DNA of 64,000 nucleotides from an uncultured Gemmatimonadaceae bacterium (GCA_964619835.1 CAZUFP010000010.1:4561-68560), one strand, 5' to 3'. Positions 1 through 64,000 are shown, counted from the first letter of the stretch. Made by a program: numbers and translations. Notes: generated by a model not told the origin, from the sequence alone.

Positions 1-67
1 ATAGACGAGGCTCTGGACGCTGTAAACCCCCTTGTGTGGGGCTCGCGAGGGGTCGGCCGCGGGAGAA

Positions 68-433
68 TTATCGCGAATTTTCGGCGTCGTCCTGCGCCAG
101 GGCGCGTAGTTCGTCGAGGGTTTCCACGGCACGGCGCAGGTGGGGGATGACGATGGAGCCGCCGACGACGAGGCCGACGGAAAAAGTGTCAAAAAGCTGT
201 GCGTCGCCGATCCCTTCCTCGACGCAGCGGGTGAGGTGGTAGGTGATGCAGTCGTCGCAGCGCAGGACGAGGGAAGCGACGAGGCCGAGCAGTTCTTTGG
301 TGGGGGTGTCGAGCGCGCCGTCGTTGTAGGCCTGGGTGTCGAGGGCGAAGAACCGTTTGATGGAAAGGTTGTCGGCCGAGAGGATGCGCTGGTTGAGGCG
401 CTCGCGGAACTCGCGGAACTCCTGCACGCTCAT
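68..433 (-). CDS. Carboxymuconolactone decarboxylase / AhpD-like protein
   Basis: Start moved to MSVQEF (ATG overlaps upstream stop, ATGA). Contains LDTPTKELLGLVASLVLRCDDCITYH, a CMD-family CxxC...H motif. Confidence 0.85.
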   Translation of the reverse strand: MSVQEFREFRERLNQRILSADNLSIKRFFALDTQAYNDGALDTPTKELLGLVASLVLRCDDCITYHLTRCVEEGIGDAQLFDTFSVGLVVGGSIVIPHLRRAVETLDELRALAQDDAENSR

Positions 434-1404
434 GGGCGCTCTCCCTTCAGATCGGCGAGTGCGAGGTCGGCCGCGGGGCCGTCCTTGAGCAGGAAGAGGG
501 TGTAGCCGTCGTCGTCGGCGTCGACCTGGACGACGTCGGCCCACAGTCCGTCCTCGTGCTGGACGGCCGGGCCGCGCGGCAGGTCACAGGCGCGCGCGCC
601 CAGGAGTGAGCGGTAGACGAAGGCGAGTCCGTCGTCGGAGATGACGAGCCAGCCGCTGCGGTAGGCGCCCACGCCTTTCAGGCCGGTGATGCCGACCCGG
701 GCGGTCCGGGGGGGGGCGGCGCCGAGGGGCGTCGGCCCGATGAGTCCGCGCAGGTCCCGGGGCAGGTCATCGACGGGGCGCCAACCCGAAGTGCCGAGCA
801 CGCTGCGCAGGCGGGCGACGAGGGCGCGCATGCCGAGGGTGAAGGCGCGCCAGAAGCGGTGTCCCACCAGCAGGATGACCACGATCGCGCCGCCGGCGCC
901 GGCCAGGGCGTACACCGGCCACAGGAGCGCGGCGGTGGTGAGCAGGATGGCGGCGACGTCCTCGATAACGCTGACGGAGAAGCTCAGCCTGGGCCGCGGG
1001 TCCGTGTGCAGCACGATGCGCAGGCCGGCCTTGGTGGCATGCGTGCCGAGGGCGACGATGGCGCCCAGCACCGCGCCGGCCAACTTGGTCGAGAGGCTGT
1101 AGGGCCAGAGTGCAGCCACGGCCAGCATGGCGGCGGCGGACGGGCGGATGAAGGTGTGAACGGCGTCCCAGAGGGAGTCGGCGTGGCGGACCTTGTCGAC
1201 GATGGCTTCGACGATGTAGAGGGCGAGGGCGCTGGCAATGACCAGCAGGCCTCCGAGGCCGCGCAGGCCGGCGGGCATGCCGGCCACGAGGTCGAACCGG
1301 GCCAGGATGCCGAGCACGATGACGGTCGCGTACAGATTGAGTCCGCACGCGAACGACAGGCCGACGGTCTGGCCGATCAGTGCCAGGGAACCGGCGTCCA
1401 TCAT
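430..1404 (-). CDS. DUF4126 family membrane protein with C-terminal soluble extension
   Basis: GLSFACGLNLYA, EAIVDKVRHADSLWDAVHTFIRP and SVIED motifs; several TM helices. Confidence 0.75.
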   Translation of the reverse strand: MMDAGSLALIGQTVGLSFACGLNLYATVIVLGILARFDLVAGMPAGLRGLGGLLVIASALALYIVEAIVDKVRHADSLWDAVHTFIRPSAAAMLAVAALWPYSLSTKLAGAVLGAIVALGTHATKAGLRIVLHTDPRPRLSFSVSVIEDVAAILLTTAALLWPVYALAGAGGAIVVILLVGHRFWRAFTLGMRALVARLRSVLGTSGWRPVDDLPRDLRGLIGPTPLGAAPPRTARVGITGLKGVGAYRSGWLVISDDGLAFVYRSLLGARACDLPRGPAVQHEDGLWADVVQVDADDDGYTLFLLKDGPAADLALADLKGERP

Positions 1405-1521
1405 GGAAGCAACGCCGGGTCACAGATGGGTCTCGGGAACACGGGTCGAAGGTAGTGCGTGGCAGCGAATCGCGGCAAGCCGGGGCCGCGATAGCGCGTA
1501 TGTCCGTGCGCGCGGGCGCGT

Positions 1522-2805
1522 TCAATCGTTCGTGTGGCGCGTTTCCGGGGCGCGGAATACGAGGCACGCGTTGATCCCGCCGAACCCGAAGGAGTTGGAC
1601 AGGCAGGTCCGGGGCGTGAATGCGCGGCCGGTGCCCGGGACGTAGTCCAGGTCGCAGCCGTCGTCGGGGTCGTCCAGGTTGAGGGTGGGCGGGATCCAGC
1701 CGCGCTGCATGGCGAGGCAGCAGATGGCCGCTTCCACGGCGCCGGACGCGCCCAGCGCGTGGGCGGTGTACGGTTTGGTCCCGCTGACGGGCACCCGGTA
1801 GGCGTGCTCGCCGAGGGCGAGTCGGATGGCCGTCGTCTCGGTGGTGTCGTTGAGGGGGGTGGAGGACCCGTGGGGATTCACGTAATCGATGTCATCGGGC
1901 TGCATGGCGGCCGCTTCGAGGGCGAGCCGGATGGAGCGGGCCGCCTGGCTGCCATCGGGCCGCGGCGCGGTCATGTGGTGGGCGTCGTTGGTGGTGCCGT
2001 AGCCGCACACTTCTCCGTAGATGCGGGCGCCCCGGCGGACGGCGTGCTCCCAGTCTTCCAGCACCAGCACGCACGCCGCCTCGCCCATGACGAAGCCGTC
2101 GCGGCCCCGGTCGAAGGGCCGGCATGCGTGGGCGGGGTCGTCGTTGCGCGTGCTCATGGCCCGGATGATGGAGAACGCGCCGAACGAGAGGGGTGCCAGC
2201 GGCGCCTCCACGCCGCCGGCCACGACGACGTCGCAGCGGCCTTCGCGGATCAGCCGCCAGCCCTCGCCCACGGCGATGGTTCCCGATGCGCACGACATGG
2301 CGTTGGTGGCGTTGGGCCCGGTGAAGCCGAACTCGATGGCGATGGAGCAGGACGCAGCGCCGCCGAAGGTGGTGAGCGCGACTCTCGGGTCTACGGCCCG
2401 GATGCCGTCGCGCATGAGGTTGACCACCTGGGTCTCGGCATAGGCGACGCCGCCGAGGGCGGAGCCGATCTGCACACCCACGCGGTCGCCGTCCAGGGCG
2501 GCGGGTTCGAGGCTGGCGTCCTGGAGGGCGAGGCGCGTGGCGGCGATGGAGAACTGGGCGTAACGGTCCATGCGGCGGCTGGTGCGGCGCTCCATGTACT
2601 GTTCCGGCTCGAAGCCGTCCACTTCGGCGGCCAGCTGGGACCGCCAGAGCTGCGGGTCGAATCGGGTCGCCCGGCGGATGGGCGATCGCTCCCGGCGCAG
2701 GCCCTGCCACAGTTCGTCCACGCCGATGCCTGACGCGGTGATGGGCCCGAGGCCGGTGACGGCGACGCGGTGCGTGGGGTCGTGGCTGTTCGCTCGCGGC
2801 GTCAT
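1522..2805 (-). CDS. Beta-ketoacyl-ACP synthase II-like ketosynthase (FabF/KS family)
   Basis: Start at MTPRAN (ATGA overlap). RVAVTGLG, catalytic Cys in MSCASG, His in HGSSTPLND and TAHALGASG, C-terminal SNSFGFGG. Confidence 0.9.
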   Translation of the reverse strand: MTPRANSHDPTHRVAVTGLGPITASGIGVDELWQGLRRERSPIRRATRFDPQLWRSQLAAEVDGFEPEQYMERRTSRRMDRYAQFSIAATRLALQDASLEPAALDGDRVGVQIGSALGGVAYAETQVVNLMRDGIRAVDPRVALTTFGGAASCSIAIEFGFTGPNATNAMSCASGTIAVGEGWRLIREGRCDVVVAGGVEAPLAPLSFGAFSIIRAMSTRNDDPAHACRPFDRGRDGFVMGEAACVLVLEDWEHAVRRGARIYGEVCGYGTTNDAHHMTAPRPDGSQAARSIRLALEAAAMQPDDIDYVNPHGSSTPLNDTTETTAIRLALGEHAYRVPVSGTKPYTAHALGASGAVEAAICCLAMQRGWIPPTLNLDDPDDGCDLDYVPGTGRAFTPRTCLSNSFGFGGINACLVFRAPETRHTND

Positions 2806-3329
2806 GTGGGGCCCTCCCTGCCTTCGATGGCCGCGGCGTCGCCCGCGTCCGGGTGTCCTTCGGGCTCGTGTTCGCGGCGCTCCGCTTCCGTGCCGACGCC
2901 GGCAAGGGTGCGCTGTGCGATGGCGCTCACGAAGTGCGGTCCGATGACGCGGCTGGCGGCGAACGTGCCTACGAGAGGCCAGGACGGGCCTGCCCATTCG
3001 TGGACGATGCGCACCCGGGTTCCGTCCTGGTGCGGCAGGAACTCCCAGCGTACGTCCATGCCGCGGGTGATGCCGTCCACGTGACGGTAGCGGACGATGG
3101 GCCCGGTATGGTCCGAAGCCATCTCCGAGACCCACCAGGTGGGGTAGCGCAACGGGCCGAAGTGTCGCCATGCGGCCATTTCGACGAGGCCGCGGCCGAA
3201 GCCGTCCTTGCGTTGGAAGCGCACTCGCCGGTAGTGGGGCAGCAGCGCCGGCCAGCGCTCCACGTCGGCGGCCACGAGGAAGCAGGTCCCGGGCCGCGCG
3301 TGTACGACGCGCTCATCGATCCGCAGCAT
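2802..3329 (-). CDS. SRPBCC/START-fold polyketide cyclase/aromatase-like protein
   Basis: ADVERWPALLPHY and WWVSE...VRYRHV...MDVRWEF resemble TcmN/WhiE aromatase-cyclase segments. Confidence 0.75.
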   Translation of the reverse strand: MLRIDERVVHARPGTCFLVAADVERWPALLPHYRRVRFQRKDGFGRGLVEMAAWRHFGPLRYPTWWVSEMASDHTGPIVRYRHVDGITRGMDVRWEFLPHQDGTRVRIVHEWAGPSWPLVGTFAASRVIGPHFVSAIAQRTLAGVGTEAERREHEPEGHPDAGDAAAIEGREGPT

Positions 3330-3353
3330 GGTGCAGCGCCTCCCTCCGAGATG

Positions 3354-4661
3354 TCACGGCATGCCGAGCAGGAACCGGGCGAGCAACCCGGGGGCCAGCA
3401 GCGTGGCGGGCGGCCGTGCATCGCCAGTCACCGCGACGAGCGCGTCCGCGACCCCGGGCGAGCGGGCCAGCCGCCGCACGACGCGGTTCGCGCGCCCCGG
3501 CCGGGCCAGAGCCCATTCAATCACGTGCTGCAGCCTGCGGCCGGGGGCCACAAGCCCGTGGAACCGCCGGCTGTAGAGCTCCAGCCGGCGGGCGGATGTG
3601 TCGCCGGCACGCAGCGCCCCGCCGGCTACATCCGCGAGCAGCTCGGCGGACGCCAACGCCCGGAAGATGCCCTGGCCGGTGAACGGGTCGTAATAACCGG
3701 CCGCGTCCCCCACCAGCGCGGCGCCGTCCGCGATCACTGCGCGGGTCGGCACGTCGAACGGGCCCGATGCCAGGAAGGGGCCGTTCACGCCCGGGGCGTC
3801 CCTTTGCGGTCCCTCACGGGCCGGCCTGTCGGCCTCGAGCCGGTCCCGAAGCGCCGGCATTCGCCGCACCCAGTCCCCGACGAACGCCTCGGGCCCGGCG
3901 TTGCGCAGGGCCGACGCGTGCGGTCCGGTGACCACGAGGGTCAGGTTGACCCGGCGGCCTCCTTCATCGACGGGCGCCAGGCCCACGCAGGCGCCCCGCG
4001 CCAGGTGCATCTCGCCGAGCCATGGCGAACCCTGGGGAAAGAGGCCGGGCGCATCGATGTGCGTGGTCAGGGACACCTTGCGCAGGCGCGGCGCCCGCCG
4101 GACCAGGCCGAGCCGCCGGGCGACGACGGATCGCAGGCCATCGGCGCCCACCACGAGCCGGGCACGCAGCCGGAACGGCCGGCCGTCGGCGTCACGGCCC
4201 ACGACGCCCGTGACGGCGCCATGCCCGCCGCCATCTCGCAGCAGGCCGGTGACGTGTGCGCGGAGATAGCGGGCGCCCGCCGCCTGCGCCGCCTCCCACA
4301 ACGCCGCGTCCAGGCGGCTCCGTTCCAGGGCGAGGGCGGGCCCGGTTTCGTGGAAACGGCCGGTGAAATGCGCGCCACCGGGCGCGTGGATGGTCCAGCC
4401 GTGCAGGCGTGCCGGCCGGGCCGCCTCCACGGCATCCAGCAGGCCGAGCCGTTCCAGCACGCGGGTCGCCTGCGCGCTCAAGCACTCGCCGCACGGCTTG
4501 TCCCTCGGGAACGCGTGGCGATCCACCAGGACCACCCGGAAGCCCTGCTGCGCCAGAAGCCGGGCCGTGACGGAACCGGCGGGCCCCGCACCCACGACGA
4601 CGGCATCCGCCGCGGCTTCGGTCCATGCAACCGGCTCCTGCGCGCTTCCTGGGGCGATCAT
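3354..4661 (-). CDS. NAD(P)/FAD-dependent oxidoreductase (geranylgeranyl reductase / flavin monooxygenase family)
   Basis: Start at MIAPGS after AAGGAAGG. VVVGAGPAGS, FPRDKPCGE, GADG and LVGDAAGYYDPFTGQGI motifs. Confidence 0.85.
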   Translation of the reverse strand: MIAPGSAQEPVAWTEAAADAVVVGAGPAGSVTARLLAQQGFRVVLVDRHAFPRDKPCGECLSAQATRVLERLGLLDAVEAARPARLHGWTIHAPGGAHFTGRFHETGPALALERSRLDAALWEAAQAAGARYLRAHVTGLLRDGGGHGAVTGVVGRDADGRPFRLRARLVVGADGLRSVVARRLGLVRRAPRLRKVSLTTHIDAPGLFPQGSPWLGEMHLARGACVGLAPVDEGGRRVNLTLVVTGPHASALRNAGPEAFVGDWVRRMPALRDRLEADRPAREGPQRDAPGVNGPFLASGPFDVPTRAVIADGAALVGDAAGYYDPFTGQGIFRALASAELLADVAGGALRAGDTSARRLELYSRRFHGLVAPGRRLQHVIEWALARPGRANRVVRRLARSPGVADALVAVTGDARPPATLLAPGLLARFLLGMP

Positions 4662-4749
4662 GCCTTCCTTCCGCTGCCGGGGTCGGCCGGCTCCTCGCGC
4701 TGGTCCGCCGGATGTCGTGTGCGCCGTTCCGGCTGCCGGCGCCCGGCTC

Positions 4750-5445
4750 TCAGGCGGGCCGCGCCGTGAGCACGAGGCGGAACAGCGGGTGGCGTCGCAC
4801 GACGACATCCCGCAGCCCCACCCGTTCCGCCAGCGACCGGAGCTCGTCGGGCCGGAACGCCCGCAACACCGACATGGGCCCGTCGTGCCGGGTGAGCGGA
4901 TCGCGGCGCCAGACAGTCGCCGCCAGCAGCCGGGCCCCGAGGTAGCTCGGCCGGTTCCGGTGCAGCTCGCCCACGAAGAGCCACCTTCGCACGACGCGCG
5001 CCATCTCGGCCAGGACCCGGAGCTGGGCGTCGCCGTCGAAGTGGTGCAGCGTCATGGACAGCATAGCGATGTCGAACGCGGCATCGGCGAACGGGAGACG
5101 CAGGCCGTTCGCCGCCGCCACCTGGATGGCCGGCTCGCCTTCCGTTCGCCGAGCGGCCACGGCGGCGATCTGGGGATGCACGTCCACCGCCGTGATGGTG
5201 ACCGTCCGTCCGCGACGGCGGGCCCAGCGGGCAATCGCCCGCGGCAGGTCGGCCGAGCCGGTGCCGATATCCAGGACCGCCGCACCGTCGGAGAGCCGGC
5301 CCGCCAGGGCGCGGACGAGAGCGTGCCGGCCGCCGAGCCAGCGGTTCACCGCCGCCACGTGGTCCAGGGATCGTTCCAGGGTGGGCCCGTCGTGGCGCGG
5401 CGCGTCCAGGCGCTCGGCAGCGCCTTCCAGGCGCGGCAGCGTCAC
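4750..5445 (-). CDS. Class I SAM-dependent methyltransferase
   Basis: VLDIGTGSAD, LPFADAAFD and TRHDGPMSVLRAF; GTG start overlaps the CDF stop. Confidence 0.85.
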   Translation of the reverse strand: MTLPRLEGAAERLDAPRHDGPTLERSLDHVAAVNRWLGGRHALVRALAGRLSDGAAVLDIGTGSADLPRAIARWARRRGRTVTITAVDVHPQIAAVAARRTEGEPAIQVAAANGLRLPFADAAFDIAMLSMTLHHFDGDAQLRVLAEMARVVRRWLFVGELHRNRPSYLGARLLAATVWRRDPLTRHDGPMSVLRAFRPDELRSLAERVGLRDVVVRRHPLFRLVLTARPA

Positions 5446-6311
5446 CGCTCGCCCAGCGGCTCCACGTGGACCACCACCTCCCGCGCCTGGAGCTCCCGCG
5501 ACACACGCTGCTCGACCGCGTCGGCGATCACGTGGGCCTCGCTCACCCCCAGCGTGGGCTCCACCGCGATGGTGAGCTCGGCGAACATCTCGCCGCGCCG
5601 CCCCCGGGAACGCACGTCGTACACGGCCTTCACGCCCGGTGTGGCCTGGGCCAGGCGCTGGATCTTCGACGGGTCCACCGCCACTTCGTCCACCAGCACG
5701 GGCACCGTCGAGCGGATGATGCGCCAGCTGGCGCGAGCGATCACGGCCGCCACCAGCAGGGTGAAGATTGCGTCGGCGCGCGGGTAGCCTGCGGTCACGA
5801 ACAACAGGCCGACGATCACCGCCAGCGACGCATAGATGTCCGACTGGGTGTGGGCCGCGTCGGCGGTCAGGATGTCGCTCGACAGCTCCCGGCCCTTCTT
5901 CCGTTCGTAGTAGGACACGAAGAAGCTCACGATGGCCGAGCCGCCCATGACGGCGAACACCACCACGGTGACGTGCGGCCGTGCCTCACCCGCGATCAGG
6001 CGGTGGATGGCGCTGCTGGTCAGCTCGTAGATCGTGATGGACAGGAACATCACCACGGCGAGGCCGCCCAGCGTCTCGAACTTGGCGTGGCCGTATGGGT
6101 GGTTCTCGTCCGGCGCGCGGGCGGCCACCCGGGACAGCACCAGCCCGATGACGTTGTTCAGCGCGTCCACGGAGGAATGGGCCGACTCGGCCACCACGCT
6201 CAGGGTGCCGGTCATGAAGCCCGCGGCGGCCTTGGCGGCCACCACCGCGATGTTGGCGAGCAGCGTCAGCACCAGCACGCGCCGGATCTCTTCGTGGCGG
6301 TTGCGGCTCAT
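5442..6311 (-). CDS. Cation diffusion facilitator (FieF-like) transporter
   Basis: ESAHSSVD, PDENHPYGHAKFE and ADAAHTQSD motifs; C-terminal HVEP. Confidence 0.9.
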   Translation of the reverse strand: MSRNRHEEIRRVLVLTLLANIAVVAAKAAAGFMTGTLSVVAESAHSSVDALNNVIGLVLSRVAARAPDENHPYGHAKFETLGGLAVVMFLSITIYELTSSAIHRLIAGEARPHVTVVVFAVMGGSAIVSFFVSYYERKKGRELSSDILTADAAHTQSDIYASLAVIVGLLFVTAGYPRADAIFTLLVAAVIARASWRIIRSTVPVLVDEVAVDPSKIQRLAQATPGVKAVYDVRSRGRRGEMFAELTIAVEPTLGVSEAHVIADAVEQRVSRELQAREVVVHVEPLGER

Positions 6312-7735
6312 GGTCTGGCTCCGCCTTCCAGGGCCTCTCCTGCGGTGCCGCCGGACTGTTGCGCCGCGGCGCCTCCAGACTTCGACACCGCCGCGCGTGC
6401 CCCGGCGATCCGGAGGCCGGCGTCCTCGATGCGGGGTCGCAGCGTTTCGACGTCCAGCGTGGTGAACACGCCGTCACGGAACAGCGTGCGCCCCTGCACC
6501 ATGGTGAGCGTCACGTCCTCGCCGCGCGCGGCGTGGAACAGCGTGGTTGCCGGGTCCGCCGCCGGCAGGGTGTGCGGACCGTCCAGGCGCACCGCGCACA
6601 GGTCCGCATCCTTGCCCGGCTCGATGGAGCCGATGCGTTCGTCGAGGCCCAGAGCACGCGCACCGTCCAGCGTCGCCATGTGAAGCAGCGTCGATGCCGG
6701 CAGGGCGTCCGGCGAACGCAAGCGCGCCCGCTGCTGGATCTGCGCCACGCGGGCTTCTTCCAGCAGATCCAGCCGGTTGTTGGCCGCCACCGAGTCGGTA
6801 CCGAGGCCCACGACGATGCCCGCTTCCAGCAGTTCCGCAACCGGAGCGGTGCCATGGCCGAGCCGGGCGTTGGCGACGGGACAGTGGGCCACCGGGCAGC
6901 CGTGGCGGGCAATGCGCGCCACGTCCTCGTCGTCGAGCTGAACGGCGTGGATGAGCAAGGGCCGGGCCTCGAGCACGCCCAGGCGCTCCAGCAAGGCGAT
7001 GGTGGACGGCGCGCGTCGGGGCGTGGCGATGCCGCGGGCGCGCAGTGCGTCGGCGAACGGGCCGGCGCCGTCGCGCACCAGCTCCGTTTCCGCGAAGGAC
7101 TCGGCCGCGTGGGTCGCCAGTGGCAAACCTTCGTCCTGGGCGAAGCGGACCGCCCGCTGGTACAGGGCGTTGGACACCGAGTAGGGCGCGTGCGGCGAGA
7201 CGCCGACCCGCACCAGCGGCGTCTCGTGCTCCCGCATGGCGGCGACCCGGGCGCGCAGCCCGGCCATGGCGGCATCGGCCTGTTCGGGGGCGGGGCCGAA
7301 GACCTCCCGGAACACGACGCCGCGCATGCCCGCATCCCGCATCGCGTCCAACGCGGCGCCGGAATCCTCGGTAGCCGCCAGGGTCGTGACGCCGGTGCGC
7401 AGGGATTCGACGCACGTCCAGCGGGCGGCGGCGTCGTAATCCGCGGAGGCGAGACCAGCGTCCGCCTTGAGCCCCAGCAGGGCCGGGATCCAGCGGTGGA
7501 ACGGCAGGTCCTCGAGGACGCCGCGGAACGCCGCCAGCTCGGGGTGAGCGTGGACGTTGACGAGGCCCGGCATCAGCACCGCCTCACCCAGCGCGACGGT
7601 GGGCCCATCGGACGGGAAGCGGGACGCAGGCCCTACCGCTTCGATGCGGCCGTCGTCGGACACGAGCACACCACCACCCGGGATCGGGGGCGCCGTGACC
7701 GGCAGAACCCAGCGGGCAGTGTACAGGGTGGCCAT
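6308..7735 (-). CDS. Amidohydrolase, MTA/SAH deaminase (MtaD)-like
   Basis: PGLVNVHAH, PHAPYS, THAAES, HCPVAN, LGTDS and GSIEPGKDAD. Confidence 0.85.
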   Translation of the reverse strand: MATLYTARWVLPVTAPPIPGGGVLVSDDGRIEAVGPASRFPSDGPTVALGEAVLMPGLVNVHAHPELAAFRGVLEDLPFHRWIPALLGLKADAGLASADYDAAARWTCVESLRTGVTTLAATEDSGAALDAMRDAGMRGVVFREVFGPAPEQADAAMAGLRARVAAMREHETPLVRVGVSPHAPYSVSNALYQRAVRFAQDEGLPLATHAAESFAETELVRDGAGPFADALRARGIATPRRAPSTIALLERLGVLEARPLLIHAVQLDDEDVARIARHGCPVAHCPVANARLGHGTAPVAELLEAGIVVGLGTDSVAANNRLDLLEEARVAQIQQRARLRSPDALPASTLLHMATLDGARALGLDERIGSIEPGKDADLCAVRLDGPHTLPAADPATTLFHAARGEDVTLTMVQGRTLFRDGVFTTLDVETLRPRIEDAGLRIAGARAAVSKSGGAAAQQSGGTAGEALEGGARP

Positions 7736-7759
7736 GGGGCGGAAGATGGCTCCCGACGG

Positions 7760-9613
7760 CTATTGCGGGAAGTGGAACAGGTCGCCCGACAACAGAGCGG
7801 ACCGGGAGCGGCGGACCTGCGGATCCCCGAAGATGGAGCCCAGGCCCAGGTATTCGCCCACACTGATCATCAACCGGAGATTGTGCGCTCCGATGCCGTG
7901 GCCTACCGGCGCGGCGACGTCGATCCGGTACGTGGTCTTCCCGCCCGACGGGAAATTGAAGCGGAGGCCGGCGCCCAGCGAGCCGCGCCATCCGGAATCG
8001 ACGCCGAACGGCGCGTCACCCGGCCAGACCCGCCCCAGGTCGCCGAACAGCGTGATGCCCGAGTCCATCAGGCCGGGCAGCGGCCAGCCGAGGTAGATGC
8101 GGTCTTCGATGGTGAAGACCGTGCGCAGGCCGCCGGGCAGCTCGTCGCTGTAGAGGCCGCGCACGCCCAGGTCTCCGCCCAGCGTGAGCTGGAACGGCGT
8201 CACCGGGTTCCATCCTCCGGTGAAGGCGCCACGGAAGAAGAACGTCTGGCTCGACAGGGTGTCCGGCCGCAGGTACGCCAATACCTCGCCTTCCGCCAGG
8301 ATGTCCCGGAACCCGTCGGCTCCGGGTCCGCGCAGGGTGCGCCGGGCGTCGACCCGCCCGCGCGTAGCCAGCAGCAGGGGCCCGAACTGGTTCGCGCCGT
8401 AAATGGTCGCGGTGCCCACCACGTCGTCATCGCTGTTGGCCACCGGCAGCGATCGGCCGATACCCAACTGGATCTCCACGCCGTGCCCGATGTCCTCCGC
8501 GCCCCGGAAGGAGTCCAGGCCGTGCCGCTTCACCCAGAAGATGTTGCGCTGGCCCACCAGCAGCACCGCCCGCACGCTCTGCCGGGGCACCATGAGCGGT
8601 GCCACCGCAGCCACCTGCGCGCTGTCGGCCGCCGTTCGCTGGTTGTAGTTGCCGGACAGCGTCTGGCTGACACTGCCCGTGCCGCCGGGAAACGCCAGGT
8701 CCTCGAACGTGAATCCGCCTCCGAACATGGTGAGATGGCCACGGTCGCCCAGACGGCCCACGGCCGCTACGTTGAACGCCCGCTCCCGGACGGGCACCAG
8801 CACGTGGCGCCGCTCCCCGTCCACCCGACCTTCCGAGTAGCCGAAGAAACGATCCTCGTGCAGGTACGACTCCCGCATTGCGCGATGCCCGATCTCGCCG
8901 ATGAACGGGTACGTGATGGACTGGCGGACCAACGTGCCGGCCCGGGTCCGGCCCAGGGCCAGCGTGCCGTCCCAGCGCGAGCGGAAGAGCTGCGGCGTGT
9001 GGTACGCGATCCCGTAGATCCGCCGTACGTCCTCCTCCCGATAGAACAGCTGGAGCTGCTGGCCGGTCCCGAGCACGTTCACTTCCTGAAGGTCGATGCC
9101 CTGGAATCGCGTATGGTTCTCGAAGTCCAGGTGCACGTTCAGTTGCGTGCTCCATTCATCCTGCGTGTCCACCACCACGTGGACGCTGCCGTCCGGCTGC
9201 GGAATCCCGAACACGTCCACCCTCGACAGGAAGGGGTAGCCCCGCAGGATCCGCTCCGTTTCCGCGAGCAGGCTCGGGTCGTAGCAGTCGCCCACGCGGA
9301 ACAACAGCTCGCGCCGGATCACCCAGGCCCGCGTCTGCATGTGCAGCGCGTTGGCCGCCCGGTACGCCCAGCTGAGGCGCGGGTTCAGATCCGGATCCGT
9401 GATATCGAAGATGGAGTGCGGATCCACGAACACGTAGCTGATGCGACCGTTCGGACACGCCTCGGGGACGGACTGGGCGGTCAGCGGGACGGCACCGAGA
9501 GAAACGGCGAACAACAGCACCGACAGGCGGACGGCGAGGCGTGGGCCAGGCCGCGAAGGCCAGGCCAGGAACGGCGTGAGACGCCTGAACGAGTGGGTCG
9601 CGAACCTGTGCAA
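7760..9613 (-). CDS. Omp85/BamA-TamA family outer membrane protein (POTRA-like region plus beta-barrel)
   Basis: Signal peptide, IRRELLFRVGDCYD...ETERILR POTRA-like segment, GVRGL loop motif, amphipathic C-terminal strands. Exact start uncertain. Confidence 0.7.
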   Translation of the reverse strand: MHRFATHSFRRLTPFLAWPSRPGPRLAVRLSVLLFAVSLGAVPLTAQSVPEACPNGRISYVFVDPHSIFDITDPDLNPRLSWAYRAANALHMQTRAWVIRRELLFRVGDCYDPSLLAETERILRGYPFLSRVDVFGIPQPDGSVHVVVDTQDEWSTQLNVHLDFENHTRFQGIDLQEVNVLGTGQQLQLFYREEDVRRIYGIAYHTPQLFRSRWDGTLALGRTRAGTLVRQSITYPFIGEIGHRAMRESYLHEDRFFGYSEGRVDGERRHVLVPVRERAFNVAAVGRLGDRGHLTMFGGGFTFEDLAFPGGTGSVSQTLSGNYNQRTAADSAQVAAVAPLMVPRQSVRAVLLVGQRNIFWVKRHGLDSFRGAEDIGHGVEIQLGIGRSLPVANSDDDVVGTATIYGANQFGPLLLATRGRVDARRTLRGPGADGFRDILAEGEVLAYLRPDTLSSQTFFFRGAFTGGWNPVTPFQLTLGGDLGVRGLYSDELPGGLRTVFTIEDRIYLGWPLPGLMDSGITLFGDLGRVWPGDAPFGVDSGWRGSLGAGLRFNFPSGGKTTYRIDVAAPVGHGIGAHNLRLMISVGEYLGLGSIFGDPQVRRSRSALLSGDLFHFPQ

Positions 9614-9724
9614 GATGCGCTAATCTTAACGTCTCGCGGCGCGCGGTGCCGCCTCCGGGAGGACCCGGTGGGGCGCGCCGCGAGCAATCACTCGGACTTT
9701 TCGATTCCTTCGGAGGAATAAACG

Positions 9725-12004
9725 ATGCGCAACCGGAATGCGGCGGCGCTGGAATACCATGCCATGGGCCGGCCGGGCAAGATCGCCGTCGTGCCCACCA
9801 AGCCGGTCAGCACGGCGTGGGACCTTTCGCTTGCCTACACGCCGGGCGTGGCGGAGCCCTGCAGGCTGATCGCGGCCAATCCCGAGGACGCATTCAAGTA
9901 CACCGCACGAGGCAATCTGGTGGCGGTGGTTTCCAACGGCACGGCGGTGCTGGGACTGGGCAACCTCGGTGCCCTCGCGGGCAAGCCCGTGATGGAGGGG
10001 AAGGGTGTGCTGTTCAAGCGGTTCGCGGACATCGACGTGTTCGACATCGAGGTGGACACGGAGGATCCGGAGCAGATCATCAAGTTCTGCGAGCTGCTGG
10101 CGCCCACGGTGGGCGGCATCAACCTGGAGGACATCAAGGCGCCGGAATGCTTCCGCATCGAGGAAGAGTTGAAGAAGAAGCTGGACATCCCGGTCTTCCA
10201 CGATGACCAGCACGGCACGGCCATCATCTCCGGCGCGGCCCTGCTGAACGCTCTGGACGTGAGCGGCAAGAAGATCGACGAGGTGAAGGTGGTGTTCAGC
10301 GGCGCGGGCGCGTCGGCCATCGCGTCGGCGGAGCATTACGTGAACCTGGGCGTGCGCCGCGAGAACATCCTGATGTGCGACAGCAAGGGCGCCATCACGA
10401 AGGCGCGCGCGGCGGAGCTGAACCCGTACAAGGCGCGCTTCGCGGCGGACACGGACGCCGTCACGCTGGCGGACGCCATGAAGGGCGCCGACATCTTCGT
10501 GGGCCTGTCGGTGAAGGGCATCGTGTCGCAGGACATGGTGCGGTCCATGGCGGACCACCCGCTCATCTTCGCGCTGGCCAACCCGGATCCGGAGATCACG
10601 CCGGAAGAGGTGGCCGAGGTGCGGGATGACGTCATCATGGCGACGGGCCGCAGCGATTACCCGAACCAGGTGAACAACGTCCTGGGCTTCCCGTTCATCT
10701 TCCGTGGCGCGCTGGACGTGCGCGCGACCGCCATCAACGACGAGATGAAGCTGGCGGCCACCAAGGCGCTGGCGGATCTGGCCCGGGAGGACGTGCCGGA
10801 GGCCGTCGCGCGGGCGTATGGCGAGCAGACGTTCCGGTTCGGCCCCGAGTACCTGATTCCGAAGCCGTTCGACCACCGGGTGCTGCTGTGGGTGGCGCCG
10901 GCGGTGGCGAAGGCGGCGATGGACACGGGCGTGGCCCGGGTGGAGATCGACCTGGAAGAGTACCGCAACCGGCTGGAGGCCCGGCTGGGCCGGCGCCGCG
11001 AGGTGATGCGCGACATCATGCTGCGGGCCCGGCGGCACCCGTGCCGGATCGTGTACCCCGACGGCGAGCACGACACGATCATCCGCGCCGCCTCCGCGGT
11101 GGTGTCCGAGGGTCTGGCGCAGCCGATCCTGCTGGGGCGCAAGGAACGCATCGAGGCGCGCGCCCAGGATCTGCACGTGGACCTGGAAGGCGTGGAGATC
11201 GTGACGCCGGCATGCAAGCCGGATCACCCGTATGTAGAGCAGTTCTACGCGCTGCGGCAGCGCAAGGGGATCACGAAGGCGGAGGCTCGGGCGCGCATCA
11301 ACAAGGCCATCTACTACGGGTCCATGATGGTGCGGCAGGGCGACGCCGACGGGCTGGTGGCCGGCGTGGACTCCCACTACCCGGAGACGATCCGTCCGGC
11401 GCTGGAGGTGGTAGGCACGGCACAGGGCGTGCGCCACGTGGCCGGCCTCTACATGATGATCCTGGAGAACGACCTGCTGTTCTTCGCCGACACCACGGTC
11501 AACATCGATCCGGACGCGGAAGCCCTGGCGGAGATCGCCGTGCTCAGCGCCGGGTTCGTGGAACGCCTGGCCCTGGAGCCGCGGCTGGCCATGCTGTCCT
11601 TCTCCAACTTCGGCTCCACGCGGCACCCGTACGCCGAGAAGGTGATAGACGCGGTGGAACGGGTACGCGAGATGCGGCCGGACCTCATGGTCGACGGCGA
11701 GATGCAGGCGGACACGGCCGTCGTGGCAGAGATCCTGCAGGGCAGCTACCCGTTCAGCACGCTCAAGGAACCGGCCAACGTGCTGATCTTCCCTGACCTG
11801 GGGGCGGCGAACATCGCGTACAAGCTGATGGCACGCATCGGCGGCGCGGAAGCCGTGGGCCCGATCCTGCTGGGCATGGGTCGGCCGATCCACGTGTTGC
11901 AGCGCGGCTCCGCGGCGCAGGACGTGGTGAACCTGACGGCCATCGCCGTGGAGGACGTCAAGCAGCGGGCGCGTCAGGAGGCGCCGGAACCCGTCACCGT
12001 GTAA
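9725..12004 (+). CDS. maeB: NADP-dependent malic enzyme with phosphotransacetylase-like domain
   Basis: [52 protein letters not shown] and C-terminal DGEMQAD PTA domain. Confidence 0.95.
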
Positions 12005-12016
12005 GAGAGGGTAGAC

Positions 12017-13606
<1,590 letters not shown>

Positions 13607-13790
13607 CCGCCCCGCCCATCCGCCACCCCGACGGGGAGAGCCCGCCCGGCCCTTCCACCACCCGACAGGGTGACCCCGTCCGCCCCGGTCCGGCCCCACC
13701 GGGGGGAGGGAAAGGATCGGCGTGCATGGGTGGGCCGCGTGGCGTACCTTGAAACCGGCCGTCCGCCACCCGCACCCGGCACCCGAACCC

Positions 13791-15122
13791 ATGCGCACCA
13801 CCATCCGCGATCCCATCTGGAACACCATCGTCCTGGACGACACGGCGGTCCGCATCGTCGATTCGCCCGCGTTCCAGCGGCTGCGCTACATCAAGCAGCT
13901 GGGGCTGGCACACCTGGTGTACCCGGGCGCGACGCACACGCGCTTCGACCACGCGTTGGGCGTGTACGCACTGGCCGCGCGGGCGATCCGGGCGCTCGAT
14001 GAGCGGGGCGAGCTGGCGGGCCTGGATCCCGTGGAATCGCGGCTGGTGCCCCTGGCGGCCCTGCTGCACGACATCGGCCACTACCCGTTCTCGCACGCCC
14101 TGGAGGAGCTGGAAGACCGGCGCATTCCCGTGCACCACGAGTCGTTGGCCGGACGGTTCCTGGGCGATGGCGAAGTGCGTGCGGCGCTGGAGAGCGTGAC
14201 GCCGGACGGGTTGGCGCGCATCGACGCCCTGATCCGGGGTGTGTCGTCGAACCCTCTCCAGGGCCTGGTGAGCGGCAGCCTGGACCTGGACAAGATCGAG
14301 TACCTGAAGCGGGACGCGCGCTTCTGCGGGGTGCCGTATGGCGAGGTGGACGTGGATCGGCTGCTGTACTCGCTCACCCTGCTGGAGGACCCGGCCACGG
14401 GGCGCCTGGAGGTTGGCGTGCGGCAGAAGGGCGTCGCCGCGCTGGAGTCGCTGCTGTTCGCCAAGTACCAGATGTACCGGAACGTTTACTGGCACCACGC
14501 GGTGCGCGCGGCCACGGTCCTCTACACCCGCGCCGTGGGCGACGCCCTGGACGCGGGGCTGATCCGGCCGGACGAGTTGGTGGGCAAGACGGACGAGGCG
14601 CTCCTCTACCTGCTGGAAACGCGGGCGGAGGCGGGCGCCGACGCGGGAGCGAGCGTGGCGGCCCGCCGCGTGGCGGCGTTCGTGGAAGCGATCCACGCGC
14701 GGCGCCTGCCCAAGCGGGCGGCGGAAGTGGTGGCGGTGGAGCTCGAGCGGGAAGCCGTGGGCGATTGGGTGGTGCAGGACTCGCCGCTCAAGCGGAGGGT
14801 CGAGGACCGGTTGGCCCGCGAGCTGGGGCTCGATCCGGGCCTGGTGTTTCTCGACTATCCGGCGAAGCCCGCCATGTTCCAGCTGGACCTGCTGGTGGAG
14901 CTGGGGGGGGGCGAGCGCGTGCGGCTGGGGCCGGCCGGGCGCTCCGGGCTCATCGGCCTTCCGGGCATCGCGGACGAGCTGTATCACACCGCGCGGGTGC
15001 TCCGGTTGTTCACGATGGGCGAACGGCGAGCGGTGGACGGCGCCGCGTTGAAGGTCCTGGTCCGGCGCCCGGCCGACAACGTGACGGCGGCGCTGGCGGG
15101 CGGTGGGGCCCTGCTGGTTTGA
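13791..15122 (+). CDS. HD-domain phosphohydrolase (SAMHD1/EF1143-like putative dNTPase)
   Basis: Start at MRTTIRDPIW. QRLRYIKQLG, YPGATHTRFDHALG, LHDIGH, DLDKIEYL and MYRNVYWH. Confidence 0.85.
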   Translation: MRTTIRDPIWNTIVLDDTAVRIVDSPAFQRLRYIKQLGLAHLVYPGATHTRFDHALGVYALAARAIRALDERGELAGLDPVESRLVPLAALLHDIGHYPFSHALEELEDRRIPVHHESLAGRFLGDGEVRAALESVTPDGLARIDALIRGVSSNPLQGLVSGSLDLDKIEYLKRDARFCGVPYGEVDVDRLLYSLTLLEDPATGRLEVGVRQKGVAALESLLFAKYQMYRNVYWHHAVRAATVLYTRAVGDALDAGLIRPDELVGKTDEALLYLLETRAEAGADAGASVAARRVAAFVEAIHARRLPKRAAEVVAVELEREAVGDWVVQDSPLKRRVEDRLARELGLDPGLVFLDYPAKPAMFQLDLLVELGGGERVRLGPAGRSGLIGLPGIADELYHTARVLRLFTMGERRAVDGAALKVLVRRPADNVTAALAGGGALLV

Positions 15123-15235
15123 TCACACGCAGGCCACGAAGAACGGCTCGCCGGTACAAAGCGACGAACGCGGGATCATTGTTGCGAGGTTGAACCGAAT
15201 GGGAGCGCTCGCCGGTGGCCCTTCCGAGCGGGCGC

Positions 15236-15964
15236 TCAGGGGACGTGGGCGACCAGCACGACGGTGATGTTGTCGGGTCCGCCGGCGTCGAGGGCGGCGC
15301 GGATGAGGGCGGCGGCGCGGGCGTCGAGGGAGTCGGGGCGGCTGAGGACGAGGCGCAGGGTGGTGTCGTCCAGAACGGCGGTCAGGCCGTCACTGCAGAG
15401 GAGGAAGACGTCACCCGGGCGGGTATCGCCGTCGATGACGTCCACAAGAACGTCCTGCTCGGTGCCGAGGACGCGGGTGAGAACGCTGGCGAAAGGGTGA
15501 CGGCGGGCGCCTTCTTCCGTCAGGACCCCTTTCCGCACCTGCTCGTGGACCCAGGTGTGATCGACGGTGATCTGGCGCAAATCGTCGTCGCGTAGTAAAT
15601 AGGCCCGCGAATCTCCAACGTGAGCGATGCGGTAGCGGACGTCGTCGGGCGTGATGAGCACACTGGCGGTGGTGCCCATGCCTTGCCTGGCGGGGTCCTG
15701 GTGGGCGTCGGCGAGGATGGCGGCGTTGGCCGCGCGCACGGCATCGGCGGCGACGTCGAACGGGCTCTGGCCGCTGGCGGCAGACCGTTCGGTTTCCTGT
15801 TCGATGGTGGCGACGGCGATGGCGCTGGCCACTTCGCCCGCGGCGTGGCCGCCCATGCCGTCGGCGACGGCGTAGACGCCCAGATCCGGGCGGACGAGCA
15901 GGGAGTCCTCGTTCTGGGGTCGAACGCGGCCCGTGTCGGTGCGGTGCGCGGCTTGCCACGGCAT
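15236..15964 (-). CDS. PP2C-family Ser/Thr protein phosphatase (Stp1/PrpC-like)
   Basis: NEDS, VADGMGGHAAGEVAS, MGTT, HVGDSRAY, LCSDGL and GGPDNIT. Confidence 0.9.
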   Translation of the reverse strand: MPWQAAHRTDTGRVRPQNEDSLLVRPDLGVYAVADGMGGHAAGEVASAIAVATIEQETERSAASGQSPFDVAADAVRAANAAILADAHQDPARQGMGTTASVLITPDDVRYRIAHVGDSRAYLLRDDDLRQITVDHTWVHEQVRKGVLTEEGARRHPFASVLTRVLGTEQDVLVDVIDGDTRPGDVFLLCSDGLTAVLDDTTLRLVLSRPDSLDARAAALIRAALDAGGPDNITVVLVAHVP

Positions 15965-16219
15965 CGGAGAAGGCTAAGCGACGGACCGGTCTGGTGGCAA
16001 GCGGGGGATCTGAAAGCGGCGCTTACGGGTTCCTTATGTGAGGCCGATAGACAGATGGAACCCGTTCGGGGTCCGGGGTGTTATGGGGCGGGCGAGAACC
16101 CGGGGCGTGTGCGGGGGTAGACGTTTGGGAGTCCAGGCGTTCAGGCAGAAACCTTGCATCTCAAACGGGGTGCGGGCTCAGCCCGATTGAGTTCACAGGA
16201 TCGGAGCACGACGGCATAG

Positions 16220-17134
16220 ATGGCAAGCACCGAAACGAAGATGCGGCGGCGGAAGCGCCGGCCCCAGACCACGACCACGACGACGGCCCAGTTCCGGTCG
16301 TCGTGGGGGGACCAGGGTGCGCTCGACCAGTACCTGCGGGAGGTGAGTCAGCATGAGCTGATCACGCCGGAGCAGGAGATCGAGTTGGGCCATCGTGCGC
16401 TCCGGGGCGACGAGGACGCGGTGCAGGCGCTGGTGCGCGCGAACCTGCGGTTCGTGATCAGCGTGGCAAAGAAGTACCAGAACCGCGGCGTGTCGCTCAT
16501 CGACCTGATCCAGGAAGGGAACGTGGGTCTGGTGACGGCCGCGCGGAAGTTCGACCCGGACCAGGGCGTGAAGTTCATCTCGTACGCCGTATGGTGGATC
16601 CGGCAGGCGATCCTGTCGTCGCTGGCGAACCAGGGCCGTGCGGTGCGCGTGCCGTTGAACCGGGCGAGCGACCTGGCGCGGATATTCCGCGAGCGGGAGC
16701 GGCTGAAGCAGGAGCTGGGCCGGGACCCGAGCACGGAGGAGATCGCGGAGGCGGCGAAGCTGACGCCGGAGGTCACGCGGCACCTCCAGACGTTGAACGC
16801 ATCGGAGATCCGGCTGGACGCGCCCATCGGGGACACGGATGACAGCCAGCTGGTGGAGCGTTTCGTGGTGGAGGAAGCCTCGGAGCCGGAGGAGGGCGTC
16901 GAGGAGCGACTGCTGGCGGAGCAGATCAACGACGCGCTGGAGGCGCTGAACCCCCGGGACGCCCGGGTGGTGCGGCTCTACTACGGCCTGGACGGCGGCA
17001 AGGAGCACACGCTGGAGGAGATCGGCAACATGCTGGGCGTGACCCGTGAGCGGGTGCGCCAGCTCCGGGACCGGGCCCTCAAGCGGCTGCGGGAAGGGGA
17101 CATGGGACCGGCGCTGGAGAGCTTCGCCGCCTGA
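16220..17134 (+). CDS. RNA polymerase sigma-70 factor, RpoD/RpoS family, lacking region 1.1
   Basis: ANLRFVISVAKKY, DLIQEGNVGL, FISYAVWWIRQAI and TLEEIGNMLGVTRERVRQ. Confidence 0.93.
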   Translation: MASTETKMRRRKRRPQTTTTTTAQFRSSWGDQGALDQYLREVSQHELITPEQEIELGHRALRGDEDAVQALVRANLRFVISVAKKYQNRGVSLIDLIQEGNVGLVTAARKFDPDQGVKFISYAVWWIRQAILSSLANQGRAVRVPLNRASDLARIFRERERLKQELGRDPSTEEIAEAAKLTPEVTRHLQTLNASEIRLDAPIGDTDDSQLVERFVVEEASEPEEGVEERLLAEQINDALEALNPRDARVVRLYYGLDGGKEHTLEEIGNMLGVTRERVRQLRDRALKRLREGDMGPALESFAA

Positions 17135-17136
17135 CC

Positions 17137-18093
17137 ATGGCGCCGCGCACCGCGGAGCGCGAACCAACACCCGGCCACGAACGTGGCCGGGTGTTGCGCG
17201 TCCATGGGGGGGTGTACGAGGTGGAAACGGCGCCCGGCCGTATGGTGGAAGCCTCACTGCGGGGCCGGCTCAAGCTGGAGCAGCGGACGGGCGACCGGGT
17301 GGTGGCGGGGGATGAAGTGCTGGTGCGGCGTCACGGGGACGGCTCCGTCACCATCGAAACCGTGGAACCTCGGCGGAGCGAGCTGGCGCGGCGAGCGCCC
17401 GGCGGCGGGCGGCGGGGCCGCCGCCAGAAGGCCCGGATCATCGTGGCGAACGTGGACCAGGTCATCGTCGTTTTCGCCGCGGCCGAGCCCCAGCCTCACC
17501 TGCGCATGCTCGACCGGTTCCTCGTCCTCGCCGAGGCCAACGCCCTGCACGCCGTCGTGCTGGTCAACAAGCTGGACCTGGCCGATGAAACCGCCACGCG
17601 GGCGTTGTTTCGACGCTACGAAGAGGCCGGCTACCCGGTGCTGCTGACCACCGCCGCGACGGGCCGGGGCGTGGATGCACTGGCTGCGCGCCTGCGCCAC
17701 GCGACGAGCGTGCTCACGGGCCCGTCCGGTGTGGGCAAGTCCAGCCTGCTGAACGCCATCGAACCCGGATTGAACCTGCGCACGGCCGGGATCAGCGATG
17801 CCGTCGGCAAAGGCCGTCACACCACCGTGACCGCTCAGTTGATCCGCCTGCCCCACGGCGGCTACGTGGCCGACACGCCCGGCCTGCGCGAGCTGGGCCT
17901 CTGGGGCCTCTCGCCCGACGAGCTGCGGTCCTGCTTCCCCGAATTCCGCGAACCCGCTGCACGCTGCCGGTTCGGCAACGCCTGCACCCACTCCCACGAA
18001 CCCGACTGCGCCGTGCGCGAGGCGGTGGAGCAGGGGGTGGTCCACTCCGAGCGGTACTCCAGCTACCTCACCATGCTGGAGTCCGAAGCCTGA
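17137..18093 (+). CDS. rsgA: Ribosome small subunit-dependent GTPase A
   Basis: OB fold, ANVDQ, NKLD, GPSGVGKSSLLN, GRHTTV, DTPG and zinc finger CRFGNACTHSHEPDC. Confidence 0.93.
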   Translation: MAPRTAEREPTPGHERGRVLRVHGGVYEVETAPGRMVEASLRGRLKLEQRTGDRVVAGDEVLVRRHGDGSVTIETVEPRRSELARRAPGGGRRGRRQKARIIVANVDQVIVVFAAAEPQPHLRMLDRFLVLAEANALHAVVLVNKLDLADETATRALFRRYEEAGYPVLLTTAATGRGVDALAARLRHATSVLTGPSGVGKSSLLNAIEPGLNLRTAGISDAVGKGRHTTVTAQLIRLPHGGYVADTPGLRELGLWGLSPDELRSCFPEFREPAARCRFGNACTHSHEPDCAVREAVEQGVVHSERYSSYLTMLESEA

Positions 18094-18125
18094 TCGACGA
18101 TGGGCGATCGATGATCGGCGATCGT
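18091..18125. repeat. Heptamer tandem repeat (consensus YGATCGN, 5 copies)
   Basis: tgatcga cgatggg cgatcga tgatcgg cgatcgt; the first copy includes the rsgA stop. Confidence 0.7.
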
Positions 18126-18228
18126 TCATGTGACGCCGCCCCACCCTTTCCCGTCTACCCCGCAGAAGCAACCGCCAGGGGCAACGCAGCTCCCAGGCGG
18201 GCGTCACACGAAACGGAGGAACGGAAAC

Positions 18229-19161
18229 ATGTTCGGTCGCACTGCGGGCTTCGCTGTGCTCGCCCTGGCCCTTCTCCCCCTGGCGGCGTGCGACTCGGGT
18301 ACGGGTGCCAACATGGGCTCGTTGCAGATTCTTCTGACGGATGCGCCGGGCGACTTCATGCAGGCGGTGGTTACCATTGACCGCATCTACCTGCAACCGG
18401 ACTCGTCCGAGCCGAACACGGGCAGTGGCCTGGACCGGCAGGACCTCATGACGACGCCGACGACGCAGGACCTGCTGTCGCTGGCGAACGCGACGGCGAC
18501 GCTGGTGGACGGCGCGGCGGTGCCGGAAGGCGCTTACAGCCAGTTGCGGTTCGTCGTGAGTGACGCGTGTATCGAAGTGGACAACGGCGGCGGCACATCG
18601 TCGATCTATGCCACCCGCACCGACTACACCGAGTGCGGCACGCCCGATGGCATTCTCCAGACGCCCAGCTACGATCAGACGGGCATCAAGGTCCAGCTGC
18701 CGGACGGCGGGCTGGTGGTGACCGGCTCCCAGAAGATCCTGCTGGTGGACTTCGACGTGTCGCAGTCGTTCGGCCACGAGGCCGGCACGGGCACGTGGAT
18801 CATGCAGCCGGTGATCCACAGCTCGGACGTTGCGCTCACGGGAGAGGTGGACGTGAACCTGAGCCTGGGCGACGGCGTGGAGCTGCCGTCCCTGAACGGC
18901 TCGGTGGTGACGTTGGGCGACTTCCAGGCGACACTGAGCGGCGAGGCCGTACCCGTCGCCTTCACGGACCCCGACGGGAACGGCGTTTTCACCGCGAAGT
19001 TCCTCTACCTGGATCCGACCGCCGGTCCCTTCGACGTGGGGATCGAAGGCCCCGACGGCCTGACCTTCACGCTCGACCCGGCCGTGCCGCAGTCGGTGTC
19101 GCTGAGCAGCGGCGGCACGTCGACCGTGGACTTCACGTTGACCGGCGCCACAGTGCAGTAG
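18229..19161 (+). CDS. DUF4382 domain lipoprotein
   Basis: GGAGG RBS, lipobox LAAC, LQILLTDAPG, YSQLRFVV, LQTPS and LLVDFDVSQSF. Confidence 0.75.
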   Translation: MFGRTAGFAVLALALLPLAACDSGTGANMGSLQILLTDAPGDFMQAVVTIDRIYLQPDSSEPNTGSGLDRQDLMTTPTTQDLLSLANATATLVDGAAVPEGAYSQLRFVVSDACIEVDNGGGTSSIYATRTDYTECGTPDGILQTPSYDQTGIKVQLPDGGLVVTGSQKILLVDFDVSQSFGHEAGTGTWIMQPVIHSSDVALTGEVDVNLSLGDGVELPSLNGSVVTLGDFQATLSGEAVPVAFTDPDGNGVFTAKFLYLDPTAGPFDVGIEGPDGLTFTLDPAVPQSVSLSSGGTSTVDFTLTGATVQ

Positions 19162-19185
19162 CCGGCGGAGCGGCGCTCGTGGCCG

Positions 19186-19314
19186 CGACCGCCGACCGTT
19201 GACCGACGACCGTCGCACCCTCGAGCGGTGCGGCGGTCGCCGGCGTTTCGGGCATCGGCCGTGGCGGTCGCCGGCGTTTCGGGCATCGGCCGTGGCGGTC
19301 GCCGGTCGTCGGTC
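19186..19314. repeat. Composite repeat: heptamer array, 31-bp tandem (2.4 copies) and 11-bp inverted repeat
   Basis: YGACCGN x4 at 19186-19213. Unit ggcggtcgccggcgtttcgggcatcggccgt starts at 19232, 19263 and (partial) 19294. gaccgacgacc 19201-19211 is inverted at 19304-19314. Confidence 0.8.
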
Positions 19315-19333
19315 GCGACGGCCCGCCGTCGCT

Positions 19334-21400
19334 TCAGAACCGCACCCGCAGCCCCAGCTCCGCCGTCCGGCCCCGGGCGGGGAAGCCGGCGATCTCCTGG
19401 TAGCGGGCATCCAGCAGGTTGTGGACGCGCAGGACGGCGGTGGCGTGCTGGCCCAGGGCGTCGAACGCGTAGTCTCCGGACAGCTCGACGGTGGTGACGG
19501 GCGCCAGCGTGATGCGGGGCGACGGGTACGTGGGTGCCGCGAAGTCGACGTCGTCGCGGGCGCCGGTGTGGCGCAGGCCGAGGCGGACAGTGAATTCGGG
19601 CGCGGCGGCCCAGCGGACCCGGGCGTCGGCGGTGACGGGTGCACGCCGCAGCAGAGGCATGCCCTGGACGAAGGTGGAGTCGGTGGCGAGGCCCTGGTCG
19701 GTGACACGGGTGCGGAGCAGAGTGACCTGGCCTTCCACGCCGACCGCGCGGCCGAGGTCCGCGTGGCCGCTCAGCTCCACGCCGCGCGCGTTGGCGCCGC
19801 CGACGTTGTAGTAGTTGGGCGCACCGGGCGTGGGCGTGGTGAACGTATACTGGACCAGGTCCGTGAAGTGCTGGTCGAAATACGTTGCGGAGATGCTCAG
19901 GCGGCCGGCCAGCAAGGTCTGTCGCAGGCCGCCTTCCCACGTGTGGGTGTGCTCGGGGCCCAGACCCGGGTTGCCGACATCGCCATAACCGCTGCCGTAG
20001 CTCTCGGCGAAGCTGGGCTCCCGGAACGCGGTCCCGAACGCGGCGCGCAGGCGGGTCGAAGCCGTGAGGGCGTAGCTGGCCCCCAGGCGGTACGTGCCGA
20101 ATACGCCGAAGGCGTCGTTGTCCTCCCGGCGCACGCCGAGCTGCGCGTCCAGATGGGGGGCCGGCTTGGCCACGAGCTGGGCGTACAGGGCGCGGGTGGT
20201 GCGCTGCTCATCGACGGCGCCAGTGATGGGGCCGTACTGCGAGACGTACCGGCTGTTGCCGCTCACGGCGTCCCGCTCCAGCATGGCGCCGAAGGTGAGC
20301 ACGTCACCGGCGTGCGACAGGAACAGGTTCAGGCGCCCGTCGACACTGCGCCGGCTCTGGCGTTGGTGGCCGTCGCCCGCGTACGTGCCCAGCGTGTCGG
20401 CGGCGTTGTCCTGCCGGTCCTGGAAGGTACGACGTATCTCGTTGTCGGTGGCAAGGATGCGAGCCTGGGCCCGGCCGCCGAAGTCGTGGCCGGCGTCGAC
20501 GGAGAGGGCGAACATGCGCCCGTCCTGGACGGCGTTGGTGTCCACGATGTTGCCCGCGCCGTCGGTGGGGTAGTGGTACACGGCGTCGTGGTACCGCACG
20601 TTCGCGGCGATGTCGGAACGGCCCCGGGCCAGGGCCAGCCGGGCGGACACCGCGCGGTTCAGGTAGCCGTTGTTCAGGGGCAGCAGGCCGTCGCTCCGGT
20701 ACCGGGAGATGCCGAAGGAGTAGCCGAGTGCCGCATCGCCGCCGGACAGGCCCGCTTCGAGGTCCAGCGTCGGGTAACTCCCGGCCGCGTCCCGGCGCGC
20801 GCCCAGGCCGGGCAGCGCGGACGCCGTCGCTTCCGGGCGGCCGTGGCCCCGGCGGGTGAAGATCTGGATGACGCCGCTCACCGCGTCCGAGCCGTACAGG
20901 ACGCTGGCGGGTCCCCGCACCACCTCGATGCGCTCGACGTTGGTGAGGTCGAGGTCGGCCAGGTCGATGGCGCCGCCCGGGTCGTTCAGGGGCACGCCGT
21001 CCACCAGCACCTTCACGTAGTCGCTCTCGCCGCCTCGCAGGAACAGCGACGTCTGGGCGCCGTCGGGCCCGGCGCTGGCGATCTCGACGCCTGGCACGTC
21101 CCGCAGCGCTTCCGCCACGGAGCGCACGCCGCGGGCACGCAGGCTGTCGCCCATGAGCACCGTGACGGGCACCGGCAGCGCATCGAGGCGGAGGGGCAGG
21201 CGGGTGGCGGTGACGACGATCTCCGGCAGCTCGAACGTGTCGGGTGGCGTTCCCGCGGTGTCGGGCGTCTGCGCGGCGGCGATCGCGGGCAGAAACGTGG
21301 CGGCCAGCACGACGGCGGCCGCCGAGGCCGCGCGTCGCGCCGCGGGCGTCCGGCGCGAGCGTCGGCGGGCCGGTGTGCCGGCGACGTTCTTCCTTCTCAT
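19334..21400 (-). CDS. TonB-dependent receptor, BtuB-like (cobalamin)
   Basis: EIVVTATR, LFLRGG, VLVDGVPLND, ERIEVVRGPASVLYGSDAVSGVIQIFT and HNLLDARY; lies in the B12 riboswitch operon. Confidence 0.88.
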   Translation of the reverse strand: MRRKNVAGTPARRRSRRTPAARRAASAAAVVLAATFLPAIAAAQTPDTAGTPPDTFELPEIVVTATRLPLRLDALPVPVTVLMGDSLRARGVRSVAEALRDVPGVEIASAGPDGAQTSLFLRGGESDYVKVLVDGVPLNDPGGAIDLADLDLTNVERIEVVRGPASVLYGSDAVSGVIQIFTRRGHGRPEATASALPGLGARRDAAGSYPTLDLEAGLSGGDAALGYSFGISRYRSDGLLPLNNGYLNRAVSARLALARGRSDIAANVRYHDAVYHYPTDGAGNIVDTNAVQDGRMFALSVDAGHDFGGRAQARILATDNEIRRTFQDRQDNAADTLGTYAGDGHQRQSRRSVDGRLNLFLSHAGDVLTFGAMLERDAVSGNSRYVSQYGPITGAVDEQRTTRALYAQLVAKPAPHLDAQLGVRREDNDAFGVFGTYRLGASYALTASTRLRAAFGTAFREPSFAESYGSGYGDVGNPGLGPEHTHTWEGGLRQTLLAGRLSISATYFDQHFTDLVQYTFTTPTPGAPNYYNVGGANARGVELSGHADLGRAVGVEGQVTLLRTRVTDQGLATDSTFVQGMPLLRRAPVTADARVRWAAAPEFTVRLGLRHTGARDDVDFAAPTYPSPRITLAPVTTVELSGDYAFDALGQHATAVLRVHNLLDARYQEIAGFPARGRTAELGLRVRF

Positions 21401-22239
21401 GTCCCTTCCCTTCCCTCGGTATCGGGAACGTCGTCCCCGGCCAGGGGCACCACCTGGGGCGCGCCCCTGTCCCGGCCGGGGCCGGCGTGTGGCTGGATGG
21501 CGACGGGCCAGCGGTAGACCCGGCGCACGTTGAATTCAGTGAGCACGTCGCCCGGCGTTCCTTCGGCGGCGGGGCGTCCCCGGTGCAGCAGGAGGAGGCG
21601 GGGTGCGTAGCGGGCCGCCAGGTTCAGGTGGTGCGTGACCAGCAGGACGGTGACGCCATCGTCGTCGGCGAGGCGGCGGAGGCGCTCGAAGATCTCCATC
21701 TCGTGGCGGATGTCGAGGGCGGCGGACGGCTCGTCCAGCACGAGCGTGTCCGGCCGCTGGGCCAGGGCGCGGGCCAGGCGCGCCCGCTGACGTTCGCCGC
21801 CGGACAGGGAGTCCACCGGCCGGTCGGCCATGTCCAGGACGTTGCACCGGGCCATGGCTTCGTCCACGGCTTCCCGGTCGGCGTGCCCGGCGCTCCGCCA
21901 CGGCCCCAAGTGCGGATAGCGGCCCATGGCGACCAGCTCCCGCACGCTCAGGGGGAACGCCAGCTCCTCTACCTGGGGCACGACCCCGACGTGGCGCGCC
22001 AGCTCGCGGCGGGGCCAGTCGGCCACCGGGCGGCCGTCGTAGCCGACCCCGCCCGCGTCGGGGCGCAGCACGCCCAGCAGCAGGCGCAGCAGCGTCGACT
22101 TGCCGGAGCCGTTGGGCCCGATGACGGCGTAGAGTGCGCCGCGCGGCACGGCCAGGTCCACGCCGTCCAGCGCCGGACGCTCGGCGCCCGGGTAGCGGTA
22201 CGACAGGCCGGCGGTCCGGAACACGACGTCGTCCGTCAC
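21397..22239 (-). CDS. Cobalamin/iron-siderophore ABC transporter ATPase (BtuD/FepC-like)
   Basis: [21 protein letters not shown] and H-loop. Confidence 0.9.
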   Translation of the reverse strand: MTDDVVFRTAGLSYRYPGAERPALDGVDLAVPRGALYAVIGPNGSGKSTLLRLLLGVLRPDAGGVGYDGRPVADWPRRELARHVGVVPQVEELAFPLSVRELVAMGRYPHLGPWRSAGHADREAVDEAMARCNVLDMADRPVDSLSGGERQRARLARALAQRPDTLVLDEPSAALDIRHEMEIFERLRRLADDDGVTVLLVTHHLNLAARYAPRLLLLHRGRPAAEGTPGDVLTEFNVRRVYRWPVAIQPHAGPGRDRGAPQVVPLAGDDVPDTEGREGT

Positions 22240-23243
22240 GCTCGCCTCCGGGTGAGCAGCACGACGAACACGGGCACGCCCACCAGCGCCGTGACGACGC
22301 CCACCGGCAGCTCGACGGGCGCGGCGACGGTGCGGGCAAGCGTGTCGGCCAGGAGCAGGAACGCGCCGCCGGCCAGCACCGATGCGGGCAGCAGGAAGCG
22401 GTGCTCGCTGCCCCAGACCAGGCGCAGGGCGTGGGGCACGATGAGGCCCACGAATCCGATGACGCCGGAGAACGCCACGCTGGCCGCCACCAGCAGCGAC
22501 GCCACGATGTAGGCCACGCGCTTCACCGACTCCACCCGCGTGCCCAGGTACGCCGCCGTCTCCTCGCCGATGGCGATGAGGTTGAGAGGCCGGGCGAGGG
22601 CGAGGAGCACGAGGATGGCCGGGGCCAGGTACAGGGCGAGCAGGCCGACGGACGTCCAGCTGGCGTCGGCCAGACTGCCCATCATCCAGAACACGGCGGA
22701 CCGGAACGTCTGCACGTCCGCCAGCGTGAGCAGCAGCAGGATGAGGGCGTTGAAGAAGGCGCCCACGACGACGCCGGCCAGGAGCAGGACGCGGGTGTCC
22801 AGGGCGTGGCCGGCGGCGATGGCGATGCGGAAGACCAGGGCGATGGCCAGGGCCGCGCCGCCGAACGCGGCCACCGGCGTGCCCCAGCCCAGGCCGGTGG
22901 CGAGGCCCAGGACGACGGCGCCCACGGCGCCCACGGCCGCGCCGCCGGACACGCCCAGGATGTAGGGATCGGCCAGCGGGTTGCGCAGCAGGGCCTGGAA
23001 CACGGCGCCGCTCAGGGCCAGGCCGCCGCCGACGAGAACGGCCAGGACGGCGCGGGGCAGCCGCAGGTCCAGGACGATGGTGCGGGCCGTCTCGCCGCCG
23101 CCGCCTGTGAACGCGCGAAGCACCATGGCGGGCGTGAGGTCCGCGGCGCCCACAGCGATGCTGAGCACGCCCGTGGCCAGCAGCAGGACGGCCAGCAGAC
23201 CCAGGCGCATGGGCACCGGCAGCTCGGCGAGACGGCGAATCAC
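22236..23243 (-). CDS. FecCD/BtuC-family ABC permease
   Basis: GTG start overlaps upstream stop. LRLPR, LLRNPLADPYILGVSGGA, IGFVGLIVPH and ELPVGVVTALVG. Confidence 0.9.
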   Translation of the reverse strand: MIRRLAELPVPMRLGLLAVLLLATGVLSIAVGAADLTPAMVLRAFTGGGGETARTIVLDLRLPRAVLAVLVGGGLALSGAVFQALLRNPLADPYILGVSGGAAVGAVGAVVLGLATGLGWGTPVAAFGGAALAIALVFRIAIAAGHALDTRVLLLAGVVVGAFFNALILLLLTLADVQTFRSAVFWMMGSLADASWTSVGLLALYLAPAILVLLALARPLNLIAIGEETAAYLGTRVESVKRVAYIVASLLVAASVAFSGVIGFVGLIVPHALRLVWGSEHRFLLPASVLAGGAFLLLADTLARTVAAPVELPVGVVTALVGVPVFVVLLTRRRA

Positions 23244-24151
23244 GGGCGCCCTCCGTGCAGCAGGCCGGCCAGGTCCCGGGCGATCTCGACCATGTGGGGG
23301 CCGGGCCGGTTGTACCGGTACGCGTCCACCTGGTACAAGCGCCCGCCGCGTACGGCGCGCAGACTGCTCCAGCCCGCGGTGCGGCGCAGGTGGGCGAGCA
23401 GGTCCGGCCGCTCCGGCGCCTGGGCGATGACGACCACGTCGGGGTCCCGGCGGACGATGTCCTCCAGGCTCAGCTGGGGCCACAGCACGCCGGTGTCTTC
23501 GAGGACGTTGCGTCCGCCCGCCACGTGCAGCAGCTCATCCACGAACGTTCCCGGCCCCGCGCCCATGGGCGGGTCCAGCCCGATCAGGTAGAGCACGTCC
23601 GGCACCGGCTCGCCGGCCACCGACTCCCGCACCGAGTCCAGCCCGGTGCGGAGGGCGCGTACCAGCGAGTCGGCGGCGGCGCTCCGGCCCAGCAACACGC
23701 CCAGGTCCTTCGCCACGGACAACGCGTCTTCGATGGTCTGGCTGGGCGCCGTGTAGACGGGGATGCCCAACTCTCCCAGCCGCTCCACCAGCGAGCGGGA
23801 GCGCGTGTCCGGCCAGCCGATGACCAGGTCCGGACGACGCTGCGCGATCCATTCCAGGCTCGGCGTCAGCCCGCCGCCCACCGACGGCAGGTCCGCCAGC
23901 CGGGGATCCTGGTCGTAGTCCGTACGCGCCACGAGCCGGTCCGCGGCGCCCAGGGCCACGACCAGCTCGTTCACCGATGGAATCAGGGAGATCACCCGCT
24001 TCGCCGGCGCCGCCAGGCTCACGCGTCGGCCCGCGCCATCCACCACCGTCAGGGGAGAGTCGGCCGCACCGCTCGCAGACGTTTCTCTCTCGCACGCCCC
24101 GTGGGTGAGTGCCGTGATCAGCAGCAGAGAGATGGCAGCGATGCGCCGCAA
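23240..24151 (-). CDS. Cobalamin ABC substrate-binding protein (BtuF-like)
   Basis: Signal/lipobox-like HGAC, KRVISLIPS, PSLEWI..RRPDL and NRPGP. TTG start is estimated. Confidence 0.82.
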   Translation of the reverse strand: MRRIAAISLLLITALTHGACERETSASGAADSPLTVVDGAGRRVSLAAPAKRVISLIPSVNELVVALGAADRLVARTDYDQDPRLADLPSVGGGLTPSLEWIAQRRPDLVIGWPDTRSRSLVERLGELGIPVYTAPSQTIEDALSVAKDLGVLLGRSAAADSLVRALRTGLDSVRESVAGEPVPDVLYLIGLDPPMGAGPGTFVDELLHVAGGRNVLEDTGVLWPQLSLEDIVRRDPDVVVIAQAPERPDLLAHLRRTAGWSSLRAVRGGRLYQVDAYRYNRPGPHMVEIARDLAGLLHGGRP

Positions 24152-24248
24152 AAAGGCCCGTCCTTCCCCTGGCCGGGGAAAGCAACGGGCTTGACCGCCA
24201 GCTGCGTTCGCGCTCCCCGACCCTTCCCGCGAAGGGTGATCATCGGGC

Positions 24249-24412
24249 GCGAACGGAACCCGTCTCCTGGCTTCGAGGCAGCGCCGCTCGCCTTCCCGGG
24301 ATTCCTCCCAGTGGCTCATTGAGCGCGCCACACCGCCGCCCTCGGGCGACGGGCCTCTTACAGTGGCGGGGCCGCGCCGGCATTGCACCGGTCTTCCGGA
24401 GGCCCCGTTCGC
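24249..24412 (-). ncRNA. Cobalamin (B12) riboswitch
   Basis: Minus strand reads GGAAGACCGGTGCAATGCCGGCGCGGCCCCGCCACTGTAA ... GCCACTGGGAGGAATCCCGGGAAGG ... AAGCCAGGAGAC. It is closed by P1 gcgaacgg/ccgttcgc and lies upstream of the btu-like operon. Confidence 0.92.
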
Positions 24413-24534
24413 GTATGTCGAGTTTGAAAGCTAGACGCGAGCGCGTCGGACGGCAACCGGGCCGGCCGCCATGCGCGCCATCTCAGGCAGCGGAGCCCCC
24501 CATGGTGGGCGCCGGGGGAAAGATTCAGGGGCGT

Positions 24535-25785
24535 TCAGGCGCCGAAAGGAGGTGGCAATGTGTCCGGCAACGCCTGTGGCGGGACCGACGGACTGGCCGC
24601 CGTAGGCGTCGTGTCGCGCGGCGTGGTGTCCCGCCGCGCGCCGGGCGTGCCGATGACGCCGACGCGGGGCTGGATCTGGGGCATGGCCGGCGGGGTGTCG
24701 ACCGGGGGCCGGCGGATGCGCCGCGCAGGCGCAGGCTGCGCCTGCTGCGGCGTCGTTTCGGCGGTGTCGGCCGCCCCGGCCGTGTCGGGTGGCAGGGGCT
24801 GGCAGGTCTCGTCGAGGAGCAGGCGCCATCCCTCGCCGTCGCTACCGACGGCCATGAAGTGGCTGCGGTTCGTGGTGTACACGTCCAGCAGCAGGTCCGG
24901 TTGGCCGTCGTGGCTCCAATCGAGGTAGTCGATGAGGCGCGGTGCGGCCTTGCCGGTCTTCGCGTAGTCGTCGAACCGCACGAACACGGTGTCGTAGCCC
25001 ACCTGCGCGTGGGGGACGGCCACGAAGAAGAGAGACTCGCCGATGTCGTCCAGGCCGGGGGCCAGCGTGTCGCCGACGAGGAACGTGGCGGCGAAGGCGG
25101 CGTCGTCGGAGCCCGCGATGGGGAACGGCGTCAGCTGGGCGAGGGCATGAGTCCAGTTCGTGGGCAGGGTGGCGTGCCGTGCATCGAGCAGGTGATTGGC
25201 CAGGATAGGCGCCACGACGCGCATGCGCCGGTCCAAGGGTGGTGGCGGGGGCACGTTGCCCCGGGGCGTGGCGGTGCGCGGCTGGATGAGAGCCAGAAAC
25301 TCGCGCGCCTCGGTATTGCGGTCCAGCCGGACGTCGCCGATGCCGTGGGGCAGCGGCTGGCAGGCGTCGCGTCCGGCGAGGCCTGCGGAATCCACGGTCA
25401 GAGTGCCGGACTGTTGTCCTCGCCGGAACAGGATGTAGCGCGTACCGGCTTCGAAGTGCTGGCTGATGAACGCGGGTTCGTAGACGGCCGGATCGACGGG
25501 CTGAAGCGCCCGCAGACCGCCGTCCTGGATCTCGCCGACGGGGCGGATGACGCCACGGCGTCCCGCGTCGTCGACGCGGACGTAATAGAGCAGAGGCCCT
25601 TCCGGTAGCCGCTCGCCCGGTGCGGCGGCCGCGGTCGCGAGCTTTCCGCCCTTGGGCGCGGGCCGCACGACGGTGACCTGGATGCCGCCCCAATGGACGT
25701 TGTCGCACCCGGTAGCGAGCGTTACAATCAGGAGGGCCGCAAGCGGCGTGATTCGTCGGATTCCTGAGCTCATCAACCCCCTCAA
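24535..25785 (-). CDS. Hypothetical lipoprotein with Pro-rich C-terminal tail
   Basis: Lipobox LATGC, FG-GAP-like LDWSHDGQPDLLL, low-complexity tail. Start may be 25773. Confidence 0.65.
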   Translation of the reverse strand: MRGLMSSGIRRITPLAALLIVTLATGCDNVHWGGIQVTVVRPAPKGGKLATAAAAPGERLPEGPLLYYVRVDDAGRRGVIRPVGEIQDGGLRALQPVDPAVYEPAFISQHFEAGTRYILFRRGQQSGTLTVDSAGLAGRDACQPLPHGIGDVRLDRNTEAREFLALIQPRTATPRGNVPPPPPLDRRMRVVAPILANHLLDARHATLPTNWTHALAQLTPFPIAGSDDAAFAATFLVGDTLAPGLDDIGESLFFVAVPHAQVGYDTVFVRFDDYAKTGKAAPRLIDYLDWSHDGQPDLLLDVYTTNRSHFMAVGSDGEGWRLLLDETCQPLPPDTAGAADTAETTPQQAQPAPARRIRRPPVDTPPAMPQIQPRVGVIGTPGARRDTTPRDTTPTAASPSVPPQALPDTLPPPFGA

Positions 25786-25909
25786 CGTGCACCGAAGTTA
25801 GAGGCCGTCATCCACGGACGCAACGGACGGATGCGGACGTTCGGGGTACCCCATCCGCCGCCGAACGTGCGGGTCGGGCGGCCGGTTCATGATAACTCTG
25901 TGAGGACGG

Positions 25910-26392
25910 ATGGGTCTGGACAGCTCTGAATTCCGCCGGATCATGGGCCATCTGGTCACGGGAGTCACGGTCGTCACGGCGACGGACCCGGAGAATGGCC
26001 AGCCGTGCGGCCTGACGGCGAACGCGGTCACGTCGGTGTCGTTGGACCCTGCGCTTGTGCTGGCCTGTGTGGAACGTGGCGCGGACACGCATGACTGCAT
26101 CGAGCGGGCGGGCGCGTTCGCCATCAACGTACTGCGTGAGCAGGACGAGCGCGTGTCCCGCCGGTTCGCCGCCTGGGAAGTGGACGCCAAGTTCCAGGGC
26201 GTGGCGTTCCATGCGGAAGTGACCGGCGCGCCGGTTCTCGATGACGCCCTGGCCTGGGTGGACTGCAAGGTGTACGCGGCGTACGACGGCGGCGACCACA
26301 CCATCTACGTAGGCGCCGTGCAGTCGGGCGACGCGGGGATGGGATCGCCGCTGCTCTATTATCGGGGCGGCTACGGGCGGTTCGTGCCATGA
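25910..26392 (+). CDS. Flavin reductase family protein
   Basis: FRRIMGHLVTGVTVVT, SVSLDPALV, GGDHTIYVG and PLLYYRG. Confidence 0.9.
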   Translation: MGLDSSEFRRIMGHLVTGVTVVTATDPENGQPCGLTANAVTSVSLDPALVLACVERGADTHDCIERAGAFAINVLREQDERVSRRFAAWEVDAKFQGVAFHAEVTGAPVLDDALAWVDCKVYAAYDGGDHTIYVGAVQSGDAGMGSPLLYYRGGYGRFVP

Positions 26393-27663
26393 GCGCGGCA
26401 GGCATGGGTTGGCGCCGGAGCATCGCGGCGGCGGCCGCCGGCCTGGCGGTGGGCGCGGCGGGCTCGGCCGGCGTGGCCCTGCTGCTCTACCGCGAGCAGG
26501 GCATGCTGGTGCCGGCAGGTTTCCTGACCGCGCTGGCGCTGCTGTCCATCGGGGCGGGCGTGTGGGCGGGTGGAGGGGCCACGTCGGCGGGACGCCGGGG
26601 GCTGACGGCCATCATCGGCTTCACCGCGGCGGCCGTGATCGCCTTTTTCTGGACGACGGTGACCACGCTGCAGACGACGCGCCTCGGCCCGCCGCTGGCG
26701 GTCGTCCTGCTGCTGGCGGAGCCCATGTTCGCGGGCGGCGCGCTGATCGCCAGCCTGGGCGGACGGGGCACGCCGATGTCCGCGCTGCTGGGCAGCGGCG
26801 TGGGCGTTCTGCTGGCGACGGCGGTGCTGATCCCGCACCTGCCGGCACCCAGCGTGTACATCCTGGCGGCACTGGTGGTGGCGGTGGGCATGCTGTGGGT
26901 CGGAGGAACGAGGAGCGAGGCCATGAGCGGCCAACGGGTGATCATCACGGGCGTGGGCGGGCGTGGCCAGGTGGGCTACGCCCTGGCGGAAGCGTTCCTG
27001 GCGGAAGGCGCGCGCCTCGTCGTCACGGGACACTCGGCGGAGGTGGAGGCCCACGCGCGAGAACTCGCGGCGAAGGGCGCGGTGGCGGGTGTCGTCGCGG
27101 ACCTGACTCTGCCGGCGGATGCCGAACGGGTGGTGGCGGCGGCGCGGGAGCGCTTCGGCGGGGTGGACGTGCTGGTGAACGCCGTGGGCGGGTTGCGGGT
27201 GGTGCGGCCGCTGGCCGACACGTCCGTGGAGGAATGGGACGACGAGATCGACCGGAACGCCCGGACCGCGTTCGTCATGTGTGCGGCGGCGCTGCCGCTG
27301 CTGCGGGAGAGCCGCGGCGCCATCGTGAACTTCGCGTCCCCCGCCGGCCTGGATGCGGGGGCCAACGTGGGGGCGTACAGCGCGGGGAAGGCGGGCGTCA
27401 TCGCGGTGACGCAGGCGCTGGCCAAGGAGGAGAAGGCGAACGGCGTGCGCGTGAACGCCGTGGCGCCCGGCATGATCGACACGGAGCAGAACCGGGGCGA
27501 GGTGGAGGATCCGGCGGCGGTGGACTGGGTGACGCGGGAGCAGATCGCCGCGCTGGTGCTGTTCCTGGCGGGCCCGGCCAGCGCGGGCGTCACTGGGGAG
27601 GTGGTGCGGGCGTTGGGCGGCGCCGCGGGCGCGGCGCCGGGACCGACGAGGGACGACCGTTGA
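26389..27663 (+). CDS. Multi-TM membrane domain fused in frame to an SDR oxidoreductase
   Basis: About 178 hydrophobic residues, then MSGQRVIITGVGGRGQVG, VNAVGG, YSAGK and NAVAPGMIDT. An internal ATG at 26923 has its own GAGGAG RBS. Confidence 0.75.
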   Translation: MSAAGMGWRRSIAAAAAGLAVGAAGSAGVALLLYREQGMLVPAGFLTALALLSIGAGVWAGGGATSAGRRGLTAIIGFTAAAVIAFFWTTVTTLQTTRLGPPLAVVLLLAEPMFAGGALIASLGGRGTPMSALLGSGVGVLLATAVLIPHLPAPSVYILAALVVAVGMLWVGGTRSEAMSGQRVIITGVGGRGQVGYALAEAFLAEGARLVVTGHSAEVEAHARELAAKGAVAGVVADLTLPADAERVVAAARERFGGVDVLVNAVGGLRVVRPLADTSVEEWDDEIDRNARTAFVMCAAALPLLRESRGAIVNFASPAGLDAGANVGAYSAGKAGVIAVTQALAKEEKANGVRVNAVAPGMIDTEQNRGEVEDPAAVDWVTREQIAALVLFLAGPASAGVTGEVVRALGGAAGAAPGPTRDDR

Positions 27664-27712
27664 CCGTCGAGGATCGGGGGCGGTGCAGGTCCGCGTTCGT
27701 GGATCGTCGGTC
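27641..27712. repeat. Heptamer-family repeat with 9-bp inverted repeat at SDR 3' end
   Basis: cgaccgttgaccg 27654-27666 is identical to 19193-19205; gaccgacga 27641-27649 is inverted at 27704-27712. Confidence 0.6.
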
Positions 27713-27783
27713 ATGTCGCCGGAGTCCGCCGCGCTCCCTAAGTTGACGGACGACTGAAACAGGCAACAGCGGAACCGGACAGA

Positions 27784-28623
27784 ATGGCACAGGCGATCAC
27801 ACAGGTGGACTCATTCACGGCGCAACCGTTCCGGGGCAACCCGGCGGGGGTGTGCGTGCTGGAAGTGGAGCGGGACGCGGAGTGGATGCAGGCGGTGGCG
27901 AAGGAGATGAACCTGTCCGAGACGGCGTTTTTGCGGCGTCGTGAGGACGGGGATTACGACCTGCGCTGGTTCACGCCCGCGGTGGAGGTGGACCTGTGCG
28001 GCCACGCGACGCTGGCGAGCGCGCACGTCCTGTGGTCGGAGGGGCACGTGGCGGAGGACGCGCCGGCCCGGTTCCACACGTTGAGCGGTCTGCTGACCTG
28101 CCGCCGGACGGGCGACTGGATCGAGATGGATTTCCCGGCGGAGCCTGTGCTCGAGCGGCTGGCGTTGCCGGGCGAGTCGTCCCGGGCCGGCGGCATGGCT
28201 CCGCCGGCGTTGCTGGAAGGTCTCGGCATCTCGCCGCATGACGTGCGGGAAGTCTGGCGCAACCGGGTCGACCTGTTGATGGTGCTGAGGAAAGAGGCGC
28301 ACGTGGGGGCGATCCGCCCCAACCATACGGTACTGGGCACCATCGACACGCGGGGCATCATCGTGACGGCGCCGTCGGATTCCCCGGACTACGATTTCGT
28401 GTCGCGTTTCTTCGGGCCGGCGTCGGGCGTACCGGAGGACCCGGTGACGGGCTCGGCGCACTGCTGCCTGGGGCCGTACTGGGGTGCCCGTCTCGGCAAG
28501 GAGGAGATGGTGGGCTACCAGGCGTCGGCCCGCGGCGGCGTGGTCAGGGTGCGGCTGGCGGGCGATCGTGTCACGCTGGCGGGCCAGGCCGTGACCGTCC
28601 TGCGCGGCAACCTGGAGGGCTGA
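27784..28623 (+). CDS. PhzF family epimerase/isomerase
   Basis: FRGNPAGV, NLSETAF, LRWFTP..EVDLCGHATLA and EDPVTGSAH. Confidence 0.9.
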   Translation: MAQAITQVDSFTAQPFRGNPAGVCVLEVERDAEWMQAVAKEMNLSETAFLRRREDGDYDLRWFTPAVEVDLCGHATLASAHVLWSEGHVAEDAPARFHTLSGLLTCRRTGDWIEMDFPAEPVLERLALPGESSRAGGMAPPALLEGLGISPHDVREVWRNRVDLLMVLRKEAHVGAIRPNHTVLGTIDTRGIIVTAPSDSPDYDFVSRFFGPASGVPEDPVTGSAHCCLGPYWGARLGKEEMVGYQASARGGVVRVRLAGDRVTLAGQAVTVLRGNLEG

Positions 28624-28624
28624 C

Positions 28625-29110
28625 ATGCCGGACGCACTGACGCCCCTGCGGGAGATGGCGCGGCTGCACACGCGTCTCTTCCTGAACGCCCTGGCCGGCG
28701 TCGACGACGAAGCGGCGGCGCGGCGGCCGGAGGGCCGGACCAACAACATCGCGTTCGTGGCGTTGCACGTCCTGGATGCCCGCTGCTGGCTGGCGGGTTA
28801 CCTGGGGGAGCCGCTCACCCATCCGTTCGACGAGGACCTGAGGGACGTCAACAGCGTGGACGACGTGGAGACGCTGCCGCCCATCGACGCGGTGCGCGAC
28901 GCCTGGCGGGACGCGTCCCGTTCGTTCGAAGCGCTGCTGGACCGCCTCGACGCGGACGCGCTCGCGGGCCCTTCACCCATGCCGTTCCCCATCGATGACA
29001 CGACCACGCTCGGCGCGCTCGTCTTCCTGCTGCACCACGAAGCGTTCCATGTCGGCCAGCTCGCGCTGTTGCGCCGGTACGTCGGGCTCGACGGGCTGAG
29101 CTACGAGTGA
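28625..29110 (+). CDS. DinB/DUF664 family protein
   Basis: Four-helix pattern with LHVL and HHEAFHVGQL. Confidence 0.75.
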   Translation: MPDALTPLREMARLHTRLFLNALAGVDDEAAARRPEGRTNNIAFVALHVLDARCWLAGYLGEPLTHPFDEDLRDVNSVDDVETLPPIDAVRDAWRDASRSFEALLDRLDADALAGPSPMPFPIDDTTTLGALVFLLHHEAFHVGQLALLRRYVGLDGLSYE

Positions 29111-29155
29111 GGCCGGCCAACACCCCGTGACGGCCCGATCCCCGGCCTTTCTGTC

Positions 29156-30412
29156 ATGATCATCGCCCACCTCGCCGACCTCCACCTCGGCTACCGCGCC
29201 TACCACAGGATGGCGCCCGGAGGGGTCAACCTGCGGGAACACGACGTGGCGGAGGCGTTCCGCGCCGCGCTGGAGCGCGTCATCGAGCTGGAGCCCGACC
29301 TGGTGCTGGTGGCGGGCGACGTGTTCCACACGGTGCGCCCCTCCAACGCAGCCATCACATACGCGTTCCGCCAGTTCCTGCGGCTGCAGCGCGCGCTGCC
29401 GGCGACACCCGTCGTGGTCATCGCGGGCAACCACGACGCGCCGCGCTCCGTGGAGAGCGGCAGCATCCTGCGGCTGCTGGGCGAGATCGAGAACGTCACG
29501 GTGGCGGACGGCGAAGTGCGCCGGCTGGAGCTGGACGCCATTGACACGTCGGTGCTTTGCGTGCCGCACCCGGCGCTGGCCGCGGGTGCGGACATCGATT
29601 TCGCGCCGTCGTCGTCCGGCACGAACGTCATGGTGCTGCACGCGACGGTGGGCGGCGCGGACGTGGAGGAGCAGTTGCGCCGGTTCGGCGAGTACGGCGG
29701 GGTGAAGGTGGACGCCGACGACCTGTTTCCGGAGCGCTGGGACTACATCGCCCTGGGGCACTACCACAACACCGCGCAGCTGACGCCCAACATGTGGTAC
29801 GCCGGCGCGTTGGAGCGCTGCTCCACGAACATCTGGGAGGAGTCCACCGTCGACAAAGGCTTCCTCACGTACGACACGGAAGCCCGCGACGTCGCGTTCC
29901 ACGCCGTGCCCACGCGGCGCGTCATCGACCTGCCGCGGTTGTCGGGCAAGGACGAGGACGGCGGCTGGCGGTCCGCCGAGGCGCTGGACACGGCGATCCG
30001 GGAGCGGGTCGAGGCCGTGGACGGCGGCATCGACGACCGCATCGTCCGGCTGGTCATCACGGACATCACCCGCGAGCTGTTCCGCCAGCTGGACCATCGG
30101 GCTTTGCGGCAGTTCCGCGCCCGGACCCTCCATTTCCACGTGGATGCCCGCCGGCCGGAGCTCCACCGCGTAGCCGGTGTCGACGCGGCCGGCATCCACC
30201 GGACGCTGGAGGAGGAGGTCCAGTTGTTCCTTACGCGGCGCTGGAAGCCGACCTCCGGGGACATCGAGCCGAAGCACCTCGTGGAGCTGGCCGAGAAGTA
30301 CATGGAGGGGACCGAGGTGCCGTCCCTGGCGGCCGGCGAGCCGCTCGTCGAGGACGGGCCGGCCGGGAAAGGGCCGGCCGGGGATGGTTCTCCGGAGGGT
30401 GGTGCGGTATGA
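29156..30412 (+). CDS. sbcD: SbcD/Mre11-like DNA repair exonuclease
   Basis: ADLHLG, GDVFH, GNHD, LH and YIALGHYH metallophosphoesterase motifs; upstream of an SMC ATPase. Confidence 0.85.
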   Translation: MIIAHLADLHLGYRAYHRMAPGGVNLREHDVAEAFRAALERVIELEPDLVLVAGDVFHTVRPSNAAITYAFRQFLRLQRALPATPVVVIAGNHDAPRSVESGSILRLLGEIENVTVADGEVRRLELDAIDTSVLCVPHPALAAGADIDFAPSSSGTNVMVLHATVGGADVEEQLRRFGEYGGVKVDADDLFPERWDYIALGHYHNTAQLTPNMWYAGALERCSTNIWEESTVDKGFLTYDTEARDVAFHAVPTRRVIDLPRLSGKDEDGGWRSAEALDTAIRERVEAVDGGIDDRIVRLVITDITRELFRQLDHRALRQFRARTLHFHVDARRPELHRVAGVDAAGIHRTLEEEVQLFLTRRWKPTSGDIEPKHLVELAEKYMEGTEVPSLAAGEPLVEDGPAGKGPAGDGSPEGGAV

Positions 30413-30621
30413 CCGGACACCCTTCAACGGCCGAGTTCCACTTCGAGCTCGACTTCGGGCTCGAAGAGCGCGGGGCCGGCCCGCGGCATCAGCGGGAGTC
30501 CCGGGTTGCGGCCCACGCCGGGATGTTGCCTCGCGCAGCGAGCCAGGCCGGTGCCGCGCACTCCCGCCGGTCGTCGGTGGTCGGTCGCCGGTGGACGGGT
30601 GGGGGGAGGCCGCCGGGATGA
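30409..30621 (+). CDS. Putative 70-aa repeat-derived ORF coupled to sbcD and sbcC
   Basis: ATG overlaps the sbcD stop and its TGA overlaps the sbcC ATG (ATGA at both ends). No family similarity recognised. Confidence 0.35.
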   Translation: MTGHPSTAEFHFELDFGLEERGAGPRHQRESRVAAHAGMLPRAASQAGAAHSRRSSVVGRRWTGGGRPPG

Positions 30622-33041
30622 GGCTGACCCGCCTGAAGCTGACCAACTTCCGGCAGCACCGGGCCACGGAGATCGTGTTCCGGGAGGGGCTGACGGGAGT
30701 GGTGGGGCCGAACGGCGCGGGCAAGAGCACGCTGCTGGAAGCCGTGGCGTGGGCCATTTACGGGGCGTCGGCGGCGCGGGGCACGAACGACACGATCCGG
30801 TTTCTGGGGGCGGAGGGTCGGGCGCCGGTGCGTGTGGAGCTGGAGTTCGCGCTGGCGGGGCACGAGTACCGGGTCGTCCGCTCGCTGACGGCGGCGGACG
30901 TCTTCCTGGACGGCGGCGAGGCTCCTGTGGCGACGAGCGTGCGGGGCGCCACGGAGTACCTGGAGCGGCGCCTGGGGATGAGCCGGACGGAGTTCTTCAA
31001 CACGTACTTCACCGGTCAGAAGGAGCTGCAGTTCCTGGCGCAGATGGGGCCGGCGGAGCGTGGCCGGTTCCTGGGCCAGGTACTGGGTTTCGAGCGGTTG
31101 CGGGTGGCGCAGGAGCGGACCCGGCTGCGCCGCAACGAGCTGCGCCACGAAGTGGCGGGCCTTCGCGCCGGGTTGCCGGACCCGGCGGTGCTGCGGGAAC
31201 GGCGCCAGGCGGCCGATGCGCTGGAGAAGGAAGCGCGGTCGGCGGCCGATCGGGCGGAAGCATCACTGGCCGCGAGCCGTCAGGCGGTGGAAGGGCTGGC
31301 CCCGCGGTGGGCCGAGGCGCAGGAGGCGCAGGAAAAGCGCCGGGACCTGGACCATCGGCTGGAGCTGGCGCGTCGCGAGCTGGTGGACGTGGACCGGGAG
31401 ATCGCCCGCGCGGACGAAGAGTTGAAGTCCAACTCGGATGCGCAGGCGGACCTGGCTCCGCTGCGCGAAGCGCTGCAGGCCATGCCCGAGCTGGCCGCGC
31501 GGGTGACACGGCTCACGGAAAGCTCGCGGCTGGACGTGCGGCGGAAGGCGCTCTTGGAGCGCGAGCAGTCGCTGGCCGCCGGACTGAAGGAGTTACAGGA
31601 GAAGCTGGAAGCGCGAGACCAGGCCCCGGATCTGGCCGACCGGTTCCGGCGCGAGATCGATGCGTTGCGCGTCGAGCTGGAAGGGGTGGCGCAGGAAGCG
31701 ACGGAGCAGCGCGATGCCTGGCAGCAGAGCCGCCAGGAAGTGGAAACCCGACTGCAGACGTACCGGGATCGCACGGCGGAGCTCCAGCAGCAGCTGGACC
31801 AGTTGCGGGACGAGGGCCCGGAGGGAACGTGTCCCACGTGCAAGCGGCCCCTCTACGACCATTACGATCAGGTCATGCGCCAGCTCGAGGACGAGTGGGA
31901 GACGCTCATCCAGGACGGCAAGTGGCTGACGCAGCGGCAGAAACAGCTCGCCGGACCGCCCGAGGCCCTGACGAAGATGGAGTCGCGCCGGGAGGAGTTG
32001 ACGGCCCTCATGGACCGGAAGCGCGACAAGCTCCAACGCTGCGAAGTCGCCATCGACGAGCGCGCCGTCCTGGCCGTCGACGCCCAACAGCGCACGGCGG
32101 AGCTGGAGCGGCTGCGCGCTGAACTGGCCGGCCTGCCCGCCGGCTACGACCCGGTGGCCCATCGGCAGGCGGAGCAGCGACTGGCGGAGCTGCGGGAGTT
32201 CGAGAAGCGGGCGGCGAAGCTGGAGGAGCAGCTGTCACGCCGCGAACGCGTGGAGAAACAGCGGACGGAAGCCCTCGAGCGCAAGGCGGGCGTGACGGAG
32301 ACGGGCACCCGGCTGCGTACCGAGCGGGACGCCCTCGGTTTCAGCCAGGAGGCATTCGACGCGTTGCGCATCGAGCATGAGCGGGCCGCGGAGGTGCTGC
32401 GCAGGACCGAGCTGGAAGCGACGGAGAAGCGCGAGCGTCTCGATGGCGCCGTGCGCGCCGTCCAGCTGGCCCGGGACGCGGAAGTCGAGTATCGGGAGAA
32501 GGCGAAGGCGGCCGCCGCCCTCGAGCTGGAACAGCGGCATCACACCGAGCTGGACAACGCGCTGACCGAGCTGCGCGGCGACCTGAACGCCCGCGTGCGA
32601 CCCGAGCTGGGACAGCTGGCCAGCACGTTCCTCACGGAGATCACCGACGGCCGCTACAACGCCCTGGAGATCGACGACAACTACAACGTGCTGGTGCTGG
32701 ACGATGGCGAAGAGAAGCCGGTGATCAGCGGCGGCGAGGAAGACGTGGCGAACCTCGTGCTGCGGCTGGCCATCAGCCAGATGATCGCCGAACGGGCGGG
32801 GCACGTTCTGAACGCTCTCATCATGGACGAGGTCTTCGGGTCCCTGGACGTCGACCGCCGGGACAACGTGGTGCAGCTCCTGCACCGCCTCACCGACCGC
32901 TTCGAGCAGGTCATCCTCATCACCCACATCGAGACCATCGTCGACGGCCTCGACCACGTCGTGCGGGTGTCCTTCGACGACGAGTCCGGCGCCAGCACGG
33001 TGCGGGAAGAGGTGACGCGGGTGGCCGTGCCGGCGTCGTGA
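30618..33041 (+). CDS. sbcC: SbcC/Rad50-like SMC ATPase
   Basis: Start at MRLTRLKLTNF. Walker A GPNGAGKST, coiled coil, zinc hook CPTC, SGGE, LIMDEVFGSLD and LITH. Confidence 0.88.
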   Translation: MRLTRLKLTNFRQHRATEIVFREGLTGVVGPNGAGKSTLLEAVAWAIYGASAARGTNDTIRFLGAEGRAPVRVELEFALAGHEYRVVRSLTAADVFLDGGEAPVATSVRGATEYLERRLGMSRTEFFNTYFTGQKELQFLAQMGPAERGRFLGQVLGFERLRVAQERTRLRRNELRHEVAGLRAGLPDPAVLRERRQAADALEKEARSAADRAEASLAASRQAVEGLAPRWAEAQEAQEKRRDLDHRLELARRELVDVDREIARADEELKSNSDAQADLAPLREALQAMPELAARVTRLTESSRLDVRRKALLEREQSLAAGLKELQEKLEARDQAPDLADRFRREIDALRVELEGVAQEATEQRDAWQQSRQEVETRLQTYRDRTAELQQQLDQLRDEGPEGTCPTCKRPLYDHYDQVMRQLEDEWETLIQDGKWLTQRQKQLAGPPEALTKMESRREELTALMDRKRDKLQRCEVAIDERAVLAVDAQQRTAELERLRAELAGLPAGYDPVAHRQAEQRLAELREFEKRAAKLEEQLSRRERVEKQRTEALERKAGVTETGTRLRTERDALGFSQEAFDALRIEHERAAEVLRRTELEATEKRERLDGAVRAVQLARDAEVEYREKAKAAAALELEQRHHTELDNALTELRGDLNARVRPELGQLASTFLTEITDGRYNALEIDDNYNVLVLDDGEEKPVISGGEEDVANLVLRLAISQMIAERAGHVLNALIMDEVFGSLDVDRRDNVVQLLHRLTDRFEQVILITHIETIVDGLDHVVRVSFDDESGASTVREEVTRVAVPAS

Positions 33042-33124
33042 TCCTGCGCGGCGCGGGTTAGACGAAGGACCGGCGAGAGGCGGCTCGCACGAAGGCACGA
33101 AGGAACCGTTCTTTTGTGAAGGAC

Positions 33125-33155
33125 GCGGGGGAAGGGGGCACGCCCCCGCCCCCGC
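33125..33155. terminator. GC-rich hairpin between convergent genes
   Basis: gcggggg-aa-ggggg-cacg-ccccc-g-cccccgc; no clear U-tract. Confidence 0.45.
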
Positions 33156-33163
33156 CTGCTTCA

Positions 33164-35458
33164 CTACTTGCGACTCAGCTGGATCCAGCTCTCGGTGCGG
33201 TCGGCGAACTGCTGGGCCAGGGCGGAGTCGCCCTTCAGGGACGCGGCCATGGCCAGGGCGTAGTAGGTGTAGCCGTAATAGGCCGGGATGTTGGCCGTGG
33301 ACACGTCCACCCACTTGGTCCACTGGTTCGGGATGCCCGGGCTCTGGTGCTCGAACACGGAGTCCATGAGCACCTTGGTGCGCGAGTAGTCCAGGAACCG
33401 GCCGGTCAGGCCGCCGTAGCGGGATGGCAGGGCAACGATGTTCGTGTCCGTCTGGGCCGGGACCGGCCCATCGTTGAGCTTGAAGGCCACGCCCTGCCGG
33501 ATGAGGTCGTCATCGAGTCCGAAGCGTGAGTAGGCCTGCGTCGTCGTGGCGTAGTAGACGGGCCGGTCCCCCATGGCCGTCCGCAGGATGTTCACCATGA
33601 ACACGTCCGACGGCAGCAGGATACGGTTGCCGGGGATCGTGACCGCGAGGGAGTCGGCCTTGAACTCGAACGGTTTCTGCAAAGCGAACTGGTACGGGTT
33701 CGTCATGTAGATCAGCGGGATCGAATCGATCTGCTGATCCGTCATGGACAGGATCGAGCGCGTCGGCTTCTTGATGCCGAGCCCGAGGTGCTCGTAGAAC
33801 TCGGCGTCCTTCTCCGGCTGGTACGGCCGCTGGCAGATGATCAGGTCCGCGTGTTCCAGCGGATTGACGCCGGCGGGACACGGCGCGGACAGCTGCTTGA
33901 GCTGCTTCACGTACCACGACGTGTTCAGGTAGCTCATGACGATGACGGTCACGTCCCGGCGGATGCCTTCCACCTCCTGGAGGTACCACAGGGGGAACGT
34001 GTCGTTGTCGCCGTTGGTGAACAGCACGCTGTACGGCTCGACGCTCATGAGCAGGTTGTACGCCCAGTCGCGGGCCGTGTAGTCCTTGGCGCGGGACGCC
34101 CAGGTCCAGTTGAGCACCATCGGCAGGAGGGCGATGGCGAGGAGCGGGGCGGCGACGATCTGCCGGGAGCGCAGGGTCCGGAACCGGCCGGTCAGCTCCT
34201 CCGCGAGGCGCATCCAGAGCACGGTGAGACCCAGCCCAGCCCAGAGGCCCCACACCGAGAAGCCGACGATGAAGAAGTAGTCGCGCTCGCGGACCTCGTG
34301 CATCTCCATGTTGTTGGGGTGGTACGGCGTCGTGAACCCGTACTTGAAGTTCAGGTAGCCGACCAGCCCGAGCGACAGCGTCGCGAACAGCACGGCCACG
34401 TAGTAGAAGCTGATGCGGTCGCGCTTGAAGTGCGTGAAGGCGCCGTACCCGCCGAGCAGGGCGAACGCCATGGTGAACAGGGGCCGCGGCGAGCCGAAGA
34501 AGTTGGTCCGGCCGGCCACCGAGCGGGCCCATTGCCAGTCGAAGTACTGGACGTAGTTGACGATCTGCGCCCAGATCATGGACGCGGTGCGCGGCAGCGA
34601 CGGGTCGGTCGGGTCGGAGAAGATGGACGGCTTGTCGTACTGCTGGCGGGTCAGCGACTCCCACAGCGCATGCAGCGTACTGGGATTGGCCTCGTTGATC
34701 ACCGGCCCCAGCGACGCGCGCAGCGGCAGGAAGACGTGGATGGACAAGCCGACAATGCCCACCGCGGCACCCGCGGCGTACAACCGCCAGTTCGTCAGCG
34801 TGCGCGGGTTGACCAGCAGGATGAACACGAAGAAGGCCGGCGCGGCCAGGAACGCCATGAGGTGGTTGCCCACCGACAGGGCCAGCACGAAGATCGCCAG
34901 CAGCAGCAGGTTGTCGTCTTTGCCCTGCCCCAGGTTGTCCCGCCAGTGGAAGGCCAACCAGCTGAGCAACGCGATGGTGAACAGCGAGACCGTGTAGACC
35001 TTCTCGTTCACCACCGACTGGTTCCACACGGTGAACGCGGTGGCGCTGATGAGCACGGCCATGGACGCGCCCACGAGGCGGTACGACCGCCGCTCCGTGA
35101 AGAACGCCAGGATGCGGTCCACGAGGAGGAACCAGAACCCGTGGGCCAGGGCGCTCATGGTGGCGCTGAACAGGTTGATGCGCACGGCCGTGGACAGGCC
35201 GAACAGCGACAGGAGCACGTCCCACGCCCGCGCCAGGACCACGAAGGTCGGGTTCCCCGGCGGATGGGGGATGCCCATGATGTGGGCCGTGGCGATGTAT
35301 TCGCTGGTGTCCCAGAAGGCCGTCGAGGGCGAGAGCGTGATGGCGTAGAGCAGCCACACGGCCAGCGCGGCGATGGCGGCGGCGATGTATGGGGGCCGGT
35401 ACGCGCCCGCGTCGGCGGACGGCGGGGACGTTTCGGAGACGGCCGTAGCCTGGTTCAT
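33164..35458 (-). CDS. DUF2723 family membrane protein (putative GT-C glycosyltransferase)
   Basis: WDTSEYI...GIPHPPGNP, EVRERDYFF and NGDNDTFPLWYLQEVEGIR; many TM helices. Confidence 0.85.
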   Translation of the reverse strand: MNQATAVSETSPPSADAGAYRPPYIAAAIAALAVWLLYAITLSPSTAFWDTSEYIATAHIMGIPHPPGNPTFVVLARAWDVLLSLFGLSTAVRINLFSATMSALAHGFWFLLVDRILAFFTERRSYRLVGASMAVLISATAFTVWNQSVVNEKVYTVSLFTIALLSWLAFHWRDNLGQGKDDNLLLLAIFVLALSVGNHLMAFLAAPAFFVFILLVNPRTLTNWRLYAAGAAVGIVGLSIHVFLPLRASLGPVINEANPSTLHALWESLTRQQYDKPSIFSDPTDPSLPRTASMIWAQIVNYVQYFDWQWARSVAGRTNFFGSPRPLFTMAFALLGGYGAFTHFKRDRISFYYVAVLFATLSLGLVGYLNFKYGFTTPYHPNNMEMHEVRERDYFFIVGFSVWGLWAGLGLTVLWMRLAEELTGRFRTLRSRQIVAAPLLAIALLPMVLNWTWASRAKDYTARDWAYNLLMSVEPYSVLFTNGDNDTFPLWYLQEVEGIRRDVTVIVMSYLNTSWYVKQLKQLSAPCPAGVNPLEHADLIICQRPYQPEKDAEFYEHLGLGIKKPTRSILSMTDQQIDSIPLIYMTNPYQFALQKPFEFKADSLAVTIPGNRILLPSDVFMVNILRTAMGDRPVYYATTTQAYSRFGLDDDLIRQGVAFKLNDGPVPAQTDTNIVALPSRYGGLTGRFLDYSRTKVLMDSVFEHQSPGIPNQWTKWVDVSTANIPAYYGYTYYALAMAASLKGDSALAQQFADRTESWIQLSRK

Positions 35459-35544
35459 TCGGGTTCCATGCCGAGAGAATAGGAACGAGCGCTGAAAGCT
35501 AAACGCTCGTCCGCGTCTCGCTCAAGTGCGGAGTCCATCCTCCT

Positions 35545-36162
35545 CTAGAACAAGCCGAGGCGGAGCCCCGCCATGATGAACACGTCGTGCTGGAACTTCG
35601 AGCCGCCGCCGTCGAACGCGTAGTTGTTCATGTAGTCGTTCGCTTCCACCACGAGCGGGCCGATGTCCAGGCCGACGCCCAGGTGGTACGCCATGTCGCT
35701 CCGGTTCGTGAAGCTCCGCTGGAACAGGTCGGACGGATCGCTGAGAGAGTAGTTGTACCGTTTTACGCCCAGACCCGCCATGACGTACGGCTGGATCAGG
35801 ATGAGCTTCGGCAGCGGCCGGAAGACCAGGTCGCCGAAGATCGTCATCATGGTCTGGTCCACCGTTCCGGTCGTGATGCCCGTGGCCGGCGACACCGTCT
35901 TCTTGGTGGTCGCGTCCACGTTGGCCCGCAGGCTGAACGGCAGGCCCGGCAGGCCCAACTCCGCGGCGACGCCCCACGCGAAGGCGCCGCTCATGTTCTT
36001 GATGGCCTCGGCGGACGGGGTGGTGGGAAGGTCGGCCAGGGGCATCTCGGCCCCGATCTTCGGCACGATATCCAGGCTGATGCCCGGCACCTGGGCCGCC
36101 AGGCCCGTCACGCCCAGCGTGAACAGGGTCGCAAGCGCCAGCACCATCTTCGAAACGCGCAT
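35545..36162 (-). CDS. Outer-membrane beta-barrel (OmpA-like TM domain) protein
   Basis: Signal peptide MRVSKMVLAL, alternating beta strands (PYVMAGLG), C-terminal Phe (GLRLGLF). Confidence 0.7.
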   Translation of the reverse strand: MRVSKMVLALATLFTLGVTGLAAQVPGISLDIVPKIGAEMPLADLPTTPSAEAIKNMSGAFAWGVAAELGLPGLPFSLRANVDATTKKTVSPATGITTGTVDQTMMTIFGDLVFRPLPKLILIQPYVMAGLGVKRYNYSLSDPSDLFQRSFTNRSDMAYHLGVGLDIGPLVVEANDYMNNYAFDGGGSKFQHDVFIMAGLRLGLF

Positions 36163-36225
36163 ATCGCCTCCCGACGCGAAGTGAGTCATGGGAATGCGGG
36201 CACGGCCAGAATCGTGCCCGCCGCT

Positions 36226-38310
36226 TCAGGCCTGCTGCACCAGCAGGCTGGCCGATTCGAGGGTCTCCGCCACCCACCCGGGCGGCAGCCAGAGCGTCGC
36301 GCTGTACTCCGTCACCACGGCCGGTCCTTCCAGCCGGTGGCCGGCCCGGAGGGATGCGCGGGGGACGACGGTGGCGGGCAGGCGCCGGCCCTGGAACACG
36401 ACAGCCCTGACCTCGCCCCGCGGCGTCTCCGTCGACGCCGCCGGCAGAGCCCGCTCCGGCCGCGGCGGCGCCGGCGCCGTCGCCTGCACGCGCAACGTCA
36501 CCACCTCCACGACGGCATCCCGCCGGGCGTAGCCGTAGCGGCTCTCGTGGAGCCGGTGAAACGTATCTCGCCACCCGTCCGCCGGCACGCGCAGCTCGTA
36601 GCTCTGCCCGTGATAACGCGCATCCACGGCACGGTTGAGCGTCAGCGTGTCCGCCGCGAAGCCTTCCTCCGTCATGGCCTCCGCCGCCTGCGTTTCCAGC
36701 TCGGAGAACGCGGCCTCCAACCGATCCGAGGTCGCGTCGGCGTCCGCCAGCATGACGGACCGGGACACATCCTTCCGCACCGGCGACACCAGCATGCCGA
36801 ACGCCGAGAGCAGGCCGGGGTCCGGCGGCACGAGCAGTCGCGGAATGCCCAGACGGGCCGCCAGTCCCGCGGCGTGTAGCGCCGCGGCGCCGCCGAACGG
36901 GACCAACGTGAACCCCACCGGGTCATGGCCTCGCTCCACGCTGATGACCCGCAACGCGCCCTCCATAGCCGTGTCCGCCACCGCCAGCACGCCCTCGGCT
37001 GCTTCGTCCGGCGCGGCGCCGATCCGGTCCGCCAGGGCCCGGAGCGGCGCTTCGATGGACGCCCGGTCCAGCGGCTCCGCCCCACCCAGGAACGCGTCCG
37101 CCGGCAGCCGGCCCAGCCAGACGTGGGCGTCCGTGACCGTCACCTGCGTGCCGCCCCGGCCGTACGAGATGGGGCCCGGGTCGGCACCCGCGCTGCGCGG
37201 GCCCACCCGCAAGGCGCCGCCCGCGTCCACCCAGGCCAGCGATCCGCCCCCGGCGCCCACCGTGTGGATGTCGATCACGGGCACTGCGACGGGCAGCCCG
37301 GCGATGGAGAACTCCCGGGTCGCCAGCGGACTGCCGGGACACAATGACACATCCGTTGACGTCCCGCCCATGTCGAACGTCACGATGTCCTCGATCCCGG
37401 CCGCCCGGGCCACCTCCAGTGCGCCCACCACCCCGCCCGCCGGCCCCGACAGCACCGTCTGCACTGCCTCCCGCCGCGCCAGCGACACCGGCAGCGCGCC
37501 GCCCGCCGAGCCCATGATGCGCACACGACGGGCGCCCGCTTCCGATTCCAGGCGGCCCAGGTAGCGGTCCATGAGCGGCGTCACGTACGCGTTCACCACC
37601 GTCGTCGCCATGCGCTCGTACTCCCGGTACTCCGGCAGCAGCTCCGCCGACACCGACACCGGCACGCCCAGTCTCGCCAGCGCATCCGCCACCGCACGCT
37701 CGTGCGCCGGGTTCGCGTAGCTGTGCAGCAGGCAGATGGCCACCGCCTCCACCGCGCCCAGGCGCCCCGCCAGCGACGCCAACTCCGAAGCGTCCAGCGG
37801 CGCCTCTTCCGAGCCGTCCGGGCCCAGCCGCCCTGCCACCCCGTGCCGGTCGCCCGGCGCCACCAGCGGAGGCGGACGGTGCCCCACCAGCGCGTACAGC
37901 TGCGGCCGCGTCTGCCGCCCGATCTCGATGATGTCCTCGAAGCCCGCGTTCGTCACCAGCCCCACCCGCGCACCCCGCCGCTCCAGCAACGCGTTCGTCG
38001 CTACCGTGCTGCCGTGGACCAGGGTGAAGCCGCCGGCGCCCATCAGCCCGCCGATCGCCCCGTCTCCCTGGTGGGGTGGAGCCGCGGCGGCCGGGGTCTC
38101 CCCGTCTCCCCGTCGGGGGGGTGGTGAGGCGGTGGGGTCCGGGGTGGCAAGGATGCGGCGGATCCCCTCCAGCACGGCTTGCGCCGGATCGGCCGGCGTG
38201 GACGGAATCTTGACCACGCGAAGGGTGGGGCCGGCGCTCGCGATCACGTCCGTGAACGTGCCGCCCGTGTCCACCGCTATGATTGACACCCGTTCCGTTG
38301 AATCCGACAT
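36226..38310 (-). CDS. Hydantoinase/oxoprolinase A-type protein
   Basis: Start at MSDSTERV. VDTGGTFTD, HGSTVATNALLER, LSGPAGG, DMGGTSTD, GAGGGS and GPRSAGADPGP. Confidence 0.9.
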   Translation of the reverse strand: MSDSTERVSIIAVDTGGTFTDVIASAGPTLRVVKIPSTPADPAQAVLEGIRRILATPDPTASPPPRRGDGETPAAAAPPHQGDGAIGGLMGAGGFTLVHGSTVATNALLERRGARVGLVTNAGFEDIIEIGRQTRPQLYALVGHRPPPLVAPGDRHGVAGRLGPDGSEEAPLDASELASLAGRLGAVEAVAICLLHSYANPAHERAVADALARLGVPVSVSAELLPEYREYERMATTVVNAYVTPLMDRYLGRLESEAGARRVRIMGSAGGALPVSLARREAVQTVLSGPAGGVVGALEVARAAGIEDIVTFDMGGTSTDVSLCPGSPLATREFSIAGLPVAVPVIDIHTVGAGGGSLAWVDAGGALRVGPRSAGADPGPISYGRGGTQVTVTDAHVWLGRLPADAFLGGAEPLDRASIEAPLRALADRIGAAPDEAAEGVLAVADTAMEGALRVISVERGHDPVGFTLVPFGGAAALHAAGLAARLGIPRLLVPPDPGLLSAFGMLVSPVRKDVSRSVMLADADATSDRLEAAFSELETQAAEAMTEEGFAADTLTLNRAVDARYHGQSYELRVPADGWRDTFHRLHESRYGYARRDAVVEVVTLRVQATAPAPPRPERALPAASTETPRGEVRAVVFQGRRLPATVVPRASLRAGHRLEGPAVVTEYSATLWLPPGWVAETLESASLLVQQA
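38058..38125. repeat. GACGGGGA-family octamer repeat embedded in the hydantoinase CDS
   Basis: ccccgtctccc 38058-38068 and gtctccccgtctccccgtc 38096-38114, matching the intergenic arrays at 54.5 and 56.2 kb. Confidence 0.65.
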
Positions 38311-38319
38311 TCGCCGCCT

Positions 38320-39807
38320 ATGCTCCGTCCCGATTTCGATTCGTTCGTGCGCCTGGCCGCCCAGGCGCCGTTGGTGGCCGTCAGCCGCGACTTCCTGTTC
38401 GACGCCGACACCGCAGTGACGGCGTACGCCAAACTTGCCACTCCGCCCTTCGGATTCCTGCTGGAATCCCTCGTGGGCGGCGAGCAATGGGCCCGTTACA
38501 CGTTCCTGGGCGCGCCGCGGCAGGCGTGGCGCCTTCAGGACGGCCGCGTGTCACGCTGGACGGCCGGCACCGGTTGGAGCGAAGGTGAGCCCGTGGACGA
38601 CCCCCTGGGCGCCCTGGACCGCCTCGTGAGCGAGCGGCCCGTGGCCGCGCCCGATGGACTGCCGCGCTTCATCGGCGGAGCCGTGGGCTACCTGGGCTAC
38701 GACGTCGTGCGGCTCATCGAGCGCCTGCCGGAGCCGCCGCCGGACACGCTGGGCCTGCCCGACGCGCTGTTCATGCTCACCGACACGGTGCTGGCCATCG
38801 ACAACGTGTACGGCCGCGCCCACGCCATCGCCACCGTCGATGTGGCCGGCGCCGGAGACGAGGCCGAGCTCCGGCGGCGCTACGACGAAGCCGTCGCCCG
38901 CCTGGACGATGTCGTGCGACGCTTCGCCGACGGACCCGCCACGCCGCCCCTCGACTTCGAAGAGGCGCCCGGCGAAACGGCGTTCGACAGCAATACCACC
39001 CGCGACAGGTTCGAGGACAACGTCCGCAGAATCAAGGAGTACATCGCCGCCGGCGACGCCTTCCAGGTGGTCCTCAGCCAGCGGCTGTCCGTGCCCCTCG
39101 ACGCCCGGCCGTTCGACGTGTACCGGGCACTCCGCTCCCTCAACCCGTCCCCGTACCTCTACTTCCTCGAGCTCGATGGGCTCTCCGTCATCGGCTCCTC
39201 CCCCGAAGTGCTCGTGCGCGTCGAGGACCGCAACGTCACCGTCCGACCCATCGCCGGCACCCGGCCCCGCAGCACCGGCCACGCCGACGACGAAGCACTC
39301 ATCCAGGACCTGCTCGCCGACGAGAAGGAGCGCGCCGAACACCTCATGCTCGTGGACCTCGGCCGCAACGACGTCGGCCGCGTCGCCGAGTACGGGTCCG
39401 TCCAGGTCAGCGAGCTCATGGGCATCGAGCGCTACAGCCACGTCCTCCACATCGTCAGCCAGGTCGACGGCCGGCTCCGCGACGGGCTCTCCGCCATGGA
39501 CGCCTTCCGCGCCGCCTTCCCCGCCGGAACCGTCAGCGGCGCCCCCAAGATACGCGCCATGGAGATCATCGACGAGTTGGAGCCCACACGACGCGGGCCC
39601 TACGCCGGTGCCGTCGGCTATATCGGCTACGGTGGCCACACCCTCGACACCGCCATCGCCATCCGCACCATCCTCGCCCACCACGGACACGCATACGTCC
39701 AGGCCGGCGCCGGCATCGTCGCCGACTCCGATCCCGCCCGCGAGTACGACGAAACCCTCGCCAAGGCACGTGCCTTGCTCAGGGTCCTCGGCCTGACCGC
39801 CCGGTAA
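38320..39807 (+). CDS. trpE: Anthranilate synthase component I
   Basis: FLLES, IAAGDAFQVVLSQR, LNPSPY, GSSPEVL, EHLMLVDLGRND, AFPAGTVSGAPK and AGAGIVADS. Confidence 0.9.
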   Translation: MLRPDFDSFVRLAAQAPLVAVSRDFLFDADTAVTAYAKLATPPFGFLLESLVGGEQWARYTFLGAPRQAWRLQDGRVSRWTAGTGWSEGEPVDDPLGALDRLVSERPVAAPDGLPRFIGGAVGYLGYDVVRLIERLPEPPPDTLGLPDALFMLTDTVLAIDNVYGRAHAIATVDVAGAGDEAELRRRYDEAVARLDDVVRRFADGPATPPLDFEEAPGETAFDSNTTRDRFEDNVRRIKEYIAAGDAFQVVLSQRLSVPLDARPFDVYRALRSLNPSPYLYFLELDGLSVIGSSPEVLVRVEDRNVTVRPIAGTRPRSTGHADDEALIQDLLADEKERAEHLMLVDLGRNDVGRVAEYGSVQVSELMGIERYSHVLHIVSQVDGRLRDGLSAMDAFRAAFPAGTVSGAPKIRAMEIIDELEPTRRGPYAGAVGYIGYGGHTLDTAIAIRTILAHHGHAYVQAGAGIVADSDPAREYDETLAKARALLRVLGLTAR

Positions 39808-39982
39808 CCTTTCCGCTCCGGCCGCGCCGCCGGAAGCCGGACTCCCGTCCGGCTCGGCGTCCAGTTGCGCCCCTCCGAATTCATCGTGTGTCACCCTCCA
39901 GCTCAAATACATATGTTTATGCGGCACGCATCTTGCCCTTTCTGCCAACCTAGGTTTCGGGCATTGAAATCCGATGGAAAGG

Positions 39983-39994
39983 AGGATATATCCT
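39983..39994. promoter_or_regulatory. Perfect palindrome AGGATATATCCT, possible operator upstream of susC
   Basis: 12-bp palindrome in an AT-richer intergenic region about 150 bp upstream of the susC start. Confidence 0.3.
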
Positions 39995-40144
39995 GCCACG
40001 CCTTGTCCGAAGGCAAGGGAAGGCGCGTATTCGAGTCATGCATCGACAGACGTGCGATGTGGAGACGCGTCTTCGTGATTTTCCGGTAATTCCAAACATC
40101 TGTTGGCGGCAATCACACTCGAGCTGCCAGCCAGGAGGAGAATC

Positions 40145-43102
40145 ATGAGAAGGACCTTCAGCGTAGCCGTGGCTGCGTTGCTGCTGGGGCCGGGAACGGC
40201 GCTGGCGCAGAGCGCGCAGAACGGCACCATAGTCGGGCGGGTCACCGACGCGCAGGGCCAGCCGTTGGCGGCGGCGCAGATCTCGGTGGTCGGCACGAAC
40301 CGAGGCAATCTGACGAATGAGGATGGACGCTTCCTGATCCCGGGGATTCCGGCGGGGGAGTATGAGGTCCAGGCGACGTTGATCGGCTACACGCAGGGCA
40401 CCCAGCACGTGACGGTGTCCGCGGGGCAGACGGCGACGGCGAACTTCTCGTTGAGTCAGACGGCGATCCAGCTGAGTGCGGTGGTGGTGACGGCCACCGG
40501 TCAGCAGCAGACGAAGCGGGAGATGGGCAATTCAGTGGGCGTCATCGACACGAAGGACGTGAACCTGGCGCCGGTGAACAATTTCTCGGACCTGGTCCAG
40601 GGCCGGAGCGCGGGCGTGCAGGTGACGACCAGCAGTGGTGAAGCGGGTGGCGGAGCACGTATCCGCATCCGCGGCTCGAACAGCGTGACGCTGTCGAACT
40701 CGCCGCTGATCGTGATCGACGGTGTTCGCGTGGATGACAACCCGCAGGGTTACGGCCTGTTCACGGGCGGGCAGCAGACGTCGCGTCTGAACGATCTCAA
40801 CCCGCAGGACATCCAGAGCATCCAGATCCTGAAGGGTCCGGCGGCGTCGGCGCTGTACGGAACGGCGGCGGCGAACGGCGTGATCCAGATCACGACGAAG
40901 CATGGCGAGGCGGGGAAGACGGAGTGGCGTGGCTGGTGGGAGAGCGGGCAGATCAACAACACGCTGAACGCTCCGGACAATTACTACGCGGTGGACGCCA
41001 ACGGGAACATGTGTGACCTGCTGGCGCGGGCGGCGGGCTGCACGATTGCCCAGACCTACACCTACAACCCGTTGAAGGCGTCCGGCTACTACCGCAGGGG
41101 CTATCACCAGCTGTACGGGGTGAGCGCGTCGGGTGGCACGTCGCAGGTGACGTACTACGTGTCGGGCGAGCGCACGAACGAGACGGGCGTGACGCCGGAC
41201 AACGGGCTGAATCGGACGAACCTGCGGGCGAACCTGAACGCCGCGCCGAGCGATCAGGTCACGTTGTCGGCGAAGGTTGGTTGGGTGCAGGACCACGTGC
41301 AGCTGCCGCAGGCGGACAACAGTGCGCTGGGTGCGCTGTTGAACGGGCTGCGGGGCTCGCCGTTGCCGTCGAACGTGCAGAACAACGGGGGGTTCCAGAC
41401 GTGGACGCCTTCCGAGTCGGAAGCGTGGAAGCAGTACCAGGACGTGTCCCACTGGACGGCCAGCGGCACGGCGAAATGGGATCCGCTGTCGTGGCTGAGC
41501 CTGAACGGCACGGCGGGGCTCGATGATGTGAGCCGTCTGGACAACGACGTGCTGCCGCCGAACTCGATCCGGTACCTGGGCCCGCCCTTCTCCATCGGGC
41601 TGCGGGAGACGGACAACTTCGGCATCAAGACGTACACGGCGAACGGGAACGTATCGGCGCAGTATGCGCCGATGAACACGCTGCAGACCACCACGTCGGC
41701 GGGTGTGCAGTACAACAAGGACCACAGCCATGAGATCTTCGCGTCGGGCAACGGTCTGACGCCTGGTACGAGCTCTCTGGCGGGCGCGAGCTCCGGTTTC
41801 GACGCCAGTGAGGCCACGGTGGAGAACGTGACGCTGGGCACGTACGTGCAGGAGCAGCTGGCCTGGCGCAACAACGTGTTCCTGAACGCTGCGGTGCGCG
41901 GTGACAAGAACAGCGCGTTCGGCGTGGACATCGGCTGGGTGTGGTACCCGTCCTTCAGCCTGGCCTGGTCGCTGGGCGACGAGCCGTTCTTCCCGAAGGT
42001 CAGCTGGCTGAGCAACCTGCGGTTGCGTACGGCCTACGGGCAGTCGGGTCTGCGGCCGGGGTTCCTGGACGCGCTCCAGTACTACTCGGGCGTGAGCGCG
42101 GTGACGGCGCAGGGCCTGGAGCCGGGCTTCGTCATCTCGGGTGCCGGCAACCCGTCGTTGAAGCCGGAGATCTCCAAGGAGTACGAGCTGGGCGCCGATC
42201 TGGGCTTCCTGAAGGGACGCGCGGCCCTCGATCTGACGTACTACAACAAGAAGTCGAGCAACGCGTTGATCAACCGGCCGCTGGCGCCGTCGCTGGGCGC
42301 GAGCACGTCGCGTTTCGAGAACATCGGCAGTCTGCAGAACAAGGGTCTGGAGCTGTCGCTGAACGGCGGCATCATCCGCACGAAGGCCCTGGACTGGGAA
42401 GCGACGATCACGGGCTCGTACAACAAGAACGAGCTGCTGGTGCTGGGCCAGGGCATTCCGCCCATCGTGGGCGGCTTCGGTGACACGCAGCAGTTCCGTC
42501 CGGGTTATCCGGCGGGTGGGTACTTCGACCGGCCGATCACGTACAAGGACAGCAACGGCGACGGCACCATCTCGCCGAGCGAAGTGACGGTGGGCGACAC
42601 GGCCGCGTACCTGGGTCAGCCGTTCCCCACGCGCAACTACTCGTTCTCGACGGACGTGACGCTGTGGAACCGGGTGCGTCTGAGCGGCCTGCTCAACTAT
42701 GCGGGCGGCCAGAAGCTGTTCGACCGTACCATGGCGAGCCGCTGCACGACGTCGCAGGCGGTGTGTCAGGCGCGCTTCGACCCCAAGGCTCCCCTGTCGG
42801 AGCAGGCGGCCATCGTGGCGTACAACCAGACCGGCACGTACGCCGGCTTCATCGTGCCCGCCACGTACTGGCAGCTGCAGGAAGTGTCCCTGACGTTCGA
42901 CGCCCCCAAGAGCTGGCTCGGACACATACGGGCGAAGGACGTGAGCCTCACGATTTCCGGCCGCAACCTGGCGACCTGGAGCAAGTACCCGGGCTTCAAC
43001 CCGCAGGTGAATTTCGACGGCCAGTCCAACTTCACGACGGCCGACTTCTTCACCCTGCCGCCGGCGCGCTTCTGGACGGCGCGGGTCAACGTGACGTTCT
43101 GA
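40145..43102 (+). CDS. SusC/RagA family TonB-linked outer membrane protein
   Basis: AGGAGG RBS, carboxypeptidase-like N-domain, IRIRG, PLIVIDGV and LNPQDIQSIQILKGPAASALYGTAAANGVIQITTK. Confidence 0.92.
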   Translation: MRRTFSVAVAALLLGPGTALAQSAQNGTIVGRVTDAQGQPLAAAQISVVGTNRGNLTNEDGRFLIPGIPAGEYEVQATLIGYTQGTQHVTVSAGQTATANFSLSQTAIQLSAVVVTATGQQQTKREMGNSVGVIDTKDVNLAPVNNFSDLVQGRSAGVQVTTSSGEAGGGARIRIRGSNSVTLSNSPLIVIDGVRVDDNPQGYGLFTGGQQTSRLNDLNPQDIQSIQILKGPAASALYGTAAANGVIQITTKHGEAGKTEWRGWWESGQINNTLNAPDNYYAVDANGNMCDLLARAAGCTIAQTYTYNPLKASGYYRRGYHQLYGVSASGGTSQVTYYVSGERTNETGVTPDNGLNRTNLRANLNAAPSDQVTLSAKVGWVQDHVQLPQADNSALGALLNGLRGSPLPSNVQNNGGFQTWTPSESEAWKQYQDVSHWTASGTAKWDPLSWLSLNGTAGLDDVSRLDNDVLPPNSIRYLGPPFSIGLRETDNFGIKTYTANGNVSAQYAPMNTLQTTTSAGVQYNKDHSHEIFASGNGLTPGTSSLAGASSGFDASEATVENVTLGTYVQEQLAWRNNVFLNAAVRGDKNSAFGVDIGWVWYPSFSLAWSLGDEPFFPKVSWLSNLRLRTAYGQSGLRPGFLDALQYYSGVSAVTAQGLEPGFVISGAGNPSLKPEISKEYELGADLGFLKGRAALDLTYYNKKSSNALINRPLAPSLGASTSRFENIGSLQNKGLELSLNGGIIRTKALDWEATITGSYNKNELLVLGQGIPPIVGGFGDTQQFRPGYPAGGYFDRPITYKDSNGDGTISPSEVTVGDTAAYLGQPFPTRNYSFSTDVTLWNRVRLSGLLNYAGGQKLFDRTMASRCTTSQAVCQARFDPKAPLSEQAAIVAYNQTGTYAGFIVPATYWQLQEVSLTFDAPKSWLGHIRAKDVSLTISGRNLATWSKYPGFNPQVNFDGQSNFTTADFFTLPPARFWTARVNVTF

Positions 43103-43121
43103 CGCGATGGGAGAGATGACA

Positions 43122-44483
43122 ATGTCAACCAACAGAAAGACCGGAACGGCGCGCGGGCTGGCACGCGCGGTGGCCGTGACGGCGCTCGCCGTCGCGCCCC
43201 TCGCCGCCTGCAACACGAACTCGATCCTGCAGGTGAACGACCCGGACGTGGTCGAGTCGAGCGTCTTCAGTAACCCGTCGAACCTTCAGGCCGTGCGCAA
43301 CGGCGCCATTCGCGAGTTCGAAAGGGCGTACGGCGGAAGGGAGAACACCGACGGCGGGCAGATCCTCTACAGCGGGCTGCTCGGCGACGAGTTCTATGCG
43401 TCGGGCACCTTCACCACGCGCCGCGACATCGATGAGCGGCATATCCTGCAGACCAACGCCTCCAACGAGCAGGCGTACTTCTGGCTGCAGCGTGCACGCA
43501 ACCACGCGGAGCAGGCGGCGGACATCTACGCCGCGGATGACTCGGCCGGAACCGCCGACGACGCCTACATGTTGAACCTCGCCGGGTTCACCTACGTCAT
43601 GTTCGGCGAGAACTACTGCTCCGGCGTGCCTTTCAGCAAGCTGCCGGCGACAGGGCCGGCGGACTACGGCGCGCCGCAGACCACGGAGCAGATTTTCCAG
43701 CGGGCCATCATGCGCTTCGACACGGCCATGGCCATGGCGCAGCTGGCCAACTCCAGCGAGCAGATGAACCTGGCTCGTGTGGGCAAGGCGCGCGCCCTGC
43801 TGGACATGAGTCTGGACAGCGCGGCGGCGGCCGCCGCGGTGGCGGCGCCGGTGCCCACGGACTTCGAGTTCGACATCCTCTACGATGGATCCGTCCAGGA
43901 CACGTGGAATGCCGTCTGGGAGTTCAACAACAGTGAGAAGCGGTGGTCCGTGGCGGACGGAGAGGGCACCAACGGCCTGCCTTACGTGACGGACGGCGAC
44001 CCGCGCACGCCCACGGCGGCGTCGGGCACCGGCTTCAACGGCAACGTGCCGCACTACGATGAGCTGAAGTACCCCGGCTCCGGCTCCGGCATTCCGCTGG
44101 CCACCGGCATCGAGGCCCGGCTCATCGAAGCCGAGGCCGCGCTGAACGCCGGGAACCGTGCGCAGTTCTTCTCCATCAACAACGCGCTGCGCACCACCGT
44201 CAGCCTCCCGAACCTCACGGACACCGGGCAGACGACGGCCCAGCTCGTCACGCTCAATTTCCAGGAACGGGCCTACTGGCTGTGGCTGACGTCGCACCGG
44301 CTCGGGGACATGCGGCGGCTGATCCGTGAGTACGGCCGCAGCGCCGACACGGTGTTCCCCGTCGGGATCAGCCCCAACGGGGCTCCGTTCGGCACGGACG
44401 TGAGCCTGCCGATCCCGTTCGCAGAGCAGAACAACCCCAAGTTCAAGGCGGCCGGCGGCAAGTGCCTCAACACGACCGAGTAG
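43122..44483 (+). CDS. SusD/RagB family lipoprotein
   Basis: Lipobox LAAC directly after susC; EARLIEAEA, ERAYWLWLTSHRLGDMRR and PIPFAEQNNP. Confidence 0.85.
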   Translation: MSTNRKTGTARGLARAVAVTALAVAPLAACNTNSILQVNDPDVVESSVFSNPSNLQAVRNGAIREFERAYGGRENTDGGQILYSGLLGDEFYASGTFTTRRDIDERHILQTNASNEQAYFWLQRARNHAEQAADIYAADDSAGTADDAYMLNLAGFTYVMFGENYCSGVPFSKLPATGPADYGAPQTTEQIFQRAIMRFDTAMAMAQLANSSEQMNLARVGKARALLDMSLDSAAAAAAVAAPVPTDFEFDILYDGSVQDTWNAVWEFNNSEKRWSVADGEGTNGLPYVTDGDPRTPTAASGTGFNGNVPHYDELKYPGSGSGIPLATGIEARLIEAEAALNAGNRAQFFSINNALRTTVSLPNLTDTGQTTAQLVTLNFQERAYWLWLTSHRLGDMRRLIREYGRSADTVFPVGISPNGAPFGTDVSLPIPFAEQNNPKFKAAGGKCLNTTE

Positions 44484-44510
44484 GTCGGTCCGGTCCGACT
44501 TGATGTGATT

Positions 44511-44545
44511 CCGTCCCCCCACGGGCACCGCTCGTGGGGGGACGG
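44511..44545 (+). terminator. 13-bp perfect stem-loop after susD
   Basis: ccgtccccccacg / cgtggggggacgg with a 9-nt loop; no U-tract. Confidence 0.55.
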
Positions 44546-44570
44546 CTGCGTAGGTGGGTGAGGCGACTGC

Positions 44571-44838
44571 CGAATTCGAGTTCGAATTCGAATTCGAGCG
44601 GGAGGTTGGACGCGCTCCGAAGAACGTGGGCCGCTTACCTGGCATGCGGGCGCTGGCCGACCGACGGTGGCCGCCTACACGCCGGACCCGTCCGCCGTTA
44701 AATTCCCCCGCCGGCGGGATCCGGCGGAAAGTGGACCGGTCGCAGATCGAATGTGGCTGCGTCCCGGCAGTGTGGTACCACGCCGGACACAGCCCCACGA
44801 CGAACCTTCACCGAATTCGAACTCGAATTCGAACTCGA
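44571..44838. repeat. Hexamer arrays (CGAATT/CGAGTT/CGAACT) forming a perfect 20-bp inverted repeat around about 220 bp
   Basis: cgaattcgagttcgaattcg 44571-44590 is the reverse complement of cgaattcgaactcgaattcg 44812-44831. Confidence 0.85.
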
Positions 44839-44843
44839 TTTCC

Positions 44844-46529
44844 ATGGCGCTCGACACATCGAAGTTCATCTACGTGATGAAGGACCTGCGCAAGGTGGTT
44901 CCCCCGAAGCGGGAGATCCTGAAGGGAATCTGGCTGTCGTTCTACCCGGGGGCGAAGATCGGCGTGGTGGGTCCCAACGGTTCGGGCAAGAGCACGCTGC
45001 TGCGGATCATGGCCGGTGTGGACGAGGACTTCCAGGGGGAGGCGTGGCCGGCGAAGGGGACGCGGGTGGCGTACCTGCCGCAGGAGCCGGAGCTGGATCC
45101 GTCGCTGGACGTGAAGGGCAACGTGGAGGGCGCGGTGGCGGCACGGCGGGCGGTGCTGCGCCGGTTCGAGGAGATCAACGCGCGTTTCGCCGAGCCCATG
45201 AGCGACGACGCGATGCAGGCGCTGATCGAGGAGCAGGCGTCGGTGCAGGAGCAGATCGACCACCAGGGGCTGTGGGACCTGGACCGGCAGATCGAGGTGG
45301 CGATGGACGCGCTGCGGCTGCCGCCCGCGGACGCGGACGTGACGACGCTGTCGGGGGGTGAAAAGCGTCGTGTGGCACTGTGCCGCGTGCTGCTGGAGCA
45401 GCCGGACATGCTGCTGCTGGACGAGCCGACGAACCACCTGGACGCGGAGTCGGTGGCGTGGCTGGAGCGGCACCTGGCGGAGTTCCAGGGCACGATCGTG
45501 GCCGTGACGCACGACCGTTATTTCCTGGACAACGTGGCGGAGTGGATCCTCGAGCTGGACCGCGGCGAGGGTTACCCATACAAAGGGAACTACTCGTCCT
45601 GGCTGGAGCAGAAGCGGGAGCGGCTGCGGCAGGAGGAGAAGCAGGAGTCGGCGCGCCAGCGGACGCTGTCCCATGAGCTGGAGTGGGTGCGCATGGCGCC
45701 GCGGGCGCGACACGCCAAGGGCAGGGCCCGTGTGAGCCAGTACGAGACGCTGCTGGCGCAGGACCCGCGCGAGAAGGTGCGCACGGCGGAGATCGTGATC
45801 CCGCCGGGCACGCGCCTGGGCCAGGAGGTCATCGTGGCGAAGGGCCTGTCCAAGGGCTACGGCGACCGCCTGCTCATGGACGGCGCGGACTTCGCCGTGC
45901 CGCCGGGCGCCATCGTGGGCATCGTCGGCCCCAACGGCGCCGGCAAGACGACGTTCTTCCGCATGCTGGTGGGCGAGGAAGCGCCGGACACGGGCGAGCT
46001 GCGGGTGGGCGGCACGGTGCAGCTGGCGTACGTGGACCAGAGCCGGGCGGCATTGGACGCGGAAAAGACGGTCTTCCAGGAGATCAGCGGCGGCAAGGAC
46101 GAGGTCGAGGTGGGCCGGGCCAGCGTGAACGCGCGCGCCTACTGCTCCTGGTTCAATTTCTCCGGCGCGGAGCAGCAGAAGAAGGTGGGCGTGCTGAGTG
46201 GCGGGGAGCGCAACCGTGTGCACCTGGCCAAGCTGCTCAAGTCCGGCGGCAACGTGATGCTGCTGGACGAGCCCACGAATGACCTGGACGTGGACACCCT
46301 GCGGGCCCTGGAGGACGCACTGCTGGACTTCGCCGGTTGCGTGCTGGTCGTCTCCCACGACCGGTGGTTCCTGGACCGCATCGCCAGCCATATCCTGGCC
46401 TTCGAGGGCGACAGCCGCGTCTTCTTCTTCGAGGGCAACTACCAGGAATACGAAGCGGACCGGAAGCGGAGGCTGGGCGCCGAAGCGGACCAGCCGCACC
46501 GTATCCGGTACCGGAAGCTGGTGCGGTGA
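44844..46529 (+). CDS. ettA: Energy-dependent translational throttle protein (ABC-F)
   Basis: Start at [37 protein letters not shown], two ABC domains, [12 protein letters not shown] and [13 protein letters not shown]. Confidence 0.93.
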
Positions 46530-46594
46530 TCGGCCGGGACCTGCCGGCGGCCATCTTCATCGCCCTACCGCGCGTGTCCAGCTACTGTTGACGC

Positions 46595-47248
46595 ATGGCG
46601 GATCCGGATTTCGAATCTCTCCTCGATGAATACGCGCCGCTTTCCCCTGCGCCGCTGTGTCCGGAGATCCGCGTTTTCCAGGCCCGGGACCTGACCGAGG
46701 TTTGGGAGGCGGCGGACCGGCTCGCGGGTGAGCCGACCGAGTCTCCGTTCTGGGCCTACGCCTGGCCCGCCGGCGCGGCGCTGGCCCGGGTGGTCCTGGA
46801 CCGGCCGTCGCTCGTCCAGGGCTTGCGGGTCCTGGACATCGGCGCCGGGGGCGGCATCACCGCCCTTGCCGCGGCGAAGGCCGGCGCCTCCCGCGTCGTG
46901 GCCAACGACGAGGACCCGCGGGCGCTGGAGGTCATGCGGCTGGCGGCGGCGCGCCAGGGCCTGCCGGTGGTGCCCGCCCACGGCGACGTCATCGAAAAGC
47001 CCGAGCTGCTGGGGGGCCACGACGTGGTGCTGTGCGCGGACCTGGGCTATGAACGGGATCGCGCGCCCCGGCTGCACGCCCTGCTCCGCGACGCGAGGGC
47101 CGCCGGCACCGCCGTGCTCGTGGCCGACGCGGGCCGGAAGTACTTCGAACCTCTGGGCCTCGAGCCTCTGGCCCGCTTCGTCGTCGACGTGCCCGAGGAC
47201 CTGGAAGGCGTGCGGACGCGGACGGCGGTGGTGTACCGGTTGCCCTGA
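46595..47248 (+). CDS. Class I SAM-dependent protein methyltransferase (PrmA/ETF-beta lysine methyltransferase-like)
   Basis: PFWAYAWPAGAALAR, VLDIGAGGG and ADLGYE. Confidence 0.8.
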   Translation: MADPDFESLLDEYAPLSPAPLCPEIRVFQARDLTEVWEAADRLAGEPTESPFWAYAWPAGAALARVVLDRPSLVQGLRVLDIGAGGGITALAAAKAGASRVVANDEDPRALEVMRLAAARQGLPVVPAHGDVIEKPELLGGHDVVLCADLGYERDRAPRLHALLRDARAAGTAVLVADAGRKYFEPLGLEPLARFVVDVPEDLEGVRTRTAVVYRLP

Positions 47249-47269
47249 CGGCGGATTCGTCAACGACGA

Positions 47270-47758
47270 CTACGAAGACGACTCCGAAGACGCGGTCGCC
47301 GCCGCGATGCACTCGATCTCCACCCGTGCGCCGAGGGCGAGGCCGCTGCCGGCGACGGTGGACCGGGCGGGCGGTGAGTCGCCGAACGCAGCGGCGTAGA
47401 CGTCGTTCATGGCGGCGTAGTCGTTGATGTCGGCCAGGAACACAGTGCATTTGACGACGTCGCCCAGGTCGGCGTGGGCGGCCTGGAGCACGGCGCGCAG
47501 GTTCTGGAGCGCCTGGCGCGTCTGGTCGCCGACATCGGCGGAGACGAGATCGCGGGTGCCGGGCTTGTTGCCGATGGCGCCGGACAGGAAGATCAGGTTG
47601 CCGGTGCGTACGGCGGGGGCGAAGGGCAGCCCCGCGACCACCTGGCCGGCGGGCGCGATGACCTGCCGGTGGGGACCGGTTGCGGGGCCCGGTGGTGGTG
47701 GCGAAGCGCAAGCGACGGCGAGGATGAGAGCCGCGAGCGGTGCACGGGTCGGGCGCAT
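47270..47758 (-). CDS. RidA (YjgF/YER057c/UK114) family protein with lipoprotein signal
   Basis: LIFLSG, DVVKCTVFL, MNDVY, PARST and VEIECIA; N-terminal LAVAC lipobox. Confidence 0.88.
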   Translation of the reverse strand: MRPTRAPLAALILAVACASPPPPGPATGPHRQVIAPAGQVVAGLPFAPAVRTGNLIFLSGAIGNKPGTRDLVSADVGDQTRQALQNLRAVLQAAHADLGDVVKCTVFLADINDYAAMNDVYAAAFGDSPPARSTVAGSGLALGARVEIECIAAATASSESSS

Positions 47759-47871
47759 TGAATGCCTCCTGGGCTGGGTCGGCCGGGCCTGCCGCGCATC
47801 ATGCCGGCCGAGCGTGGCGCCGGCAAGTGGGAAGCCGGACCGGCATGTCTCTTGCCCTGCTCCACCGTATC

Positions 47872-49848
47872 ATGAGCCAGACAAACGGTAAGCCCGGCCC
47901 GATAGATCCCAGGGACCCACACGGAGTGGGCGCCTCCGACAGCGACCGCCAACCCGGCCGGCGCCGGAGCCCCATGGGCAATCCGCGTACGCGGTTCTCC
48001 ATCCTCTACTTCCTTCTCACCATCGTGCTGCTGCTGGGCCTGAACTACGTCATGGGCCGCCCGGACACGTCACGCATCACGTACAGCGAGATGAAGAAGC
48101 GGATCGCGGCGGGCGAGGTCACGAAGGTGACCCTGAACGGAGAGATCATCCAGGCCCAGGTGGCGGATAGCCTGGTGAAGAAGGGGAAGCCGGACACGTG
48201 GACGGCGGTGCGCGTCCAGGGCGACACCGGGTTCATCCCGCTGCTGGAGAGGAAGAACGTCAACTTCCAGGCTGAGACGCAGGGGTGGATGGGCCAGGCG
48301 TTGGTGTGGCTGCTGCCGCTCGGTCTCATGCTCGTGTTCTGGATCTGGCTGCTGCGGCGCATGAACCCGGCGCAGGGCGTGATGCGCGTGGGGAAGAACC
48401 GTGCGCGGATCGTGGGCGTGGAAGGCACGGGTGTGGACTTCGGGGACGTCGCCGGTGCCGATGAGGCGAAGCAGGAGCTGGAAGAGGTCGTGGAGTTCCT
48501 GAAGACGCCCGACAAGTTCCGGCGCCTGGGGGCGAAGATCCCCAAGGGTGTGCTGCTGGTGGGCGCGCCGGGCACGGGCAAGACGCTGCTGGCCCGGGCG
48601 GTGGCCGGCGAGGCCGGGGTGACGTTCTTCTCCATCAACGGCTCGGAGTTCGTGGAGATGTTCGTGGGCGTGGGTGCGTCGCGCGTCCGCGACCTGTTCG
48701 AGCAGGCGAAGGCCAATGCGCCATGCATCGTGTTCATCGACGAGCTGGACGCGCTGGGCAAGGCGCGGGGTATCGGCGGGATGATGGGCGGCAACGACGA
48801 GCGGGAGCAGACGCTGAACCAGCTGCTGGTGGAGATGGACGGCTTCGATCCGCGGACGGGCGTGATCATCATGGCGGCGACGAACCGGCCGGAGATCCTG
48901 GACACGGCGTTGCTGCGGCCGGGCCGCTTCGATCGCCAGGTCGTCGTGGACCGGCCGGACCTGAAGGGCCGGGCGGCGATCCTGCGGGTGCACGCTCAGG
49001 GCAAGCGGCTGGCCCGGGACGTCGACCTCTCCGTGGTGGCGCAGCGTACACCGGGCTTCGTGGGCGCCGACCTGGCGAACCTGCTGAACGAAGCCGCGCT
49101 GCTGGCCGCGCGACGGGAGAAGACGGAAGTCTCCATGTCGGAGATCGACGAAGCGATCGACCGGGTCGTGGCGGGGCTTGAGAAGAAGAACCGGCTCATC
49201 AACGACCGGGAGCGCGAGATCGTGGCGTACCACGAAACGGGGCACGCGGTGGTGGCGGAGCGGGTCGAATACGCGGACCCGGTCCACAAGGTGTCCATCG
49301 TGCCCCGTGGCATCGGCGCGCTGGGCTATACGCAGCAGCTGCCGGAATCGGACCGCTACCTGCTCCAGAAACGGGAGCTGCTGGACCGGTTGGCCGTGCT
49401 CCTGGGCGGGCGCGTGGCGGAAGAGATCGTGTTCGGGGAAGTCTCGACGGGTGCGTCGAACGACCTCGAGCGCGCCAGCGACATCGCGCGCCGCATGGTC
49501 CGGCAGTATGGCATGTCGGAGACCATCGGGCTGGTGACGTACGACCACGAGCGGCGCTCGTTCCTGGACCGGAACGGTCTTGGCGGGCCGCAGCTGCCCG
49601 GCGGCGAGCCGCGGGAGTTCAGCGAAGCCACGGCGGAGACCATCGATCACGAGGTCCGCAAGATCATCGCGTCCGCGCACGACCACGCGGAACGCGTGCT
49701 TCGAGGCGAACGCGCGGCGCTCGACCGGATCGCGCACGCGCTGTTGAAGGACGAGGTGATCGGCCGGGCCGAATTGCGCAGGTTGCTGGACCAGGCGCCG
49801 GAAGGCTCGGACGAGCCGGCGCCGGACATGGAGACGGCCCGGGCCTAG
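47872..49848 (+). CDS. ftsH: ATP-dependent zinc metalloprotease FtsH
   Basis: Two TM helices, [23 protein letters not shown] and HETGH. Start uncertain (47872 or 47973). Confidence 0.93.
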
Positions 49849-49882
49849 GCGGACGCCGCGCCGGGGTGCGCGCGGCGCCCGG

Positions 49883-50305
49883 TCACATGCGCTCGACGTA
49901 CTCCGGTGTCAGAGGCCGGCGTCCGGCGTAGCCGCCGTCCAGCTCGTGCCACCACTCGATCCGGTCCTCGCCGAGCTTCCAGCACAGGCACACCGGGCGG
50001 CCGTCCATCCAGGCGTAGAAGTCCACCAGGCCTTCCTCGAAGCCTTTGAACTGGCAGCCGATCTGGTCCAGCTCCTTGAGGTACCGGTTCAACTCGTCGG
50101 AGTCCCGTTCCAGGGCATCCCGCAACGTCTCCATCTCCTGCTCGAGGGCAGGCGTGGAGTCCTGATCCGCCAGGCCCCGCAGCTCCGATAGCTTGCGCTG
50201 CACGTCCGGGTACATGGTCACGATGTCTTCCACGATCCGGCGCACCAGCGGGAGCGTCCGGTTCGCTTCATCCAGGGTGAAGTACCGCGGGTCGGCGGCG
50301 TTCAT
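49883..50305 (-). CDS. DUF2203 family protein
   Basis: YFTLDEANRTLP, KGFEEGLVDF, LCWKLGE and WH...GYAGRR. Confidence 0.85.
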   Translation of the reverse strand: MNAADPRYFTLDEANRTLPLVRRIVEDIVTMYPDVQRKLSELRGLADQDSTPALEQEMETLRDALERDSDELNRYLKELDQIGCQFKGFEEGLVDFYAWMDGRPVCLCWKLGEDRIEWWHELDGGYAGRRPLTPEYVERM

Positions 50306-50952
50306 GATTCGATGGTCCAGACGCAGGAGACGGCGCCCCGGGTGGCGCAGCGTGTCTCTCGCACCTCCGGCCGGTGGCCGGTGACGCGGAACACGGTTTC
50401 TTCGATCACGGCAGAGTACAGCACACAGGCCGTGCCCGCTTCGCCGCGCAACGTGCCCAGCGAGTCGCGCATCTCCACCGAAAGGCCCCCGGAGACCTTC
50501 AACGTGGCCGGCCCCGCCAGCTGCCGGAGCACCCGCTGCGTCGCCCGGCGGGCGGCCGCCATGCGTGCGCGGCGCGGCAGGGGGAGGCGGCCCAGCAGCC
50601 GCCCGGGCAGGCGCCGGGTCAGCCGTTGCGCTACATCCAACCCGGCCTCCTTCAGGATCGCCGCCGCGTCCGGGCGCCGCAGCACCAGGCGCAGCAGGTG
50701 CGTGATGTCATCCGCGCGGACGGGCCGCCGATGCCGTGCCGCGTCCTGGTAACGCTGGATCTGCGTCTCCACGACACCGGTCAGACCGAGGCGGCGCGGC
50801 AGGCTGGCGGTCAGGTCCTCCTCCTCCAGCACCTCCGTCGGCCGGTCGTGGCGACGCACGGATTCCAGGATCGACAGGGGCAGCTCGGGCGCTATGCCTG
50901 AAGATGCCGAAGGCGGCGTTGCGTCGGATGTTGATGACTCCGGAAGCGTCAT
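50302..50952 (-). CDS. Hypothetical protein with V4R-like C-terminal Cys motif
   Basis: Start at MTLPES; stop overlaps the DUF2203 start (ATGA). C-terminal AC...ETRCATRGAVSCVW. Confidence 0.6.
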   Translation of the reverse strand: MTLPESSTSDATPPSASSGIAPELPLSILESVRRHDRPTEVLEEEDLTASLPRRLGLTGVVETQIQRYQDAARHRRPVRADDITHLLRLVLRRPDAAAILKEAGLDVAQRLTRRLPGRLLGRLPLPRRARMAAARRATQRVLRQLAGPATLKVSGGLSVEMRDSLGTLRGEAGTACVLYSAVIEETVFRVTGHRPEVRETRCATRGAVSCVWTIES

Positions 50953-51078
50953 GGCGGATAATCTGGCGGGTGCATCCGCAACGCCGCAACCGGGGCCTCG
51001 ATCATTTCCCGGACGGTGCCGGGCGCATATCCTGCATCGTCCACGGGTGAACCCGCACGTGGATTCCGGAGGTGCACC

Positions 51079-51522
51079 ATGGACGAAGATTGCGTTTTCT
51101 GCAGGATTATCGGCGGTGAAGAGACGGTCAGCCTCGTGTATGAGGACCACCGCGCGATCGCGTTCATGGACATTCACCCGGTGAGTCCCGGGCACATTCT
51201 TGTTGCGCCCAAGCAACACTATCAGGACTTCTTCGAGATTCCGGCGGAGGAGGCGGCCCACTGCCTGGCGGTGGCGCACCGGCTGGCGCCGGGCATCCGG
51301 CAGGCGACCCTCTCAGGCGCGGTGAACCTGTTCAGCGCCAACGGGCGGGCGGGCGGTCAGGACGTGCCGCATTTCCACTTTCACCTGATCCCGGTGCGCG
51401 AGGGCGAGGAGTTCGAGCTCCAGCTGCCCAAGCCGGGTGCTCCGGTCCCGTCCCGGTCGGACCTGGACGTCATGGCCGTGCGCATCGGCCGCGCGATTCA
51501 GAAGGAGGTGACGGCCCTTTGA
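51079..51522 (+). CDS. HIT family nucleotide hydrolase
   Basis: GGAGG RBS, CVFCRI, PGHILVAPK and HFHFH. Confidence 0.9.
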   Translation: MDEDCVFCRIIGGEETVSLVYEDHRAIAFMDIHPVSPGHILVAPKQHYQDFFEIPAEEAAHCLAVAHRLAPGIRQATLSGAVNLFSANGRAGGQDVPHFHFHLIPVREGEEFELQLPKPGAPVPSRSDLDVMAVRIGRAIQKEVTAL

Positions 51523-52652
51523 AACGGTATCCTCCGTTTGATCCGCCGGAATACATCGACTGGGCGCCGGACCCGGCGCTCGTGGAAGCGTACGGCGCCC
51601 GGGTCCGTGAGGACGACGAGCGTCTTGCGGTCATCGAGGCACTGGATGTTGGCGCCTTGCTGGCGCTGTACCGGGGGATGGTGCGGTTCCGGCTGCACGA
51701 CATCTCGTTGAAGCGGTGGGTGCGGCAGGGCGTCATCTCGAAGGCGTGGCTGGGGACGGGTGAGGAGGCGGTGACCATCGGAGCGGTGCACGCGCTGGAC
51801 CGTTCACAGGATGTGGTGGCGCCCATGATCCGGAACGCGGGCGCGCTCCACGAGATGGGCGTGCCGTTGGCGCGCATCTTCCGCGGTTACCTGGCCTCCG
51901 GCACGGGCCCCAACGGTGGACGGGACGGCCATTTCGGGGACCTGGACCACGGTGTGCTCCAGCCCATCTCCCACGTGGGGGACATGGTGCCCATCACCAC
52001 GGGCATGGCCCTGGCGTTCCAGCGGCGGAGCGAGCCGCGGGTGGCGCTTACCTGGGTGGGGGACGGCGCCACCAAGACGGGCGCCTTCCACGAAGGCGTG
52101 AACCTGGGCGCCGTGTTGGGGGTCCCGGCGGTCTACATCATCCAGAACAACCAGGTGGCGCTGGGCACGCGGCTGGACCAGCACCAGGCGGGCGACTTCC
52201 GGGACTGGCCGGCCATGTATGGCCTGGCAGGCGCCTGGGCGGACGGCAACCACGTGCTGGACGTGTACGCGGCGGTGAAGCTGGCCGCGGACCGGGCTCG
52301 TTCAGGGGGCGGTCCCACGCTGCTGGTGGTGGACACGTTCCGCATGGGCGGCCACGCCACGCACGACGAGAAGGAAGCCCGCGAGACGTTTCCTGCCGAG
52401 CTGTTCGAGCGGTGGGGCAAGCGGGATCCCATTGGCCTGTATGAAGAGTACCTGGTGGCGGAGGGCGTTGCGGACCGGGCGGCCCTCGAAGCCGCGGAAG
52501 CCGAGGTGTCGGCCGAGCTGGAGGCGGCGGTGGAGGAGGCGTTGGCGGCGCGGGACGCCGAGGCGCCGGCCGGGGCCTCCGCCGAATACGACGGGGTCAG
52601 CGTCGGCGTACGACAACCCGGCCTGGCGGCGAGACTGGCACCGGGAGCCTGA
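51519..52652 (+). CDS. TPP-dependent 2-oxoacid dehydrogenase E1 alpha subunit
   Basis: GEEA, GDGATKTG...IQNN TPP motif and FRMGGHATHD; TTG start overlaps the HIT stop. Confidence 0.85.
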   Translation: MKRYPPFDPPEYIDWAPDPALVEAYGARVREDDERLAVIEALDVGALLALYRGMVRFRLHDISLKRWVRQGVISKAWLGTGEEAVTIGAVHALDRSQDVVAPMIRNAGALHEMGVPLARIFRGYLASGTGPNGGRDGHFGDLDHGVLQPISHVGDMVPITTGMALAFQRRSEPRVALTWVGDGATKTGAFHEGVNLGAVLGVPAVYIIQNNQVALGTRLDQHQAGDFRDWPAMYGLAGAWADGNHVLDVYAAVKLAADRARSGGGPTLLVVDTFRMGGHATHDEKEARETFPAELFERWGKRDPIGLYEEYLVAEGVADRAALEAAEAEVSAELEAAVEEALAARDAEAPAGASAEYDGVSVGVRQPGLAARLAPGA

Positions 52653-52660
52653 TCGCGGCG

Positions 52661-53260
52661 TCAACGGGCGATGCCCGCCGCATGTGCCACTTCAAGGAAC
52701 TGGGTCAGGATACGGTGAGTCAGCCCCCAGATGACATGGCCGTCCACCGTGAACGACGGGAACGCACGCGGCCCGTCGGGGAACTCGATCTGAACCTCTC
52801 CCGCAGCCTTCCCGTTGCTCAATAGCGAAAGCGGGACCCACAACGCCTGCTCCACCTCGCCCGGGTTGGGCGCCGCGTACGTGTCTGACGGCACCACGCC
52901 CACGAACGGCGCGATGACCAGCGGGCCCAGCCGGCGGGAGCCCGGCCGTACTTCATCCAGCGGGCCCAGCACGGCATCCCGGGGCACGACGACGCCCGTC
53001 TCCTCGCTCGCCTCCCGCAACGCCGTGTCCAGCAGATCCGCGTCCGCGTAATCCCGGCGGCCGCCGGGCAGCGCCATGTGGCCGGACCAGGGGTCCCCTT
53101 CGATTTCCGCTCGCTCGATGATGAGCAGCTCGAGATCGTCGCGCGGCCGCAGCACGAGCAGCACGCCCGCCTCGAAGCCGGCACCGACGTGCGGCAGCTG
53201 TTGAGGCGTCTGGTCCGCGAGCTGCCTGCGGAGCGCCTGGATGCGCGGATCGGATGTCAT
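52661..53260 (-). CDS. Nudix hydrolase, CoA pyrophosphatase (NudL) type
   Basis: WSGHMALPGGRRD...TALREASEETG Nudix box and IWGLTHRIL. Confidence 0.88.
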   Translation of the reverse strand: MTSDPRIQALRRQLADQTPQQLPHVGAGFEAGVLLVLRPRDDLELLIIERAEIEGDPWSGHMALPGGRRDYADADLLDTALREASEETGVVVPRDAVLGPLDEVRPGSRRLGPLVIAPFVGVVPSDTYAAPNPGEVEQALWVPLSLLSNGKAAGEVQIEFPDGPRAFPSFTVDGHVIWGLTHRILTQFLEVAHAAGIAR

Positions 53261-53334
53261 GTCTACACTCAACGGGAACCAAACGCGCCGCCCGCGCGGC
53301 GCGAGCCCACCGACCGGGACGCACGGATCGGACC

Positions 53335-53661
53335 GTGAGCACACCACGACACAACCGCGCCGCAGACGATCGGCGACTGCGCATCTTCCGGCGCGACGAC
53401 TACACCTGCGTGTACTGCGGCCAGCGCTTCGAAGCCGCTGATCTGACCGTGGACCACGTGGAGCCGCGGGTCAAAGGCGGCGACAACTCGGACGGCAATC
53501 TCGTCACCGCCTGCAGCGCCTGCAACATGGAAAAAGGCGGCGCACCCGCCTGGGCCTACCTGGCCGGCCGGCCGGAGAAACGGGAGAATTTCCTGCGCCT
53601 GGCGTCGTTCGTGTGGCCCCGGCTGCGGCGGGCCATCGAGGAAGCGGCGCGGGACGGGTAG
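53335..53661 (+). CDS. Small HNH endonuclease (McrA-like)
   Basis: RDDYTCVYCG, TVDHVEPRVKGG and NLVTACSACN; GTG start is estimated. Confidence 0.85.
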   Translation: MSTPRHNRAADDRRLRIFRRDDYTCVYCGQRFEAADLTVDHVEPRVKGGDNSDGNLVTACSACNMEKGGAPAWAYLAGRPEKRENFLRLASFVWPRLRRAIEEAARDG

Positions 53662-53680
53662 GGTGGCGGTGCGGCGGCGT

Positions 53681-54352
53681 CTACACGCCTGCCGTGTTCG
53701 GCCCCCAGATCGCCTTGTGGAGCTGCGTCTGGAACCGGACGGGCAGGCGGTCCTCCAGGATCCATCGGGCGAGGTCCTGGTACTCCAGCTCGCCCCAGAC
53801 GGGCGCGAACAGGATGGCCTTGAGGGAGCCGTCCCGGACCCGCGCGTCCAGCCCACGCTGGCGGAGCGTGTCCCGGGCCCACTCGAAGTCGGCGCGGTCC
53901 CGCATCACGAACTTGATCTCGTCACGTTCCGTGAGGTGGTCCAGGTTCGACCACAGGTTCTTCGCCGATTCGCCGGAGCCGGGGCACTTCAGGTCCATGA
54001 TCCGGTGGGCACGCGGGTCCAGCGGGCTCACGTCCACCGCCCCGGACGTCTCCACCAGGACCGTGTAGCCGCCGTCCAGCAGCCGTTGCGCCAGGACGAA
54101 CGCGTTCGGGTGAATCAACGGCTCGCCCCCCGTGATCTCCACCAGGGGCGTTCCGATGTCGCCGACCCGGCCCACGATCTCGTCCAGCGAGAGCAGCTCG
54201 CCGCCGTAGAAAGCGTACTCCGTGTCGCACCACGCGCAGCGCAGCGGGCAGCCGGTGAGGCGGACGAACGTGCACGGCAGCCCGGCCCAGGAGCTTTCGC
54301 CCTGGATCGAGTGGAAAATTTCGGTAACGCGGACGGCGGCTGTCTTGCTCAT
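53681..54352 (-). CDS. queE: 7-carboxy-7-deazaguanine synthase-like radical SAM protein
   Basis: EIFHSIQGE, FVRLTGCPLRCAWCDT, ITGGEP, VETSG and QLHK. Confidence 0.82.
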   Translation of the reverse strand: MSKTAAVRVTEIFHSIQGESSWAGLPCTFVRLTGCPLRCAWCDTEYAFYGGELLSLDEIVGRVGDIGTPLVEITGGEPLIHPNAFVLAQRLLDGGYTVLVETSGAVDVSPLDPRAHRIMDLKCPGSGESAKNLWSNLDHLTERDEIKFVMRDRADFEWARDTLRQRGLDARVRDGSLKAILFAPVWGELEYQDLARWILEDRLPVRFQTQLHKAIWGPNTAGV

Positions 54353-54515
54353 GGCCGCATAATACCCGCGCGGGCGGGGAAGTTCATCCGTGCCGAGCCG
54401 ACCTGGATCGGGCGGGGTTTCTGTCATCCGATCCTGACGGGGAGACGACCGGCTCCTTCGCGGTGAGCGTCGCCTGGCCGCGTTCCGGCCTGATGGAATT
54501 CGCGGGCCTGGCGCG

Positions 54516-54587
54516 AAGGGAGACGGGGCGACGGGGAGCGTTGCGGCGGAAGATGGCTGGGCGCCCCCGGTCTCCCCCGTCTCCCTT
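54516..54587. repeat. GACGGGGA-family repeat with perfect 13-bp inverted repeat
   Basis: aagggagacgggg 54516-54528 / ccccgtctccctt 54575-54587. Confidence 0.7.
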
Positions 54588-54640
54588 CCGGACGGGCCGG
54601 GCTACGGTGCCATTACCGGTAACCGGCCCGGCACTCCGGC

Positions 54641-55549
54641 CTAATGACGCTTCTCCCGGAAGATGTTGCCGACGATGAAGAACAGGTTCGCCGGCCTCTC
54701 CGCCATGCGGCGCATGAGGTACGGGTACCACGCGTCGCCGAAGGGAAGGTAGACGCGCATGCCGTATCCCTCCTTCACGAGCTGCTGCTGGAGGTCGCGG
54801 CGCACTCCGTAAAGCATCTGGAACTCGAAGCGGGCCGGATCGATGCCGTGCTCGACGACGAACGCCTTGGTGGCGTCGATCATCTTCGGGTCGTGGGTGG
54901 CGATGCCCGGGTAGTGCCCGTCCCGGAGCAGGAGCTTCATGGTCTCGACGTAGTTCGCGTCGACGTCCTTCTTGTCCGGGAACGCCACCGTGGCGGGCTC
55001 GGCGTAGGCGCCCTTGCACAGGCGGACGCGCATGCGCCGCTCGTTGGCGGCGGTGGCGTCGTCCCGGGTGCGTCGCAGGTAGGACTGGAGCACGATGCCG
55101 ATGTCGTGGTACCCCTCGTCCCAGAGGGAGGCGACGAAGTCCAGCGTTGGCTGGGTGTGCTTGCTGTCCTCCATGTCGAAGCGCACGAAGGTGCCCAGCT
55201 CGCGCGCCCGGTCCAGGATGCGGCGCACGTTGTCGTGAAGGAACTGGAGCCCGATGTCCTGGCCCATCTGTGTCAGCTTGATGGAGATGTTGCCATCGAT
55301 GCCGTCCGACGCGATGCGATCCAGCACCGTCAGATAGGCGTCCGCGGCGGCCCTTGCGTCCGCCTCGCTCTCCACCGACTCGCCCAGGTTGTCCACCGTC
55401 ACGGTCATGCCCGCCTCATTCAGCGCGCGGGCGGCCTGCATGGCCTCGTCCACGGTCTCGCCCGCGACGAAGCGCCGGGCCATCCTGCGTGCGAAGGGCG
55501 CACGGGTCACCATGGCGCGCGCCAATCGGCTCTCGCTCAGAAACAGCAT
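54641..55549 (-). CDS. Monofunctional proline dehydrogenase
   Basis: RFVAGE, DNLGE, SIKLTQMG, RFDME, RLCKGAY, ATHD, FQMLYG, YLPFG and YLMRRMAERPAN. Start 55549 or TTG 55564. Confidence 0.92.
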   Translation of the reverse strand: MLFLSESRLARAMVTRAPFARRMARRFVAGETVDEAMQAARALNEAGMTVTVDNLGESVESEADARAAADAYLTVLDRIASDGIDGNISIKLTQMGQDIGLQFLHDNVRRILDRARELGTFVRFDMEDSKHTQPTLDFVASLWDEGYHDIGIVLQSYLRRTRDDATAANERRMRVRLCKGAYAEPATVAFPDKKDVDANYVETMKLLLRDGHYPGIATHDPKMIDATKAFVVEHGIDPARFEFQMLYGVRRDLQQQLVKEGYGMRVYLPFGDAWYPYLMRRMAERPANLFFIVGNIFREKRH

Positions 55550-55565
55550 CGTTTGTTTGAGCAAT

Positions 55566-55991
55566 TCAGTTCTCCAGTTCTTCTTCCCGGCGCCGGATGG
55601 CGGCGTCCAGCTCGGCCTTCAACTCGAACAGTGTGAGGTCCAGCGCGGCCATGCGTGCTTCGTCCTCGGTCATGCCCCAGGCGACGTCGCCCGATTCGAC
55701 ATGGCCCATGATGCCCGCGCCCGTGGCGGCCCAGCGCACGAAGATCAGGAACGCCACCCAGGGCCGGCCGGGGTCGCCCGTTTCCTCCGCGCCGATGTCC
55801 ACCGTGTACGGCTGGCCGTCGCGGCCCTCGAAGGCGGGAACGCGGTCGTGCGTCTCGACGTAGCCGCGGAACGTCAGGTCCGGCGCCGTCGCGTCGGGGC
55901 CGGTCGGCTTTCCACGGGCGGCGTCGATGATGTCGAACGGCCGCTCGGCGCCCTCCTTGTCGTGCGCCCGCCGTTCGGCCTCTCGTTCCAT
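55566..55991 (-). CDS. Hypothetical protein
   Basis: Protein-like C-terminal part of the long ORF (YVETHDRVPAFEGRDGQPYTVD...FVRW); stop is just before the proline dehydrogenase start. Confidence 0.6.
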   Translation of the reverse strand: MEREAERRAHDKEGAERPFDIIDAARGKPTGPDATAPDLTFRGYVETHDRVPAFEGRDGQPYTVDIGAEETGDPGRPWVAFLIFVRWAATGAGIMGHVESGDVAWGMTEDEARMAALDLTLFELKAELDAAIRRREEELEN

Positions 55992-56109
55992 TCTGCGGAA
56001 CAGGTCTGTGCGCCCGTTCTCACCCACCGGTCCCTCCGCACCTGCGGTCCGCGCGAATTCTAACCCCGGCCCCGCTGCCCTGCCACCGCCTCGTCCGGTC
56101 CCCGCCCCA

Positions 56110-56360
56110 CCCCGTCTCCGCCCCGCCCCACCCACCCCGACCGGGAGACTTGTCGGGCTGGCGTGCAGGGCCTGGCCGGCGTGGCGCGGGGGCTGGCTCG
56201 CTGGGCATGGACGTTGACGGGGAGACGGGGAGACGGGGAGACGGGGCGGGCGCTGGCGTGGGCCGGCTCCCCGTCTCCCTGCGATCCAGGCCGACGCACG
56301 CCGATTGGGCCGGACACGTGCCAGGTCGGCGTGCGCAGCGAACGCGGCGGTCTCCCCGTC
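56110..56360. repeat. GACGGGGA octamer tandem array (about 3.9 copies) with inverted copies
   Basis: Array at 56216-56246; inverted copies at 56110-56119, 56267-56279 and 56351-56360. Confidence 0.75.
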
Positions 56361-56422
56361 GGGGTGGTGGGGAAAAGGCGGGGATGATACCCTGACCGGA
56401 AACGTTGGAAAGGGGAGAGGCA

Positions 56423-57445
56423 ATGCGCGCAGCGATCTTTCATGAGCATGGCGGCCCCGAGCTGGTCCGGGTCGAAGATGTGGAGACGCCGGAGCCGGGG
56501 CCGGGCGAGGTGCGGGTGCGGGTGGAGGCGGCGGGGATGAACCACCTGGACCTGTGGGTCCGCCGGGGCCTGCCGGTGGAGACGACGATGCCGCACATCG
56601 GCGGCTCCGACGTCGTGGGCGTCGTGGATTCGGTGGGCGTGGGGGTGGACGGCGCGCTGGCGGGGCAGCGTTTCGTGGTGAACCCGTCCCTCTGGTGCGG
56701 GCAGTGCGAGTGGTGCCGGCGTGGGGAGGAGAGCCTGTGTGTGCATTACCGCATCCTGGGCGAGCATACGCAGGGCGGATTCGCGGAGTACGTGGTCGTG
56801 CCGGCGCGGAACCTCCTGCCGCTGCCGGAATCCTACGACGCGGCGCGAGCGGCGGCCGCGCCGCTGGTCTTCCTGACGGCGTGGCGCGGGCTCATCAGCC
56901 GGGCGCGGCTGCGGCCGGGGGAGACCGTGCTCATCACGGGCGCCTCCGGCGGCGTGTCCACGGCGGCCATCCAGATCGCGCGGCTGGCGGGCGCGCGGGT
57001 CCATGCGGTGACATCCACGCCGTTCGTGGACCGCGTGCGTGCCCTGGGCGCCGACGTGGTCTACGACCGCAACGAGGTGGACTTTTCGAAGCAGGTCTGG
57101 ATGGACACAGGCAAGCGCGGCGTGGACGTCGTGCTGGACTCGGTGGGGCAGGAGACGTTCACGCAGTGTGTGCGCGCGCTGGCGAAAGGCGGCCGACTCG
57201 TCCTCTACGGCGCCACCACGGGGCCGAAAGCCGAGCTGGACATCCGGCAGGCCTTCTGGAAGCAGATCGAGGTCCTGGGCACGACCATGTCCAACGTCCG
57301 GGAATTCGAAGAGGTCATGAGCCTGATCCTGGAAGGCCGTCTGGATCCTGTGCTGGACGTGGCCTGGCCGCTGGACCGGGCCGCCGAGGCGCACGCCCGG
57401 CTGGAGCAGGGCGAGTCGTTCGGCAACATCGTGCTCGTGCCGTGA
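56423..57445 (+). CDS. Zinc-binding alcohol dehydrogenase / MDR family oxidoreductase
   Basis: MRAAIFHEHGGPE, CGQCEWC...C zinc cluster, GGFAEY and GASGGV. Confidence 0.9.
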   Translation: MRAAIFHEHGGPELVRVEDVETPEPGPGEVRVRVEAAGMNHLDLWVRRGLPVETTMPHIGGSDVVGVVDSVGVGVDGALAGQRFVVNPSLWCGQCEWCRRGEESLCVHYRILGEHTQGGFAEYVVVPARNLLPLPESYDAARAAAAPLVFLTAWRGLISRARLRPGETVLITGASGGVSTAAIQIARLAGARVHAVTSTPFVDRVRALGADVVYDRNEVDFSKQVWMDTGKRGVDVVLDSVGQETFTQCVRALAKGGRLVLYGATTGPKAELDIRQAFWKQIEVLGTTMSNVREFEEVMSLILEGRLDPVLDVAWPLDRAAEAHARLEQGESFGNIVLVP

Positions 57446-57508
57446 CGTGACGGGAGACCGTGATGGGAAGTGGGCGGCCGTGATGGGCGCAGCCAACGGG
57501 AGGGGATC

Positions 57509-57658
57509 GTGAGACAGACGCTGTTGATCATCGCGACGGTCGTCGTGCTGCTGGCGCTGCTGGGGTTCGTCGGGATCTCGCGACCGCTGCGAGGGGCACG
57601 GGCCTGGACGCTGCTGGTGGCCGGGCTGTTGCTGGTCGCCGTCGCCTTCGCCACCTGA
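57509..57658 (+). CDS. Small (49 aa) two-helix membrane protein
   Basis: GGGAGG RBS before GTG; two hydrophobic segments separated by SRPLRGAR. Confidence 0.5.
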   Translation: MRQTLLIIATVVVLLALLGFVGISRPLRGARAWTLLVAGLLLVAVAFAT

Positions 57659-57700
57659 CCGGGGTGCGCGCCGGCGCCCGGCCCGATTCGCGGCACGGGC

Positions 57701-58102
57701 CTAGCGCTTCGGCGTCCAGCGTGCCGCGTCGCGCGTTTCGTACTTCTCCAGGACGCGCACCAGGGCCGCTTCCAGGTCGATCTTCTGCTCGTTGGCCAGC
57801 GTGAGCAGCACGAACAGGACGTCCGCCAGCTCCAGGGCCAGGTCCTGGTCGGGCTCTTCCGGCTTCTTGGGCTTGTGGCCGTACCGGTGGTTCAGCTCCC
57901 GGCTCAGCTCGCCCACCTCCTCCACCAGCCGCGCCAGGCTGGACAGCGGCGGCCAGTAGCCCTCCTCGAACCGCGAGATCCAGGCGTCGACGGCGCGCTG
58001 CGCATCGGCGATGGTCAGGCCGGAGGACCCGTGCGAGGCGGGGTCAACGGCCGGCCGTCCGGCCGCGGTGTCGGGCTCCGGTCCCGCCGCGTCGCCGCTC
58101 AC
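57701..58102 (-). CDS. MazG-like nucleotide pyrophosphohydrolase (YpjD-like)
   Basis: YWPPL..LARLVEEVGELSRE and ELADVLF; GTG start overlaps upstream stop. Confidence 0.85.
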   Translation of the reverse strand: MSGDAAGPEPDTAAGRPAVDPASHGSSGLTIADAQRAVDAWISRFEEGYWPPLSSLARLVEEVGELSRELNHRYGHKPKKPEEPDQDLALELADVLFVLLTLANEQKIDLEAALVRVLEKYETRDAARWTPKR

Positions 58103-59229
58103 CCGTCCCTCCAACGGACCAGTTCGTCGATGACCAGCTCGATCTCCGCTTCGGTGTTATAGAAATGCGGCGAAACGCGCACGTAGCCAGGGCGCGCGTC
58201 CACGATGATCTGGCGCTCGGCGAGGTGTGCGACGGCGGCGTGAGGGTCGTCGGCCGCGATCATGACGATGGCCGATCGCTGCTCGGGCTGCGGCGCCAGG
58301 CGCATGTCGAAGCCGTGCTCGGCCGCCCGCCCGATGAGCCGGTCGGTGAGGAGCCGGTTCCGTTCCCGGATGGCGTCCACGCCGATCTCGTCGATGATGG
58401 ATTGCCCGCCCAGGGCGGCGTGCACCGTGGGCAGTGCCGGCGTGCCCTGCTCGTAGCGCCGGGCGTCGTCGCGCAGCGCGAGGTTCTCGATGTCGAAGGC
58501 GAACGGGTCGCGGTGGGCGAACCAGCCGGCGACGGTGGGGCGAAGCCAGGCCAGGAGTGATTCCCGGACGTACATGTACGCCAGGCCGGGCCCCCCCAGC
58601 AGCCACTTGAGCGGACCGGTGATGAGGACGTCGACATCCGCCTGTCGCACGTCGATGGGCACCTGGCCGGCGCTCTGATACGCGTCCACCAGCAGCAGCG
58701 CGCCGGCACGGTGCGCCACGTCGGCGAGCGCCTTCAGGTCCTGGATGGTGCCGGTGGTGAAGAACACGTGGCTGGTGGCGACGAGTGCGGTGCGCTCCGA
58801 CACGGCGTCGGCGAAGCGCTGCACGTCGATGGTGGCGCCGTCGTCGCTGGGCACGTGCACCACGTTCACGTCCGGCCGCGCCATCCACTGGTACGCCAGT
58901 GTCGGGAAGTCCAGGTCGGCGACCACCACGTCGGGACGGCTTTCGTAGTCCAGGGTGGAGCCGATGACGGTCAGGGCGCCCGACACCGACGGTGCGAGCG
59001 CCATCTCCCGCGGCTCTGCGTTGATCATGGCGGCGACGCGCTGGCGCAGCTCATCCAGCCGCCCGAGCCAGCGTTCGTACCAGGCCGACGCGCCGTAATC
59101 GTGCCACTCTTCCTGGAACTCGTGCACCCGCTCGACGGCGCGCCGGGAAAGGGCGCCCAGGGAGCACGAGTTCAGGTACGTCTTGCGCGCGAGGATCGGG
59201 AACTCGTCCCGCCATGCATTCCAGTCCAT
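58099..59229 (-). CDS. Aminotransferase class V PLP enzyme (kynureninase/desulfurase-like)
   Basis: YLNSCSLG, DFPT, DAYQSAG, GPLKWLLGGPG and RVSPHFYN. Confidence 0.88.
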   Translation of the reverse strand: MDWNAWRDEFPILARKTYLNSCSLGALSRRAVERVHEFQEEWHDYGASAWYERWLGRLDELRQRVAAMINAEPREMALAPSVSGALTVIGSTLDYESRPDVVVADLDFPTLAYQWMARPDVNVVHVPSDDGATIDVQRFADAVSERTALVATSHVFFTTGTIQDLKALADVAHRAGALLLVDAYQSAGQVPIDVRQADVDVLITGPLKWLLGGPGLAYMYVRESLLAWLRPTVAGWFAHRDPFAFDIENLALRDDARRYEQGTPALPTVHAALGGQSIIDEIGVDAIRERNRLLTDRLIGRAAEHGFDMRLAPQPEQRSAIVMIAADDPHAAVAHLAERQIIVDARPGYVRVSPHFYNTEAEIELVIDELVRWRDG

Positions 59230-59309
59230 AGGACGGCGAAGGTAGGCGGCGGACGCGCCCGGAGGCAAGCCTGTCTCCGGGACGTCCGGCGCCCTAGCTT
59301 CAGCATCCC

Positions 59310-60479
59310 ATGATCCCATTCCTCGGATTGCTGCCCTGGGCCGTGTTGGTGCTGATCGTACTGCCGCTGAGCTTCCTGCGGCGGCCGCGCCTCGTCGACA
59401 GCCCGCCCGACCTGCCGCCGGACACGCCCCTCGTGTCCATCATCGTCCCCGCCCGGGACGAGGCGGAGAACATCGGCCGGTGCCTGGGTAGCCTGCTGCA
59501 TGCCGAATGGCCCGAATACGAAATCGTGCTGGTGGACGACCGCAGCGAGGATGGCACCCGCGAGATCGCGGAAGCGCTGGCGGAGCAGACGGGCGGCCGG
59601 GTCCGCGTCGTCGCCGGCGAGCCGCTGCCCGAAGGCTGGATCGGCAAGCCGTGGGCGTGCTGGCAGGGCTTCAAGGCCGCGCGCGGCGACCTGCTCCTGT
59701 TCACGGACGCCGACACGCGCCACGGGCCCGAGCTGTTGAGCCGGGCCGTGCGCGCACTCCGGGACCACGGCGCCGACATGCTCAGCGCTCTGCCGCGCCA
59801 GGTCATGGTCGGGTTCTGGGAGCGGTTCATGCTCCCCCACGTCTGGTTCATCATCACGGCGCGCTACCCGCTCATGAGCCGGGTCAACCGGTCGGCGAAT
59901 CCCCTGACCGTCATGGCCAACGGCCAGTTCATCCTGGTCCGGCGGGACGCCTACGAGGCCATCGGCGGCCACGCGGCCATCCGGGACGAGGTCGTGGAGG
60001 ACGTGCGGCTGGCCCAGCGGATGGTGGCCGCAGGGCGGTCCCTCTTCGTGGCGCATGCCGAGGAGCTCATCCAGACGCGCATGTACGCTTCCCTCGCCGG
60101 CATCATCGAGGGCTGGAGCAAGAACGTCGCGCGGGGCGCAAGAATCGGCGCCTGGCCCGCCGTCCGCGCCATCGCCCCCTGGGTGGCCGTGGCTCTGCCC
60201 GTCGTCGCCTGGGTGCTTCCGCCCGCGATGCTCGCCGCGTCCCTGGCCGGGTTCGGCGGTGACGGCCTTCAGTTGTGGGCTTTCGCCGCGACCGGTGCGG
60301 ACCTGTTCTTCTGGGCCGTCGCCGACCTGCGCCAGCGGGTGCCCGTGGCCTATGCGTTGACCTTCCCTTTCGGCGCGCTGGCGACCGCGCTGGTCTTCGC
60401 GCGCAGCGCATTGCGCGGCGGCCGGATCCTCTGGAAGGGCCGGAGCTATCCTGCCCCGGGCCCTGGAGCCGGAGAGTAG
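59310..60479 (+). CDS. Glycosyltransferase family 2 (CrtQ/HpnB-like)
   Basis: VSIIVPARDE, DDRSED, GWIGKPWAC, FTDAD, NGQF, VEDV and GWSKN. Confidence 0.88.
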   Translation: MIPFLGLLPWAVLVLIVLPLSFLRRPRLVDSPPDLPPDTPLVSIIVPARDEAENIGRCLGSLLHAEWPEYEIVLVDDRSEDGTREIAEALAEQTGGRVRVVAGEPLPEGWIGKPWACWQGFKAARGDLLLFTDADTRHGPELLSRAVRALRDHGADMLSALPRQVMVGFWERFMLPHVWFIITARYPLMSRVNRSANPLTVMANGQFILVRRDAYEAIGGHAAIRDEVVEDVRLAQRMVAAGRSLFVAHAEELIQTRMYASLAGIIEGWSKNVARGARIGAWPAVRAIAPWVAVALPVVAWVLPPAMLAASLAGFGGDGLQLWAFAATGADLFFWAVADLRQRVPVAYALTFPFGALATALVFARSALRGGRILWKGRSYPAPGPGAGE

Positions 60480-60715
60480 CAAACTCGCGCGACGAGAAGA
60501 TGCCCGCGATCTGCCCTTGCCCGCGGCCGTAGCGCGTGCCAGGATCCATGCATGCCGTCGCTGCCCTTCCGCCCGCCCTGGTGCGGGGGTAGTGGCGACG
60601 GGTCAGAGTCCCCAACCAGCAACGAAAGGTCTTCAGGCTGTTCACTCGGGCGGCGGACGGCCGCGAACCTGAACCTACGTAGTTCTGCCAAGCTGTTCCC
60701 GAACCTGGAGGATCG

Positions 60716-61804
60716 ATGCGCGCTTCAACTCTCGTGTCGTCGTCACTGGTGGCGGGATTGGCCCTGCTGTCAGCATGCGGCAGCGGGTCGACCGGCGGGA
60801 CCGACCAGACGACGCAACTGGATGTAGACATTCCTGCCAACATGTTCGAGCCGGTGGCGGCAACCGCGCCGGATCTGCCGAACAACGCGGCCACGCCGGA
60901 GCGCGTGGCGCTGGGCAAGATGCTGTTTTTCGAGCCGCGGCTGTCCGCCAGCTGGCTCATCAGCTGCAACACGTGCCACAACCTGGGCCTTGCCGGGGTG
61001 GACCTGCAGGAGACGTCGGTGGGGCACGGCTGGCAGCGCGGACCGCGCAACGCGCCCACGGTGCTGAACGCCGTGTACAACGTGGCCCAGTTCTGGGACG
61101 GCCGCGCAGCCAACCTGGAAGAGCAGGCAAAGGGCCCCGTCCAGGCGGGCGTCGAGATGAACAACACGCAGGACCGCGTGGTCGCCACGCTCAAGAGCAT
61201 TCCCGAGTACGTGGACCGGTTCCATGCCGCGTTCCCGGAAGACACCGACCCGGTGTCGTTCGACAACATGGCGCGGGCCATCGAAGTGTACGAAGCGACG
61301 CTGCTGACGCCCGACTCGCGCTTCGACCTGTACCTGAAGGGCGATGTGAGCGCCCTGTCGGCCAGCGAAAAGCAGGGCCTCCAGCTGTTCATCAGCAAGG
61401 GATGCACGGCGTGCCACAACGGCATCAACATCGGCGGGCGCGCGTATTTCCCGTTCGGCGTCGTCAACAGGCCCGACGCCGAGATCCTGCCGCGGGATGA
61501 CATGGGCCGCTTCAAGGTGACCCACGTCACCACCGACGAGTACGTGTTCCGTGTGGCGGCGCTGCGCAACGTGGCGCTCACGCCTCCCTACTTCCACTCC
61601 GGCAAGGTGTGGGACCTGGGCGAGGCCGTCCGCGTCATGGGCACGGCCCAGCTCGGCTCGAACCTCACCGACGCCGATGTGGAGGCCATCACGGCCTTCC
61701 TGCACACGCTGAACGGCAGGCAACCGGACGTCAGCTACCCCATCCTGCCGCCGAGCGGCCCGGATACGCCGAGGCCGATGACCGGGCCCACAGGGACCCG
61801 GTAG
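60716..61804 (+). CDS. Di-heme cytochrome c peroxidase (CcpA-like) lipoprotein
   Basis: Lipobox LSAC, CxxCH motifs CNTCH and CTACH, RNAPTV, QFWDGRA and PYFHSG...AVRVM. Confidence 0.92.
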   Translation: MRASTLVSSSLVAGLALLSACGSGSTGGTDQTTQLDVDIPANMFEPVAATAPDLPNNAATPERVALGKMLFFEPRLSASWLISCNTCHNLGLAGVDLQETSVGHGWQRGPRNAPTVLNAVYNVAQFWDGRAANLEEQAKGPVQAGVEMNNTQDRVVATLKSIPEYVDRFHAAFPEDTDPVSFDNMARAIEVYEATLLTPDSRFDLYLKGDVSALSASEKQGLQLFISKGCTACHNGINIGGRAYFPFGVVNRPDAEILPRDDMGRFKVTHVTTDEYVFRVAALRNVALTPPYFHSGKVWDLGEAVRVMGTAQLGSNLTDADVEAITAFLHTLNGRQPDVSYPILPPSGPDTPRPMTGPTGTR

Positions 61805-61894
61805 GCCGGTCCGCGTCTCCTCCCTGCCCGCCCGCCCCGCTTGCCGGGGCGCGGGGGGCAGGGGGCGCGGCGCAGAAAGCGCAGGGACTGCGGA

Positions 61895-62151
61895 TCACGC
61901 AGAGGCGCAGAGGGCGCAGGGAGGACAGGGTCGCGGCAGGGGCGACAGGCGAAGGGCCTCCTTCCCGGGCAATGCAGGGTGCCGTTTCATGTTTTCATTC
62001 TGTTCCGGCATGGCACCGGGCGTTCGGTTCGCCCGCGGTTCCAGGCCGTCGAACCCAGTAACCAGGACGCGGCCTCCGCCGGGTCGCCGGCTCCCATCCC
62101 CGGCCTCTCGCATTGCCGGATCCTCTCTGCGTCCTCCGCGCCTCCGCGTGA
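61895..62151. repeat. 257-bp cassette bounded by 31-bp imperfect inverted repeats (27/31)
   Basis: tcacgcagaggcgcagagggcgcagggagga 61895-61925 versus tcctctctgcgtcctccgcgcctccgcgtga 62121-62151. Confidence 0.75.
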
Positions 62152-62326
62152 GATGCTGTCCCTGCGCCTCCGCGTGAGGGAGCAGTCCGCAGCTCCGCGT
62201 GGAACGAGCGGTCCCCGCGCTTCCCCGTGGAACGAGCGTCCCTGCGCCCTGGAACGGGGGTTGCTTCCTCTGCGTGCCCGACGGACCTTGCGAGGGCTGC
62301 TCTTCCCGTACCACGGAGGCCAATCG

Positions 62327-62950
62327 ATGAACCTGACCAGCCATTCCCTGGAATCCGGTGGACGTTGCCCGGAGCAGTACGCGTTCTGCGCGGCGACGGG
62401 TGACGGCAAGGCGACCCTGGGCCCCAATGTGAGCCCGCACCTGCACTGGTCGCTGGAGCCGGCGGAAACGAAGTCGTTCGCGTTGATCTGCGTGGACGTG
62501 GACGCGCCGCTGGACCGGTCCGACGCGAACCAGGAGGGCAAGAAGATCCCGTACGACATGCCGCGCAAAGACTTCTACCACTGGGTGCTGGTGGACATGC
62601 CGCCGACGTTGACCGAGCTGGCGGAGGGCGTGGACTCGAAGGGGATCACGGCGCGGGGCAAGCCGACGGGCCCGCGGGACGTGGGTCTGTCGGGTCGGAA
62701 CAGTTACACCGAGTGGTTCGAGGACGATGCGGACATGAGGGGCGTGTACGGGGGCTACGACGGCCCGTGCCCGCCGTGGAACGACGAGCGTCTGCACCAC
62801 TACCACTTCACGGTGTACGCGCTGGACGTGCCGCGGTTGGGCCTTTCCGGCGACTTCAGCGGTGACGACGCGCTGGCGGCCATGAACGGGCACGTGCTGG
62901 CGCAGGCCGAGATCATGGTGACGTACGCGGAGAATCCGGACGCGCGCTGA
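62327..62950 (+). CDS. YbhB/YbcL family (PEBP) protein
   Basis: GGAGG RBS; NVSPHLHW, DVDAP, FYHWVLVD, YGGYDGPCPPWND and HHYHFTVYALD. Confidence 0.9.
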   Translation: MNLTSHSLESGGRCPEQYAFCAATGDGKATLGPNVSPHLHWSLEPAETKSFALICVDVDAPLDRSDANQEGKKIPYDMPRKDFYHWVLVDMPPTLTELAEGVDSKGITARGKPTGPRDVGLSGRNSYTEWFEDDADMRGVYGGYDGPCPPWNDERLHHYHFTVYALDVPRLGLSGDFSGDDALAAMNGHVLAQAEIMVTYAENPDAR

Positions 62951-63007
62951 CCGGCGCGGAACGGAACGGATTCGGCCCCGGCAACGGATTCCGGAAAGGA
63001 GGCGGGG

Positions 63008-63355
63008 ATGGGAGACACGATCTTCGGCAAGATCGTACGCGGTGAGCTGGACGCGGACATCGTGTACCGGGACGACCGGGTGACGGCGTTCCGCGACATC
63101 GATCCGAAGGCGCCGACGCATGTGCTGATCGTGCCGAACGAGGCGATCCCGACGGTGAACGACGTGGAGGAGTCCCACGAGGCGGTGCTGGGCCACCTGT
63201 TCGTCGTGGCGCGGAGGATCGCCGAGCAGGAGGGCATTGCCGAGGACGGGTACCGCCTGCTGGTGAACTGCGGCCGGAACGGTGGTCAGGAGGTCTTCCA
63301 CCTGCATATGCACCTGCTGGGTGGCCGGCCCCTGGGGCCCATGCTGGCCCGCTGA
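63008..63355 (+). CDS. HIT family purine nucleoside phosphoramidase (HinT-like)
   Basis: [23 protein letters not shown] and [15 protein letters not shown]. Confidence 0.92.
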
Positions 63356-63429
63356 TCGGCCTGGTTGCTCGCTGTGTTAGGTTTCCCTGGCCCCGCGTGA
63401 TGCGGGTCCCGACCTGAACGGGAGTGACA

Positions 63430-64000
63430 GTGAGGCAGACGATCCACGCCGCTCTGGTGGCGGCGTTGCTGGCCGGCGCGTTCGCCGGCTGTGAACCGGA
63501 GCGGAGCGCGGATGCGGCCGGAGCCGAAGAAGGCCCGGCCGTCGTCGTCACCGTCCATCCCATCGCGAGTCTCATGCGCATGGTTGCCGGCCCCGCGGCG
63601 CGCATCACGGAGCTGCTGCCGGCAGGTGTGAACCCCGCGACGTACGACCCGACGCCGCTGGCGGCGCGGGAAGTGGCGTCGGCGCGCCTGGTGGTGCGCG
63701 TGGGCGGCGCCGTGGATGATTGGGTCGCCGGCATGGTCGAGGATGCGGACGTTCCCGTCGTGGTGCTGACGCAGGGCATGCACCTCATCGGCGCCACCGA
63801 CCAGCCGGGCACGGGCAATCCACACGTGTGGCTGGACCCCATCCTGGTGCGGGACACGTTGCTGCCTCGCATGCTCGAGGCGCTGGAAGGCGTGGCGCCG
63901 GACTCCGCGGAGGGGCTGCGCCGCCGGGCGGGCGCCGTGGCGGACTCGCTCACGGCGCTGGACGCGACCATCCGCACGATCCTGTCGGGCATCAAGTCGC
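63430..64000 (+). CDS. Metal ABC transporter substrate-binding lipoprotein (ZnuA/TroA-like), truncated by window end
   Basis: Absent from the ORF track because it has no stop in the window. Manual translation gives MRQTIHAALVAALLAGAFAGC...VVVTVHPI...GVNPATYDPTP...NPHVWLDP. Confidence 0.85.
   Translation, partial: MRQTIHAALVAALLAGAFAGCEPERSADAAGAEEGPAVVVTVHPIASLMRMVAGPAARITELLPAGVNPATYDPTPLAAREVASARLVVRVGGAVDDWVAGMVEDADVPVVVLTQGMHLIGATDQPGTGNPHVWLDPILVRDTLLPRMLEALEGVAPDSAEGLRRRAGAVADSLTALDATIRTILSGIKS

Follow-up and report, generated by a model that had tools for sequence, protein, structure and literature searches.

A candidate phenolic-lipid operon with a FabF-like ketosynthase and an SRPBCC protein in the usual place of a type III polyketide synthase

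In phenolic lipid systems of the srsABC and ftp type, a type III polyketide synthase (PKS) builds the core, which is subsequently hydroxylated or oxidized and methylated. A different solution is found in the dialkylresorcinol system DarABC, in which the FabH-like ketosynthase DarB couples two chains head to head, and its partner DarA is not an SRPBCC protein. The srsABC operon of Streptomyces griseus and the ftp genes of Myxococcus xanthus have been cited as alkylresorcinol-to-alkylquinone systems (PMC10896814). In the hierridin operon hidABC, HidC, like the type III PKSs of planctomycetes, has been experimentally shown to make alkylresorcinols, and HidA methylates 5-pentadecylresorcinol (PMC10896814, PMC6836626). 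Here we describe a locus from an uncultured Gemmatimonadaceae bacterium, for which the best explanation, with a probability of about one half, is a hid/srs-type phenolic-lipid (alkylresorcinol) operon whose type III PKS was replaced by a FabF-derived ketosynthase (KS) together with an aromatase/cyclase-like SRPBCC protein.

The window, which is the whole stretch of 64,000 nucleotides that was analyzed, carries at positions 1522-5445 four co-oriented genes on the minus strand, encoding a methyltransferase, an FAD oxidoreductase, an SRPBCC protein, and a KS. A preliminary description of this DNA had reported these co-oriented genes with their short gaps and ATGA overlap, and their coordinates were confirmed. 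The features, including the downstream neighbor, are as follows:

4750..5445, minus strand: SAM-dependent methyltransferase, HidA-like tailoring enzyme (GTG start, 231 aa; Pfam Methyltransf_25/11; NCBIfam NF004851)
3354..4661, minus strand: FAD-dependent oxidoreductase, probable ring hydroxylase, HidB-like (435 aa; FAD_binding_3)
2802..3329, minus strand: SRPBCC (Bet v1/START fold) protein, proposed cyclase (175 aa; Pfam Polyketide_cyc)
1522..2808, minus strand: FabF-like beta-ketoacyl synthase, KS (428 aa; ketoacyl-synt N and C domains)
430..1404, minus strand: DUF4126 membrane protein, lineage-specific downstream neighbor (Pfam DUF4126)

The ATGA overlap joins the SRPBCC and KS genes, while 24 nt separate the FAD gene from the SRPBCC gene and 88 nt the methyltransferase gene from the FAD gene. 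The reading frame of the FAD gene is open as far as 4808, and the start chosen is an ATG preceded by the ribosome-binding-like stretch GGAAGGAAGG, which gives 435 aa, the length of its relatives being 415-441 aa. Coding-strand GC3 of the four genes is 0.85-0.92, and a 638-aa ORF on the opposite strand was discarded as a high-GC artefact. The quartet is part of a longer co-directional gene string, in which a cation-efflux gene ends within the start of the methyltransferase gene (GTGA overlap), an amidohydrolase gene and an Omp85-like gene lie farther upstream, and the DUF4126 gene lies downstream. This last gene, which may be co-transcribed with the quartet, follows the KS gene in the window and in loci L001, L002, and L100, and is absent from L099 and from the loci of other phyla. 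As had been remarked before, the window lacks an acyl carrier protein (ACP) and a chain-length factor (CLF); within its 64 kb neither these nor a second KS, a type III PKS, a FabH-like gene, or a second KS-like ORF was found.

According to a scan of a genome collection, the SRPBCC family is present in at least 589 species genomes from at least eight phyla, its carriers belonging to Armatimonadota, Vulcanimicrobiota, Chloroflexota, Bacteroidota, Verrucomicrobiota, Actinomycetota (Rubrobacter), Binatus, and Gemmatimonadota. Gene clustering was analyzed in 84 loci including the window (87 with L097, L099, and L100 added). The SRPBCC-KS pair is the conserved core of the module: a KS gene lies downstream of the SRPBCC gene on the same strand in 79 of the 84 loci, and the distance from the SRPBCC stop to the first aligned KS codon has a median of 6 nt and is at most 150 nt in 76 of 77 loci. 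The methyltransferase gene (59/84) and the FAD gene (57/84) are present in about 70% of the loci. In Gemmatimonadota, the quartet moves as a unit between differing genomic contexts, and the linkage across phyla bears out the co-conservation on which the earlier proposal depended. Two Chloroflexota loci, L044 and L083, hold FAD-SRPBCC genes with no KS nearby, and domain fusions of FAD enzyme with SRPBCC and of methyltransferase with SRPBCC were each observed once. Moreover, the oxygenase slot is filled by a P450 in Chthonomonas, and a flavin reductase adjoins the FAD gene in nine Gemmatimonadales loci, which points to hydroxylation as the reaction of this slot.

A linked ACP or CLF, which the preliminary description had proposed to look for, was not found at these loci. 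No dedicated ACP was detected in the 84 loci (phmmer with the E. coli ACP at E up to 10 and with two PKS-type ACPs at E up to 1; tblastn), nor acpP in L097, L099, and L100 (tblastn with E. coli acpP), and each locus of the 84-locus set has a single KS gene. The lack of a linked ACP in all 87 loci fits the borrowing of the fatty-acid ACP. No type III PKS was found within about 9 kb in the 84 loci, where tblastn with three type III PKS queries was applied to the 83 loci related to the window.

The methyltransferase of the window has only one strong NCBIfam match, NF004851 (PRK06202), with 132 bits against an equivalog cut-off of 243. Likewise, the type III PKS-linked methyltransferases of Paludisphaera, Sphingobium indicum, and Methylobacterium match NF004851 only and stay under this cut-off (143-232 bits). 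The protein is 33-35% identical to methyltransferases of methyltransferase-FAD-type III PKS operons, and all eight plasmid relatives examined lie in such clusters, which are of the alkylresorcinol operon type known from hidABC and planctomycetes. Both the family matches and these contexts agree with the earlier remark that a methyltransferase and a flavoprotein often accompany type III PKS alkylresorcinol or alkylquinone clusters.

The FAD enzyme belongs to the geranylgeranyl-reductase/halogenase-like superfamily, scoring 132 bits on TIGR02032 (cut-off 158.8) and 102 bits on QhpG. With the FAD enzyme of the Paludisphaera operon it shares 33% identity over 373 aa, an FPRxKxCG motif, and the same ranking of NCBIfam matches, and this Paludisphaera protein is the best plasmid relative of a module FAD enzyme. 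Neither the WxWxIP halogenase motif nor the YxWxFP reductase motif is present in the sequence of the window enzyme, which is probably a HidB-like ring hydroxylase. The gene order in Paludisphaera, methyltransferase-FAD-synthase, is identical. Because relatives of the methyltransferase and kin of the FAD enzyme reside in type III PKS operons, the SRPBCC-KS pair, judging from the sequences of its neighbors, occupies the place where a type III PKS normally sits, as a putative non-orthologous displacement.

The KS resembles FabF (KAS II, TIGR03150) in its 42-46% identity and in its catalytic residues, which include the intact Cys-His-His triad noted previously (Cys173, His313, and His350), Lys345, and the FGFGG gate. 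However, it scores 499.8 bits on TIGR03150 (cut-off 493.75), about 150 bits below real FabFs; ten module KSs reached 446-541 bits, five of them under the cut-off, whereas four housekeeping FabFs reached 642-677 bits. The KS is 48-71% identical to other module KSs, and the mean identity between module KSs and FabFs is 43.5%, compared with 50-59% between FabFs of different phyla (71% for two Bacillota FabFs). In the tree, the module KSs group together in 100 of 100 bootstraps and stay separate from FabFs drawn from four phyla; the clade does not follow the species tree, its genes always occur linked to an SRPBCC gene, and five substitutions (G108A, I109L, I139F, A163S, and T306S) are fixed in it with the catalytic set intact. 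Unlike FabF, the module KS is never part of a fab operon, and plsX, fabH, fabD, and acpP are all absent from the 87 loci and the window. As far as sequence can tell, the module KSs are a paralogue group distinct from housekeeping FabF, and they probably use malonyl-ACP like FabF; the grouping with housekeeping FabF that would have spoken against the earlier proposal was not seen.

The AF2 model of the SRPBCC protein has a pLDDT of 89.9, and its top Foldseek matches are WhiE ORFVI, TTHA0849, TcmN, and ZhuI, with E values of 1e-10 to 1e-9 and TM scores of 0.63-0.87 for TcmN-type aromatase/cyclases. The family profile also matches aromatase/cyclases (E from 9e-14 to 5e-6), such as BexL (9e-14), WhiE (2e-11), and TcmN (2e-9). 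A RatA/CoQ10-type identity was considered and rejected, because the RatA-like 1t17 ranks behind all aromatase/cyclases in both comparisons (Foldseek rank 47; profile 6.5e-5). The RatA/CoQ10 START proteins share the superfamily (Pfam PF03364) but differ in gene context and in this profile value, compared with 1e-9 to 1e-14 for aromatase/cyclases, and the label "RatA toxin" given to the SRPBCC gene in public annotation is probably wrong. By profile and modeled fold, the protein appears aromatase/cyclase-like, as previously supposed, and far closer to these enzymes than to RatA/CoQ10-like proteins.

The SRPBCC family has two conserved motifs, WPxxLPHYR and HxxGxTxGMxVxW, and equivalents of the TcmN pocket residues W28, Y35, W65, S67, M91, and W95 are conserved. 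The segments WWVSE and MDVRWEF, which had been said to recall TcmN/WhiE, align to the pocket segments W65-x-S67 and M91...W95. The equivalent of Tyr35 is Y33, whereas Arg69, which is catalytic and essential in TcmN, corresponds to Met70 in the window and to Gln in the family consensus, and the position of Arg82 holds an invariant His. Thus, the fold, best matches, and pocket equivalents are those of TcmN, WhiE ORFVI, ZhuI, and BexL, while the two arginines differ and the identity is about 20%. The invariant polar residues are many (H32, Y33, R34, H83, and T88), a pattern that suits an enzyme better than a lipid carrier.

For the substrates, the number of extensions, the cyclization, and the product, we infer the following course. 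The KS, presumably a homodimer, would accept a fatty acyl group from the cell's housekeeping ACP and add a few malonyl-ACP units with no reduction. Then, by folding, dehydration, and aromatization, the SRPBCC protein might turn the poly-beta-keto end, bound to the ACP, into a ring of the resorcinol type, which the FAD enzyme would hydroxylate and the SAM-dependent methyltransferase would methylate, giving a hierridin-like methoxy-alkylphenol or an alkylquinone in the membrane. On the sequence evidence, the most likely product is a resorcinol-type lipid that is assembled on the housekeeping ACP before its hydroxylation and methylation. The aromatic lipid from KS, cyclase, hydroxylation, and methylation that was predicted earlier is consistent with the gene families, the linkage, and the modeled fold. 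Against the replacement of the type III PKS speak the changes at Arg69 and Arg82, the lack of a CLF or dedicated ACP at the loci, the position of the KS at the fabF cut-off, the KS-free loci L044 and L083, and the fact that the fusions are singletons; moreover, iteration without reduction by a homodimer of the FabF type has no known precedent.

The missing Arg69 could also be taken to mean that the pair only prepares or carries a special acyl chain, the KS elongating a starter and the SRPBCC protein acting as a CoQ10-like lipid-binding chaperone, while ring formation falls to a type III PKS encoded elsewhere or the product is not aromatic. In this respect, sphingomonad plasmids hold ACP-KS-type III PKS-methyltransferase-FAD operons, which provide an example of a KS working for a type III PKS; the SRPBCC fold also matches lipid-binding Bet v1/START proteins (E ~1e-7), and the methyltransferase and FAD-domain fusions would suit a substrate-presenting domain. 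However, the KS of these plasmids shares only 36% identity with that of the window and falls outside the module clade, no type III PKS was found within about 9 kb in the 84 loci, the profile prefers aromatase/cyclases over RatA-like proteins by 6-9 orders of magnitude, the pocket has invariant His, Tyr, and Arg, and each fusion was seen once. We regard this explanation as unlikely, though it is the strongest of the alternatives.

A fatty-acid cassette is still less probable. Here, the SRPBCC protein and KS would yield an unsaturated chain in the manner of FabA/FabB, and the methyltransferase with a reductase-type FAD enzyme would convert it into a mid-chain methyl-branched fatty acid, which would suit a FabF-like KS with no dedicated ACP linked, an FAD enzyme of the geranylgeranyl-reductase superfamily, and the carriers Thermomicrobiales and Rubrobacter, known for mid-chain methyl fatty acids. 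Nevertheless, the methyltransferase is of the PRK06202 family found with type III PKS genes (relatives in such operons in 8/8 cases) and not of the cyclopropane/mycolic-acid synthase type, the YxWxFP reductase motif is absent, and a P450 can take the FAD slot; fatty acids of this kind are not known from Ignavibacteria and Gemmatimonadota, in which the methyltransferase and FAD genes occur. The score of the KS just over the TIGR03150 cut-off and its best PDB matches, which are FabFs, might suggest that it is no more than the organism's housekeeping FabF beside unrelated genes. This is highly improbable given the 100% bootstrap clade cutting across the species tree, the deficit of about 150 bits on the fabF model, the absence of acpP/fab genes beside it, and its tight coupling with SRPBCC, seen in at least eight phyla but only in a subset of species.

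If the type III PKS was indeed replaced, the module might represent, as a tentative suggestion with slightly less than even odds, a third bacterial route to resorcinol-type lipids beside those through type III PKS and DarAB. Such a "type II-like" synthase would consist of two proteins and have neither CLF nor own ACP; a FabF-derived KS would iterate on the housekeeping ACP, and the SRPBCC protein would close and aromatize the ring. The module would be either ancient or widely exchanged among at least eight phyla of soil and sediment, most of them uncultured. A single FabF-clade KS with a cyclase on the ACP of primary metabolism would be a new minimal polyketide architecture, and alkylresorcinol or alkylquinone lipids would be products of many uncultured lineages (Gemmatimonadota, Armatimonadota, Vulcanimicrobiota (Eremiobacterota), Thermomicrobiales, and Chthoniobacterales). 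Genome-mining tools are known to target type III PKS genes, KS-CLF pairs, or DarAB and probably overlook the cassette, and the widespread misannotation of the SRPBCC gene as "RatA toxin" and of the KS gene as "FabF" would be corrected. Phenolic lipids affect membrane properties and antibiotic tolerance and, in mycobacteria, low-oxygen respiration, so that having them would matter for the physiology of these abundant soil bacteria.

In the literature searched, no description of an SRPBCC-KS pair in place of a type III PKS was found. Type II PKS systems differ from the module by their KS-CLF heterodimer and dedicated ACP. With DarABC the module would share a resorcinol lipid derived from fatty-acid chains and made by a KS and an aromatizing partner without a type III PKS, and to this extent the likeness to DarAB seen in the preliminary description stands; however, DarB is FabH-like and joins chains head to head, DarA is no SRPBCC protein, no sequence relation was seen, and the closest analogue is hidABC/srsABC. 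The srsABC and ftp systems have the same sequence of core formation, hydroxylation or oxidation, and methylation, and are compared with the module by this logic, while their core enzyme is a type III PKS. The tailoring enzymes are only about 30-35% identical to those of the picocyanobacterial hidABC (hierridin) and Planctomycetota operons, which nevertheless have the same PRK06202-type methyltransferase and geranylgeranyl-reductase-like FAD oxidoreductase (PMC6836626, PMC10896814), the same order of methyltransferase, FAD enzyme, and synthase, and overlapping genes; where these operons carry the type III PKS HidC, the present locus carries the SRPBCC protein and the FabF-like KS.

The G+C content of the window is about 70%, and the protein search returned relatives of its proteins carrying Gemmatimonadota and Longimicrobiales names. 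The four genes of the cassette were located as follows:

4750-5445, minus strand, class I methyltransferase, 231 aa
3354-4661, minus strand, FAD oxidoreductase, 435 aa
2802-3329, minus strand, SRPBCC protein (polyketide-cyclase-like Bet v1/START fold), 175 aa
1522-2808, minus strand, FabF-like ketosynthase (KS), 428 aa

The SRPBCC and KS genes are joined by an ATGA overlap, and the remaining two gaps in the set are 24 and 88 nt. The KS retains Cys173, His313, His350 and Lys345 as well as the FGFGG gate, and the search of the whole 64-kb window found no ACP, second KS or type III polyketide synthase (PKS), which confirms the co-oriented four-gene set, with intact KS residues and without these partners, that had been read from the sequence in the preliminary description. 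The stop of a cation-efflux gene overlaps the methyltransferase start, with an amidohydrolase gene and an Omp85-like gene further upstream, while a DUF4126 membrane protein is encoded 3' of the KS; the remaining window genes have ordinary housekeeping and transport functions. The CDF cation-efflux and amidohydrolase genes (5442-7735, minus strand), whose stops and starts overlap, are also inserted between the Omp85-like gene and the methyltransferase in the related locus L097, and not in loci L001, L002 and L100. The DUF4126 gene (430-1404, minus strand) lies 3' of the KS in window-type Gemmatimonadota loci, with a gap of 117 nt in the window and a 4-nt overlap in L002, and is not present in L099 or other phyla. 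As well, a cobalamin riboswitch (RF00174, 59.7 bits; 24240-24422, minus strand) precedes genes for a periplasmic binding protein, a FecCD permease and a TonB-dependent receptor (19334-24200, minus strand), and this set is therefore probably a B12 uptake operon.

Gemmatimonadota contigs other than the window carry the quartet in the identical order, both in surroundings shared with the window (PEPCK, malic enzyme, Omp85 ... DUF4126, sigma factor) and in quite different ones, so the four genes move as a set. The SRPBCC family is small and specific, with 472 representatives at 50% identity among 1.8 billion proteins searched, at least 7,990 clusters at 90% identity, and members in at least 589 species (motif scan, one genome per species) of Armatimonadota, Vulcanimicrobiota/Eremiobacterota, Chloroflexota, Bacteroidota (Ignavibacteria, Chitinophagaceae), Verrucomicrobiota, Rubrobacter, Binatus and Gemmatimonadota. 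A plasmid search with the SRPBCC protein gave zero matches. The KS gene is present in 79 of 84 loci (window included), and the distance from the SRPBCC stop to the first aligned KS codon has a median of 6 nt and is at most 150 nt in 76 of 77 loci; the methyltransferase (59/84) and the FAD gene (57/84) are counted as lower bounds, because contig ends cut many loci. The gene orders observed were:

methyltransferase-FAD-SRPBCC-KS: window type, Chloroflexota, Vulcanimicrobiota, Rubrobacter
methyltransferase-SRPBCC-KS-FAD: Bacteroidota
FAD-flavin reductase-methyltransferase-SRPBCC-KS: other Gemmatimonadales
SRPBCC-KS with or without methyltransferase: Armatimonadota
SRPBCC-KS only: Verrucomicrobiota

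The SRPBCC-KS pair is thus the core, and the methyltransferase and FAD genes are frequent accessories. An exception is the FAD-SRPBCC arrangement of two Chloroflexota loci from Herpetosiphonaceae and Chloroflexales (L044 7766-10157; L083 2953-5347), where KS is absent within 2.6 kb; in both loci an N-acetylmuramoyl-L-alanine amidase gene comes after the two genes. Ten Verrucomicrobiota loci of Chthoniobacterales type (L076 8032-8775 and nine others), without methyltransferase and FAD genes, possess a RibD_C-like reductase gene directly upstream of SRPBCC, ending 4 nt 5' of the SRPBCC start in L041 and L052. Moreover, SRPBCC is predicted to be fused with an FAD enzyme (P0254, on a 2.18-Mb NCBI contig), a methyltransferase (P0131, on a 3.6-kb contig) and a P450 fragment (P0184, on a 987-nt contig); since every fusion is a singleton they are weak as evidence, and P0131 and P0184, both from short contigs, may have arisen through faulty assembly or gene calling.

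The clearest pointer comes from the methyltransferase and FAD genes, the tailoring part of the cassette. The methyltransferase has one strong family match, NF004851/PRK06202 (132 bits; runner-up 42 bits), and each of the eight plasmid contexts examined for its relatives was a cluster of type III PKS, methyltransferase and FAD genes; these contexts came from Sphingobium indicum, Paludisphaera, Methylobacterium, Paracoccus, Novosphingobium, S. yanoikuyae, Falsirhodobacter and Paenibacillus. The three methyltransferases scanned (Paludisphaera, S. indicum and Methylobacterium) match NF004851 alone. A plasmid search with the window FAD protein gave almost no matches owing to low-complexity masking, and a lower-GC FAD enzyme from another such locus was used instead, for which the Paludisphaera FAD enzyme was by far the best match. 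In Paludisphaera the operon runs methyltransferase-FAD-type III PKS, and the FAD enzyme encoded there shares 33% identity with that of the window over 373 aa, with the FPRxKxCG motif common to both. According to previous studies, Cyanobium hidABC directs the synthesis of hierridins, with HidC as alkylresorcinol synthase and recombinant HidA active as a methyltransferase on 5-pentadecylresorcinol (PMC6836626). The same three-gene operon occurs in 58 planctomycete strains, whose PKSs produced pentadecyl- and heptadecyl-type resorcinols in a Corynebacterium glutamicum strain enriched in malonyl-CoA (PMC10896814).

The FAD enzyme falls in sequence between geranylgeranyl reductases, halogenase-like enzymes and QhpG-like monooxygenases, and the signature motifs of reductases and halogenases, for which it was checked, are both missing. 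A halogenase function was rejected because of the missing WxWxIP motif, although the top PDB matches are halogenases. The FAD gene is absent from Armatimonadota cassettes, where a cytochrome P450 takes its place in the Chthonomonas locus, a B12-binding radical SAM gene in four loci and a U32-family gene in one. Such substitutes lie at:

L049 9491-10855, cytochrome P450
L005 7571-8989, B12-binding radical SAM protein
L019 6573-7799, Peptidase_U32 family protein

The last of these, a single case, suggests an O2-independent hydroxylase. Furthermore, a flavin reductase adjoins the FAD gene in nine Gemmatimonadales loci, and a ferredoxin is encoded upstream in eight Vulcanimicrobiota loci. The P450 substitution and the adjoining reductase and ferredoxin genes, together with the analogy to HidB, make ring hydroxylation the most likely role of the FAD enzyme. 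The window also contains a flavin-reductase-like ORF (25910-26392, plus strand), 20 kb from the cassette and 38% identical to the reductase between FAD and methyltransferase in the nine Gemmatimonadales loci; its stop overlaps the start of an ORF with an SDR-like C-terminal part.

The best solved relatives of the window KS are housekeeping FabFs (400 bits), above the actinorhodin KS (317 bits). Its score against the NCBI fabF model, 499.8 bits, is barely over the cut-off of 493.75, and ten KSs from cassettes of other phyla scored 446-541 bits, compared with 642-677 for the FabFs of E. coli, Synechocystis, Bacillus and Thermus. The mean identity among cassette KSs across phyla is 52%, versus 43.5% between these and FabFs; FabFs of different phyla are 50-59% identical to each other, and two Bacillota FabFs (Bacillus, Listeria) 71%. 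In neighbour-joining trees, 62 cassette KSs including that of the window formed one clade in 100/100 bootstraps, apart from housekeeping FabF, which answers, as regards FabF, the phylogenetic question raised in the preliminary description. The clade joins Terrabacteria with FCB and PVC phyla, a set that does not form a group in the species tree, and it persisted after the addition of two further KSs, one of Iga11 type and one from a Streptomyces plasmid. Five FabF-invariant positions carry another residue in 90% or more of the clade (G108A, I109L, I139F, A163S and T306S, E. coli precursor numbering), four of them in 98-100%, and plsX, fabH, fabD and acpP were found in none of 87 loci. From the separate clade, the lower fabF scores, the fixed substitutions and the loci without fab genes, we conclude that the cassette KS is probably a specialised FabF-derived paralogue. 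The Streptomyces plasmid locus (L089 3114-7995) is a hydrolase-FAD-ACP-KS-CLF-like cluster, whose FAD enzyme is a distant relative of that in the cassette and whose KS is closest to Iga11 (6kxd) of a highly reducing type II PKS.

The SRPBCC gene is publicly labelled 'SRPBCC family protein' or 'RatA toxin', and 'RatA toxin of the RatAB toxin-antitoxin module' is the JGI annotation of many family members (P0002-P0502) and the NCBI annotation of some. In a single-sequence search, the window protein matched WhiE ORFVI and TcmN at E of about 1e-3 and a RatA-like protein at 0.03, while a profile built from 23 diverse family members matched BexL (9e-14), WhiE (2e-11), TcmN (2e-9), ZhuI (5e-6), TTHA0849 (1e-5) and the RatA-like 1t17 (6.5e-5). 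The best fold matches of its AlphaFold model (pLDDT 89.9) were WhiE, TTHA0849, TcmN and ZhuI (E 1e-10 to 1e-9), followed by Bet v1 and PYL proteins at about 1e-7, with 1t17 at rank 47. The TcmN pocket residues W28, Y35, W65, S67, M91 and W95 are kept as W26, Y33, W66, S68, M91 and W95; however, TcmN Arg69 is replaced by Met70 in the window and by Gln in the family, and Arg82 by an invariant His. The aromatase likeness proposed earlier, as against CoQ10/RatA proteins, thus stands in profile and fold, but the catalytic set is altered. These comparisons place the family with polyketide aromatase/cyclases, not RatA, and the invariant polar motifs particular to it (WPxxLPHYR, HxxGxTxGMxVxW) argue for an enzyme rather than a passive lipid carrier.

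Since ACP is linked at no locus, the KS would draw on the housekeeping ACP and might add a few unreduced malonyl units to a fatty acyl chain, whose end the SRPBCC protein would cyclise and aromatise; the translational coupling of the two genes suggests that their products may form a complex. The FAD enzyme and methyltransferase could then complete a hierridin-like methoxy-alkylphenol or alkylquinone. To this pathway, whose chemistry we infer from the observed genes, we assign a probability of about 0.5. The main rival, in which the part of KS and SRPBCC is limited to preparing or carrying an acyl chain, with the PKS itself encoded elsewhere, is rather unlikely. It gains some support from operons of ACP, KS, type III PKS, methyltransferase and FAD genes on sphingomonad plasmids (L093 300-2823 and L094 803-5122), hid-like but with their own ACP and KS, yet that KS is unrelated to the cassette clade. 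This KS was rejected as a relative, being 36% identical to the window KS and outside the clade in a later tree (no bootstrap).

A fatty-acid modification pathway fits the data poorly and seems improbable; mid-chain methyl fatty acid and BioC/biotin ideas were given a low rank, since the family of the methyltransferase goes with type III PKS operons. The poorest candidate is a plain housekeeping FabF, a label that the NCBI fabF model would give to the cassette KS; it, too, agrees badly with the data and is very improbable. There is a fair chance that SRPBCC and KS, as preferred here, represent a genuinely new minimal PKS architecture. The full-text literature searched gave no description of the cassette or the SRPBCC-KS pairing, and the hidABC and planctomycete alkylresorcinol papers make no mention of the pair (PMC6836626, PMC10896814).

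Between the type III PKS-linked and the cassette tailoring enzymes, mean identities are 23-30%, overlapping the range within the cassette (minimum 21-23%), and none of the loci searched for a type III PKS has both this enzyme and SRPBCC+KS. SRPBCC and KS occupy the type III PKS position in the window operon, which we rate as a probable version of the phenolic-lipid operon already known, in which two non-orthologous proteins serve as the synthase in place of the type III PKS.
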